Origin: Pristiophorus japonicus
Lineage: Eukaryota
DNA: 64,000 nucleotides
Assembly (NCBI RefSeq): GCF_044704955.1
Contig: NC_091980.1
Span: forward strand, 78,554,001 to 78,618,000
Direction: 5' to 3'
The notes below the pieces were generated by a model. The model saw only the letters and a program-made list of their open reading frames with translations. It made no database searches and was not told where the DNA came from. A program made the translations under genes and the position numbers. Below are positions 1-64,000 of the stretch, in pieces. How positions within the stretch are numbered: the first letter of the stretch is position 1; each line of letters opens with the position of its first letter.

Positions 1-2017
1 TGGCCATGACAGTGCCGGGAAGCCACTTGGGACCTTGTCCATAATTTAATACAAATACAGGATCATTGATTTCAATCTCGCATGACACATTTGCCCTATG
101 CACTTTGTTGAAGCCACCTGCTCTCTATCTGTTCATGTACATCAGGGGAACTAACGAGAGCCTTGTCTTAAGTATTCTTTTCATGAGCACTTCAGCAGAT
201 GGGATCCCAGTGAGTGAGTGGGGTCTCGTGTGGTAGCTAAGCAGGACTCGGGATAGGAGAGTCTGCAGACGAAACTGAGTCTTCAGTTACCCTCTTCAAG
301 CGTTACTTGATGGTTTGCACTGCTCTTATCTGCCTGACCATTGGACGCTGGTTTAAACGGGGAAGATGTGACATGCTTGATCCTGTTATGGGTCATGAAT
401 TCTTTGAACTCAGCACTGGTAAAACATGGCCCATTGTCACTCACCAGAACATCAGGTAGGCTGTATGTGGCAAACATGGCCCGCAGGCTTTCAGTAGTGG
501 CAGCGGACGTGCTAGCCGACATTATCTCACATTCAATCCACTTGGAGTACGCGTCTACAACCACAAGGAACATTTTACCCAAGAACGGGCCTGCATAGTC
601 GACGTGTACCCTAGACCATGGTTTGGAGGGCCAAGACCCTAAACTTAGCAGCCCTTCCCTGGGTACATTGCTTAACTGGGAGCATGTATTACATCTGTGA
701 ACGCAGGACTCTAAATCTGCATCGATACCGCCCACCACACATGGGATCTGGCTATCGCTTTCATCATTACGATGCCTGGGTGGGTACTGTGGAGGTCATT
801 GATGAAGGTGTCTCTGCCCTTCTTGGGGACCACTACTCGATTGCCCCACAGAAGGCAGTCTGCCTGTATAGACATTTCACCTTTGTGCTGCTGGAACAGC
901 TTTATCTCTTCCTGCATTTCCACTGGGACACTGGACTAGCTCCCATGAAGCACACAGCTTTTGACTAGAGATAATAAGGGGTCCTGGCTTGTCCAGGTTT
1001 TGATCTGCCGGGCAGTGACGGGTGATTTCTCACTCTGAAATACTTCCATAACCATGGCTAGATCTGCAGGCTGCGCCATTTCCACCCCTGTGGTGGGCAA
1101 TGGCAGCCTACTGAGAGCATCGGCACAGTTTTCTGTGCCTGCCTGTGGCGGGTAGCGTAGTTGTATGCGGACAACGTGAGCGCCCATCTGTGGATGGAGG
1201 GGCGATGCGTTGGTATTTATCCATTTACTCTCGGAAAACAGGAATACAAGTGGCTTATGGTCAGTTTCCAATTCGAATTTTAGCCCAAACAGGCATTGAT
1301 GCCTTTTCTTTACCCCATAGATACACGCAAACGCTTCTTTTTCAATCATGCTGCAGGCTCTCTCAGCCTTAGACAGATTCCTGGATGCATAAGCAACTGG
1401 TTGCAGTTTCCCAAAATCATTAGCTTGTTGCAATACACATATGATGACGCATCACATGCGAGTACTAAACGCTTACATGGATCATATAACACAAGCAATT
1501 TGTTTGAGCATAACAATTTTCTCGCTTTTACAAAGGCACTTTCTTGGCTTTTGCCCCAAACCCATTTGCCCCCTTTTCATAGTAAGACATGGAGTGGTTC
1601 TAGCAATGTGCTGAGACCCGGTAAGAAGTTACCAAAGTAGTTCAAGAGTCCCAGAAACAACTGCAGCTCTGTCACGTTCTGTGGCCTCGGTGCATTCTCG
1701 ATTGCCTCTGTCTTCGCCTTGGTGGGCCTGATGCCGTCTGCTGCAATCCTCATTTTCAAGAACTCCATTTCAGGTGCCAGGAAAACGCACTTCGAGCATT
1801 TTAACCTGAGCCCCACGCGGTTGAGTCGACTAAGAACCTCCTCCAGGTTCTGCAGGTGCTCGACTGTGCTCCGACCTATGAGCGAGATGTTGTCCTGGAA
1901 GACCACGGTGTGCGGGACCGACTTCAGTAAACTTTCCATGTTTCTCTGGAATATTGCCGCCGCTGATCGGATTCCAAACGGGCATCTGTGAAGAACAAAA
2001 AGACCGTGTTGATGCAG
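1..2017 (-). pseudogene. pol: Gypsy A pol, 3' part: RT C-half, RNase H, integrase (frameshifted)
   Basis: ORFs 1577-2053 (RCPFGIRSAAAIFQR, VFQDN), 936-1433 (PVAYASR, ETDHKPL), 711-923 and 283-738 (HPGIVMMK, CNTC, VHVDYAGP, VSDNGP). Confidence 0.92.
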
Positions 2018-2022
2018 GTGAG

Positions 2023-2266
2023 TAATATATCTTATTATACAGTATAAATGCACACGAGGCCCATACTTGAGAGAAGGTCACTCTGTGACCAATCCTTTAT
2101 TAGTCAGCACTGAAGTGATGAAAGTGGGTGGAGCTTCCCATTTTATACCTGAAAGTTCAGGTTAGGAGTGTCTCCCACAGGTTCACCACCTAGTGGTCAA
2201 TGTTCTCATGGTGTACAACTTCGGTCAGTTTATACATGGGTTACAATGACAGTTGAAAACATGACA
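2023..2266 (-). repeat. 3' LTR of Gypsy B
   Basis: Near-identical to 9910-10154; begins TGTCATG on minus; preceded by purine tract GGGGAGGTGA. Confidence 0.95.
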
Positions 2267-2294
2267 TCACCTCCCCTGCAGAGTCTTATTAGGA

Positions 2295-3779
2295 TCACAA
2301 GTTAAGTCTCTCTGGTGGTTTACGCTCCCTTGTAGAGTGCCTGAGTTGGGGTTCCGGTTGTTGGGCACTGGCCTGAGTGTCTGCTGTTTGCGGTACCTCA
2401 GGCCTGTCCAGACTGCCGACAGTGTCTGCGCTCTCCTCCACTTGGTTCCAGTTTTCGGTCACCTGTGGTGGAGTGAAATCTACATCATGTTCTTCCTCAG
2501 CTTCCTCTATAGCTACCATGACATGAATGCGAGGGCACGATGTATTGATGTCAATGACGCTGTCTTTGTCCTCAACTACGCTGCAGGGCCCAAATGGCTC
2601 ACAGGCACTGTGATTGCCAAAGAGGGGAATAGGATTCTAGTAGTTAAACTTACCAATGGACAAATCTGCCGCTAACACATGGATCAAACAAAAAGGAGGT
2701 TCAGCAACCCCATAGAGGAAGCAGAGGAAGAACACGATGTAGATTTCACTCCACCACAGGTGACCGAACACCGGAACCAAGTGGAGGAGAGCCCAGTCAC
2801 TGTCGGCAGTCCGGACAGGCCTGAGGTACCGCAAACAGCAGACTGGCGCCTGCCCTCAACAATTTCTTTCATGGTGGGTGTATAAGGGATAATCTGGTTT
2901 TGAATGTCCTTTTCATTAGCAGCTCTGCGGGTGGAACCCCTGTGAGCGAGTGTGGTCGGGATCAATTGGCCAACAGGAGGCATGATAAGCGGCTTTGTAG
3001 GGAACCCCCTTGAATTCTGAGCATTCCCTGTTTGATTATCTGCACTGCTCATTCCGCCTGGCTGTTTGAGGCCGGCTTGAACGATGCCATTCTGACATGG
3101 TTGATACCATTTCCTGCCATGAAGTCCTGGAATTCAATGCTTGTAAAGCACGGGCCATTGTCACTGACCAAGATGTCCTGGAGACCATGGATGGCGAACA
3201 TTGCCCATAGACTTTCTACCATGGCAGAGGATGTGCTTGAATTAAGAATGTCACACTCGATCCATTTGGAGTAGGCGTCTACTACAACCAAAAAAATTTT
3301 TCCCAAGAAAGGACCTGCGTAGTCCACATGGATGCGTGACCATGGCTTGGCGGGCCAGGACCAGGGGCTAAGGGGGGCTTCCCTGGGCACATTGACCAAC
3401 TGGGCACATGTGTTGCACCTGCAAACACAAAGTTCCAGGTCTGCATCTATCCCTGGCCACCAAATGTGTGACCTGGCAATTGCCTTCATCATGACAATGC
3501 CCGGTGCTCATTGTGGAGTTCTCTGATGAACACCTCTCTGCCCATCTGGGGCATGACTACTCAGTTTCCCCACAGTAGGCAATCGGCCTGAATCAGGAGT
3601 TCATCCTTGCACCTGTGAAATGGTTTAAATTCCTCAGGGCATGCCTCGTACGTGGCTACCCAGTCCCCATTAAGGACATATGTCTTGACTAAAGACAGTA
3701 GCAGGTCTCTATTAGTCCAGACTTTGATCTGACGGGCTATCACGGGTGAGCCTTCGCTTTTGAAAGCTTCAACAGCCAT
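2295..3779 (-). pseudogene. pol: Gypsy B integrase region (with internal inversion 2512-2843)
   Basis: ORFs 3561-3779, 3049-3492 (IHVDYAGPF, VSDNGPCF) and 2295-2519 (C-terminal STRERKPPERLNL). Confidence 0.9.
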
Positions 3780-4062
3780 GACCTGCTAGGAATCGCAGGA
3801 AAGCTCAGATGAATACGTGGCTTGAGCAGTGGTGCAGCAGGGAGAGATTCAAATTCCTGGGGCATTGGAACCGGTTCTGGGGGAGGTGGGACCAGTACAA
3901 ACCAGATAGTCTGCACCTAGGCAGGACTGGAACCAATGTCCTAGGGGGAGTGTTTGCTAGTGCTATTGGGGAGGAGTTAAACTAATATGGCAGGGGGATG
4001 GGAACCAATGCAGGGAGACAGAGGGAAACAAAAAGGAGACAAAAGCAAAAGACAGAAAGGAG

Positions 4063-4752
4063 ATGAGTAAAAGTGGAGGGCAGAGAAACCCAAGGTACAA
4101 AACAAAAAGGGCCACTGAATATAAAGGGGCTGCAGAAGGGGTCAAAACTAAAAATCATTGTTTAAAAACTAGTATTAAAACACTCTACCTAAAGGCACGT
4201 AGCATTCAAAATAAAGTAAATGAATTGACGGCACACATCATTACAAATGGGTATGATTTGGTGGCCATTACAGAAACGTGGTTGCAGGGTGGCCAAGACT
4301 GGGAATTAAACATACAGGGGTATCTGACAATTCGGAAAGATAGACAAGAAGGGAAAGGAGGTGGGGTAGCTCTGTTAATAAAAGATGATATCAGGGCAGT
4401 TGTGAGGGACGATATTGGCTCTAATGAACAAAATGTTGAATCATTGTGGGTGGAGATTAGAGATAGTAAGGGGAAAAAGTCACTGGTGGGCGTAGTTTAT
4501 AGGCCGCCAAATAATAACTTCATGGTGGGGCGGGCAATAATCAAGGGAATAATGGAGGCATGTGAAAAAGGAACGGCAGTAATCATGGGGGATTTTAACC
4601 TACATATCGATTGGTCAAATCAAATCGCACGGGGTAGTCTGGAGGAGGAATTCATAGAATGCATACGGGACTGTTTCTTAGAACAGTATGTTACAGAACC
4701 CACAAGGGAGCAAGCTATCTTAGATCAGTCCTGTGTAATGAGACAGGAATAA
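4063..4752 (+). pseudogene. CR1 ORF2 AP-endonuclease domain (frameshifted at 3' end)
   Basis: Motifs AITETWL, GGGVAL, VVYRPP, IMGDFN. Confidence 0.92.
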
Positions 4753-4997
4753 TAAACGATCTCCTTGTAAAAGATCCTCTCGGAATGAGTGATCACAGTA
4801 TGGTTGAATTTGTAATAGATTGAGGGTGAGGTAATAGTGTCTCAAACAAGCATACTATGCTTAAACAAAGGGAACGACAGTGGGATGAGGGCAGAGTTGG
4901 CTAAAGTAGACTGGAAACACTAAATGGTGGAACAATTGGGGAACAGTGGAGGACTTTTAAGGAGCTCTTTCAAACTGTTCAACAAAAATATATTCCA

Positions 4998-6977
4998 GTG
5001 AAAAAGAAGGGCGGTAAGAGAAGGGATAACCAGCCGTGGATAACCAAGGAAATAAAGGAGAGTATCAAATTAAAAACCAATGCGTATAAGGTGGCCAAGG
5101 TTAGTGGGAAACTAGAAGATTGGGAAAATTTTAAACGACAGCAAAGAATGACTAAGAAAGCAATAAAAAAAGGAAAGATAGATTACGAAAGTAAATTTGC
5201 GCAAAACATAAAAACAGATAGTAAAAGCTTTTACAGATATATAAAATGGAAAAGAGTGACTAAATTAAATGTTGGTCGCTTAGAAGATGAGAAGGGGGAT
5301 TTAATAATGGAAAATGTGGAAATGGCTGAGACCTTAAACAATTATTTTGCTTCGGTCTTCACAGTGGAAGACACAGAAACCATGCCAGAAATTGCTGTTC
5401 ACAGGAATGTGGGAAGGGAGGACCTTGAGACAATCACTATCATTAGGGGGGTAGTGCTGGACAGGCTAATGGGACTCAAGGTCGACAAATCCCCTGGTCC
5501 TGATGAAATGCATCCTAGGGTATTAAAAGAGATGGCGGAAGTTATAGCAGATGCATTCGTTATAATCTACCAAAATTCTCTGGACTCTGGGGAGGTACCA
5601 GCGGATTGGAAAGCAGCTAATGTAACGCCTCTGTTTAAAAAAGGGGGCAGAAAAAAGGCAGGTAACTATAGGCCGGTTAGTTTAACATCTGTAGTGGGGA
5701 AAATGCTTGAAACTATCATTAAGGAAGAAATAGCAGGACATCTAGATAGGAATAGTACAATCAAGCAGACGCAACATGGATTCATGAAGGGGAAATCATG
5801 TTTAACTAATTTACTGGAATTCTTTGAGGATATAACGAGCATGGTGGATAGAGGTGTACCGATGGATGTGGTGTATTTAGATTTCCAAAAGGCATTCGAT
5901 AAGGTGTCACACAAAAGGTTACTGCAGAAGATAAAGATATGCGGAGTCAGAGGAAATGTATTAGCATGGATAGAGAATTGGCTGGCGAACAGAAAGCAGA
6001 GAGTCGGGATAAATAGGTCCTTTTCGGGTTGGAAATCGGTGATTAGTGGTGTGCCACAGGGATCGGTGCAGGGACCACAACTGTTTACAATATACATAGA
6101 TGACCTGGAAGAGGGGACAGAGTGTAGTGTAACAACATTTGCAGATGACACAAAGATTAGTGGGAAAGCGGGTTGTGTAGAGGACACGGAGAGGCTGCAA
6201 AGAGATTTAGATAGGTTAAGCGAATGGGCTAAGGTTTGGCAGATGGAATACAATGTCGGACAGTGTAAGGTCATCCACCTTGGGAAAAAAACCAGTAAAA
6301 GGGAATATTATTTGAATGGGGAGAAATTACAACATGCTGAGGTGCAGAGGGACCTGGGGGTCCTTGTGCATGAATCCCAAAAAGTTAGTTTGCAGATGCA
6401 GCAGGTAATCAGGAAGGTGAATGGAATGTTGGCCTTCATTGTGAGAGGGATGGAGTACAAAAGCAGGGAGGTCCTTCTGCAACTGTATAGGGTATTGGTG
6501 AGGCCGCACCTGGAGTGCTGCGTGCAGTTTTGGTCACCTTACTTAAGGAAGGATATACTAGCTTTGGAGGGGATACAGAGACGATTCAATCGGCTGATTC
6601 TGGAGATGAGGGGGTTACCTTATGATGATAGATTGAGTAGACTGGGTTTTTACTCGTTGGAGTTCAGAAAGATGAGGGATGATCTTTTCGAAACATTTAA
6701 AATAATGAAAGGGATCGACAAGATAGAGGCAGAGAGGTTGTTTCCACTGGTCGGGGAGACTAGAACTAGGGGGCACAGCTTCAAAATACAGGGGAGCCAA
6801 TTTAAAACCGAGTTGAGAAGGAATTTCTTCTCCCAGAGGGTTGTGAATCTGTGGAATTCTCTGCCCAAGGAAGCAGTTGAGGATAGCACATTGAATGTAT
6901 TCAAATCACAGATAGATAGATTTTTAACCAATAAGGGAATTAAGGGTTACGGGGAGCGGGCAGGTAAGTGGAGCTGA
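4998..6977 (+). CDS. CR1 ORF2 reverse transcriptase portion, 659-aa open frame (disconnected from the endonuclease part)
   Basis: KSPGPD, NYRPVSLTS, YLDFQKAFDKV, GVPQGSV, FADDTK, FFSQRVVNLWNSLP. Confidence 0.9.
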   Translation: MKKKGGKRRDNQPWITKEIKESIKLKTNAYKVAKVSGKLEDWENFKRQQRMTKKAIKKGKIDYESKFAQNIKTDSKSFYRYIKWKRVTKLNVGRLEDEKGDLIMENVEMAETLNNYFASVFTVEDTETMPEIAVHRNVGREDLETITIIRGVVLDRLMGLKVDKSPGPDEMHPRVLKEMAEVIADAFVIIYQNSLDSGEVPADWKAANVTPLFKKGGRKKAGNYRPVSLTSVVGKMLETIIKEEIAGHLDRNSTIKQTQHGFMKGKSCLTNLLEFFEDITSMVDRGVPMDVVYLDFQKAFDKVSHKRLLQKIKICGVRGNVLAWIENWLANRKQRVGINRSFSGWKSVISGVPQGSVQGPQLFTIYIDDLEEGTECSVTTFADDTKISGKAGCVEDTERLQRDLDRLSEWAKVWQMEYNVGQCKVIHLGKKTSKREYYLNGEKLQHAEVQRDLGVLVHESQKVSLQMQQVIRKVNGMLAFIVRGMEYKSREVLLQLYRVLVRPHLECCVQFWSPYLRKDILALEGIQRRFNRLILEMRGLPYDDRLSRLGFYSLEFRKMRDDLFETFKIMKGIDKIEAERLFPLVGETRTRGHSFKIQGSQFKTELRRNFFSQRVVNLWNSLPKEAVEDSTLNVFKSQIDRFLTNKGIKGYGERAGKWS

Positions 6978-7078
6978 GTCCACGGCCAGATCAGCCACGA
7001 TCTTGTTGAATGGCGGAGCAAGCTCGAGGGGCTAGATGGCCTACTCCTGTTCCTAATTCTTATGTTCTTATGTTCTTA

Positions 7079-9872
7079 TCTCAGCAGCATGCTCGGTTGC
7101 CCCCTCGGCGGTGGCTAGTGCGAGCCTGCTGAGTGCATCGGCACAGTTTTCAGTGCCAGGTCTGTGCTGAATTGTATAGTCATAGGCCGCTAACGTGAGT
7201 GCCCACCTCTGTATGCGGGCCGATGCATTTGCATTTATGTCCTTGTTGTCGGCCAAAAGGGACGTTAGGGGTTTGTGATCTGTCTCCAGCTCAAATTTCC
7301 TGCCAAACAGGTACTGGTGCATTTTTTTTACTGCATATGCACATGAAAGTGCTCCCTATGCTACCATCCCGTACCCGCTTTCTGCCTGGGACAGACTTCT
7401 GAAGACATACGCTATCGGCTGTAACTGACCCTTGGCATTAACATGCTGCAACACACACCCAACCTCATAGGACGACGCATCGCATGTTAAAACAAGTTTC
7501 TTAAATGGTGTTAATAGATTGTTGGAGCATAACAAATTGCGTGCTCTATCTAAAGCCCTTTCCTGGCTGTCCCCCCCGACCCAATCGCGACCTTTGCATT
7601 GGAGCACATGTAGCGGCTCTAACAGCATGCTCAATTTGGAAGAAAGTTACCAAAATAGTTCAGGAGCCCCAGGAACGAACGCAGCTCTGTCGTGTTACGG
7701 GGTCTGGGTGCTCTCTGGATTGCTTCCATTTTGGACGCAGTGGGACTGATCCCATCTGCTGCTACCCTCATCCCCAGGAATTCTACCTCTGGAGCTAGGA
7801 AGACGCACTTCGCCTTTTTCAGTCGCAGCCCTACCCGGTCCAGTCTGCGTAGCATCCCCTCCAGGTTGTGGAGGTGTTCTTCAGTATCGCAATCCGTGAT
7901 GAGGATGTCATCTTGAAAAACCACTGTCCTTGGAATCGACTTGAGGAGGCTTTCCATATTTCATTGAAAGATCACGGCGGCCGAGCGAATCCCGAACGGA
8001 CACCTGTTGTACTCAAACAACCCCTTGTGTGTCATGATGGTGGTCAGCTTCTTCGACTCACTCGCCAGCTCCTGGGTCATGTAAGCTGAGGTCAGATCCA
8101 ATTTTTTTAAAAGTTTGCCACCGGATCGCGTCGCAAAGAGGTCCTCCGCTCTCGGTAGCGGTACTGGTCTTGGAGTGACACCCGATTGATGGTGGCCTTG
8201 AAATCACCACATATCCTGACCGACCCATCCGCCTTGAGCATCGGCACAATTGGGCTCGCCCAGTCACTGAATTCGACTGGCGAGATGATGCCTTTCCTCA
8301 GTAGACGATCCAATTCGACTTCTATATTTTCCTGCATCACGTACGGCACCGCTCTGGCCTTGTGGTGTACTGGCCTGGCGTCCGGGTTTATGTGAATCAC
8401 TACCTTGGTCCCCATGAAAGTGCCAATGCCGGGCTGAAATAATGAGTCAAATTTGTCCAGGATCTGTGAGCATGATATTCGCCCCACAGAAGAAATTGCA
8501 TTGACATCGCCCCATTTCCAGTTCATGACAGCAAGCCAACTCCTCCCCAGTAGTGCGGGACCATCCCCTGCGACAATCCAGAGTGGCAAGCTGTTCTCCG
8601 AATCTTTGTGGGTTACGACTACCGTGGCGCTGCCTTGCACCGGAATGATCTCCTTTGTATATGTCCGTAGCTGTGCGTCAATCGGCAATAATTTTGGCCT
8701 CCTGGCCTTGGACGCCCACAACTTGTCGAACTGTTTGATACTCATCAGGGACTGGCTGGCCCTGTGACTAGCTCCATTGATACTGGGATGCCATTGAGGA
8801 GCACTTTCATCATTATCGGTGGCGTCTTGGTGTATGAACTGTATATGTGCTCCACATGAACTCGCTGAACTTCAGCTTCCAGCGATTTCCCCCAGTGTTC
8901 ATTTGGCCTCGGAGGGCTTACATTGGGCCCGTCCTCCTCGTACCTGGCTGCAGGCTTCCTGTACATATGCACCAAGTGACCGCTGACATTGCAGTTTCTG
9001 TTGGTATATTGCTGATACCTGCAAGCTCTGGCTGGGTGTTTGCCTCCACACCTCCAACATGAGCCGTTGTTGGAAACAAAAGGTCCATTACCAGTCGATC
9101 ATCTCTAACTGTCCTTATGCGCACCATTGACAGGTGTTGATGGCCCCATTACTGGCCACATTGTCCCTTGCGATGGCATGAATCGCCGTTCAGCTAGCCA
9201 TTGTCTCTGTTGAATTCCCCCCAAGGGTTCGACTACATGCTCGGGCATGTCTGATTGCCCCTGCCTGCCTGGAGAACTGTGTCCTGCGTTAACAATGTTG
9301 ACTCTCTGTCCATTTGCTGCATTTAAGCCAAGATTTTTGTCAAACATCATTCTGGCCTCTTCCTCCTCTGAGATAAATGTCTGGGCCATCAAAGCCGCCA
9401 TTTCCAGGGTCAAGTCTTTGGTCCCAATCAGTTTCCTGAAAACCCCAGCATGCCCGATGCCCTCAATAAAAATGTCTCACAGCATCTCCGCTCTGCATGC
9501 ATCTGGAAACTTACATAGGCTCGCCAGTCACCAGAGGTCTGCCACGAAGTCTGGAATGCTTTGCCCTTCTCACCGCCAGTGCGTGTAAAATCGGTGTCTC
9601 GCTATTTGCATGCTGCTCGCCGATTTAAAGTGTTCCCTGATCAACTTACTGAGCTTTTCAAAAGTTTTGTCCACCGGCTTCTCTGGCTCTAGAAGGTCCT
9701 TCATCAGGGAGTATGTCCTGGATCCACAAACCATCAGGAGATGAGCCCTGCGTTTGTCGGCCGAATCCTGTCCCAACCATTCCTTGGTGACGAAACTTTG
9801 CTGTAGTCTCTCAATAAAATCATCCCAATCATCACCAACACAGTACCTCTCATCTGTGCTGCTCGTGGCCAT
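7079..9872 (-). pseudogene. Gypsy B gag-protease-RT-RNase H (multiple frameshifts)
   Basis: ORFs 9570-9872 (DWDDFIERLQQSF), 8107-8745 (LLGRSWL, WASPIV, RICGDFK), 7631-7957 (FQDD), 7356-7634 (LTCDAS), 7068-7322 (ETDHKPL). Confidence 0.92.
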
Positions 9873-9909
9873 GCTCGCGTGATTTTAAATCCCAGTTTCT
9901 CGTCGCCAA

Positions 9910-10154
9910 TAATATGTCCTTACTATACAGTATAAATGCACACGAGGCCCATACTTGAGAGAAGGTCACTCTGTGACCAGTCCTTTATTAGCCAGCACTG
10001 AAGTGATGAAGGTGAGTGGAGCTTCCCCTTTTATACCTGAAAGTCCAGGTTAGGAGTGTCTCCCACAGGTTCACCACCTAGTGGTCAATGTTCTCATGGT
10101 GTGCAACTTAGGTCAGTTTATACATGGGTTACACTGACAGTTGAATACATGACA
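9910..10154 (-). repeat. 5' LTR of Gypsy B
   Basis: Copy of 2023-2266; followed on minus by PBS TGGCGACGAG, matching the 3' end of tRNA-Ser(GCU) (from memory). Confidence 0.95.
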
Positions 10155-10159
10155 GTGAG

Positions 10160-11826
10160 GACCTTCGATGATTCCTCCAGTTCCTGCATCATCTAGGCTG
10201 AGATCAGATCCAGCTCAGTGAACGTCTTTCCTCCCACCAGTGTTGGCCTTTGGTAGTGGGTATTGGTCCTGCAGGGAGAAACGATTGATAGTTACTTTGT
10301 AATCGCCACAGATTCTGATGGTGCCGTCACCCTTGAGGTCTGGGACAATAGGACTGGCCCACTCGCTGAACTCGATCGGTGAAATTATGCCCTCTCTTTG
10401 CAGCCAGTCTAGCTTTCTCTCATCATGGACGGTACTACTCTTGCCTTGTGATGGATGGGTCGTGCCCCCGGAATTAGGTGGATCTGCACTTTTGCTCCTT
10501 GGAATTTCCCAATGCCTGGTTCGAACACCGAAGGAAATTTCTTTAAGATCTGGGCACACGAAGTGTCATCAGTGGGCGATAGCGCTCGGACGTCATCCCA
10601 GTTCCAGCATATACTTCCCAGACAGCTCTTGCCGAGCAGCGTGGGACCATCGCCCAGTACCACCCAGAGTGGTAGCTTGTGCACAGCTCCATCGTAGGAG
10701 ACCTTTACGGTAGCACTGCCGATTATAGGGATCAGTTCTTTAGTGTATGTTCTTAGTTTTGAGCGAACTGTAGTTAAGACTGGCCTTGAGGCCTTGTTGG
10801 ACCACAACCTTTCAAAAGTCTTTTTACCCATGATGGACTGGCTCGCGCCCTGTCCAGCTCCATTGACACCGGGAGTCCATTTAGTTCAACATTCAGCATT
10901 ATCGGGGGACAATTCGTGGTGATTGTGTGCACCCCATGTACCTCTGCCTCCTCTATCTGAGGCTCTGATTTGTCGTGATCCTCTGTGGATCTGTCTTCCT
11001 CTGCAACATCGTGGTTTGCAGGTTTAACAGGATTTGCAGCTCACCTGCACACTCATTGGAAGTGTCCCATTGTTCCACAGCCCTTGCAACCATACTCTTT
11101 GAATTGGCATGAATTGAAATGATGATCACCCCCGCAGCACCTCCAAGGTGTTAATGGCCTTGCTTTCATCACCCTTGATGGTGGACTCTGAGTCATCTGC
11201 GGAAGTGCAGCTGCATGTAAGTGTGACCTGCCCTGTACGTTATGATTCAAAAACATCATTTTGTTCACAGTACTTGTAGCAGCACTTGTGTGCTGAGAGA
11301 TTTGCTTTGTATTGTCACTGGTGACAATGAACGCTTGGGCTATCGCTATGGCCTTACTCAAGGTTGGGGTCTCTACAGTCAAAAGTTTGCGAAGTATGGT
11401 TTCGTGGCCAATGACAAGTATGAAAACGTCTCTGAGCATGTGCTCCAAATGTCCTTCAAATTCGCAATGTCCTGCAAGGCGTCTTAGCTCGGCGACATAA
11501 CTCGTCACTACCTGGCGTTCAGATCTTTTGTAGGTGTAGAACCGGTACCTGGCCATCAGAACGCTGTCCTTCAGGTTCAAATGCTCTCGGACCAGAGTGC
11601 TCAAATCGTCGTACGCGTTCTCTGTGCGTTTCGCTGGAGTGAGCAGATTCTTCATGAGGCCATATGTTACTGCTCCACAGACGGTGAGGAGGATCGCCCT
11701 TTGTTTGGCAGTGCTCTCTTCCCCATCTAGCTCGTTGGCCACGAAATATTGGTCGAGTTGCTCCACAAAAGTTTCCCAATCATCTCCCTCTGAAAATTTC
11801 TCCAGGATGCCCACTATTCTCTGCAT
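10160..11826 (-). pseudogene. Gypsy A gag, protease and RT N-terminus
   Basis: ORFs 11053-11892 (DWETFVEQLDQYF, CKGCGTMGH), 10409-10831 and 10215-10559 (WASPIV, RICGDYK). Confidence 0.92.
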
Positions 11827-11859
11827 CTTTGGGTTCGCTATCTGTATCTCGTTGCCAGT

Positions 11860-12071
11860 TGTTGTATGTGGAGAAAGAGTCAGACTGAACACTGTGAGCT
11901 CAAAGTAAAGTGTGACCTTAGTCTTTTATTGCAGGTCTCCAGAGTGCCTCTCCAACCTGTGAAGCTTCCTAAAATACCTGTGCTCCCAAGGGATTATGGA
12001 ATCCCTTGGGACTGCAGTGGATGAGCCCCCTGGTGGCTGTACAGAGTAAATACAAGTCCACATATATAACA
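11860..12071 (-). repeat. 5' LTR of Gypsy A
   Basis: TGTT…AACA termini; AATAAAA on minus; adjacent PBS TGGCAACGAG (11848-11857). Confidence 0.88.
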
Positions 12072-13043
12072 CTTCCTAAAGGACGCATGTTGGCTCTTAC
12101 GGAAGAACGGTGCCCATGCCTATAACTCTTCTCGATCTGTTATGGATACCGTTTTGGATAAATTCTCCTGATAAACTATCTCAACATTTCTTTTTGTTGG
12201 CTTTCAGTTCATGACCGATCCCTTCATTCTGTGTCTTTTGAATTTAACTATTGTTGGGTCCCTACTTAAACAGTTACAACTATCAAGACAACTGCTTCTT
12301 AAGACACAACTCTCCCAATCCATTTAACCGTTTATAGTTTATACTTCGCAATATAGGTTAGAATCGCAACTCCGGAAATTTCCAATTGTTTAAAAGAATC
12401 ATCAAGAGCTATCTCGCCAGATCCCGGACGAGCCCCAATTTGTAAGATTTCTAAATCTCTGGCATTAAATTAACAGCAAGATTGATTCTTTTAAAACAAT
12501 TTGGAATAGTTTATTAAACACTCACACATGTACATCTATCAGCAGTCGTCAGCTATCATACAGATCGACTTAGTTACAACAGATACAATCGTGTTGCAAT
12601 AAAAACGGTATACTTTACTTCCCTCTGGTAAAGCACACGGCCTACTACTGTGTCTGTAGAGGGAGGTCCTGCTTTTGCCATGTGATAAGGAGAAGAGAGA
12701 GAGCAATCTTTGGCTTGAGTTTTTATACCTCTCAAAGCCATTGTTTCTCAGGAAGCCTCAGGATTGGATCTTGGTTCCAGGGCCATTCCTGATTGGCTTC
12801 TCCTCATACATGTGTCTGTCTGGAGGGCCGGCGCCACTCCTTGACTAGGTTAATGGCTTTCCAATTAACACCTTTGTTCCTTTAAGCTCTGTTCAGCCAG
12901 AAGACAATATACAAACAACATGCTGGAAGTGTGTGAGCTTCCATTTTGTTTCAACACTGCGGCCTTTCTGTATAATCTACACTTTTAACATTTATACATT
13001 CACAGAATCAATTTTATTATTTCTAAACACTTTTATTCTTACA
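12072..13043 (-). mobile_element. 5' end of an ERV-like LTR element: LTR 12441-13043, tRNA-Pro PBS, start of putative gag
   Basis: LTR ends TGTAAGA…TCTTACA; minus-strand TATAAAA and AATAAA; PBS directly after the LTR; 84-codon frame 12323-12072 with two stops, cut by Gypsy A. Confidence 0.85.
12421..12437 (-). promoter_or_regulatory. Primer-binding site, tRNA-Pro
   Basis: Minus strand reads TGGGGCTCGTCCGGGAT, versus canonical Pro PBS TGGGGGCTCGTCCGGGAT. Confidence 0.9.
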
Positions 13044-14356
13044 AATGAGGAGGAATTTCTTCTCTCAGAGGGTTGTAAATCTATGGAATTCTCTGCCCCA
13101 GAGAGCTGTGGAGGCTGGGTCATTGAATATTTTTAAGGTGGAGATAGATAGATTTTTGAGCGATAAGGGAATAAGGAAGTAGGAGTAAATGGGTACTTTT
13201 CAGAATGGCAGGCAGTGACTAGTGGGGTAACTCAAGGTTCTGTGCTGGGGCCTCAGCTGTTTACATTGTACATTATTGATTTAGACGAGGGGATTAAATG
13301 TAGTATCTCCAAATTTGCGGATGACACTAAGTTGGGTGGCAGTGTGAGCTGCGAGGAGGATGCTATGAGGCTGCAGAGTGACTTGAATAGGTTAGGTGAG
13401 TGGGCAAATGCATGGCAGATGAAGTATAATGTGGATAAATGTGAGGTTATCCACTTTGGTGGTAAAAGCAGAGAGACAGACTATTATCTGGATGGTGACA
13501 GATTAGGAAAAGGGGAGGTGCAACGAGACCTGGGTGTCATGTACATCAGTTATTGAAGGTTGGCATGCAGGTACAGCAGGCGGTTAAGAAAGCAAATGGC
13601 ATGTTGGCCTTCATAGCGAGGGGATTTGTGTACAGGGGCAGGGAGGTGTTACAACAGTTGTACAGGGCCTTGGTGAGACCACACCTGGAGTATTTTGTAC
13701 AGTTTTGGTCTCCTAACTTGAGGAAGGACATTCTTGCTATTGAGGGAGTGCAGCGAAGTTTCACCAGACTGATTCCCGGGATGGCGGGACTAACATATCA
13801 AGAAAGACTGAATCAACTGGGCTTGTATTCACTGGAGTTCAGAAGAATGCGAGGGGATCTCATAGAAACGTTTAAAATTCTGACGGGTTTAGACAGGTTA
13901 GATGCAGGAAGAATGTTCCCAGTGTTGGGGAAGTCCAGAACCATGGGTCACAGCCTAAGGATAAGGGGTAAGCCATTTAGGACCGAGATGCGGAGAAACT
14001 TCTTCACCCAGAGAGTGGTGAACCTGTGGAATTCTCTACCACAGAAAGTTGTTGAGGCCAATTCACTAAATATATTCATACTACTAGGGGGATCAAGGGG
14101 TATGGCGAGAAAGCAGGAATGGGGTACTGAAGTTGCATATTTAGCCATGAACTCATTGAATGGCAGTGCAGGCTCGAAGGGCCGAATGGCCTACTCCTGC
14201 ACCTATTTTCTATGTTTCTATGTTAAAGGGTTCTGGGGAGCGGGCAAGGAAGTGGAGCTGAGTCCATGATCAGATCAGCCATGATCTTATTAAATGGCGG
14301 AACAGGCTCGAGGGGCCAAATGGCCTACCCTTGCTCCTATTTCTTACCTTCTTATG
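13044..14356 (+). mobile_element. CR1 3' end (13044-13175 and 14225-14356), split by a second CR1
   Basis: MRRNFFSQRVVNLWNSLP-type sequence; continues after 14224 as AAGGGTTCTGGGGAGCGGGC… to a TTCTTATG tail. Confidence 0.88.
13176..14224 (+). mobile_element. 5'-truncated CR1 (TTTCTATG-tail subfamily)
   Basis: ORFs 13215-13556 (QGSVLGP, FADDTK) and 13553-14269; tail TTTCTATGTTTCTATGTT. Confidence 0.92.
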
Positions 14357-15170
14357 CCCATCGCCTGCCCATTGTGTGTCCAAACTGAAAAGCAACCCCT
14401 TTTTCAGAAATGGAGACTGGAAGAAAAGCAAGCCCCTTTATTTTAGATATTACCTATCTGCTGTGAAATAGTCTAGTAACAATAAACCTAAAAGATTTTG
14501 CATTTTATTTGTTGTATTTGTAATACAACGCCAGGATAAGTGATTATATAACTATGCAATTTTAAAGTAAGATAGTTAAAAGAATGGATATAAAACCAAT
14601 TTTTGACTTATATTTGCAGAGCAAAGTTATACGCGACAGATGACACGTTAATGTTAAAATCAGTCACAAAGTTAGCAAACATTTCTATGTTGGCCTCTTG
14701 AGTGATGGTGTGTAGCAACATATTGGCCTCTAGCAACCTCTGCACTGCAATCTACTGAATAAACCATTGTCAAGGATTTAGCCAGAAGAAAGAAAAGCAA
14801 ATGTGCTTTGACTGCCTTAACCGTCCTGTCCCCTGCAGCAAAATGAAACCAGGCAAAATGCAGTGCACTCTACTAAATGGTAGCTCTGCAGTCTTTGTTC
14901 TCTCTTGCGATCCTTGGCAAAATTCCCAAAATATCAATGTTTAAATTATGATACAGGTATTTGCATTTAATGAAGGATGCCAATTTTTGCCTTTCAAAGA
15001 AATATTGTTGAATAGTTTTCTTAATTACCTGCGTAGGGACTATTTTAGCAGTTCTTTTCATTCAAACCAATATGCATTGCAATTTTCAGAATATTTCAAG
15101 TGGCAGGAATTACAGAATTTATGCTAATTTCATGGAGTTTCTATTTGATCAAAGAAGAGTTAATAAACTG

Positions 15171-15815
15171 TGGGCTGGATTTTTGGTCTTCTGCCGCCCC
15201 TGTTAACACCCCGTAGGTGTGGCAATGACGGCGGTAAGCACTTCTGGGCGGGCGACCAGCTTCCAGCGCTGGGACATTTGGTGCCGCTTTTGAGGTGGTT
15301 CGCAGCATTTCCACCCAGAAGTGGCGAGCCGTTATGCAACGACCCTGGTTGTGAAACCGGCTCAGTATTTGGCTGATGCCCAATCTATAATGCTCCGTGA
15401 TGCTCCCTGCTGGGAATGACTGTGGAAGTGGGTGGTCCAATGTGTGGCGGCCGCAGTGAGGTAAGTAATGTCGACCTCAGGTAAGTCTTTTTTGGGGGGG
15501 GATCTTTTTGCGATTTATGTTGTGGTGACATGCGTTATGTATTGGAAATGTTTTTGGTGGGTTTTTTTTCAGTTTTTTTCCCTCTGAGACCTCTCTTAAG
15601 GCGCTCTGAGGCCAGTTGTTTAGTTTGGGATTTCAGCTTGCTCAACCAACCGAGTGTCCTAAAAGAGGTGTGCAACACCTCCCTTAGCACTCCGCTCTAA
15701 ACTCCGGGCCCAGCTGATGAATTTTGTTGCGGCAGGCGCAATCCATTTGCCGGCGCTAAAGTTACTTCTCCACCTGGGACAATGTGGCAACAGAGACACG
15801 ACCGTATTTCTCCCC
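15171..15815. mobile_element. Putative non-autonomous Harbinger/PIF-type element (MITE-like)
   Basis: Starts GGGCTGGATTTT, whose reverse complement ends the Harbinger relic at ~51508; CpG-rich within AT-rich DNA; right end uncertain. Confidence 0.45.
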
Positions 15816-16328
15816 TCGACGTTTTAATAAGTGATCGTTCTATGTATTGAAAAATTGTATTCCTTCAACTAGAAAACTTCTGTCCTTTGCTGTTTAATAT
15901 TAAATAATATTGTTATGGGCTGCAGTCAGACACAGCTATATCAAACAATGATGTCTCTTGAATTTTAATCTACTGGTATTGGGAGCACAGAATCAGCAGA
16001 GGCAGGTTGGCAATTAACATATGGTAATCGCCGCCATATTTCAACACAGTTTTAAGTTACCTACTACACCTTGAAGAATTCCTGAATCACATCTGGTTGG
16101 ATGGCTGCCTTATATTGGACCTTGGACGAGGAGCAATATGACCAGCAGTCGCAACCGACTGTTGAGAGACCTGCAGCTGGACATCATAGAAGGGATCAGC
16201 AGTGGTGTAGCTTACAGGGGGCACTACCTGTGACACAGGGACAGGCAGAAGTTGAGTTTCCTTAACATGTCTGAATAGCAGTGTCTCAGGTGTTTCAGGC
16301 TGTCGCGACAGGTGGTGGCCGAAATCTT

Positions 16329-18085
16329 CATGGATAGGGGATTGGCTAACTAACAGAAAACAGCGAGTTGGGATAAATGGTTCATTCTTGGGTTGGCAAT
16401 CAGTAACTAGTGGGGCACTGCAGGGATCAGTGCTAGGATCCCAACTCTTTGCAATCTATATTAATGACTTGGATGAAGGGACTGAGTGTAACGTAGCCAA
16501 GTTTGCTGATGATACAAAAATGGGAGGAAAAGCAATGTGTGAGGAGGACACAAAAAACCTGCAAAAGGACATAGACAGGCTAAGTGAGTGGGCAAAAATC
16601 GAAGAGCAAGTTATTACTTAAATGGAGAAAGATTGCAAAGTGCTGCAGTACAGCAGAACCTAGGGGTCCTGGTGCATGAAACACAAAAGGTTAGTATGCA
16701 GGTACAGCAAGTGATCAGGAAGGCCAATGGAATCCTGGCCTTTATTGCAAAGGAGATGGAGTATAAAAGCAGGGAAGTCTTGCTACAGCTATACAAGGTA
16801 TTGGTGAGGCCACACCTCGAACACTGCGTGCAGTTTTGGTTTCCATATTTAAGAAAGGATATACTTGCTTTGGAGGCAGTTCAGAGAAGGTTCACAAGGT
16901 TGATTCCGGAGATGAGGGAGTTGACTTATGAGGAAAAGTTGAGAAGGTTGGGCCTCTACTCATTGGAATTCAGAAGAATGAGAGGTGATCTTATTGAAAC
17001 GTATAAGATTATGAGGGGACTTGACAAGGTGGATGCAGAGAGGATATTTCCACTGATAGGGGAGACTAGAACTAGGGGACATAACCTTAGAATAAGAGCC
17101 ACCCATTCAAAACTGAGATGAGGAGGAATTTCTTCTCTCAGAGGGTTGTAAATCTGTGGAATTCATTGCCTCAGAGAGCTGTGGAAGCTGGGTCATTGAA
17201 TAAATTTAAGTCAGAGATAGACAGTTCCTTAACTGATAATCATCATCATCATAGGCATCCCTCGGAATTAAGGAAGACTTGTTTCCACTCCTGAAGTGAG
17301 TTCTTTAGTGGCTGAACATTCCAATACGAGAGCCACAGACTCTGTCACAGGTGGGACAGACATTCGTCGCGGTAAGGGGGCAGGGTGGAGAGGTGGGACT
17401 GGTTTGCCGCACGCTCCTTCCACTGCCTGCGCTTGACCTCATCACGCCCTCGGCGTTGAGATTCAAAGAGCTCAACGCCCTCCCGGATGCACTTTCTCCA
17501 CTTAGGGCAGTCTTCGGCCTGGGACTCCCAGGTATCAATGGTGATGTCGCACTTTTTTAGGGAGGCTTTGAGGATGTCCTTGTAACGTTTCCGCTGTCCA
17601 CCTTTGGCTCATTTGCCGTGAAGGAGCTCCACATAGAGCATTTGCTTAGGGAGTCTCATGTCCGGCATGCGAACTATGTGGCCTGCCCAGCGAAGCTGAT
17701 CGAGTGTGGCCAGTGTTTCAATGCTGGGGATGTTAGCCTGGACGAGGACACTGATGTTGGTGTACCTGTCCTCCCAGGGGATTTGCAGGATCTTGCAGAG
17801 CAATTGTTGGTGATATATCTCCAGCGACTTAAGGTGTCTTCTGTACATCGTCCATGCCTCTGATCCATACAAGAGGGTGGGTATTACTACAGCCCTGTAG
17901 ACCATGAGCTTGGTGGTAGATTTGAGGGCCTGGTCTTTGAGCCGATAAGGGAATAAGGGGTTATAGGGACCTGGCAGAGAAGTGGACCTAAGTCCATGAT
18001 CGGATTAGCCATGATCGTATTAAATGGTGGAGCAGGCTCGAGGGGCCATATGGCCTACACCTGCTCCTATTTCTTATGTTCTTAT
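16329..18085 (+). mobile_element. 5'-truncated CR1 interrupted by an RTE
   Basis: ORFs 16388-16621 (FADDTK) and 16588-17121; resumes at 17941; tail TTCTTATGTTCTTAT. Confidence 0.92.
17239..17940 (-). mobile_element. 5'-truncated RTE-clade LINE
   Basis: LLYGSEAWT, QLRWAGHIVRM, C-terminal CPTCDRVC…H; (TGA)n tail; TSD-like CTGATAA/CCGATAA. Confidence 0.92.
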
Positions 18086-18393
18086 CAAGCAAGTTAAAGA
18101 CAGCAATCAAAACTGGGCGATACGGGAAAGCAATGCATACTTATAAAATGTATGTGCTTCTACTAAAAAAAGGAAACTTCATAACATAATAGTTTCTCAT
18201 TTACCCTTCTGTACACCCTTATGCAACTACAAAGCCTTACTCTCCCTTTTCCTGCTGCTCTTATGTGGTGCAATCCCTATGGCATCAGCAGAGGTGGAGA
18301 AAAGCTGCTCAGATCTTTGCTCTGAATGCTGAGATGCTCTTGGTGTATGTCCTTTGGATTGTGGAGCCCATGAAAGCCCCACCAAAGACTCGG

Positions 18394-20052
18394 CTATTGG
18401 GACACAAGGCAGCATGTCAAGCACTGACCGGATGGGTGGGGTGGAGGGTGTAACGGGTGAGAAGTGGAAGCACTTTGAGTGGTGTCCCTACTTCCATATC
18501 CCCTTTTGCCATCATCTTTCTCATGGGCCAGCCGTATTTTACTGCTACCAGTGTGCTGGAGGGCACTTTGGTGCAGATCAGTGAGGTGTAATAAGACCAA
18601 GACTAAAGTATCTGTCATCCTATTTAAGGTGGCAGACACAATGGCATCCAAAGTCTGCATGGCCATGGTCAAGTTGTGCATGGACTCATTTGATTGGAGC
18701 ATTTGATGTTCCACGGAGTTGGCCACTCTATCCATGGAAAAGCACATCATCGCAATGCTCTGTGACATCAACCCACTCATGCTTGAGGTGGACTCCTCCA
18801 TTCTCTCTGCAATCATGGTCAGTGTGCTTGAAAGGCCTGTCACTACATCACACATTCTCTGCTGCTCCTCAATGATTATCCTTTTCAGCGATGGCCCCGA
18901 GGTACAGCACCTTTGTCCAGCTGAACAGAGCTTAGAGAGGGCTACACCCTCTCTCGCTGCTATCACCATCTGCTTTTGCTCACTTATGAAGTGTGAGTCA
19001 CCAGGTGAAAACCCAACTATCTGTCTGCATGGTCCCACCGAAGTTCGAGTATTTGAGCTGGTGCATAGTCTGCATGATTCCTGTGACATTCCACCCTCAG
19101 AAGGAAACAGCTCCTCTGAGGATTCATCATCCTGGAGGTCCAAGGAATCCTGCTGCATGTGTGAGAGCCCTAGCCGAGAGAAATGTTATGAATTTGTACT
19201 GGCAACCTAAGTATGTTGCAACTTATCATTAATAAAACAATCATATTTCATTCGCTGTGGAAATCAAGTCAACATGATTGAGTATTGTATGACATGTTAA
19301 TCATTGATATTTAACTATGCCACCAGGTTGTTGGGAGGTCCACATCTCCCCATCCCCAATGGTCAGTGATGCCAAAATGCCATTGATCTCCATCACTTCC
19401 TCCTCTGCAGTTGTTAGCTGGGAAATCTGTGGAGGACTACTTCCAGTTCTCTCCCAAGTGATCTTTGCTCCCTTCTGCTGCAATGGGAGAAAGAACAGAT
19501 GTATGAGTGAGAGCAATGGCACGTGTTCACCTGATGGATGCAGTGCATTTGGTGAGAGTGATTATCAAGGAGAGGCAAAAAAATCGCATAAGGATGAGGG
19601 TGGCAGTGGTGGATGGATAGATCAGAATGTGAGTAAGTGCATAGAAAAAGGACGATGAACCTGTAAGATAAGTGGGTGTCAGGAATGATGTGATGGAGCA
19701 GGTTTGAGAAGGCAAAGTGAGGGGGGAGGGATGTGCACGGCAGGATGTAGGTGAATGTGCAACTGTACTCACCTTTCCAAATCTGGTTTGGTCATTAACC
19801 CGCTTCCTGCACTGAATCCAGGAGTGTGGCACAGTGCTCCTGCTACTGACCTCCTTGGCCACCTACAGCCACACCATTTTGTGGCAGCAGCAGGTTTCTT
19901 TCTCCCATTGCTGGAAAGAGAATATCTCTCTGGCTGCTCACCGCCCCCAGCAGCACATCAAGTGATGTACGATTGAAGTGGGCAACCTTTGAGCATCCTA
20001 AATCACACTTTGTCTTCTTGTGCTTCTGACTCCAAACTCCTCCAAATTCCAT
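18394..20052 (-). pseudogene. Harbinger-associated Myb/SANT-like DNA-binding protein, three-exon relic
   Basis: LDVLLGAVSSQRDILFP…AKEVSSRSTVPHSWIQCRKRVND; donor AAG|GTGAGT at ~19772; acceptors CCCATTGCAG (~19479) and CACATGCAG (~19153); acidic/coiled ORF 18394-19158. Confidence 0.75.
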
Positions 20053-22060
20053 CTTTCGATTGGTCCTTTAAGTACTGGAGTTGTGATTGCGTCATGTGAG
20101 TACTCATCCGGTCTATAGCCGCACAATCATCACCAAACCTGGAAGTAAAATGGTAATGAGCTAGCTATGTGAAAATGCCACTGACTGATGCGCTGAACTT
20201 ACTTCTGGGTTTTCCACGCTATATTGGACCACCCCCATCCCTGACGGGTTTGCGAGCAATGCTGGATTTACACCCCACTTGATTTTACTCTCCACCTGAT
20301 TCCGCAAGTTAATCCCCCGGTTAGGTTAAAATGACCCCCAATGGGGGTCTCTTAGCAACTCTTGTAGTGTTGTTGTAGTCATGATCTTGTAGCGGCCTGA
20401 CAGCCCAATCAGCTTGTATGGCTTTAAACCTAATCCAAAAACAAAAGTGCAGAGCCCTGAAGCATCCGACTGTCAGTGTGTTGACCCGAGATCTATTTGC
20501 AGGGGTTTGCCACATTTGCATAGTGTGGGTGAGCTCCAGGCATCAGAAACTCTCTCACTGGTACCTCACCCATTACTGGACTGGAAATCATGTTCCCTGC
20601 AACAGTTTAAAAGGCCATTGGGGTTTCTGCATGTAAAGCATGGTCACAGAAGCAATCACATTGGAAGGAATATCAAGATTTAATAATGAAGCAGCAGAGC
20701 ATTTTGTTTTACCAATGGGACCAATGACAATGAAATGCCACAGGTGTTCTACTGGTCTCCAGCCATAATGTCAGTGGGAGTCAGCAGAGACCTCACAGAA
20801 ATGGGGAAAATCTGGTTACCTTGGTTTCTGCCATTTCTGCCCTTTTTCACATTGCCTTGAAGAAGGGCAGAAGATCTGTCTGCCACTTATAGGCAAGTAA
20901 TGGGGGTCCGGGGGTATGAACCACCTTAGCCAACAATTCTCCATTTTAGCTCTAGGAAGAGGGCCCACCAAATTGGTGGCAGCTGGTATGCTGTGAAAGG
21001 GGAAGAATTCCAGCCTCCACATGGATACAAGTGGGCATCACCAGTGGGATCCAGGTCTAGAAGGGGATTTAGACACCCAAAGAGAATGGCAATTAAAAAA
21101 ATAATACTTTCTGGATTGGCCTATAGGAGCTGCTTAGTGCACCAATGGGGGGGGGGGGGAGACGGGGTGGAGGTGGGGGTGGAAGGCCTAGGAAACCCCT
21201 GCCACCCCCTCCCCCTCCAAAGGTATATCAAGTAGGCAGGTGCCAAAGCAACACCTTAAGCAGCATTTCTGTTCACTGGCAATTAGGTACCATTGTGATG
21301 TATGTTCCTTTTTTTCTATAAGTCCCAGAAGAAGAACAGTTGGGGACCAAGGAGTGAAGAGGAACCTTGTATGTTACAGCACATGCAATTCTTCACTCTA
21401 ACTCTACAGAATGCCACCTTAGGTACATTTAACTGGGTGGATTTTAAGAATGTGATTGAGGAAACCACACTAATTCATTTCCAGAGCATGTGAGCAGTGA
21501 CAGGTAGTGGTGACAAGGAGTCGGAACCTGTTAACCGGAAGCCCAGTTTATGTCCCTCCAAAGACTGTTTTTATTGTGGGTTTGTTAATGTATCTTCAGG
21601 TGACAGCAATAGTCATCATTAGTTAAGGTGCAATGTAGGTGAAGGTCTATTTTTTGAGGACATTTCAAAGATGTAGGAAGAACTGTTAATGCTATATGCT
21701 GCGGACATAATGAGGAGAAAGTGTCATCAATAATATCCCATTGAACAACTATAACTATTGGAAAAGGTATCTCTATAGCTTGAACCTTCTGCACCTCCAT
21801 GTTATCAACATTGACTCCTTGCTGCTGTTTATTACCTTTCTTCGATGGAGACTCATTGCACTGCAAAGTTGCACAGCATACAGAAGACTACAATGATGTG
21901 GAAGATTCTAGCCAGGTTAAATTGTGGTACAATGACTCATCTATCTAGGCATCTATATCTCGTCTTCAACATGCCTACGGTGTGTTTGATAATGATTCCG
22001 GTAGACCTCATTATACCTTTGCTCGCAAGTTTGCTGGCTGCTGTACAGGCGTCATGAATC

Positions 22061-22430
22061 CGGGTCCCTTCGGCCAGCTGGCCCGGCCCAACGACACACT
22101 CTGGGTTCCTTCGGCCAGCCGGTCTGACCCAGCCTCGCACTCCAGGTCCCTTCGGCCAGAGGGTCAAACCCAACGACACACTCTGGGTCCCTTCGGCCGG
22201 AGGGCCTGACCCAACAATGCACTCCAGGTCCCTTCGGCCAGAGGGTCTGACCCAACAATGTACTCCCGGTCCCTTCGGCCAGCCGGCCCGGCCCAACAAC
22301 GTACTCTAGGTCCCTTCAGCCAACCGGTCTGACCCAGCCTCACACTCCAGGTCCCTTCGGCCAGAGGGTTTGGCCCAGCCTCAATCTCCGGGTCTCTTTA
22401 GCCAGATAGCCAGCTGGCCCGGCCCAGTGA
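22061..22430 (+). repeat. Nine 41-bp tandem units, consensus YRGGTCCCTTCGGCCAG…GACCCA…ACTC
   Basis: Units start at 22061, 22102, 22143, 22184, 22225, 22266, 22307, 22348 and 22389. Confidence 0.92.
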
Positions 22431-25400
22431 TGGGCTGTACCTGCCCTAGGTCATTAGCGGTGAACATTGACTGGGCTGTAGACTACTGACTTACATTTTA
22501 GACTTTTAACCAACTTTTAATTAACTATTAATCTACTTTTAAACTTTTAATCAACTTGAGAAACTTTTTAAACAATTTGGGAACATTTTTAAACTTTTAA
22601 ACAACTTGGAGAATTTTTCTTTTGAAACCTCCGGAGAACCTTTTAAATAACTTTGGAAAACTTTGGACGAAACTTTTAAAACATCCCTCGGAACTCCAAC
22701 GGAAAACTGACCTTCCTAATGCCTCAGGTCACCTACCATCAAGAGCGCTACTCGGCACCGGGCTTGCGGCCAACATCTCACCGTAGGCAATTAGGCTTAT
22801 ATAGCAGTGCCAGGTCTCCAGTTGCCTTGGATTCCCTTGCCACTGGACCAAGCTCTGTCAAGCCCATGTGGTTGCTGGTGTGCAGCGGCCACCCCGGCAA
22901 GTTCGGGACCTGGAAGAGCAACAGGCCGGAACACCGCACCACCATAGTCGCCCGGAAACTTAGACGCTTTGACATCGACATCGCCGCCCTAAGCGAGACC
23001 CGGTGGGCAGGGGAAGATCAGCTCAAGGAACAAGGTGGAGGTTGCACCTTTTTCTGGAAAGGAAAACCAGAGGAAGAACGCCGCCTTCACGAAATCGGCT
23101 TCGCCATCTAAAATGAGCTGGTCGACTGCCTCAAAGACTCCCTCTGCGGGGTTAACGAACGCCTCATGACTCTCCGACTCACTCTATCCCAATGCGCCAC
23201 AGTCATCAGTGCATAAGCCCCAACACTCGATGCAACGGATGAGACCAAAGAGGGTTTTTATACCAACCTCGAAATATCCCTGTCCTGCGTTCCCGTGAGC
23301 GACAAATTGATCCTCCTAGGTGACGTCAACGCCAGGGTCGGCAAAGACACAGCCCTCTGGGGAGGAGTGATTGGTAGGGAAAGCCAACTCCAGCGGTACC
23401 CTACTCCTGATAAAATGTCTAGAACATGAACTCCTCATCACCAACACCCTGTTCCACCAGAGGGACAAATACAAGGCATCGTGGAAACACCCTCGTTCCA
23501 AACACTGGCACCTGCTTTACTATGTCATCATCCTAGCCAGGGATCGCAAGGATGTGCGCATCACCCGTGCCATGACAGGAGCTGACGACTGCTGGACGGA
23601 CCACCACCTAATCTGATCCATCATTGACATTAACATAGCCCCAAAGCAGAGGAGACAGCAGAAGCAGTGTCGCAAAAACGTCAATTCCGGGGCACTTAAA
23701 GACCCAGCTAAGAGAGTCCTATTCAGCCAGTGCCTCACAGCTAACCTGGCATGCCTTGATGACCCTGAGATGCTGAATGCCCACAGCCCTTGGTCTGTTT
23801 TCCAGGCCTCTATAACCAGTGCCTGTGAAGAGACACTTGGTCACTCAACCAGAAAATACCAGGACTGGTTTGATGAGAATGATCAGGCGATCCAAGAACT
23901 AATAGATCGCAAGCGCAGAACATTTCTGAGCCTCAAGCAACAACCCAACACGGGAGCAGCAAAGCAACATTACAGGCGGCTCAAGGCTGAGGTCCAACAA
24001 AAAACCCTGGACCTAAAGAACAGGTGGTGGATGGAGAAAGCACAGGACTTACAACAACTGGTCGACAGCCACGATATGCGAGGATTCTTCATCGCAGTCA
24101 AGGCCACCTATAGCCCAAACACCCAAGGCCCCACCCTACTGCTGGCCAAGAACAGGGAAACACTCATCAAGGACACAGAGGCTGTCGGGGCCTGCTGGAA
24201 GGAGCACTTCGAAGATCTCCTCAATTGAGACTCTGCCTTTGACTCGAGTGTTTTCGATTCCATCCCGCAGCATGCAACCCGCCACCACCTCAGTGAAACC
24301 CCAATGTTCCATGAGGTAGGAAAAGCCATAAAACAGCTCAAGAACAACAAGGCTACGGGAGCGGATGAAATCTCTGCTGAGGCGCTAAAGTATGGTGGAG
24401 AGGCGCTGTTGGCGTGGATACACGACCTCATCTCTCTCATGTGGAGGGAGGAGAGCATGCTGGGAGATCTCAGAGATGCAGTGATCATGACCATCCTTAA
24501 AAAAGGGGACAAGTCCGACTGCGGCAACTACAGGAGAATCTCCCTGCTATCAGCCACTGGGAAAGTTGTCGCTAGAGTTCTCCTCAACTGTCTTCTCCCT
24601 GTGGCCGAGGAGCTCCTCCCAGAGTCACAGTGCAGATTTCGTCCCCTATGGGGCACAACGGACATGATCTTTGCAGCGCGACAGCTGCAGGAAAAATGCA
24701 GGGAGGAGGTCCAGCCCTTATACATGGCTTTCTTCGACCTTACAAAGGCCTTTGACACTGTCAACCATGAGGGTCTATGGAGTGTCCTCCTCTGTTTTGG
24801 ATGCCCCCAAAAGTTTGTCAACATCCTTCGCCTGTTCCATGACGACATGCAGGCCGTGATCCTTACCAACGGATCCATCACAGACCCAATCCACGTCTGG
24901 ACCGGGGTCAAACAGGGCTGTGTCATCGCTCCAACCCTCTTCTCAATCTTCCTCGATGCCATGCTCCACCTCACAGTTAACAAGCTCCCCCGCTGGAGTG
25001 GAACTAAACTACAGAACCAGTGGGAAGCTGATTAACCTACGCTGCCTCCAGGCCAGGTCCAAGATTATCCCAACCTCTGTCCGTGAGCTACAGTATGCAG
25101 ACGACATCTGCGTCTGCGCATATTCTGAGGCTGATCTCCAGAATATAGTCGATGTATTCACTGAGGCATATGAAAGCATCCGTAAGACAAAGGTCCTCCA
25201 CCAGCCTGTCCTCGCCGCACAGCACTGGCCCCCAGTCATCAAGATCCATGGCGCGGCCCTTGACATCGTGAAACATTTCCCATACCTCGGGAGCCTCTTG
25301 TCAACAAAAGCAGACATTGATGTGGAGATTCAACACCGCCTCCAGTGCGCCAGTGCAGCCTTCGGCCACCTGTGGAAAAGAGTGTTCGAAGACCAGGCCC

Positions 25401-26080
25401 TCAAATCTACCACCAAGTTCATGGTCTTTAGGGCTGTAGTAATACTCGCCCTCCTGTATTGATCAGAGGCATGGACGATGTACAGAAGACACTTCAAGTT
25501 GCTGGAGGTATATCACCAATAAGGTCTCTGCAAATTTCAGTAAATCCCCTGGGAGGACAGGCGCACCAACATCAGTGTCCTCGTCCAGGCTAACATCCTC
25601 AGCATTGAAGCACTGACCACACTCAATCAGTTTCGCTGAGCAGGTCACATAATTTGCATGCCAGACACGAAACTGCCAAAGCAAGTGCTCTATGCGGAGC
25701 TCCTTCACGGCAAACGAGCCAAAGGTGGGCAGCGGAAACGTTACAAGGACACCCTCAAAGCCTCCCTGATAAAGTGCGACATCACCACTGACACCTGGGA
25801 GTCCCTGGCCAAAGACCGTCCTAAGTAGAGAAAGTGCATCTGGGAGGGCATTGTGCACTTGGAGTTTCAACACCGAGATTGTGCAGAGGTCAAACGCAGG
25901 CAGCGGAAGGAGCGTGCGGCAAGCCAGTCCCACCCACTCCTTCCCTCGACGAATGTCTGTCCCACCTGTGACAGGATCTGTGGCTCTCGTATTGGACTGT
26001 GCGGCCACCAAAGAACTCACTTCAGGAGTGGAAGCAAGTCTTCCTCGATTCCGATGGACTGCCTATGATGATGATGATGA
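22061..26080 (+). mobile_element. Near-full-length RTE LINE with a ~740-bp 5' extension, bounded by a 10-bp TSD
   Basis: TSD GTCATGAATC at 22051-22060 and 26081-26090; endonuclease (AALSETR, TFFWKG), RT (FFDLTKAFDTV, GVKQGC, QYADD), C2H2 finger; (TGA)n tail; many stops. Confidence 0.95.
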
Positions 26081-26571
26081 GTCATGAATCAGGGCTGCAG
26101 ACAGTAGCCTTGGTCTCCGAGAAGCTGACCTTTCATCTCTTATATTTCTTTCAGAGTCAAGTAACAGGGTGGGTGCGGGGGATGGTCGATTGTTGTAAAA
26201 TGAAGGCATCATGGCTACAGCTGAGAATGTATGATCCTGTACAGATGATCACAGACAAGTTATAAAGTCATGACTGAATAGGCTTCAAAAGAAATTCCCT
26301 CACCACAAAAAAAAAATCAGTTCAAAATTTGCAGACTGTCTCATTAAATCCATTTATTTTCAAAGGCAGAGCTGAGGAGCTCTGGGTGTCCTCACTTTAC
26401 ACGGGAAAAGTTAAGATTGAGGGCACTTCTGGCATTAAGGTCTGGAAATTTTGCCTCATCCAAATGACATCACCTCTGCCTGATTAACATTTTCAAACGG
26501 AGCTGCCTCCTATTTCTGATCGAAACTTCCTGCAGTGGACATTTGCTCCACTGAGAAGGCACATCACATAC

Positions 26572-26701
26572 ACAAGCAAAATACTGCGGATGCTGGAAAT
26601 CTGAAACAAAAACAGAAATTGGTGAAAATAATCAGCGGGTCAGGCAGCATCTGTGGAGAGAAACAGAGTTAACGTTTCAGGTCGATGACCCTTCGTCAGA
26701 A
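26572..26701 (-). mobile_element. Penelope-like terminal repeat fragment
   Basis: Same sequence recurs inverted at 27283-27391 and as a hairpin-like copy at 28716-28833; contains a hammerhead core. Confidence 0.7.
26665..26700 (-). ncRNA. Minimal hammerhead ribozyme core (helix I 5' strand truncated)
   Basis: Minus strand: CUGACGA-AGGGUC-AUC-GACCU-GAAAC-GUUA, i.e. CUGANGA, helix II, GAAA and a short palindromic helix III. Confidence 0.65.
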
Positions 26702-27002
26702 TGAGGCACATCATATACATTGTGGGTGCTCTGCTGGGCTACTGCTGATCTAAAAGCTGACAATGGAGCCTCCTACATAGGTTATAATTCATCACTGAGC
26801 ATCTTTAGGGACTGATGTCGACATCAGTAAAAAATAGAGTTTTTGTGACGATTCCTATTTTTCTACCAGCTTTTCCTGCTACCTTTACCAATTGTTTAGC
26901 TCAGTGTAGATTGCATGCAATTTCAAAAAGCTGAAGGCTTGCTTGCTTAGAAATTAGATGTGGGCAGCAACAATGTCACAACTTCTGAAGACAATTGATC
27001 TG

Positions 27003-27280
27003 TGTAAGATCCCAGTGGGACTCTGGTTTCAAATGATTCGAAGTTGACCCATATTAGTGACAGTGATTTAACTTTATTCAGCACAAGCAAGACTTAATAC
27101 AATACAGTATTCGAGCAGCAGTTTACAGAGTAAAATTGAGACTTATATTACCACTTAGATACTGAGTAGAAGCCGCAATCACGAGTAAGCTGCACCTTGT
27201 GTCTCTTGTCTCACATCTCTCCTCGTCTCCCGGGTGTCTCCTTGATTCTTTCTGTAATCTTCTACTCCTGAAATTTGTAG
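27003..27280 (-). repeat. Possible LTR fragment (U5 end)
   Basis: Begins TGTAAGAT like the ERV LTR at 12441; minus-strand AATAAA at ~27074; no partner found. Confidence 0.3.
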
Positions 27281-27282
27281 GA

Positions 27283-27391
27283 GAAAAGTTAACTCTGTTT
27301 CTCTCTCCACAGATGCTGCCTGAACTGCTGAGTATGGCCAGCATTTTCTGTTTTTATTTCAGATTTCCAGCATCTGCAATATTTTGCTTTT
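27283..27391 (+). mobile_element. Penelope-like terminal repeat fragment, inverted relative to 26572-26701
   Basis: GTTAACTCTGTTTCTCTC…CACAGATGCTGCCTGA…TTTCAGATTTCCAGCATC. Confidence 0.7.
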
Positions 27392-27439
27392 TTTTGTGTG
27401 TATAGGATGTGCCTTCTCAGTGGGGCAAATGACCATTGT

Positions 27440-28700
27440 AGGAAATTTGTGGCTGTTAAAACTCCTTTCTTATACCCTTACTCTCATTCAAACCTATGCA
27501 ACTGCAGTTAATGACCGCTGGAAATGGCGCAACGCTAACCGAGTGAACATGGTCTGGGGTGCATGGAGATGGGTGGTGTGGTGTTCACCTTCCGTGCAAC
27601 GTTATCCTGGCGGCGTTGCTGGAGGGATCCGGGAGGAAGTTGCCATCTCAGTCCGGCATTGCAGCTTCCCACAGCCTTATGAGCAAAGCTGTGGAGCTCG
27701 CAAAGAATTGTGGGCAATGAAGAGGTCTGAGAATTAAAGGGACCATGCCCATTGAAGCAATTAAAGAATAAAATGGAGTGAATCAATACATTTTTCAACT
27801 CTTTCTGCCTTTTGAGAAATATTGAATGTTTAAAAGAAGTTCCAAATATCCTTCCTAACCTCAACAAATTGGAATACTGCCTCATCAATAACACAGATGG
27901 CTCAGCAAGCCAGGGAAGGGGCACCAAGACTCTCACACACAGCACTGCAGCTTTGTGCAGGGGGTCCATACTGCAAGAGAGGTCCTCTATCCACAGGGGC
28001 CGGGAGGCCCTCCTGAAAGAATGACGTGGGAGTACATCACCGAGGCCATCACTGCCAGCAGTGTCGCCCCCACCACTTGGCTCCAGAGCCCAAAGAAGCT
28101 TCATGACCTCAGACCACTGGTCAAGGTTAGTGAATGCATCTTCAAAAGCCGCCTCCTACCAATAGCACCACTAGCCTCACACACTTCTCAATGCACAATC
28201 CCCAATCATTCACCTAACAACAATCTGCACCAATGATGAGACACATCTTCCATTCCTAGCCTCACTCCCTTGGACAGAGGCAGTGCAGGCCATTCTTAGT
28301 AGGGGCATGGTTGAGCCCTTGCACAGTGGTGGGGCTGAAAGGACACAGGATGTGGGTATCCTCATACATTATCCTCCTTCTGGCATGCACCTCTAGGTTT
28401 TCTGTCCTCCCGTCAGCTCCCCCCTTGGGCCTTTCTCATTTCACACATCCAAGAAATGCAGCCTGCCAAGCCAGTAGTTCAACAAGAAGAGGCAGCCTGC
28501 CCAGCCAATAGTTTAACAAGAAGAGGCAGCCTGCCCAGCCAGTGGAACCACAGGTAGATGGTTCCATCCCGGATATCCCAGCCACAAACGGGCTGTCTGG
28601 AATGCATGCTTCTGACTGATTCCTCCTCTTCTGATTCCTCCTCTTATGATTCCTCCTCTTCTGTGTCTTCTTCTACCCTCTGCAAGTGGATGCTGTAAAT
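27440..28700 (+). mobile_element. Internally deleted Harbinger relic with Myb/SANT exon 1
   Basis: ATGGCTCAG at ~27897; WEYITEAITASSVAPTTWLQSPKKLHDL followed by AAG|GTTAGT donor; acidic (GATTCCTCCTCTTCT)x3 antisense tail at ~28617-28662. Confidence 0.6.
28458..28545 (+). repeat. 34-bp tandem repeat, about 2.5 copies
   Basis: GCAGCCTGCC(A/C)AGCCA…AACAAGAAGAG repeated. Confidence 0.8.
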
Positions 28701-28715
28701 GTGAAATGACTGTAT

Positions 28716-28833
28716 AAAATGCTGGAAATACTCAGTTGGTCAGGCAGCATGTCGACCTGAGACGTGAACTCTGATTTTCTCTTCATGGATGTTGCGTGAC
28801 CTGCTGAGTGTTCACAGCATTTTCTGTCTTTTC
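28716..28833. repeat. Head-to-head Penelope-like terminus pair (imperfect palindrome)
   Basis: AAAATGCTG…CTCAG…GGTCA versus TGACC…CTGAG…CAGCATTTT; central degenerate GTCGACCTGAGACGT. Confidence 0.65.
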
Positions 28834-29319
28834 AATGGCCTTCATTTACCAACTGAGCCCTTGCAAGCATCCAGCAGCACTCCCTATACATTAAAAAACT
28901 TTCACATCTATTGCAGCAAGGCACCATTTCAATATAATTTTTCAAAACCAGTACAAACCCTTAAATTCAAATTTACCTGAATGATGTATGTGTCCGTTTA
29001 AGAGCTGTAGCCATCATCACTGTCAGGCTGCTTGCATGCCAGGTTTACCTGGCATGCTTATGGCCCAGTGCTGCTTTCAGTGCTAGGGTCGAAGTTCGCG
29101 TTGGTGATGTTAAGTCGGCATTGACGTCACCATGCCACCATTTGATTTCCAGGGTGCTGCCAGTTACTGGCAGTGCAAAGGGCGAGAGCAATATGGCAGC
29201 TGCCACAGGACCCACCATTAGCTGGTGAAAGAGTGGTGGCCTCCATTTTATTGCCATTTCATCGTCCTATAGAGTGGCACTCAACAGATGAATTTCTAGC
29301 CCCAGGAATCCTCCTGAAC

Positions 29320-29440
29320 CATCATCATAGGCAGTCCACTCTAAAAATGAGTTCTTAGGTAACTGAACAGTCCAATACAGGAATTAAAGTCTCTGTCACA
29401 GGTGGGACAGACCCCCATTGAGGGAAAGGGTGGGTGGGAC
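29320..29440 (-). mobile_element. RTE 3' tail fragment
   Basis: CATCATCATAGGCAGTCC…CTGTCACAGGTGGGACAGAC, as in the RTE at 17239. Confidence 0.8.
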
Positions 29441-29913
29441 CAATTATGGGCTGACACCCAAACCCAAAATCCAATCTTAAAGATGCCACATTTGTAGCAC
29501 CCTGGTTCACATAACGTTTAGTCTGGTGACACTCTTATATCACGTGTTTTTGACCATCTGGGAAAGTTATGGCAATACAAAAGGAATATGTCTCCATAGG
29601 TTGAAATACAGCTCTTGTCCTTTGTTTTCTAATTCACTGCGTGTTATGTAATGATGTGTGTATCGTCCCAGTACCTTAAATGTAATGTAAGTACTATGCC
29701 ACACCACAGAGGGCGCTGCGGTGGGAAACCCTGGTAGTGCCTGTAACAAGGACTATATAAGGGTGATCACCACACCTGGGAGGCACTCTGGAGCTGAACA
29801 ATAAAGGACGAAGGTCACAGCAGTTAGACTTACACCAGACTGTGTGGAGTCAGTGATTTGTGTGCTACATACACCACATTGGCAACGAGGAAGCGGATGA
29901 ACTCCACGCAACC

Positions 29914-31380
29914 ATAGCTACTCTGGGCTCGCTAAAGGATTTTACCATGGGCAATGATTGGGAGGCCTTTACGGAAAGGCTCGAGTACTACTTCACAGCA
30001 AAGGACCTGACGGAGGACACATACGCAATGAGAGAGAAGCGTAAGGCGATATTGCTCTCCAGTTGTGGAGATGAGGTTTACTGTCTCGTCAGGGATTTGC
30101 TGGCACCTGGGAGCGCCAGGGAAAAGTCATACGAGGAGCTGACTGAACTCATTCGTGACCAGTTGAAACCGAAGGAGAGCATCCTCACGGCCAGATACAA
30201 ATTTTACCATCACTGCAGACCTGAGGGCCAGGATATCACCAAATATGCTGCGGACCTCAGGAGACTCGCGGCGCCGTGTGATTTTGGGGCACACCTTGAC
30301 GAGGCTTTGCGGGACGTTTTCGTTATGGGGATTGGCCACGAGGGCCTCCTTCACAAGCTGCTGGCCACAGTCACTCTGACAAAGGCCATCACCATCAGCG
30401 GGGCATATATGACCTCGACTTACAGCACCAAACAAATAATCCACACAGTCTCGAACCCGGCAGGCACTATCCACAGGATAGCACCCACCATGGACAAAAC
30501 TGCAGAACGTGGCTCTGCCCGGGGCAGAGAGCACGGACCTCGGGATCCTGGAGCTCAGAGTCCGCCGAGGGGGGCCAATCAAACAGCACCATGCTGGCGC
30601 TGTGGAGGAAGCCATGGGGCTCACTGGTGCAAGTTTGCAGAGTACACGTGCAATACCTGCCACGTTAAAGGCCACCTTCAGCGTATGTGTAAAAGAAATC
30701 AGACTCACCATGTGGCTGAGGAGATGGGGGATGATCCACTGTTCAGCGAGGAGCAGGTAGAAGAAGATGAGGTGCTTGGACTGTATACGTGTACCGACGA
30801 TTCGCCCCCAGTGATAAGGGAAGTAAAAATCAACGGAGTCCCAGTGAGTATGGAAATGGACACAGGCTCGGGTCCGTCATTGATGAGTCAGAGAACTTTT
30901 GATAAACTGTGGACTAACCCAGCTGCATGACCCAAGCTGGTCCCGATCACGGCGAAGCTGCATACCTACACCAGGGAACGGATACCTGTTCTCGGCAGAG
31001 CGATGGTGCAGGTGTCCCACCGGGACGAGACGCACGCTTTACCTCTGTGGGTTGTTGCAGGTGATGGGCCGACGCTCCTTGGCCGGAGGTGGATGGGGAC
31101 GGTCCGTGGGAGCTGGGAAGACTTCATTCCTCCACAGGCTGCTGCTCCCCGGGGTGCTGCCGTGCCCCAGGTCCCCAGAGAGCAGCGCCGACCGAGCTGG
31201 AGCTGCAGCCTCAATCCCCCCACAGGCAAGTCCCAGGCCCAGACCTCACACAGAGACCCTGCAGCCTCAATCCTCCCACAGGCAAGTCCCAGGCCCGGAT
31301 CTCACACAGAGACCCTGCAGCCCCAGCCCCCACAGGCAAGCAGCCCTGCACAGAGGGGCCCAAGGGGGGGTGGGGGTTGA
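29914..31380 (+). pseudogene. gag: gag-protease reading frame (start ATG>ATA; single internal TGA at 30928)
   Basis: DWEAFTERLEYYF, CWRCGGSH…C, CNTCHVKGHLQRMC, MDTGS; frame continues in phase through LLGRRWM to 31380. Confidence 0.88.
31203..31345 (+). repeat. 56-bp tandem repeat, about 2.5 copies, in the GC-rich 3' part of the element
   Basis: CTGCAGCC…CCACAGGCAAG at 31203, 31259 and 31315. Confidence 0.85.
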
Positions 31381-33114
31381 GCCGGCAGGGCGCTGCGGGC
31401 GGGGTGCTGAGGGATCCAGAGGCCGGCGGTTCGGAAGGGCTCCACAGAGGAGCTGGTAGCGTCGGTCGGCGGCCATGGCAGCCGCAGGGAAGGCCGCTAC
31501 GGAGGCCGCGGGGGGACGCGGCAAGTGCGGCCGCTGGAGAGGCCACAACGGCCGCAGGAGAGGCGACAAGTCAGGTGGCAGAGGAGGGGAGCAGAGGCTG
31601 TGATGGCGGAGGGCATTCGGAGCGGCGGAGAAGAAGATGGCGGCGGCATCGTGTCGGAGCTGCAGAGCATCAAAGATGGCAGCGCCCAAGGAGAAGCCTC
31701 GTGGAATCCTCCTGCATCAAAGATGGCGCCTTAAAGAGGAAATGCACCCGGGAGTCTTAAAAGGGCCTTACAAAGAGGTGGTCCCCACAAAGGACTTCTG
31801 TTAGGCAGAGCGAGTCTAAAATGAGCAATGTTAACGTGAGATAGTGAATTTATAATAAGAATTACCTTTTTTATGCTGAATAGCCACTGTATTTGTGTAA
31901 AATAATGGATGAAGTACAATTAATGATAGCGGCTAACAAGGAAATCAAGGTTCCGCTACCAGTTAATGTACCAGATAATATGTACCATACTAACGCACTG
32001 TCTATGCCCACCTGCCTTCCGTTGGACAAGTGTGATGTTATGTAATGATGTGTGTATCGTTGTCCTGCGTCCAGGTGTGGGGGGGGAAGGTGATGTTATG
32101 CAATGATGTGTGTATCGTCCCAGTATCTTAAATGTAATGTAAGTACTATGCCACACCACAGAGGGCGCTGCAGTGGGAAACCCTGGTAGTGCCTGTAACA
32201 AGGACTATATAAGGGTGACCACCACACCTGGGAGGCACTTTGGAGCTGAACAATAAAGGACGAAGGTCACAGCATTTAGACTTACACCAGACCGTGTGGA
32301 GTCAGTGATTTGTGTGCTACATACACCACATTACTACGGATATTGTAACAATCCAGCAGAATGGTAACTGCACCTCGCCTTGGTTCCCAGGCTAACTGCA
32401 GTCTATTTGATCATGGCAATCTCTTTCTCACCCCACGTTATCTGGTTACAGCCTTATGCACAGAATTTTAAGCATAAAAAAAGGGTTACGTGTTGTACAT
32501 AATTCAGGTTATCATTGCATGCAGTTGATGATTACAAACTTTTACATTTAATCCTTGCACATGATTATAGATCTATTATTAATGATTATAAGAGATTAAT
32601 GGTTATAAGATATCAAAACAAGTATTCAACAAACCCAACTAACATGTAATTCATAACAATCTTACAGTCTCTGCCTCTTACCTCAGTCTCTGGAATTCCA
32701 TTAATTCTCTCAGCTTTTCTCACATAATATTTGGTCAAGCAGGCTTCTTTTTTCCATTATAAAATCTAATCGAGTCTACCCAAAGCATATTACACTAGGT
32801 TAAAAGCATGGTTATTCAATAATCGGCGTGCATTGACTAACAGTTACATAATACAAATGTAAACCTACAACTAATAATGTTTATTTCATTTTGTCCATGT
32901 TCGCTAGTCAGAATCTGAAATGAAGCTTTCTCAGCATTATTACATCTGTTGGAACTGTTTCAGAAAGGCAGATAAGTAATAGTACACAACAAAAGAAATA
33001 GTTTAAAATTCAGAGATGAAGAAAAAGAATTGTATTATTTCTAAAATTATTCCCTGCTCCCTATTTCTTGGTTATTAGTCTCCATTTTTTACCTCCTATC
33101 ATCCAATACACTCT

Positions 33115-33582
33115 GGTGGGATACTCTCCACTTGCCTGGACGAGTGCTTAACACCATCCAGGACAAAGCAGCCCGCTTGATTGGCACCCCATCCACCACC
33201 TTAAACATTCACTCCCTCCATCACCGATGTACCGTGGCTGCAGTGTGTACCATCTACAAGATGCATTGCAGCAACTCGCCAAGGCTACTTCGACAGCACC
33301 TCCCAAACCCGGAACCACTACCACCTAGAAGGACAAGGTCAGCTGGCGCATGGGAGCATCATCACCTGAAAGTTCTCCTTCCAGTCACATACCATCCTGA
33401 CTTGGAAATATAGTCATTCCTTCATTGTCGCTGGGTCAAAATCCTGGAATTTCCTCCCTAACTGCACTGTGGGAGTACCTTCACCATGCGGACAGTAGCG
33501 CACCACCATCTTCTCAAGAGCAACTAGGGATGGGCAATAAATTCTGGCCTTGCCAGCGACGCCCACATCCCAGAAATGAATT
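33115..33582 (+). mobile_element. LINE 3' end (CR1/L2 group) with GGGCAATAAA…CCCACATCCC tail
   Basis: ORF IQDKAARLIG…IHSLHHR; the same tail occurs on minus at ~51640 and ~54925. Confidence 0.75.
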
Positions 33583-33649
33583 GTTAAAATTCCTAAACCA
33601 CGAGGATGGTCAGCTAACTTAATCCCACATCCCTACCAATTTACCTCTG

Positions 33650-33762
33650 AAAGAAAAGAAAGACTTGCATTTATATAATGCCTTTCATGACCACCGGATG
33701 TCCCAAAGCAGCTTGCAGCCAATTAAGCAAATTTTTTTGAAGTGTAGTCACTGTTGTAATTT
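33650..33762 (-). mobile_element. SINE/L2-type 3' tail fragment
   Basis: GACTTGCATTTATATA…CCCAAAGC, the reverse complement of the L2-type tail seen at ~36780-36825. Confidence 0.6.
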
Positions 33763-35714
33763 ACATCTGAAATAAAACGTTTCGGCTCTAAGAGCAGATA
33801 GAAGTGAGGGGTTGGCATAAGCACTGATTTTCCTGTCGCCTTTTTAGGAAATGTCTGGTTTCAGTTCTGAACTTTCCAGCCCCTCTCCCATCACAGCAAC
33901 CCAGCAGAGATTGAGAATTTCTGTTGATTCTTACCACAAGTCAGTCAGCATAACAGAAATAAATAATCATAACGTAAAAATTTACCAGAGATGAATGGTT
34001 TGGTATAGGAAAAGATGTAGTGACTTAGTTGCAACAGGTGGGAGTGGAATGATGAGAGAGCATTGCTATGGAGATGAACTGCAGAGGAGTGGCATTAGAT
34101 TAGAAAGGAGTTGAAGGTAAGGAAGAATTCAAGAAGGATGAGGAAAACGGGAGCCATGGTCCTAGTTGTAGAGGCGGCATCATTTCTGACCTTGACCATG
34201 TGTTTGTGAGGGGGGTGGAAGCAAGTTTCTAGGGTCACGATTCGGAATTTTGGCAGACGTGGGAATATTGTTACAAGAGAAGAGACTAAAAGGGTTAGAG
34301 CGTTTATTTAAAGATTAGGAGTAAAGTTTTCAGTTTTGAAGAAAGTAAGGGCAGATCAATGATATTGGTATACACAGAAAATTGGGTGAGAATTTGTGAA
34401 GAAACAGGATCAAGCGGTGAGTCTTATGAGATTGATGAGGACTCTTCTTCAAAAGAGTGCGTTGGATCGTTTACATTCACATGAATGTGTAGATTATGTG
34501 CTCAAATCCTGGAGCAGGTGATGAACCCACAACCTTCTGACTCGGGGTAGTTGAGCCACTCTGAAGAGTAATGGGGGTGGAAGACAAGACAAGATCTGGT
34601 GGGGGTGAAACAATCGAGAATGGAGGTGAAACAATTACTGAGAAGATCGACAGAGGTGTTGATGTTGTGCTAGAAATAAATCCGTGACAAAGATACTGTC
34701 AACGGGTATGTGAAAATACACTGGGAATGTTTCATGATATCAATCTTTGGATTAGTGAGAAATTTTAGGAATAGGAATGAATTTGCTTTTCACTTTGCTT
34801 TCCCTCATTCATCATATTTAAGGGATGGAATAGAACATAGATAGCATATGGTCTGCCCCCAGATTATTTAAATTATTCATGTCAACTATTGTTTCAACCC
34901 CTCCTCAATCCCTGCCCTCACCCCATGCACCAGTTAGACATTTGCTATGTTTTTTGGTTGCAATCAAAATATTAGACAAAGAAATCTCATATTTGTATGA
35001 ATACTGCACAGTGTGATTTCAACACACTGTCACCTTATATTCATCAGACCTAGATAAGACTACTGTCGGGGGAAGGTTTTTTTTTGCTGTGGGGCTTTCC
35101 ACTGCTGCAAACTTGATTACAAAAACTACTTAAACTTATTTAACATGAAAACCTTTCAGAGAAGTGACTGTCATTCTGTTCAGCCAGGCTTGCTTCCAAC
35201 AAGTTCCTATGCTGCTGATAGATTAGCGGCAATACTTTGCGACCTAAACAGAGATCTTTTTTATAAAAAATAAGCTGTCAGAACAATTCTACATCCCATT
35301 GTCCCCAGGCTGCCATAGCTAAAGCTGCTGCTGAACTTTATTAATTCTGATAATCTGTAAATAGTGGCTGCTATTTTTATGGAGCTATGCGCTTTAGAAT
35401 TAATCTCTGCACCATAATGCTCACCTATTAGTCAGAAACCTCAACACTCCACAGGGCTCACTGAATAACACATTTACTTCATACTCCTTTCATTAGTAAT
35501 TATCTCAGTGTATTTTGCAGGCTTCATTCATTATCAATAAAATAACTACTGAAAAATATTCACAGTGTGTCTGAACATGATGATGGGTTTGGTGTTGTGC
35601 AATTTGATTGTGTAGTGACTCACTGATGAGCTATTGATGATGTAGTTACAAAGCTGTAACTAGTACACATTGAATTAGAAGTTATTTATCATGATTCCCC
35701 TGTATATGTATAGG

Positions 35715-36825
35715 CAATACCTCAAATTTAAAATTGACATCCTTGTTTTCAAATCCACCTTGGTTTTGCCCCTCCCTCCTCCAGCCCTACAACCCTCCAA
35801 GATCTCTGCACTCCTCCAATTCTGGCCTCCTGTGCATCTCCTGTTTTTTGGGCTCCAATATTGCATTCAGCTGCCTAGGTCCTAAGTGCTGTAATTTCCT
35901 TATTAAATCTCTTCACTTCTCTACCTCTCCCTCCTCCTTTAAGACACCCCTTAAAAACTACGGGGAAGAAATTGGCCTGGTTTGCGCCTCCCGTTAGCAC
36001 CTGTAGGGGGCAGTAACGGGGCGCCATGAGCTTACTGATGGGCTGTGGCAAAATCACCAACACCTGCGAACTTCCCTGGCAGTTTTGTGCTGGCGCTAAG
36101 ACTTACCGTTTTGCTCACTTGCAGAGATCGTGACGTCCTCCGGTGTGCAATGCCCCATTACCACCCTGGATGCAATTTTCGCTCCTGGCCCCTGCAGCAT
36201 TGCCAGACGTCAACGCGACAGCTGAGGAGGCGTTATCACCTTGGCTGGCCACTTGGGGAGTGCTATTTAAAGGTAGTGGCAAAATTTATTTATCTCCTCA
36301 GTGTGGTGTTTTTTGCTTTTTGTGGACCCCGCAATTGCTCAGTCCTGCACTCTCCTAGAGTGCTTAGGGCTGCTATGAATGCAGCGCAGGTGCCGTGGCC
36401 CAATACAGACAGCAGGAAAACTCAGTCACCCTTTTAAGCGAAGGGAGGGGCCTATACAGATGGCTGCGCTGCTCGGAACATTGTGCAGCGCTCTGCTACT
36501 ACCGCCCTTCTCACTCCCTTTAGTGCTCAAGGGAAGTAATAGCATTTGATTTAGTGCTCCACTTCTCTCTTCGAGCACTAAAGTGTAAGTTCCCATCTGT
36601 TGAAAATCTTTTTCGCTTGTTGATACATTTCTGCTCCCGCAAAGTTATCACCCCAAACAGGGTGCTATGCAATTTCTAGTCCTATCTCTTTGATCAAGCT
36701 TTTGGTCATCTGTCCCAATGAATCCTTAAGTAGCTCGGTGTCAAATTGTGTTTGATAATTGCTCCAGTGAAGCGGCTTGGGATGTTTTACTACGTTAAAG
36801 GCACAATACAAGCGCAAGTTGTTTG
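35715..36825 (+). mobile_element. L2 LINE 3' end interrupted by a MITE
   Basis: FKIDILVFKS…AFSCLGPK (compare 53611-53859); tail GCTTGGGATGTTTTACTACGTTAAAGGC…AAGTTGTT. Confidence 0.75.
35962..36654. mobile_element. Putative Harbinger-type MITE
   Basis: Imperfect TIRs GGGGAAGAAATT / AAGTTATCACCCC; CpG-rich; interrupts the L2 fragment. Confidence 0.55.
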
Positions 36826-37071
36826 TTATCAAGATTACCCCATTGATAAACAATGCGATCACAATTGTTCACCTAACTTTTTTTTAACAAAGTAGATTGT
36901 GTATCAATAATTGACAGGTAGACAAAAGGGTCCCGAATTCCCATTCGCGTTGTCCCAATCCCCTGCTTTGACTTTGGTGGGAGATCAGTGGAACATCTGG
37001 CGAAACGACACCAAGAGCTGAAAATGGTTGTTTATACCTATTGTCCAGGGGTCGCACTCACCTGTGATTTA

Positions 37072-37533
37072 CTCGTATGGTTCCAGGGATGAGGGATTAC
37101 GATTACGTGGATAGATTAGAGAAGCTGGGGTTGATCTCCTTGGAGCAGAGAAGGCGAAGAGGAGATTTGATAGAGGTGATTAAAATCATGAAAAATTTAG
37201 ACAGTGTAAATAAAGATAAACTGTTTCCAATGGCTGAAGGGTCAATAACCAGAGGGGACAGATTTAAGGTGATTGGCAAAAGAACCAGAGGTGACATGAG
37301 GAAAAACTTTTCTACGAAACAAATGGTTAGAATTTGGAATGCACTGCCTGATAGGGTGCTGGATGCAGATTCAATAATAGCCTCCAAAAGGGAATTGGAT
37401 AAATAATTGAAGAGAAAAAAATTGCAGGGATATGAGGAAAGAGTGAGATTAACTGGATTGCTCTTTGAAACAGTCAGTGCAGACTCAGTGGGCCAAATGA
37501 GCTCCTTCTGCGCTGTACTATTCTATGGTTCTA
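37072..37533 (+). mobile_element. Older CR1 3' end
   Basis: ORF RLEKLGLISLEQRRRRGDLIEV…IWNALP; decayed TTCTATG tail. Confidence 0.85.
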
Positions 37534-37861
37534 TCTCCCACTGAAGTCTCAGCAGAATATTGGGACATGCCCAATGGAAATTTGGGGCCAAGACCGTTTG
37601 GGGGAGAAATTCAGCATGTTGGCATGCCCAGTTAGTGCCTGGCGAGGGCGTTAGCTGGGTGCTCAGGCATTATCGCCACGGCAGCGCAAATCCAGTGCCG
37701 CGTGGCAAATTCGCCGGCCCCATAGAGCTGGCGCTAACAGTTAGTGCCTCGGCACCTTTCACCATGCACATAATGCTCACTGGGCGCCCGATCTGAAAAC
37801 TTTAGTAGTGTAGGGGAGGACGAAAACCCCCTCATTTTACCCAGAAGGAAAAGAGCTGTGG

Positions 37862-38414
37862 GGTTTTGGTCTCCTAACTTGAGGAAGGACATTCTTGCTA
37901 TTGAGGGAGTGCAGCGAAGGTTCACCAGACTGATTCCCGGGATGGCAGGACTGACCTATCAAGAAAGACTGGATCAACTGGGCTTGTATTCACTGGAGTT
38001 CAGAAGAATGAGAGGGGACCTCATAGAAACGTTTAAAATTCTGACGGGTTTAGACAGGTTAGATGCAGGAAGAATGTTCCCAATGTTGGGGAAGTCCAGA
38101 ACCAGGGGTCACAGTCTGAGGATAAGGGGTAAGCCATTTAGGACCGAGATGAGGAGAAACTTCTTCACCCAGAGAGTGGTGAACCTGTGGAATTCTCTAC
38201 CACAGAAAGTAGTTGAGGCCAATTCACTAAATATATTCAAAAGGGAGTTAGATGAAGTCCTTACTACTCGGGGGATCAAGGGTTATGGCGAGAAAGCAGG
38301 AAGGGGGTACTGAAGTTTCATGTTCAGCCATGAACTCATTGAATGGCGGTGCAGGCTAGAAGGGCTGAATGGCCTGCTCCTGCACCTATTTTCTATGTTT
38401 CTATGTTTCTATGT
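37862..38414 (+). mobile_element. 5'-truncated CR1, young subfamily
   Basis: ORF 37858-38313 nearly identical to 48676-49020 and 63586-63990; (TTTCTATG)3 tail; CTGTG on both sides. Confidence 0.93.
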
Positions 38415-38415
38415 C

Positions 38416-39276
38416 TGTGCTGCAATGTGAATTGAAACCGAGACTGTTTGACCTTGGCAGAGCAGTGATTGGACGAGGGAGGACACCGGAGGGCCAATGG
38501 TGGGACAGAGTCAGCCCGAAGCATGGGGCTTTCAAGCCAATGGGAGAGCACTTGCTCGAAAACTGTGGGTCTGACTCATCGCCATTATTGGGCTATTGTC
38601 TTCCCCATGTTTACACGATGGAGGGAAATTATGCAGACCTTCAGAAAACTAGGGAACCCAAAACAAACCAAGGGCCTACACAATGGCTACAGGAGGCCAA
38701 CCCAACCTTGAGTAGATTAACATCAGTGGAAAAAACCCCCCACAATAATCTAAAACTGCTGCATTTTTCAAAATCACAAAGCCCGCCAATTTCAGCACGA
38801 GAGGCAGACTGGATATCTGGCTATAAAAAGGGGTTTCTGACCCAGTGTGTGTGTTCTCTGCTCTCGTGATCCAACAACCAGCAAGCCTCTCGACACTGAA
38901 GGAAAACCAGTGTCCGAAGACACCGAGATAGAAGAAACAAACCACCAGACTGCAAAAGGCACAGTAGTGAGTACAACCTCTGGTCCCCAGAATTCCCAAC
39001 TCAGTTAGGCCAGGAAAGGTGGGAGGTTGGGCATTGTACTGCTAAACTTGTGTAAAAATTTTCGTTGTGTCCGTTTAGTGGGATTTAGGGGGATTGTTTT
39101 GTTGGTGTATTGCTGTTTGTTGAGATACACTTTGTCAAATAAATTGGAAGCCTAAGTTCCTCTTGAAATCACCTTGTCTCAGTTCTATTGTATTACATCT
39201 CCTGATCGTGAGTCTTATGTCAGAACAGAGTAAGGGAAGCTAGGAGCGCCTCGAAAACGCTCAACTGTGTGTCACA
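38416..39276 (+). repeat. Probable solo LTR (~860 bp)
   Basis: TGTG…TCACA termini; CCAAT boxes; TATAAAAG at 38822; AATAAA at ~39138; no clean TSD. Confidence 0.6.
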
Positions 39277-41729
39277 GGCTAGGGAAGAAGGGGTTAGGAG
39301 TGTTTGACACTCACAGGTGCCTCACAGGCTAGGCATAAGCTGTGGGGATGCACGAGTCTCAAAACCCCCTCCATAATTTGTGGACACAGTCTCTCCAGGG
39401 GTGCTCTTGCAGCACTCAGGGTACCTCCCAGGCCAGGCATAAGCTGTGAGGGCAGAAGCCCAGAGAGAGACACCCAAGGCACAAAAGCACTCCCCGAGAA
39501 CTCCTTACAGTAGCTCCCACCGCCTTATTGCCTGGAGCCGACTGCGCCAGGGAGCAGAGGCATGAACCAGCCGGCTGGCGGTGTGCTACTTAAATGGATG
39601 TGCCGCAGCTGTCAAGAAACTTCCATTCCAATGAGTGGCAGAGAGCGTACGATGTATCTGCAGCCAAATAAAGGCTGCTTAGTCCCCGGTGTGTGTTCAC
39701 ACAGTGTGGGATAATGTGTATGTGTTCAGACAGTGTGGGGTAATATGTGTGTTTTCACACAGTGTGGGGTAATATTTGTACGTTCACACAGTGCGGGATA
39801 AGGTGTGTGTTCACACAGTGTGGGGTAATGTGTGTGTTCACACAGTGCGGGGTAATGTGTGTGTTCACACAGTGCGGGATAATGTGTGTGTTCAACATAG
39901 TGTGGGATAATGTGTGTGTTCACACAGTGCGGGGTAATGTGTGTGTTCAACACAGTGCGGGATAATGTGTGTGTTCACACAGTGCGGGGTAATGTGTGTG
40001 TTCACACAGTGTGGGTAATGTGTGTGTTTACACACTGCGGGGTAATGTGTGTGTTCACACAGTGAGGGGTAATGTGTGTGTTCACACAGTGTGGGGTAAT
40101 GTGTGTGTTCACACAGTGTGGGTAATGTGTGTGTTCACACAGTGTGGGTAATGTGTGTGTTCACACAGTGCAGGGTAATGTGTGTGTTCACACAGTGTGG
40201 GGTAATGTGTGTGTTCACACAGTGCGGGTAATGTGTGTGTTCACAGTGTGCACTAATGTTTGTATGTTCACACAGTGTGGGGTAATGTGTGTGTTCACAC
40301 AGTGCAGGGTAATGTTTCTGTTCACACAGTGTGGAGTAATGTGTGTGTTCACACATTGCGGGGTAATATGTTAGTTCACACAGTGAGGGGTAATATGTGT
40401 GTGTTCACACAGTGCGGGGTAATATGTTACTTCACACAGTGCGGGGTAAAGTGTGTGTTCACACAGTGCCGGGTAATGCGTGTGTGTTCACACAGTGCGA
40501 TGCAATATTTGTGTTCACACAGTGCGATGTAATATTTGTGTTCACACAGTGCGGGGTAATGTGTGTGTTCACACTGCGGGGTAATGTGTGTGTTCACACA
40601 GTGCAGGGTAATGTGTGTGTTCACACAGTGCGATGTAATATTTGTGTTCACACAGTGCGGGGTAATGTGTGTGTTCACACTGCGGGGTAATGTGTGTGTT
40701 CACACAGTGCAGGGTAATGTGTGTATTCACACAGTGTGCAGTAATGTGTGTATTCACACAGTGCGGGATAATGTGTGTGTGTTCACAGTGTGCGGTAATG
40801 TTTGTGTGTTCACACAGTGTGGGGTAATGTGTGTGTTCACACAGTGTGGGATAATGTGTGTGTTCACACAGTGTGGGGTAATGTGTGTGTTCACAGTGTG
40901 GGGTAATGTGTGCGTTCACACAGTGTGGGGTAATGTGTGTGTTCACACAGTGCGGGATAATGTGTGTGTGTTCACAGTGCTGGGTAATGTGTGTGTTCAC
41001 AGTGTGGGGTAATGTGTGTGTTCACACAGTGCGGTGTAATGTGTGTTCACAGTGTGGGATAATGTGTGTGTGTTCACACAGTGTGGGGTAATGTGCGTGT
41101 TCACAGTGCGGGGTAATATGTTAGTTCACACATTGGGGGGTAATGTTTGTGTTCACATAGTGCTGGGTAATGTGTGTGTGCTCACACAGTGCGGGATAAT
41201 GTGTGTGTGTTCACACAGTGTGTTTTAATGTGTGTATTCACACAGTGCGGGTTAATGTTTGTGTGTTCACAGAGTGCAATGTAATGTGTCTGTGATCATA
41301 CAGTGCAGGGCAATGTGTGTGTTTACAGTGTGTTCAATATGTGTGTGTTCACACAGTGCGGGGTAATGTGTGTGTGTTCACAGTGCGGGATAATGTGTGT
41401 GTACACACAGTGCAGTTAAATCTGTGTGTTCACAGAGTGGGGTAATGTGTTTGTTCACAACGTGTGTGGTATTGTGTGTGTTCACACAGTGCGGAGTAAT
41501 GTGTGTTTTCACACAGTGCGGGGTAATGTGTGTGTGTTTACAGTGGGGGGTAATGTTTGTGTGTTCGCAGTGTGGAGTAAAATGTGTGTTTTCACACAGT
41601 GTGGGCTAATGTTTGTGTGTTCACAGTGTGGGGTAAAGTGTGTGTTCACACAATGCGGGGTAATGTGTGTGTTCACACAGTGCGGGGTAATGTGTGTGTT
41701 CACACTGATACGTCCTCACTAAACAGTAT

Positions 41730-42959
41730 GGCCCCAAGTTTTGGCCCGCGCCGAAAACGGCGCACCTCCAAGCTGGACGCCTGTTCTTCGCGCCTAAAAG
41801 TGCGCTCGAAAAAAACTTTGATATTCTCCGGCTCCTCGGAGCTCGATCTCAGCTTGGTGCGGCGCGCTCTTCACAGCGGGGGGCGGAGCCAAACACTCGC
41901 GCCGATTCTGTAAGTAGTGGGGGGCGGGTCCAATTTAAATGAGCCAACGTGGTGCCGGCAACCCTGCGCGTGCGCGTTGGAGCGTGCGCGCATGCACAGT
42001 GTCAAACAAACATTGGCACTCGGCCATTTTTAAAAGGACTCGGCTGCCGTCGAGCCAGTGACGCCGCTCCTATCCCATGGCCGAATGGCCTCAACCCCCT
42101 TGAAAAGCTGCGTGCCTCCGGTGTTGATCCTTCGGCTGCTGGCCAGCCACTGACGCCGCTCCTATCCCATGGCCGAATGGCCTCAGCCCCCTTGAAAAGC
42201 TGCGTGCATCCGGTGTTGATCCTTCGGCTGCCGGCCAGCCACTGACGCCGCTCCTATCCCATGGCCGAATGGCCTCAGTCCCCTTGAAAAGCTGCGTGCC
42301 TCCGGTGTTGATCCTTCGGCTGATGGCCAGCCACTAACAGAATGAAGGCCTGCCTGCAGCACAGCAGCTCAGCTCGAAGGCTGCTTTCTGCCGCTGTTGG
42401 GGCTGCCATCGAGACACTGATGCCACACCCCTGCCTGTCTCCAACATGAAAGGCCTGCCTGAAGTACAGCAGCTCGAAGGCTGCTGCTGTTTCACACAGG
42501 TAGGAACATGGTTTATTTAATCTTTTCTTTGCTTATAAATTTTTATTCAGGTTAGATTTATTTGTATAATATTTGTATAAGTATAACTAAGGATTGATTG
42601 TAGAATTTAATGACTTCCCTTCCCCCCCTTCCCCCCCCACACCTCGTTCCCTACGCCTAATTTGTAACCTACGCCTGATTTTCTAAAATGTAGACAAGGT
42701 TTTTTCGAGCGTACAAAAATCTTCACTTACTCCATTCTAAGTTAGTTTGGAGTAAGTTTTCACTGCCGAAACTTTGAAAACAGGCGTAAGTAGCCGGACA
42801 CGCCCCCTTTTGAAAAGAAAATTCTGTTCCAAAGAGAAACTGTTCGAACTGACTAGAACTGGAGCAAACTAAATGCCGAGAATTTGAATTTCTAAGATAT
42901 TCCATTCTACACCAGTTGCTCCAAAAAATCAGGAGCAACTGAGGCCGAAACTTGGGCCC
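41730..42959. mobile_element. Non-autonomous TIR DNA transposon (PIF/Harbinger-like), 1230 bp
   Basis: TIRs GGCCCCAAGTTTTGGCC / GGCCGAAACTTGGGCCC; 3-bp TSD TAT/TTT, inferred from the empty site CAGTATAAATGC in the LTR B copies. Confidence 0.88.
42054..42335 (+). repeat. Three 92-bp tandem units inside the DNA transposon
   Basis: TGACGCCGCTCCTATCCCATGGCCGAATGGCC at 42059, 42151 and 42243. Confidence 0.93.
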
Positions 42960-44037
42960 TTTAAATGCACACGAGGCCCATGCTTGAGAGAAGGTCAGCC
43001 TGTGACCTATCCTTTATTCCATAGCACTCAAGTGCAGGAAGTGGGTGGAGCTTCCCCTTTTATATCTGAAGATCCAGGTTAGGAGTGTCTCCCACACGTT
43101 CACCACCTAATGGTTATTATTCTCACAGTGTACAACTTAGTTCAGATTAAACATGAGTTACAATGCTGGTTGAATACATGACACACACAGTGCAGGGTAA
43201 TGTGTGTGTGTTCACAGTGTGCGGTAATGTTTGTGTGTTCACACAGTGCGGAGTAATATGTTAGTTCACACATTGAGGGGTAATGTTTGTGTTCACATAG
43301 TGCTGGGTAATGTGTGTGTGCTCACACAGTGCGGGGTAATGTGTGTGTGTTCACACAGTGCGGGGTAATGTGTGTGTTCACACAGTGTGTTGTAATGTGT
43401 GTATTCACACAGTGCATGTTAATGTTTGTGTGTTCACAGAGTTCAATGTAATGTGTCTGTGATCATACAGTGCGGGGTAATGTGTGTGTGTTCACACAGT
43501 GCGGGGTAATGTGTGTGTGTTCACACAACGCTGGGTAATGTGTGTGTTCACAGTGTGGGGTAATGTGTGTTCACACAGTGCTGGGTAATCTGCATGTTCA
43601 CACAGTGCGGGTATTGTGTGTTCGCACAGTGCAGGGTAATGTGTGTGTGTTCACACAGTGCGGGGTAATGTGTGTGTTCACACAGTGTGTTGTAATGTGT
43701 GTATTCACACAGTGCGGGTTAATGTTTGTGTGTTCACAGAGTGCAGTGTAATGTGTCTGTGTTCATACAGTGCAGGGCAATGTGTGTGTTCACAGTGTGG
43801 TCAATATGTGTGTGTTCACACAATGCGGGGTAATGTTTGTGTTCACACAGGGTGGAATAATGTGTGTGTTCACACAGTGCGGGGTAATGTGTGTGTTCAC
43901 ACAGTGCGGGGTAATGTGTGTGTGTTCACACAGTGCGGGGTAGTGTGTGTGTTCACACAGTGCGGGGTAATGTGTGTGTTCACACAGTGCGGGGTAATGT
44001 GTGTGTGTTCACACAGTGCGGAGTAATGTGTGTGTTC

Positions 44038-45348
44038 TGTAACGTTCTGCAAAACCAACCACGGAGACATGTGGCAGGGAGAATGGGAAGATGCCATGTT
44101 TAAAATGACCAGCTGCAGCCTACAGCCTGTAAACCGCGGAGTATGATGGGACTCTGGCCACCCTGTACAGTAACAGACAGTGTTGCAGGGGCACAGAACT
44201 GGACGGGGGATGAGCCAGCTACCATAAGGGGGAAGAGTGTATATTCGGTTCTTCCAGGAAAATGGATACAAGGCAACTTTATATTTTAAAAGGACATTTC
44301 TCCAGCTTTTCATGTAAAACCCTCACAGAAGAGTCAACATGTCCAGGCAAAATCTCCCCAGTAATACACAAGACAACACAAAGGATATCAGTTTGAATAA
44401 TTAAACAAAGGCCCACAGGTCTGATGCAATCATTTTGGACAGCCCAGGCAGAGAGGTACCTCTATCGAGATAGTGAACAATCATCTTCAATCACTCCATC
44501 AGCGAGCGACAGGATACAGGAGGTGTGGCTAATCTCTCATTCCAGACAGATCGATACACATCAAACTGCCATTCACACCCCATTTTATTCAAGGAAAACC
44601 CAAGACAATGGCATGCAGTTTTGGCGCGAAGATGAAGGGACTATAAGAAAAAGCTGCAAAAACACACAAAGAGGTTTTTGGGAGTTGGAAGTTGGAGGTT
44701 GGAGGTTGGAGTCAGCTTTTGCATTGAGTTGTAGAGTTGAGTTAAGAAAGTGGGAGTCAGTTTTCGTTGTGGTTGAGTTGAGTTAAAGGGGAGTTGAGTC
44801 AGCTTTTCACAGGGCCCTCGCTCTGGGGAAGGTGTGCTTAACTCCAGCAGCTTTTTGCTTAGGAGCCAACCGAGAGGCAAATAGAAGAAACCGACGCAAC
44901 ATCGGGGAGGAAAACCGAACCGACCAACAACGTAAAACCCACCCCAGAGGGACCCCGAGCTGAAATAAGTGCTACAGAACCCCGGAGTTGATAGGATTGT
45001 GAGTATAGCCTAAACCCCCTCACAGACTCAATTTAGGATAGGAATTGGTAAGAAGGGTGGAAGTGGGAGGTGTGGTTGTGTGTGAGTGGAATGTTTCAAA
45101 CTCTTATCTTCCCCTTCCCTGTTGCGAGAATTTTTCGTGTTATCGAGCAAGATTGTGCCATTGCTGCTATTTACAACCTCTTCCTATGCCCTCTATCTTT
45201 GTGTTTACTATTCTAAATCAACAACATTAGCCATTTTGCACTCTTACCCGTTGTGTCTGGTGCCTTGTTACTCACCCATCCTCATAAATCGCACATACAG
45301 AACCTCAGGGGAGTGTGGATTCGAACCTACACCCCAAGCTCCCTTACA
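44038..45348 (+). repeat. 1.31-kb solo-LTR-like element, copy 1
   Basis: TGTAA…TTACA termini; TATAAGAAAA at 44642; GAGTTG-type repeats; no coding homology recognised. Confidence 0.8.
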
Positions 45349-46806
45349 ATACACATAGTGCGGTGTAATGTGAGTGTTCAATACAGTGCAGCGTAATATG
45401 TGTGTGTTCACAGTGCGGGGTAATGTGTGTGTGTTCACAATGCGGGGTAATGTGTGTGTTCACACATTGCGGGGTAATGTGTGCGTGTTCGCACAGTGTG
45501 GGGTGATGTGTGTATTCACATAGTGCGGGGTAATGTGTGTGTGTTCACACAGGGTGGAGTAATGTGTGTGTGTTCACAGTGCGGGGTAATGTGTGTGTAC
45601 AACACAATGCGGGATAATATGTATGTTCACACAGTACGGGATAATGTGTGTGTGGTCACACAGTGAGGGGTAATGTGTGTGTGGTCACACAGTGAGGGGT
45701 AATGTGTGTGTGGTCACAGTGTGGGATAATGTGTGTATTCATAGTGTGGGCAAATGTGTGTGTTCACACAGTGCATGTAATGTGTGTGTTCACACAGTGC
45801 AGGATAATATGTGTGTGTTCACACAATGCCGGGTAACGTGAGTCTGTTCAAACAATGCGGGGTAATGTGTGTGAGTTCACACAGTGTGGGGTAATGTGTG
45901 TGTTCACGCAGTATGGGGTAATGTGTTTGTTCACACAGTGTGGGATAATGTGTGTGTGTTCACATATTGCGGGTTAATATATGTTTTCACACAGTGCGGG
46001 TTAATATATGTTTTCACACTGTGCGGGGTAATATGTGTGTTCACACAGTGCGAGGTAATGTGTGTCCTCACACAGTGCGGGGTAATGTGTGTGTGAAATC
46101 ATACAGTGCGGGGTAATATGTGTGTTCACACAGTGTGGGGTAACGTGTGTGTGTTCACACAGTGCGGGGAAATGTGTGTGTGTTTACACAGTGCGGAGTA
46201 ATATGTGTGTGTTCATAAAGTGTGGAGTAAAGTGCGTTTTCACACAGTGCGAGGGAATGTTTGTGTTCACACAGTGTGGGTTAATGTGTGGGTTCATACA
46301 GTGATGGGTAATGTGTGTGTGTTCACACAGTGCGATGTAATATTTATGTTCACACATTGCGGGGTAATGTGTATGTGTTCATGCAGTGCGGGTTAATATG
46401 TGTTTTCACACAGTGCTGGATAATATGTGTGTTCATACAGTGCGAGTTAATGTGTGTTCATACAGTGCCGAGTAATGTGTGTGTTCACACAGTGCGGGGT
46501 AATGTTTGTGTTTACACAGTGAGGGGTAATGTGTGTGTTCACACAGTGCGGGGTAATGTGTGTGTTCACACAGTGCGGGGTAATGTGTGTGTTCACACAG
46601 TGCGGGGTAATGTGTGTGTTTACACAGTGAGGGGTAATGTGTGTGTTCACACAGTGCGGGGTAATGCGTGTGTTCACAGTGCGGGGTAATGCGTGTATTC
46701 ACACAGTGCGGGGTAATGTGTGTGTTCACACAGTGCGGGGTAATGCGTGTATTCACACAGTGCGGGGTAATGTGTGTTCACACGGTGCGGGGTAATGTGT
46801 GTGTTC

Positions 46807-48117
46807 TGTAACGTTCTGCAAAACCAACCACGGAGACATGTGGCAGGGAGAATGGGAAGATGCCATGTTTAAAATGACCAGCTGCAGCCTACAGCCTGTA
46901 AACCGCGGAGTATGATGGGACTCTGGCCACCCTGTACAGTAACAGACAGTGTTGCAGGGGCACGGAACTGGACGGGGGATGAGCCAGCTACCATAAGGGG
47001 GAAGAGTGTATATTCGGTTCTTCCAGGAAAATGGATACAAGGCAACTTTATATTTTAAAAGGACATTTCTCCAGCTTTTCATGTAAAACCCTCACAGAAG
47101 AGTCAACATGTCCAGGCAAAATCTCCCCAGTAATACACAAGACAACACAAAGGATATCAGTTTGAATAATTAAACAAAGGCCCACAGGTCTGATGCAATC
47201 ATTTTGGACAGCCCAGGCAGAGAGGTACCTCTATCGAGATAGTGAACAATCATCTTCAATCACTCCATCAGCGAGCGACAGGATACAGGAGGTGTGGCTA
47301 ATCTCTCATTCCAGACAGATCGATACACATCAAACTGCCATTCACACCCCATTTTATTCAAGGAAGACCCAAGACAATGGCATGCAGTTTTGGCGCGAAG
47401 ATGAACGGACTATAAGAAAAAGCTGCAAAAACACACAAAGAGGTTTTTGGGAGTTGGAAGTTGGAGGTTGGAGGTTGGAGTCAGCTTTTGCATTGAGTTG
47501 TAGAGTTGAGTTAAGAAAGTGAGAGTCAGTTTTCGTTGTGGTTGAGTTGAGTTAAAGGGGAGTTGAGTCAGCTTTTCACAGGGCCCTCGCTCTGGGGAAG
47601 GTGTGCTTAACTCCAGCAGCTTTTTGCTTAGGAGCCAACCGAGAGGCAAATAGAAGAAACCGACGCAACATCGGGGAGGAAAACCGACCGACCAACAACG
47701 TAAAACCCACCCCAGAGGGACCCCGAGCTGAAATAAGTGCTACAGAACCCCGGAGTTGATAGGATTGTGAGTATAGCCTAAACCCCCTCACAGACTCAAT
47801 TTAGGATAGGAATTGGTAAGAAGGGTGGAAGTGGGAGGTGTGGTTGTGTGTGAGTGGAATGTTTCAAACTCTTATCTTCCCCTTCCCTGTTGCGAGAATT
47901 TTTCGTGTTATTGAGCAAGATTGTGCCATTGCTGCTATTTACAACCTCTTCCTATGCCCTCTATCTTTGTGTTTACTATTCTAAATCAACAACATTAGCC
48001 ATTTTGCACTCTTACCCGTTGTGTCTGGTGCCTTGTTACTCACCCATCCTCATAAATCGCACATACAGAACCTCAGGGGAGTGTGGATTCGAACCTACAC
48101 CCCAAGCTCCCCTTACA
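46807..48117 (+). repeat. 1.31-kb solo-LTR-like element, copy 2
   Basis: About 7 differences from copy 1 (counted by eye); identical junctions. Confidence 0.8.
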
Positions 48118-48578
48118 ATACACACAGTGCGGTGTAATGTGTGTGTGTTCACAATGCGGGGTAATGTGTGTGTTCACACATTGCGGGGTAATGTGTGCGT
48201 GTTCGCACAGTACGGGGTGATGTGTGTATTCACATAGTGCGGGGTAATGTGTGTGTGTTCACACAGGGTGGAGTAATGTGTGTGTGTTCACAGTGCGGGG
48301 TAATGTGTGTGTTCAACACAATGCGGGATAATATGTATGTTCACACAGTACGGGATAATGTGTGTGTGGTCACACAGTGAGGGGTAATGTGTGTGTGGTC
48401 ACACAGTGAGGGGTAATGTGTGTGTGGTCACAGTGTGGGATAATGTGTGTATTCATAGTGTGGGCAAATGTGTGTGTTCACACAGTGCATGTAATGTGTG
48501 TGTTCACACAGTGTGGGATAATGTGTCTGTGTTCACACAGTGCGGGGTAATGTGTGTGTTCACACAGTGTGGAGTAAT

Positions 48579-49145
48579 AGAAACATAGAAACATAGAAAA
48601 TAGGTGCAGGAGCAGGCCATTCAGCCCTTCTAGCCTGCACCGCCATTCAATGCGTTCATGGCTGAACATGAAACTTCAGTACCCACTCCCTGCTTTCTCG
48701 CCATACCCCTTGATCCCCCGAGTAGTAAGGACTTCATCTAACTCCCTTTTGAATATATTTAGTGAATTGGCCTCAACTACTTTCTGTGGTAGAGAATTCC
48801 ACAGGTTCACCACTCTCTGGGTGAAGAAGTTTCTCCTCATCTCGGTCCTAAATGGCTTACCCCTTATCCTTAGACTGTGACCTCTGGTTCTGGACTTCCC
48901 CAACATTGGGAACATTCTTCCTGCATCTAACCTGTCTAAACCCGTCAGAATTTTAAACATATTTATGAGGTCCCCTCTCATTCTTCTGAACTCCAGTGAA
49001 TACAAGCCCAGTTGATCCATCTTTCTTGATAGGTCAGTCCCACCATCCCGGGAATCAGTCTGGTGAATCTTCGCTGCACTCCCTCAATAGCAAGAATGTC
49101 CTTCCTCAAGTTAGGAGACCAAAACTGTACACAATACTCCAGGTG
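48579..49145 (-). mobile_element. 5'-truncated CR1 in the satellite
   Basis: ORFs 48676-49020 and 48978-49253; (AGAAACAT)n tail. Confidence 0.93.
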
Positions 49146-49711
49146 CGAGGTAATGTGTGTGTGTTCACACAGTGCGGAGTAATGTGTGTGTTCACACAGT
49201 GCGGGGTAATGGGTGTGTTCACACAGTGTGGAGTAATGTGTCTGTGTTTGCACAGTGTGAGGTGATGTGTGTGTTCACACAGTGTGGGGTAATGTGTGTG
49301 TGTTCACACAGTGCCGGGTAATGTGTGTCTGTTCAAACAATGCGGGGTAATGTGTGTGTGTTAACACATTGTGGAGTAATGTGTGTGTGTTCACACAGTG
49401 CCGGGTAATGTGTGTCTGTTCAAACAATGCGGGGTAATGTGTGTGTGTTCACACAGTGCGGGGTAATGTGTGTGTGTTCACACAGTGCGGGGTAATGTGT
49501 GTCTGTTCAAACACTGCGGGGTAATGTGTGTGTGTTCACACAGTGTGGGGTAATGTGTGTGTTCACACAGTGCGGGCTAGAGTGTGTGTGGTCACAGTGT
49601 GGGATAATGTGTGTATTCACAGTGTGGGCAAATGTGCGTGTTCAAACAGTGCGCAGTGATCTGTGTGTTCAGAGTGGGGGTAACGTGTGTGTGTTCACAC
49701 AGTGCAGGGTA

Positions 49712-49806
49712 ATCAGCCATGATCTTGTTGAATGGCGGTGCAGGCTCGAAGGGCTGAATGGCCTACTCCTGCACCTATTTTCTATGTTTCTATGTTTCTA
49801 TGTTTC
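49712..49806 (+). mobile_element. CR1 3' UTR/tail only, marking the right edge of the satellite
   Basis: CAGCCATGATCTTGTTGAATGGCGG…(TTTCTATG)3. Confidence 0.88.
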
Positions 49807-50197
49807 AATTCGTCCTTGCCAGATCAGTATATCTTTACCATACATCAGCCCAGGCCACTTCTTTCACATATTCCACCTTCTCCTCTTCTTCCTCCAAGGG
49901 TGCAGGGTCACCTTCCACCTCTTTTGGCTACACAGATTCCAATCTTGTAATGTTGATGTTGTGCAGAACGCGGCAGGCATAACTGATCTTTGAGTCTCTG
50001 TCAGGGCTGTAGAGCAGGGCCCAATCTAGTCTGACCATTCAATGAAAACGCTGTTTCAACATTACGATGGTATGGAAAAAGTAAAAAGTAATACTTGTTT
50101 CCGATACACCTACACTTCTTCCTCATTTGCAGCCAGGTATGATGGACCTGGGTAACTGCATTAACTTGGTCAGCAATCTTTCTCCATGCAGCTATTC

Positions 50198-51508
50198 ATC
50201 TGGATTTCAAGCTCATTTGCGCCTAGCTTACCGCCTGAGCGGCAGATTCGGCTGTTGGTTCGCTCCTGTGCAAACCACCCCGCCCTCCGTTTTTAGCGTG
50301 ATGATGACGTCAATCGTCATGTAACGCTGTGCTAACGCCCTAGCTTGAACACTTGGCTTTAGCGCCTCATTTAACGCCCGCCCCAGGAAACACCTGACAA
50401 AACCAGGTGGTCCCAAGGTGTGGAGGACAGTATTGGCAGCATTTTTAAATGGAGGGTTGAGGATCCTATGTCACAGGTCATATTGACTACAACGATTGTG
50501 CACATAATGCTGTGTGAAGTTCCAACTTACAAACTTCACTCTTGTCTGCCATTGGTGCCCTTATAACTTCAGTGAGCGAATTTAATGGGGGCATTACTAG
50601 TTCGCCAGCATATCATGCTCCATGCTATTGCCAGGCGGTGTCAAGCTCGCGGAAGGAGTCTTGGCCATGGATGATGAGAGGCTGAAGACATCCGGGGAGG
50701 AGGGCTTACTCCATACGGCATAACAGGCACCAACGCCCACACTTCCAGCTCTCTGACGAGCAGTGTGTGAGAAGGCTGCGCTTCTGAAAGGAAGTGCTGA
50801 CAGAGATATGCCATCTTCTACAGGCAGACCCATGACTGCACCGCTCTGGAGGCAGCCTTCAATACTCCCCTCAGCAGGTTTCCAAATTCACTGTGGTGTG
50901 CTGCATATGGCACAGCTTGGCCATCATGAGGGGCCAGGCATTGCCAGTGGGGATTGCAGGCCCACCTCAGGAGGAGGAGGACGACGAAGAGGAGCCTGGC
51001 AAGGCCCCCATTGGATAGCCACCTCATCCATGTGGGAGGCAGCATGGAGATGCTGCCAGACCAACACTCACCCATCGCCAACTCGTAATGGACCGGCTCT
51101 CCTAAATAGAGGAGTCTGAGGGATGGAGCTAATACTGGACACGCTATGTGCCCCCATAAAGGCACATCTCCGGTGAACGTTGGAATGATGCACAAGACAC
51201 CAATGGCAAATAATGAGTCATAAATTTTACTGCAACAAAGTCACAAAAATACACCTACCAAAATAAAACCATATAATATAGAACGTTATGTTGCAGGGCA
51301 CTAAACAACAATGAAACTTCTTTACCGCCACAAGTTTTGATTCGGGCAGACAAAGTCCATTGTGTAATGCCTGACTTAACGCCAACGCTCCTCCAACTTA
51401 CATTTTCAGCTAAACTTGCAGTCAGAGGTGCAAACTATTTTGAGGCACTAATGTTAACGCCCCACCATGATTAACGCCCCAAAATCCAAAACGTCCAAAA
51501 TCCAGCCC
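50198..51508 (+). mobile_element. Internally deleted Harbinger relic
   Basis: Transposase N-terminal and C-terminal remnants (RLRF*KEVLTEICHLLQA; CLDRSGG-like; acidic tail); right TIR AAAATCCAGCCC; left end approximate. Confidence 0.6.
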
Positions 51509-51637
51509 ATTTTCTATACTTTTACTGGCAGGAGGGTCATTCTTCTTTGATGCACCTCCACCAGAGGGACATCCAAATCTTCAACATAAAAGGGAGCGGT
51601 GTCACCCACAGGTCTCCATTCTGCTATTGCTTTTTAA

Positions 51638-52290
51638 AATTCATTCATGGGGTGTGGGCATCGCTGGCAAGGCCAGCATTTATTGCCCATCCATAAATGC
51701 CCTTGAGAAGGTGTTGGTGAACCGCCATCTTGAATCGCTACAGTTTTTGAGGTGGAGGTAGTTCCACCGTGGTGTTAGGGAGGGAGTTTCAGGAATTGAC
51801 CCCATTGACAATGAAGGAACGGTGATATATTTCCAAATATGGTATGTGACTTGGAGGGGATATTGAAGGTGGGTGGCGTTCTTGCCAAATGCCTGCCCAA
51901 TTCCCTTTTAAAATTACTTATGTGATCAAACTTCATCACCTCCTTGCGAAATCCACTCCAATCATTCACCACCCACAGTATGAAATATCTGATCTGTCCA
52001 TTTACCCCACCCTTTCTGAGATTTATCACAGACCCCTTCATTGTCAATCTTGGGGCCATGGTAGCTATTTGTCGGAATTAAAACTGTTCATCACTTTCAG
52101 GATCTTGATTCCTTCTCTCTTTGTAATTTGGATGCCTGATGCCAGCTATCAGATGGTTAATCTTTTCCAGTGCCACAACCTCGTTCCTGTAATACGGCAA
52201 CTATAACCCAAACAGTGCTCTAAATTCAGATGACCCAATGCCTTGAATAGGTTCAGTATTGATCCTGTTATTTGTGTTCTATTCCGTACT
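51638..52290 (-). mobile_element. LINE tail fragment (51638-51900) plus decayed CR1 fragment (51900-52290)
   Basis: Tail matches the reverse complement of 33520-33580; FKRELGRHL and HLNLEHC remnants. Confidence 0.6.
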
Positions 52291-52297
52291 CTATACA

Positions 52298-54209
52298 AAA
52301 ACAACAACAACTTATATTTATATAGCAGCGTTAACATAATAAAACTTCCCAAGGCACTTCACATAAGAACATAAGAGCATAAGAAATAGGAACAGGAGTG
52401 GGCATTGTGGCCCCTCGAGCCTGCTCCGCCATTTAATACGATCATGGCTGATCCGATCATGGACTCAGGTCCACTTCCTGACCCGCTCCCCATAACCCCT
52501 ATTCTCTTATCATTTAAGAAACTGTCTATTTGTGTCTTAAATTTATTTAATGTCCCAGCTTCCACAGCTCTCTGAGACAGCGAATTCCACAGATTTACAA
52601 CCCTCTGAGAGAAGAAATTTCTCCTCATCTCAGTTTTAAATGGGTGGCCCCTTATTCTAAGATTATGCCCTCTAGTTCTAGTCTCCCCAATCAATGGAAA
52701 CATCCTCTCTGCATCCACCTTGTCAAGCCCCCTCATAATCTTATAAGTTTCAATAAGATCACCTCTTATTCTTCTGAATTCCAATGAGTAGAGGCCCAAC
52801 CTACTCAACCTTTCCTCAGAAGTCAACCCCCTCATCTCCGAAATCAACCTAGTGAAACTTCTCTGAACTGCTTCCAAAGCAAGTATATTATTTCGTAAGT
52901 ATGGAAACCAAAACTGCATGCAGTATTCCAGGTGTGGCCTCACCAATACCCTGTATAACTGTAGCAAGACTTCGATGCTTTTATACTCCATCCCCTTTGC
53001 AATAAAGGCCAAGATTCCATTGGCCTTCCTGATCACTTGCTGTACTTGCATATTATCCTTTTATGTTTCATGCACAAGAACCCCCAGGTCTCACTGTACT
53101 GCGGCACTTTGCAATCTTTCTCCATTTAAATAATAACTTGCTCTTTGATTTTTTTCTGCCAAAGTGCATAACCTCACACTTTCCAACATTATACTCCATC
53201 TGCCAAATTTTTGCCCACTCACTTAACCTGTCTATGTCCTTTTGCAGATTTTTTGTGTCCTCCTCAAACATTGCTTTTCCTCCCATCTTTGTATCATCGG
53301 GAAACTTGGCTACGTTACACTCAGTCCCTTCTTCTAAGTCGTTAATATAGATTGTTAGTAGTTGGGGTCCCAGCACTGATCCCTGCGGCACCCCACGAGA
53401 TACTGATTGTCAATCAGAGAATGAACCATTTATCCCGATGCTCTGTTTTCTGTTAGTTAGCCAATCCTCTATTCACAGGTGTGTTATCAAAAAAAAATTG
53501 ACACCGAGACGTATCAGGAGATATGAAGGCAAATTACGATAAGCTTGGCCGAAGAGATAGATTTTAAATGGTGTCATATAGGAAGAAAGAGAAGTGGAGA
53601 GGTGGAGAGATTAAAGGAGGGAATTCCAGAGCTTAGGACCTAGGCAGCTGAAGGCACAGCCGCCAATGGTGAAACATTTAAAATCGGGGATGTTCAAGAG
53701 GCCAGAATAGGTGGAGCGCAGATGTCTCGGGGAATTATTGGGTTGGAGGAGATTACAGAGATAAGGAAGGGCAAGCCCATGGAGGGATTTGAAAACAAAG
53801 ATGAGAATTTTAAAATCGAGGCATTGCTTAACTGGGAGCCAATATAGGTCAGTAAACACAGGGGAGATGGTGAGCGGGACGCAGTGTGAGTTAGCATGAG
53901 TGTGGCAGAGTTTTGAATGACCTCAAGTTTTTGGAGAGTAGCTGGCCAGAAGTGCATTGGAATAGTCAAGTCTAGAGGTGATAAAGGAACGGGTGAAGGT
54001 TTCAACAGCAGATAAGTTGGGGTAAGAGTGGAGATGGGCGATATTATGAAGGTAGAAATGAGCAGTCTTAGTGATAGAACAGATGTGAGGTAGGAAACTC
54101 AATTCTCGATCAAATATGACACCGAGTGTGAACAGACTTGGTCAGCCTTAGACAGAAAGATCAAATCAGTGGAAAGGGAATGGAGTTTGTGGCGTAAAGC
54201 GAAGACAAT
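52298..54209 (-). mobile_element. L2 LINE 3' portion interrupted by a CR1
   Basis: ORFs 53611-53859 (LYWLPVKQCLDFKIL…PKLWNSL) and 53694-54005 (KLEVIQNSA); tail TATATAAATATAAGTTGTTGTTG. Confidence 0.85.
52363..53471 (-). mobile_element. 5'-truncated CR1
   Basis: ORFs 53068-53391 (PQGSVLGP) and 52359-53051; TTCACA on both flanks. Confidence 0.93.
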
Positions 54210-56396
54210 GGTGTGGAATTTTCTGGGGGCCATGAGGACGGGATTGGAGGCAGGTCAGGTGGGAACTTTGAAATATCTTGCAGTGAGTCGGGAACGCGCT
54301 GTCATCCCTCAGCCATGTTTGCCAGCACGGCAGCGATCCGAACAGCAGAAGCACATTAGCTAATTTAAACCATCAGACCCTTTGTCAGACCCTTAAGCGC
54401 CTTTTTCACCCTACCTTTCAAATTTTCCTGGCTGAGCACAGGAGTCATGCAGCTCGGGAACCACGTCTGTGAACCTGAGGCGGAAGTTGAGTAGCCATGA
54501 TACAGCTCATTGGTGCACAGCATAAAAAGTACAGCTGCTCACTTTCATCGGATAGATGCTGTGGCTGACTGCATTGCCAGCACAGATTTAGCTTTCTAGA
54601 TGTTACAAGTGTTTCCAGCAACATCGCCATCCAGTGTCACCTCATTAGTACAACCTATCTCACCATTGGCAGATTGCTTCCGTCATCTCTACTTGACCTG
54701 CCATCTATTCCATCGGCATTGATGCAGTTTATACTGTCTCACCTTGGTCTTCAGAATGGGACCACGATGAGCCCCAACACAAGCAGCACCAGCAATACCA
54801 ACAACAACATCACCAACTTTCTCCTCAACCATTGGATGTGGCACAGAACAGAGGACTGCACCATGCTGGAGGCAATACCCCTAACACCGAGTATACAGGC
54901 AGAAGATGCTTTTTTTAATACTTTCATGAAATGTGGGCATCGCTGGAAAGGCAAGCATTTATTGTCCATCCCTAATTGCCCTTGAGAAGTTGGTGGTGAG
55001 CCACATTCTTGATAACTGAATGGCTTGCTAGGCCATTTCAGAGGGCAGTTAAAAGTCAACCACATTGCTGTGGGTCTGGAGTCGCACGTAGGCCAGACCG
55101 GCCAGACCTCAAAATGATGGAGCAGCAGTGCCAAAGGAGGCTCAGGCTATCATGCCAGGTTGTCGCAGACATTTGAAGATTACTGGAGGAAGACCTGCAG
55201 CCCAGAGGAATGGGTGGACACACCTTACCAGTGGCTGTCCAAGTCACCGGCGCCCTCAAGTTCTTTGCCTCAGGCTCCTTCCAGGAATCTGCATCAGACA
55301 TTTGCGGCATCTTGCAGTTGGCCACCCACAGATGCATCACACAGGTCACTGATGCCATGTTTCACAAGTCAGCCAATTATATCAAATTTGCCACTGATGG
55401 AGCCAGTGTTACTGAGCGGGCGCTCGAATTTGCCGCTCTGGCTGGCTTCCCACGGGTGCAGGGCATCATCGACTGCACACAAGTGGCCATCAGGGCACCT
55501 CATCATCACCCAGGAGTGTTTATCAACTGCAAGGGCTTCCACTCCCTCAATGTGCAGTTGGTCTGCAACCATAAAAAGATCATCATCCATGTGTGCGTCA
55601 AACTCCCTGGTAGCTGCCATGACTCTCTCGTCCTGAGCCAGTCCACCCTCCTTCAGCTCTTCACTCCTCCAAACAGACTTACTGGCTGGTTGCTTGGAGA
55701 CAAGGGCTATCCACTGAAGACATGGCTCATGACACACTTGAGGAGGCCAAGTACTGAGGCCCAGGAGAGATATAATGAAAGTCACATGTCCACCGGATAT
55801 GTCATAGAGCAGACAATAGGCATGCTGAAAATGCACTTCAGGTGCCTTGACAGATCTGGAGGAGCCCTTCAGTACACACCAGCCAGGGTCTCCAAAATTA
55901 TCATGGTCTACTGCACCCTGCACATAGCACTGCAGATAGGATTAGCACTGCATGAGGAGCAAAGCACTGAGAGCTCAGCCTTTACAGAAACATTTAATAA
56001 AACATGCAAGTAGCTACCCTTGTGAATCTACTTGTGTTTCATCTTTCTCTTATGAATGCTTTTATGAGTTGCTACCCCTGTGGCTTCAGCAGACATAGAG
56101 GCAGCCTGCTCACTTCCCTGCTGTGACTGAACATACCCTTTTGGCAGACGTCCTCTGGGTTTTGGAGCCTGTAATGGCCCTGCCAAAATCTGCTCCTCGG
56201 CAGTGGGGGTGGCAATGGGGGAGAAGTGTGAATGCATTGAGAGCAGCCCCCATTTCCATGACCCCTCTCACCATCATTACTCTCATGGGCCACCCACAGT
56301 TCTCTGCTAGCAAGGAGCTGGAGAGCACATTGCTGCACAGCAGTGGGGACATGAGAACCCAATTCTATTTTTGACGTCCTTCCAGGAGAGGATGTC
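54210..56396 (+). mobile_element. PIF/Harbinger transposon: transposase (+) and 3' end of Myb/SANT gene (-); truncated by the ERV
   Basis: TIR-like GGTGTGGAATTTT; transposase ORF; 56030-56360 resembles 18230-18580; LINE-tail insert at ~54915-55108. Confidence 0.82.
55210..56013 (+). pseudogene. HARBI1-like DDE transposase, 267-aa open core (N-terminus disrupted)
   Basis: [61 protein letters not shown]. Confidence 0.92.
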
Positions 56397-56892
56397 TGAT
56401 GTAGAACCAAAATAAGGCTCAACACACAAGTCTGATAAAGAATCAAAAATAATGTTTATTTCTGAATACCTATAGCTTGGCCAAGGGAGCATGGCTAGAG
56501 TTTCCACAACGTTAGTGCCACCTCAACTTTTGGCTGCCAGCTTATAGCATTTAAAGCCAAAAACTGCAGTCCATGTGCATCACAAGTTTCATGAACAGAC
56601 CACAATATCCTCCGTGACATTTAGGAAATGTGTCTAGGCTCAACTGCATGGCATCTATTCTTAATATCAGCATCCTATTATTCTGTCTAGCTCTGCTAAG
56701 CTTGCTACCACATCCACTTGCAGGTGGCCTGCCATCTGATTGCTCTAGCTTAGTTGTTGCTGGGCAAATGCAACTTGACATCTGGTTTTTACCCAGCCTG
56801 CACCTACAATACTGGCTTGTCCATATTCTAAACAAATTTCCCAGACTGCAACACTATATCACTACAGTGGGCTTCTAAAAAGTCCCACTTCA
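56397..56892 (-). repeat. 3' LTR of the ERV (distal boundary uncertain: 56397 or 56372)
   Basis: TGAAGT directly after the PPT; minus-strand TATAAG at ~56547 and AATAAA at 56455-56460; ends …ACATCA. Confidence 0.65.
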
Positions 56893-57026
56893 ATCCCCCC
56901 TTTGGTCTCTGGCTAACCCCAGCCAATGAGACCACTAGAGCTAAGTTGTCTAATGCTTTAGACTTCCCGCCCCACTTGCAGTGATATCTGCCGGCAAGTT
57001 TGGGAGGTCTATTGCTTAACTGGGGT

Positions 57027-58035
57027 TTAAATTCCCCCATGCATCAACAGTCGATCTTTCTCTTGCATACGAGTGATTGCTTCAGCTTGCTGCCTATGTC
57101 TATGCTTCCTACAAGCAGCACATGTCATTATCAGCCAACACAGTGCCAAAATCAGTTGAACTGCCACCAATATGTGAGAAATGATATCTATCCATGGATG
57201 GATATTAATGTTCAATCCCCAGTTCCATGCCTTCTCATATCAGGGGGTACGCTGAAGGTCTTTTGCAATGTCCTTGCCCAGTTCGCACAGCTCCTGTTTG
57301 AGCACGTGATACCGTTTTATGCTAGCCAGCAGAGCATCCTTTATATCTCTCAGGTTCTCGTGCAGGTGGGGTATTGGTGCAGCCAGCTCACTTTCATATT
57401 GGGACACATCTTGTTTAATTTCGTCAGTCAGGTTTAGGGTAATGGTTTCTCGAGCATGGATATACGTCATTTGTGCTCGTCCAATTGTTACCTGTAGCCT
57501 CGGGGTGAAGCAGAAGTTGGGGTTAGTGATGTTACATTTATAAATACCATAGTCATAAGTTGGATTGTTGGTAACCACACAGTATTCCCCCTTTCTGTGG
57601 TAGGCTGAGTGGGTGTGTTCGGATTCTGATGGGCTTATTTCTAAGACACACCCAATGGTTTGATTAAATCCACATCCATCCTTACTTCCCCAGCCTACTG
57701 GATGTGGACATATAGTTAGGCTTCCTATCCTCTGGCACCCTGATAATGAGACTCCTCTCATGGTTCCGTTCCACTTGATCGCATATTGATCCATTGGGCA
57801 GTACCGCATGTAGTTCTCACCCCAGATTAGCCCCAGGTTTTCTACCTCAAACTGGGGGTGTGGTCCAGCCTCCATTTCCAACTTGAGTTTTTTGATAGTC
57901 TGGGTCTTCAAAATTCGGGTGTAACTCATCACCTTCAGCCCCATGATTTGAATTCTGGCTGATCATCCGGCCCCGTGCTGCTTGCCACAGGGGCAAGTGC
58001 CAAAGTATAATAAGTATCGCGATTTTCCAGTCCAT
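57027..58035 (-). pseudogene. env: env glycoprotein, F-protein-like, internally deleted
   Basis: Signal peptide MDWKIAILIILWHLPLWQAARG; Cys-rich ectodomain; heptad region; in-frame TGA at 57240; Trp-rich segment, TM helix and basic tail; splice acceptor TTTTACAG just before the ATG. Confidence 0.82.
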
Positions 58036-58073
58036 TCTGTAAAATCAAACTTCCCCCTAGATGGGGTATTCTG

Positions 58074-61028
58074 TTAGAGTCGTTTTAGCTGGGACCAGTG
58101 TTTCCACCGTCCTACTCCATTCATATCCATACATGCACACGTGTCCCACTGATCAATATCTCGTATGGTCTCGACCACTGCGGCGCGAATCCAGTTCGTC
58201 CCGGTAGCCCCTTAACCATTACTTTCTCCCCCACTGGGGGAAGATCTGCCATGGACTCTAGCTCTTCTTGTTCGTCCCTGCCTACCTGTCATTCTCTTAC
58301 TTCCTGTCTCATATGCTTAAGTTGCTTACTTAACTCCATTACATATCTCCTAATCTGATCCCGCAATGGGCCCACATCAGACCCTCCTGTGATTATAACT
58401 TCGAGTAATTGCATTGCCCGACCAGTCATGAGCTCATATGTAGTTAATCCTGTTGTCCGGTTAGGGGGGTGACCTTTGTCTCATCAGGATAGCAGGCAGC
58501 AGCTCAGCCCAAGCCTGTCCGGTTTCTTGGATGGCTTTTGACAGAGCCGTCTTTATTGTCCGATTCATCCATTCTACCAACCCTGAACTCTGCGGGTGGT
58601 AGGGGATGTGAAATTTTTGTTAAATGCTCAATGTGGTGCATAATAATTTTACCGCCTGCCCTGTGAAGTGGGTTCCCTGATCGGCGTCTATTTGAGTGGG
58701 ATGTCCCAGCGGGACATCACCTCCTCAGCTAAGATACGAGCTACTGTGGTAGCAGTACAGTTTCGGGTAGCAAAAGCTTCCACCCACCGTGTAAACAAAT
58801 CAATTATTACTAGACAGTATTTCTTTCCTCTAGAGCTTGGCAGTGGTCCCGTGAAATCAATTTGTATATTCTCCCATAACCCACGCGGCCGTGGTTGATG
58901 GGCCATTCTAATTTTAATGGCCTTTCCCGGATTATGTTGGGCTCATGTAATGCAATGCTGGCAATATTTAGCAATGTCTCGTCCCATGCCTGGTCACCAC
59001 CAATCTCTAGAGACACTACTGATCATGGCATTTCGCCCGGCATGGTTAATGCTGTGGTGCAGTTCCATGGGCATCTTTCTTATATAAGTGGGGGCTGCCA
59101 CTTTATCGTCCTTTCTCCACATGGAGTCTGGATCTGGTGCCCCTCCGTCTTTTTCATTCTGTCTTTTCTTCATCACTTACATCTGCATGTAATTTTACAA
59201 TGTCAATATCTTCTTTAGTAATCATACTACTTGCTGATTCCTCCCTCACTTCGGACGAGGCTGCTACTTCCTGTGCAGCCTTGTCCGCCACCTCATTACC
59301 TCTCTGGACATTGTCCACCACTCTCTGGTGGGCTTTAACCTTTATTACCGCTGCCTCGGTGGGTTTACTAGCTGCATCTAATTTGGCCTTCATGTTTGAT
59401 GGCCTCCCCACCTGAGGTGACGAACCCCCGCCTCCCCCAGGCGGTCATGTAGTCATGCACTACTCCAAAAGTACAGCGGCTGTCTGTGTAGATATTTGCC
59501 CGCTTGCCTTCAGCTAATTGGAGGATTTCTGTCAGGGCAGTGAGCTCTGGCACTTGTGCGGAAAGTCATCCGTCCAGTCTCCCACTTAAGATGATGTCAA
59601 GTGCTCCATTGACCACCGCCCACCCTGTATGTGGGGTCCCTTGGATATATTTGCGGGACCCGTCTACATAAAAGGTTAAATCAGGGTCCCCGAGTGGGAT
59701 TTCACTTATGTTTCCGGGTGAGTCTTCCCACTCTCGGGCGTGGTACTCATGGGGTTCACCTGTGACCAGGAGACCCTCTGCAGGGTTTTCACCTATGTCC
59801 TGTACTATTTTTATGGACTCATCATGGGGGGGTAAAAATGCCTCCCATTTAGCCCTGCGTACATTGGACACGGATTTTAGTTTCCCGGTGTTGAGCATTC
59901 CTACCAGAGTGTGTTTAGTGTGCAGTACAATCTCCCCGGTCATCACTACCGGTTCACTGACTTTCACTGCCCAAGTTGCACAGTCCAGAGCTGCCACACA
60001 CCGGGACAGACTGGCCGCCACGGGTGACTGTTGGATTGAGTAATAGGCTACAGGACGCATCCTGTCCCCATGCATCTGAGTGACCATTGCCCCTTAGAAT
60101 CCTTCCTCATTTTCGCAGTAAATGTGGAACGGTATGTCCATGTTCGGGAGTCCCAGGCCAGTTGCAGACATTAAGACTTCATTCAATTACCATATGCTAC
60201 GTCCTGCTCTGGGACCCATTCTACACTCTCTAGGGAGGATTTCCCTCCTTTCACTAATTTCTGTATTGGTTCTGCTGTGTCTGCAAAGTTGGCTATAAAG
60301 TTCCTGCAGTAATTAAAGAGTCCCAGTACTTTCCGTACCCACTGTCTTTGGGCAGGGCATGATTCTGATAGCTTCTTTCCTATCTTGAGACATTGTTCTG
60401 GTCCCTTGTGATATCTCATGTCCCAAATATTGTACCACTGTCTGTCCGATCTGGGCTTTCTTGGGATTGGCTTTAAATCCCACCTTTTGTAGGGTCACTA
60501 AGATTTCTATGAGAGCACCCGTGTGTCCCCGTTCATCCTCCGAGGCGATCACACTGGATGAATGTGCTTCTGTAAGGGGTTAGGTCCACTTTTTCTAGGG
60601 CTCGACTCACTATCCGGTGAAATATTGCCAGGCTATTGTGGAATCCCTGTGGCACCCGTGTCCAGGTATATTGGCGGTCCCCTACAGTAAAGGCAAATTT
60701 GTCCTGTGACTCCCGAGCCAGAGGTATGGACCAAAATCCATTGGCTATGTCAAGTACTGTGAATATCTTGTACAATTTATTTGACTGCCTCCCTGGCTTC
60801 AGGTTTGATTGGATATTGTTTATGAGGGGTGTGTTCGGGACCCGGGACAATGATTGTGTTGGTGTCAACCAGCCCGCAACCATATTTGGACCGTGCCCAC
60901 ATTCCATCAATCTGTAGACACACAGAGGCATACCCTTTTAATGTAGCCCAGTCCCTGGTGAGGAGTTGTATGCTCTCCACCTTTCCATGGTTGTCCAATT
61001 TATTTTGTTCCCCAAAGGTAGTAGTTTT
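58074..61028 (-). pseudogene. pol: Retroviral pol: RT, tether, RNase H, integrase
   Basis: KQYPIK, VLDIANGFWSIPL, YTWTRVPQGFHNS, LGLFNYCRNFI, RPVAYYS, FYVDGS, NIYTDS, IKVKAH, QIDFTGPLP, YHPQSSGLVE; YxDD codons deleted at ~60555. Confidence 0.93.
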
Positions 61029-63339
61029 AGAAACATAGAAACATAGAAAATAGGTGCAGGAGTAGGCCATTCGGCCCTTTGAGCCTGCATCACCATTCAA
61101 TAAGATCATGGCTGATCATTCACCTCAGTACCTCTTTCCTGCTTTCTCTCCACACTCCTTGATCCCTTTAGCTGTAAGGGCCATATCTAACTCCCTCTTG
61201 AATATATCTAACGAACTGGCAATAACAACTCTCTGCGGTAGAGAATTCCACAGATTAACAACACTCTGAGTGAAGAGGTTTCTCCTCATCTCGGTCCTAA
61301 ATGGCTTACGCTTTATCCTTAGACTGTGTCCTCTGGTTCTGGACTTCCCCAACATTGGGAACATTCTTCCTGAATCTAACCTGTCCAGTCCCATCAGAAT
61401 TTTATATGTTTCTATGAGATCCCCTCTCATTCTTCTAAATTCCAGTGAATACAGGCCTAGTCGATCCAATCTCTCCACATATGTCAGTCCTGCAATCTTG
61501 GGAATCAGTCCTGTGAACCTTTGTTGCACTCCCTCAATAGCAAGAATGTCCTTCCTCAGATTAGGAGACCAAAACTGAACACAATATTCCAGGTGAGGCC
61601 TCACCAAGGCACTATACAGCTGCAGTAAGACCTCCCTGCTCCTATACTCAAATCCCCTAGCTATTAAGGCCAACATGCCATTTGCCTTCTTCACCGCCTG
61701 CTGTACCTGCATGCCAACTTTCAATGACTGATGTACCATGACACCAAGGTCTCGTTGCACCTCCCCTTTTCCTACTCTGCTGTCATTCAGATAATATTCT
61801 GCCTTCATGTTTTTGCCACCGAAGTGGATAACCTCACATTTATCCACATTATACTGCATCTGCCATGCATTGCCCACTCACCTAACCTGTCCAAGTCACC
61901 CTGCAGCCTTTTAGCATCCTCCTCACAGCTCACACTGCCACGCAGTTTAGTGTCATCTGCAAACCTGGAGATATTACTCTCAATTCCTTCATCTTAATCA
62001 TTGATGTATATTGTAAATAGCTGGGGTCCCAGCACTGAGTCCTGCGGCACCCCACTAGTCACTGCCTGCCATTCTGAAAAGGAACTGATTATCCTGATTC
62101 CCTGCTTCCTGTCTGCCAACCAGTTCTCTATCCACGTCAGTACATTACCCCCAATACCATGTGCTTTAATTTTGCACACCAATCTCTTGTGTGGAACCTT
62201 GTCAAAAGCCTATTGAAAGTCCAAATACACCACATCCACTGGTTCTCCCTTGTCCACGCTACTCGTTACATCCTCAAAAATTTCTAGAAGATTTGTCAGG
62301 CATGATTTCCCTTTCATAAATCCATGCTGACTTAGACCAATCCTATCACTGCTTTTCAAATGCGCTGCTATTTCATCTTTAATAATTGATTCCAACATTT
62401 TCCCTACTGCTGATGTCAGGCTAACTGGTCTATAATTACCTGTTTCCTCTTTCCCTCCTTTTTTAAAAAGTGGTGTTACATTAGCTATACTCCAGTCCAT
62501 AGGAACTGATCCAGAGTCGATCCAGAGTTGGAAAATGATCACCAATGCATCCACTATTTGTAGGGCCACTTCCTTAAGTACTCTGGGATGCTGACTATCA
62601 GGCCCTGGGGATTTATTGGTCTTCAAGCCAATCAATTTCCCTAACACCATTTCCTTACTAATAAGGATTTCCTTCAGTTCCTCCTTCTCGCTAGACCCTC
62701 AGTCCCCTAGTACTTCCGGAAGGTTATTTATGTCTTCCTTCCTGAAAACAGAACCAAAGTATTTGTTCAATTGGTCTGCCATTTCCTTGGTCCCCATTAT
62801 AAATTCACCTGATTCTGACTGCAAGTGACCTATGTTTGTCTTCACTAATCTTTTTCTCTTCATATTTCTATAAAAGCTTTAGCAGTCAGTTTTTATGTTC
62901 CCAGCAAGTTTCCTCTCATACTCTATTTCCCCCCTCCTAATTAAACCCTTTGTCCTCCTCTGCTGAATTCTAAATTTCTCCGAGTCCTCAAGTTTGCTGC
63001 TTTTTTTGGCCAATTTATATGCCTCTTCCTTGGATTTAACACTTTCCCTAATGTCCCTTGTTTCCCACGGTTGAGCCACCTTCCCCACTTTATTTTTACT
63101 CCTGACAGGGATATATAATTGTTGAAGTTCATCCATGTGATCTTTAAATGTTTATCATTGCCTATCCACCGTCAACCCTTTAAGTATCATTCGCCAGTCT
63201 ATTCTAGTCAATTTACGTCTCATATCATTGAAGTTACCTTTCCTTAAGTTCAGGACCCTAGTCTCTGAATTAACTATGTCACTCTCCATCTTAATAAAGA
63301 ATTTTACCATATTATGGTTACTCTACCCCAAGGGGCCTC
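61029..63339 (-). mobile_element. CR1 LINE (2.3 kb) inserted between ERV protease and RT
   Basis: ORFs 62879-63136, 62210-62650 (KSPGPD, YLDFQ), 61994-62182 and 61125-61877; (AGAAACAT)n tail. Confidence 0.94.
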
Positions 63340-63488
63340 ACGCTTATTTGGACTTCTCGAAATTATTTTCCTCCCCTGGGGATCAATCAACGCTCCTAAT
63401 TGTTCTAGGAAGTCGATTCCTAATTGTACCCTCATTATTGGGATAGACATAAAATTGTGCGGGGATTAGAATCCCTGCCACCTCCAAT
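63340..63488 (-). pseudogene. ERV protease C-terminal fragment
   Basis: Translates, with one frameshift, as LEVAGILIPAQFYVYPNNEGTI/LGIDFLEQLGALID (the ILGxDFL retropepsin motif). Confidence 0.7.
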
Positions 63489-64000
63489 AGAAACATAGAA
63501 ACATAGAAAATAGGTGCAGGAGTAGGCCATTCGGCCCTTCTAGCCTGCACCGCCATTCAATGAGTTCATGGCTGAACATTCAACTTCAGTACCCCATTCC
63601 TGCTTTCTCGCCATACCCCTTGATCCCCCTAGTAGTAAGGACCTCATCTAACTCCTTTTTGAATATATTTAGTGAATTGGCCTCAACAACTTTCTGTGGT
63701 AGAGAATTCCACAGGTTCACCACTCTCTGGGTGAAGAAGTTCCTCCGCATCTCGGTCCTAAATGGCTTACCCCTTATCCTTAGACTGTGACCTCTGGTTC
63801 TGGACTTCCCCAACATTGGGAACATTCTTCCTGCATCTAACCTGTCTAACCCCGTCAGAATTTTAAATGTTTCTATGAGGTCCCCTCTCATTCTTCTGAA
63901 CTCCAGTGAATACAAGCACAGTTGATCCAGTCTTTCTTGATAGGTCAGTCCCGCCATCCCGGGAATCAGTCTGGTGAACCTTCGCTGCACTCCCTCAATA
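63489..64000 (-). mobile_element. CR1 3' end, running off the window
   Basis: ORF 63586-63990; (AGAAACAT)n tail. Confidence 0.93.

Follow-up and report, generated by a model that had tools for sequence, protein, structure and literature searches.

A decayed provirus in the genome of Pristiophorus japonicus with a probable SnRV-clade polymerase and a probable F-type envelope

The window analysed here is a stretch of 64,000 nucleotides from the genome of Pristiophorus japonicus (contig NC_091980.1, positions 78,554,001 to 78,618,000). An endogenous retrovirus lies between 56397, where its LTR ends, and 63489, where a protease fragment ends, and all of its parts are on the minus strand. An earlier annotation made from the letters of the window (hereafter, the sequence-only reading) had given these boundaries accurately. 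It had also supposed a cartilaginous-fish host, which is borne out by FBXO15 exons and by env relatives that are mostly elasmobranch (9 of the 14 looked up). Two of the FBXO15 exons are 80% and 85% identical to a Heterodontus protein. The features are as follows.

56397..56892, minus strand: 3′ LTR of 496 bp with TG...CA ends.
56894..56903, minus strand: polypurine tract, read directly; it adjoins the 3′ LTR, and the same tract lies ahead of the 3′ LTRs of other copies.
57027..58035, minus strand: env remnant; the signal peptide and the first part of a type-A head remain, 1318 nt are deleted near 57870, and the Cys-rich beta region, second heptad repeat, Trp-rich stretch, TM helix and tail follow.
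57240-57242, minus strand: in-frame stop in env, read in the env piece 57027-57962.
58037..58049, minus strand: pyrimidine-rich stretch ending in CAG, directly before the env ATG and also present in L077 and L084; likely the splice acceptor for env mRNA.
58074-58076, minus strand: pol stop.
58074..59150, minus strand: integrase remnant with frameshifts and stops (Pfam rve, E 1.4e-08).
59150..59700, minus strand: second RNase H, broken, with SnRV/MLV-type motifs.
59700..60185, minus strand: tether, that is, a degenerate first RNase H (Pfam RT_RNaseH, E 1.6e-05).
60186..61028, minus strand: reverse transcriptase (RT) remnant that carries the motifs LDIANGFWS and PQG; it lacks about 185 nt near 60770 and has no YxDD near 60560.
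61029..63345, minus strand: 5′-truncated, non-viral LINE between protease and RT (RVT_1, 8e-07); its flanks are contiguous in L053, L049, L048 and L030.
63346..63489, minus strand: C-terminal fragment of the viral protease region; the matching region of L053 gives a weak RVP match (E 0.023).
63490..64000, minus strand: 3′ end of a second, longer LINE, presumably CR1-type, inside the protease region; it runs about 3.3 kb past the window.
C4:78622796-78623294, beyond the window, minus strand: 5′ LTR, followed by a tRNA-Ser(GCT) primer-binding site.

When the separate open pieces were searched with Pfam, RVT_1 was found at 60536-60934 (E 8e-15) and 60316-60576 (6e-05), RT_RNaseH at 59569-60090 (1.6e-05) and rve at 58691-58939 (1.4e-08). 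An RNase_H match at 59157-59441 (E 0.005) was under the cut-off. In L057 and L055, the protease region matched RVP with E values of 1e-06 and 1e-07. The domain order, PR-RT-tether-RNase H-IN, is retroviral, and the sequence-only reading was right in describing a true retroviral pol in which RT is followed by a tether, a second RNase H and an integrase. Two LINEs interrupt pol. We take both to be CR1-type; for the one at 61029-63345, the family name comes from ORF2 motifs and the 3′ tail. This LINE, the losses from RT and env and the position of the 5′ LTR outside the window were absent from the sequence-only reading. In the gag region of L053, no plus-strand frame of at least 70 aa was found.

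Reading past 64000, as had been advised, recovered the 5′ LTR and the tRNA-Ser primer site. The LTR pair of the window copy is 91.8% identical (K2P 0.079). An 18-base primer site follows the 5′ LTR in all nine paired copies examined, with 0-2 mismatches to the complement of the tRNA 3′ end. The 3′ end of this primer tRNA has 120 exact matches in the genome, versus 0 for the control, and ARAGORN called tRNA-Ser(GCT) at one of three loci matching it. The window copy is flanked by GATGT and GACAT, which would fit a 5-bp duplication followed by CpG decay. The element thus has the parts of a canonical retrovirus: LTRs, a tRNA primer site, a polypurine tract, PR-RT-tether-RH-IN, env and an RT that falls in the retroviral clade.

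The window copy is a real but dead provirus, which is much broken and shows no sign of function. Its damage was read by comparison with four other copies (L053, L049, L048 and L030). Compared with the env of locus L029, the 1318-nt gap takes out most of the head and the F2 part. Also gone are the first heptad repeat and two elements that sister copies retain, the furin site and the fusion peptide. Furthermore, an env deletion of about 740 nt is common to 11 of the 24 distinct loci with a type-A env start, and it falls within the larger env deletion of the window copy. L043, L044, L046 and L062 are among its carriers; of the copies tested, these have the LTRs closest to those of the window copy, at 84-93% identity. 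Because one env defect is common to many copies, spread without env, by retrotransposition or complementation, is suggested; both mechanisms are named in PMC10435555. The window copy probably comes from a sub-lineage whose env was deleted and which spread with no envelope of its own. The LTR divergence is 0.079 for the window copy and 0.059-0.105 across nine pairs. With the mammalian rate of PMC7947760, the divergence of the window copy gives about 18 million years; with the shark rate of PMC4422223, which is assumed to be ten times lower, it gives about 180 million. The insertion is old, and its age is poorly fixed. Searches of the 5.92-Gb genome gave at least 150 related env copies and at least 150 tether matches.

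For comparison of pol, a natural stretch of 713 aa from a copy with the same env type was used as the query. This stretch aligned with XMRV/MLV RT-RNase H along its whole length (328 bits), whereas foamy Pol aligned with it over RT only (169 bits) and Ty3 scored 125 bits. In contrast, a foamy-leaning control pol aligned with foamy Pol across RT and RNase H. The RT carries PQG. In the RT alignment of PMC7947760, PFG is present in 24 of 24 lokiretrovirus (loki) rows and PQ in 27 of 27 canonical rows, as far as rows are shown. SnRV (snakehead retrovirus) is the closest published row by eye in RT and again in RNase H, among the rows aligned in that paper. The SnRV-like strings are YTWTR.PQGFH.S..IFH, K.NPKK and LGLFN.CR in RT, and DGSR..TGWA..SAQV.EL.AL and VKAH in RNase H. 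The loki RNase H strings AG.G..W, CTDS.Y and KKVKGH, taken from six published loki rows plus more, are absent here. The second RNase H aligns with that of MLV/XMRV and not with that of foamy viruses, with which the loki RNase H (group I) is placed in PMC7947760. The element has a dual RNase H (tether and RNase H); since this layout is common to all retroviruses, it does not discriminate for loki.

In an RT tree, 70 of 78 rows were kept. Six rows of our own fell in a shark clade (100/98), within a retroviral clade of 44 rows (100/99). Together with gamma/epsilon-type pols they formed a clade of 37 rows (96/83), outside which lay the foamy-leaning group and all Gypsy rows; the sequence-only reading had named a placement inside foamy-like or Gypsy rows as an outcome that would count against it. 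Our rows were outside the core clade of 17 gamma/epsilon-type rows (100/99). Among the closest pols from outside this genome are clusters that contain Mustelus and Heterodontus sequences. Because the tree holds no named SnRV, loki or foamy row, it gives the nesting among retroviruses, and the SnRV label comes from the motifs. On these motifs, pol likely belongs to the SnRV clade of orthoretroviruses.

In the env piece 57027-57962, a Cys ladder is followed by heptads, a stretch rich in Trp and a hydrophobic (TM) helix, and neither CX6CC nor an immunosuppressive motif is present, all as the sequence-only reading had described. Both motifs are absent across the F-env family, which thus lacks the marks of a gamma-type (class Ia) Env, namely the immunosuppressive domain, CX6CC and a TLV_coat match. 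Related env copies show an R-x-K-R site, fusion peptide, coiled coil and TM segment, and the F2 part begins with GPPSGVVL. In Pfam, the F-type env had no match, either to PF00523 or to any other family. However, the proposal that this Env is related to the F proteins of paramyxo- and pneumoviruses was upheld by the fold searches and by Atlas, in which the best matches were the Baculo_F and Fusion_gly clusters, at 0.92. The Env models were built from related copies and have low to medium confidence. For both models, foamy Env (8rm1, 8rm0) was the best structural match. The top Foldseek rows were foamy Env and the F proteins of RSV, hPIV3, hMPV, NDV and henipavirus (E 1e-05 to 1e-03), and measles F was also among the first-ranked F proteins. 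In VIA, the best 9 of 48,161 chains were all foamy Env or F; with the Cys-rich region that the window copy has kept, modelled from a related copy, the top 11 were all foamy Env or F. Although the top ranks are consistent across four fold searches and Atlas, the confidence of the models means that the assignment as a class Ib Env with an F-like domain I/II/III core is moderately supported. The env has 44 relatives, of which 14 were looked up by taxon (9 elasmobranch, 3 frog); at 20-40% identity, they come from five shark genera, one skate and three frog genera. Mustelus, Heterodontus, Chiloscyllium, Rhinoraja, Mantella, Pelodytes and Xenopus are among the genera represented, and a single-copy protein of 739 aa in Chiloscyllium may be a case of co-option.

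We propose that the element is an orthoretrovirus of the SnRV clade with an F-type (class Ib, paramyxovirus-F-like) envelope, and give this a probability of roughly 0.8. Alternatively, the element could be a class I ERV of the epsilon-related clade Mu in which the F-like Env of epsilonretroviruses was kept. The RNase H has the WDSV-like string YTDSRYA.GVVHD, the RT tree joins the element to class I pols, and the Env model also matches the predicted Env of WDSV (E 1.8e-06) and WEHV-1 (E 1.7e-05). However, the element is outside the 17-row gamma/epsilon-type clade and its RT reads NGFW as in SnRV, not NAFF/DAFF as in WDSV, Xen-1 and MLV, which makes this origin improbable. A fish foamy-like ERV (clade Tu) would explain the F-like Env directly, and both the structural match to foamy Env and the resemblance of LDIANGFW to foamy LDLANGFW point that way. 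We judge it very improbable: foamy Pol aligns with the RT only, at half the score of MLV, the foamy-leaning control falls outside the clade that holds the element, and the extra Env domain is N-terminal here but is inserted between the subunits in the foamy Env described in PMC11468914.

The sequence-only reading had inferred a lokiretrovirus, perhaps the first in cartilaginous fishes. This identity is scarcely tenable: the dual RNase H, the F-like Env with R-x-K-R and the resemblance of GPPSGVVL to GPx[S/T/A]G[I/V][V/A]L, near the N-terminus of six of the eight loki Envs shown and of Loki-Str (a seventh is looser and one lacks the N-terminus), are outweighed by an RT and RNase H with SnRV motifs in place of those of loki, by a pol that is nearest to MLV/XMRV over its full length, by a sister family with a gamma-type Env (see below) and by the lack of any genome match to a tight loki RT pattern, which is a weak test. 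An F-like Env is not a loki marker, because foamy Env has the same fold (PMC11468914). The motif LDIANGFWS, which had been noted for its closeness to that of spumaviruses, is indeed present; since loki, foamy and SnRV RTs each have a variant of it in the published alignments, it is not diagnostic. The suggestion that a gap in the loki host range had been filled falls with the loki identity. Thus, the element does not widen this host range, and the published count of 0 in 6 chondrichthyan genomes (PMC7947760, Fig. S1) stands.

The F core bears four head types, found at 11, 10, 2 and 2 of 25 distinct loci. Over 107 aa, head A has 34% identity to head B, and head C has no clear likeness to head B; no fold was assigned to the heads. 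Such variation of the head, set against a conserved fusion core, is what one would expect of a receptor-binding module, and the head is likely to be one. In the source virus, tRNA-Ser would have primed reverse transcription, and integration would have produced a 4-5 bp duplication. Env was presumably translated from a spliced mRNA. From its N-terminus, it would have had a signal peptide, a variable head (about 200 aa), a linker rich in Pro and Thr, an F2-like part and a furin site (R-x-K-R); next would come the fusion peptide and heptad repeat A, then the Cys-rich beta domains, and finally heptad repeat B with the TM anchor. Judging from this layout, the cleaved Env may have fused membranes by a class I hairpin mechanism, with the swappable head probably binding the receptor.

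The genome also contains a sister pol family whose Env is gamma-type, with TLV_coat matches (E 2e-14 and 1e-12), an immunosuppressive domain and CX6CC. None of the 103 records screened held both env types. Among 62 pol rows of our own, the 29 with F-env and the 21 with gamma-env formed two sister clades (0.96 and 1.0); the other 12, without env in the stretch fetched, were divided 6 and 6 between them. This sample is non-random, since env searches supplied many of the F loci and tether searches supplied the other loci. Mean pol identity among these decayed copies was 74.5% within the F family, 83.5% within the gamma family and 70.2% between them, and the internal branch that separates the two families in the RT tree is only about 0.1 changes per site. 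Because the sister pol family has an unrelated, gamma-type Env, one whole-env exchange likely separates these two close orthoretroviral lineages. These data are compatible with either direction of the swap; the breadth of the F-type env family favours F as the older state.

It is tempting, though tentative, to extend this further. F-type Env may be ancestral to all retroviruses and may have been kept by loki, foamy viruses, the SnRV clade and perhaps epsilonretroviruses. The shark genome would then be a snapshot in which gamma-type Env replaced it between sister lineages while an F protein changed its receptor use by swapping N-terminal heads. Alternatively, an SnRV-clade ancestor with gamma-type Env may have captured F-type env later, from loki or another F-bearing virus. 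An SnRV-related Pol with gamma-type Env has been published (10.1101/2021.11.23.469661), and the env motif resembles that of loki. We regard this later capture as less likely than not. The F-type env family is old and wide, with relatives at 20-40% identity in sharks, a skate and frogs and four head types in this genome, whereas the gamma-env family is tighter in pol identity, as expected of a later arrival. Moreover, no loki donor was found here with the tight RT pattern (a weak test), nor is any reported for the six chondrichthyan genomes in PMC7947760.

For the origin of retroviral env, Wang and Han set out four scenarios and later came to prefer independent origins (PMC7947760, PMC9040795), because canonical retroviral Env is unlike F; PMC9040795 reports no detectable similarity between canonical and loki Env. 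The foamy Env structure paper separates class Ia (orthoretroviruses) from class Ib (F, spike and foamy) (PMC11468914). This split would be broken by an orthoretroviral lineage such as the one proposed here, with a class Ib Env and a class Ia Env in its nearest sister family, and so close a pair of lineages makes the direction of the env swap, and with it the origin of retroviral env, testable. F-like Env itself has been published for loki (PMC7947760), foamy viruses (PMC11468914, PMC12583693) and invertebrate Gypsy elements (10.1101/2023.10.26.564294), and pol-env recombination is also on record (10.1101/2021.11.23.469661, PMC8278194, 10.1101/2024.07.05.601823). In the literature that our search covered, which is incomplete, no F-type Env was described on an SnRV-clade or shark ERV.

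Among known systems, the SnRV clade (clade Huo of Xu et al. 2018; CmiERV lineage I of the elephant shark, PMC4422223) shares the RT and RNase H motifs and the dual RNase H with the element. This clade spans vertebrates according to PMC6001957 and PMC12193657. It is also known from a cartilaginous fish through the SnRV-like ERVs of the elephant shark (PMC4422223), and class III RTs dominate chondrichthyan ERVs (PMC11089739). The published SnRV-related ERVs have a gamma-type Env (10.1101/2021.11.23.469661), in contrast to the F-type here. Loki, as described by Wang and Han (PMC7947760), shares with the element a dual RNase H, a similar start of the F2 strand and an F-related Env that has a signal peptide, an R-x-K-R site, a fusion peptide, a coiled coil and a TM segment. 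It differs in its RT and RNase H motifs; here PF00523 is not matched, and the F core comes after an additional head (about 200 aa) and a Pro/Thr linker, while in the loki Envs described it directly follows the signal peptide. Foamy Env (class Ib, PMC11468914; 8rm0, 8rm1) is the best structural match and likewise adds a likely receptor-binding module to an F-like core, but this module is inserted in foamy Env and N-terminal here, and the pol here is not foamy-like. Finally, XtERV-S (PMC8278194) is similar in having a class III pol, a serine tRNA primer site, a 5-bp duplication and an env of another class. However, XtERV-S is related to ERV-L, its primer is tRNA-Ser(AGA/TGA) and its TM is gamma-type; it is nearer to the sister family than to the window element.

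A sister ERV family in the same genome carries a gamma-type env; its pol is about 70% identical to that of the window family. The gamma-type env was recognized in 21 loci, two of which are listed here, together with other features noted.

L057:2136-3305, gamma-type env of the sister family (TLV_coat, immunosuppressive motif, CX6CC)
L054:7068-8183, gamma-type env of the sister family (same features; 19 more loci)
Window 55177-56013, plus strand, DDE_Tnp_4 transposase piece (E 4e-32), a short way beyond the 3' LTR
Window ~39600-49600, long arrays of 27-29-nt repeats
L021:8744-9682 and L022:354-2267, gag, RT and integrase pieces of a retroelement, upstream of the 5' LTR

Copies of the sister family resemble one another more closely than do those of the window family. 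A third pol subgroup (loci L090, L099 and L102) adjoins the F-env clade. In L090, the sequence 3' of pol differs, and neither an F-type nor a gamma-type env was found for these three loci within the stretches retrieved. Across nine LTR pairs from one family, the apparent target-site duplication was 5 bp in five proviruses and 4 bp in four.

The transposase piece beside the window provirus is presumably Harbinger-like, and we take the element upstream of the 5' LTR to be of Gypsy type, a class assigned from motifs. The repeat region contains a 2.77-kb duplicated stretch, the copies of which are 98-99% identical.

Relatives of the window-type Env were found in other animals. In the frog Mantella aurantiaca, they form a 16-member cluster (P0074). 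Because 12 of the 15 members listed are 677 aa long, this cluster suggests a young, multi-copy family. Further frog relatives occur in Pelodytes and Xenopus tropicalis. In the shark Chiloscyllium punctatum, a lone 739-aa protein (P0054), annotated as Ig-like, possesses a furin site and a TM segment; it is a candidate co-opted env. Pieces of window-type env also lie inside the shark gene models P0062, P0065 and P0069 (fbxo15, Niban-1-like and cadherin-related 5-like), and they reflect either exonisation of an ERV or an artefact of annotation.

Matches in BFVD to the F-type Env model included A4GTG3 and Q9WHI8. These are predicted Env structures from two viruses, walleye dermal sarcoma virus (E 2e-06) and WEHV-1 (E 2e-05). 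Because these predicted structures match the model, which is of low confidence, there is a hint that epsilonretrovirus Env may also be F-like.
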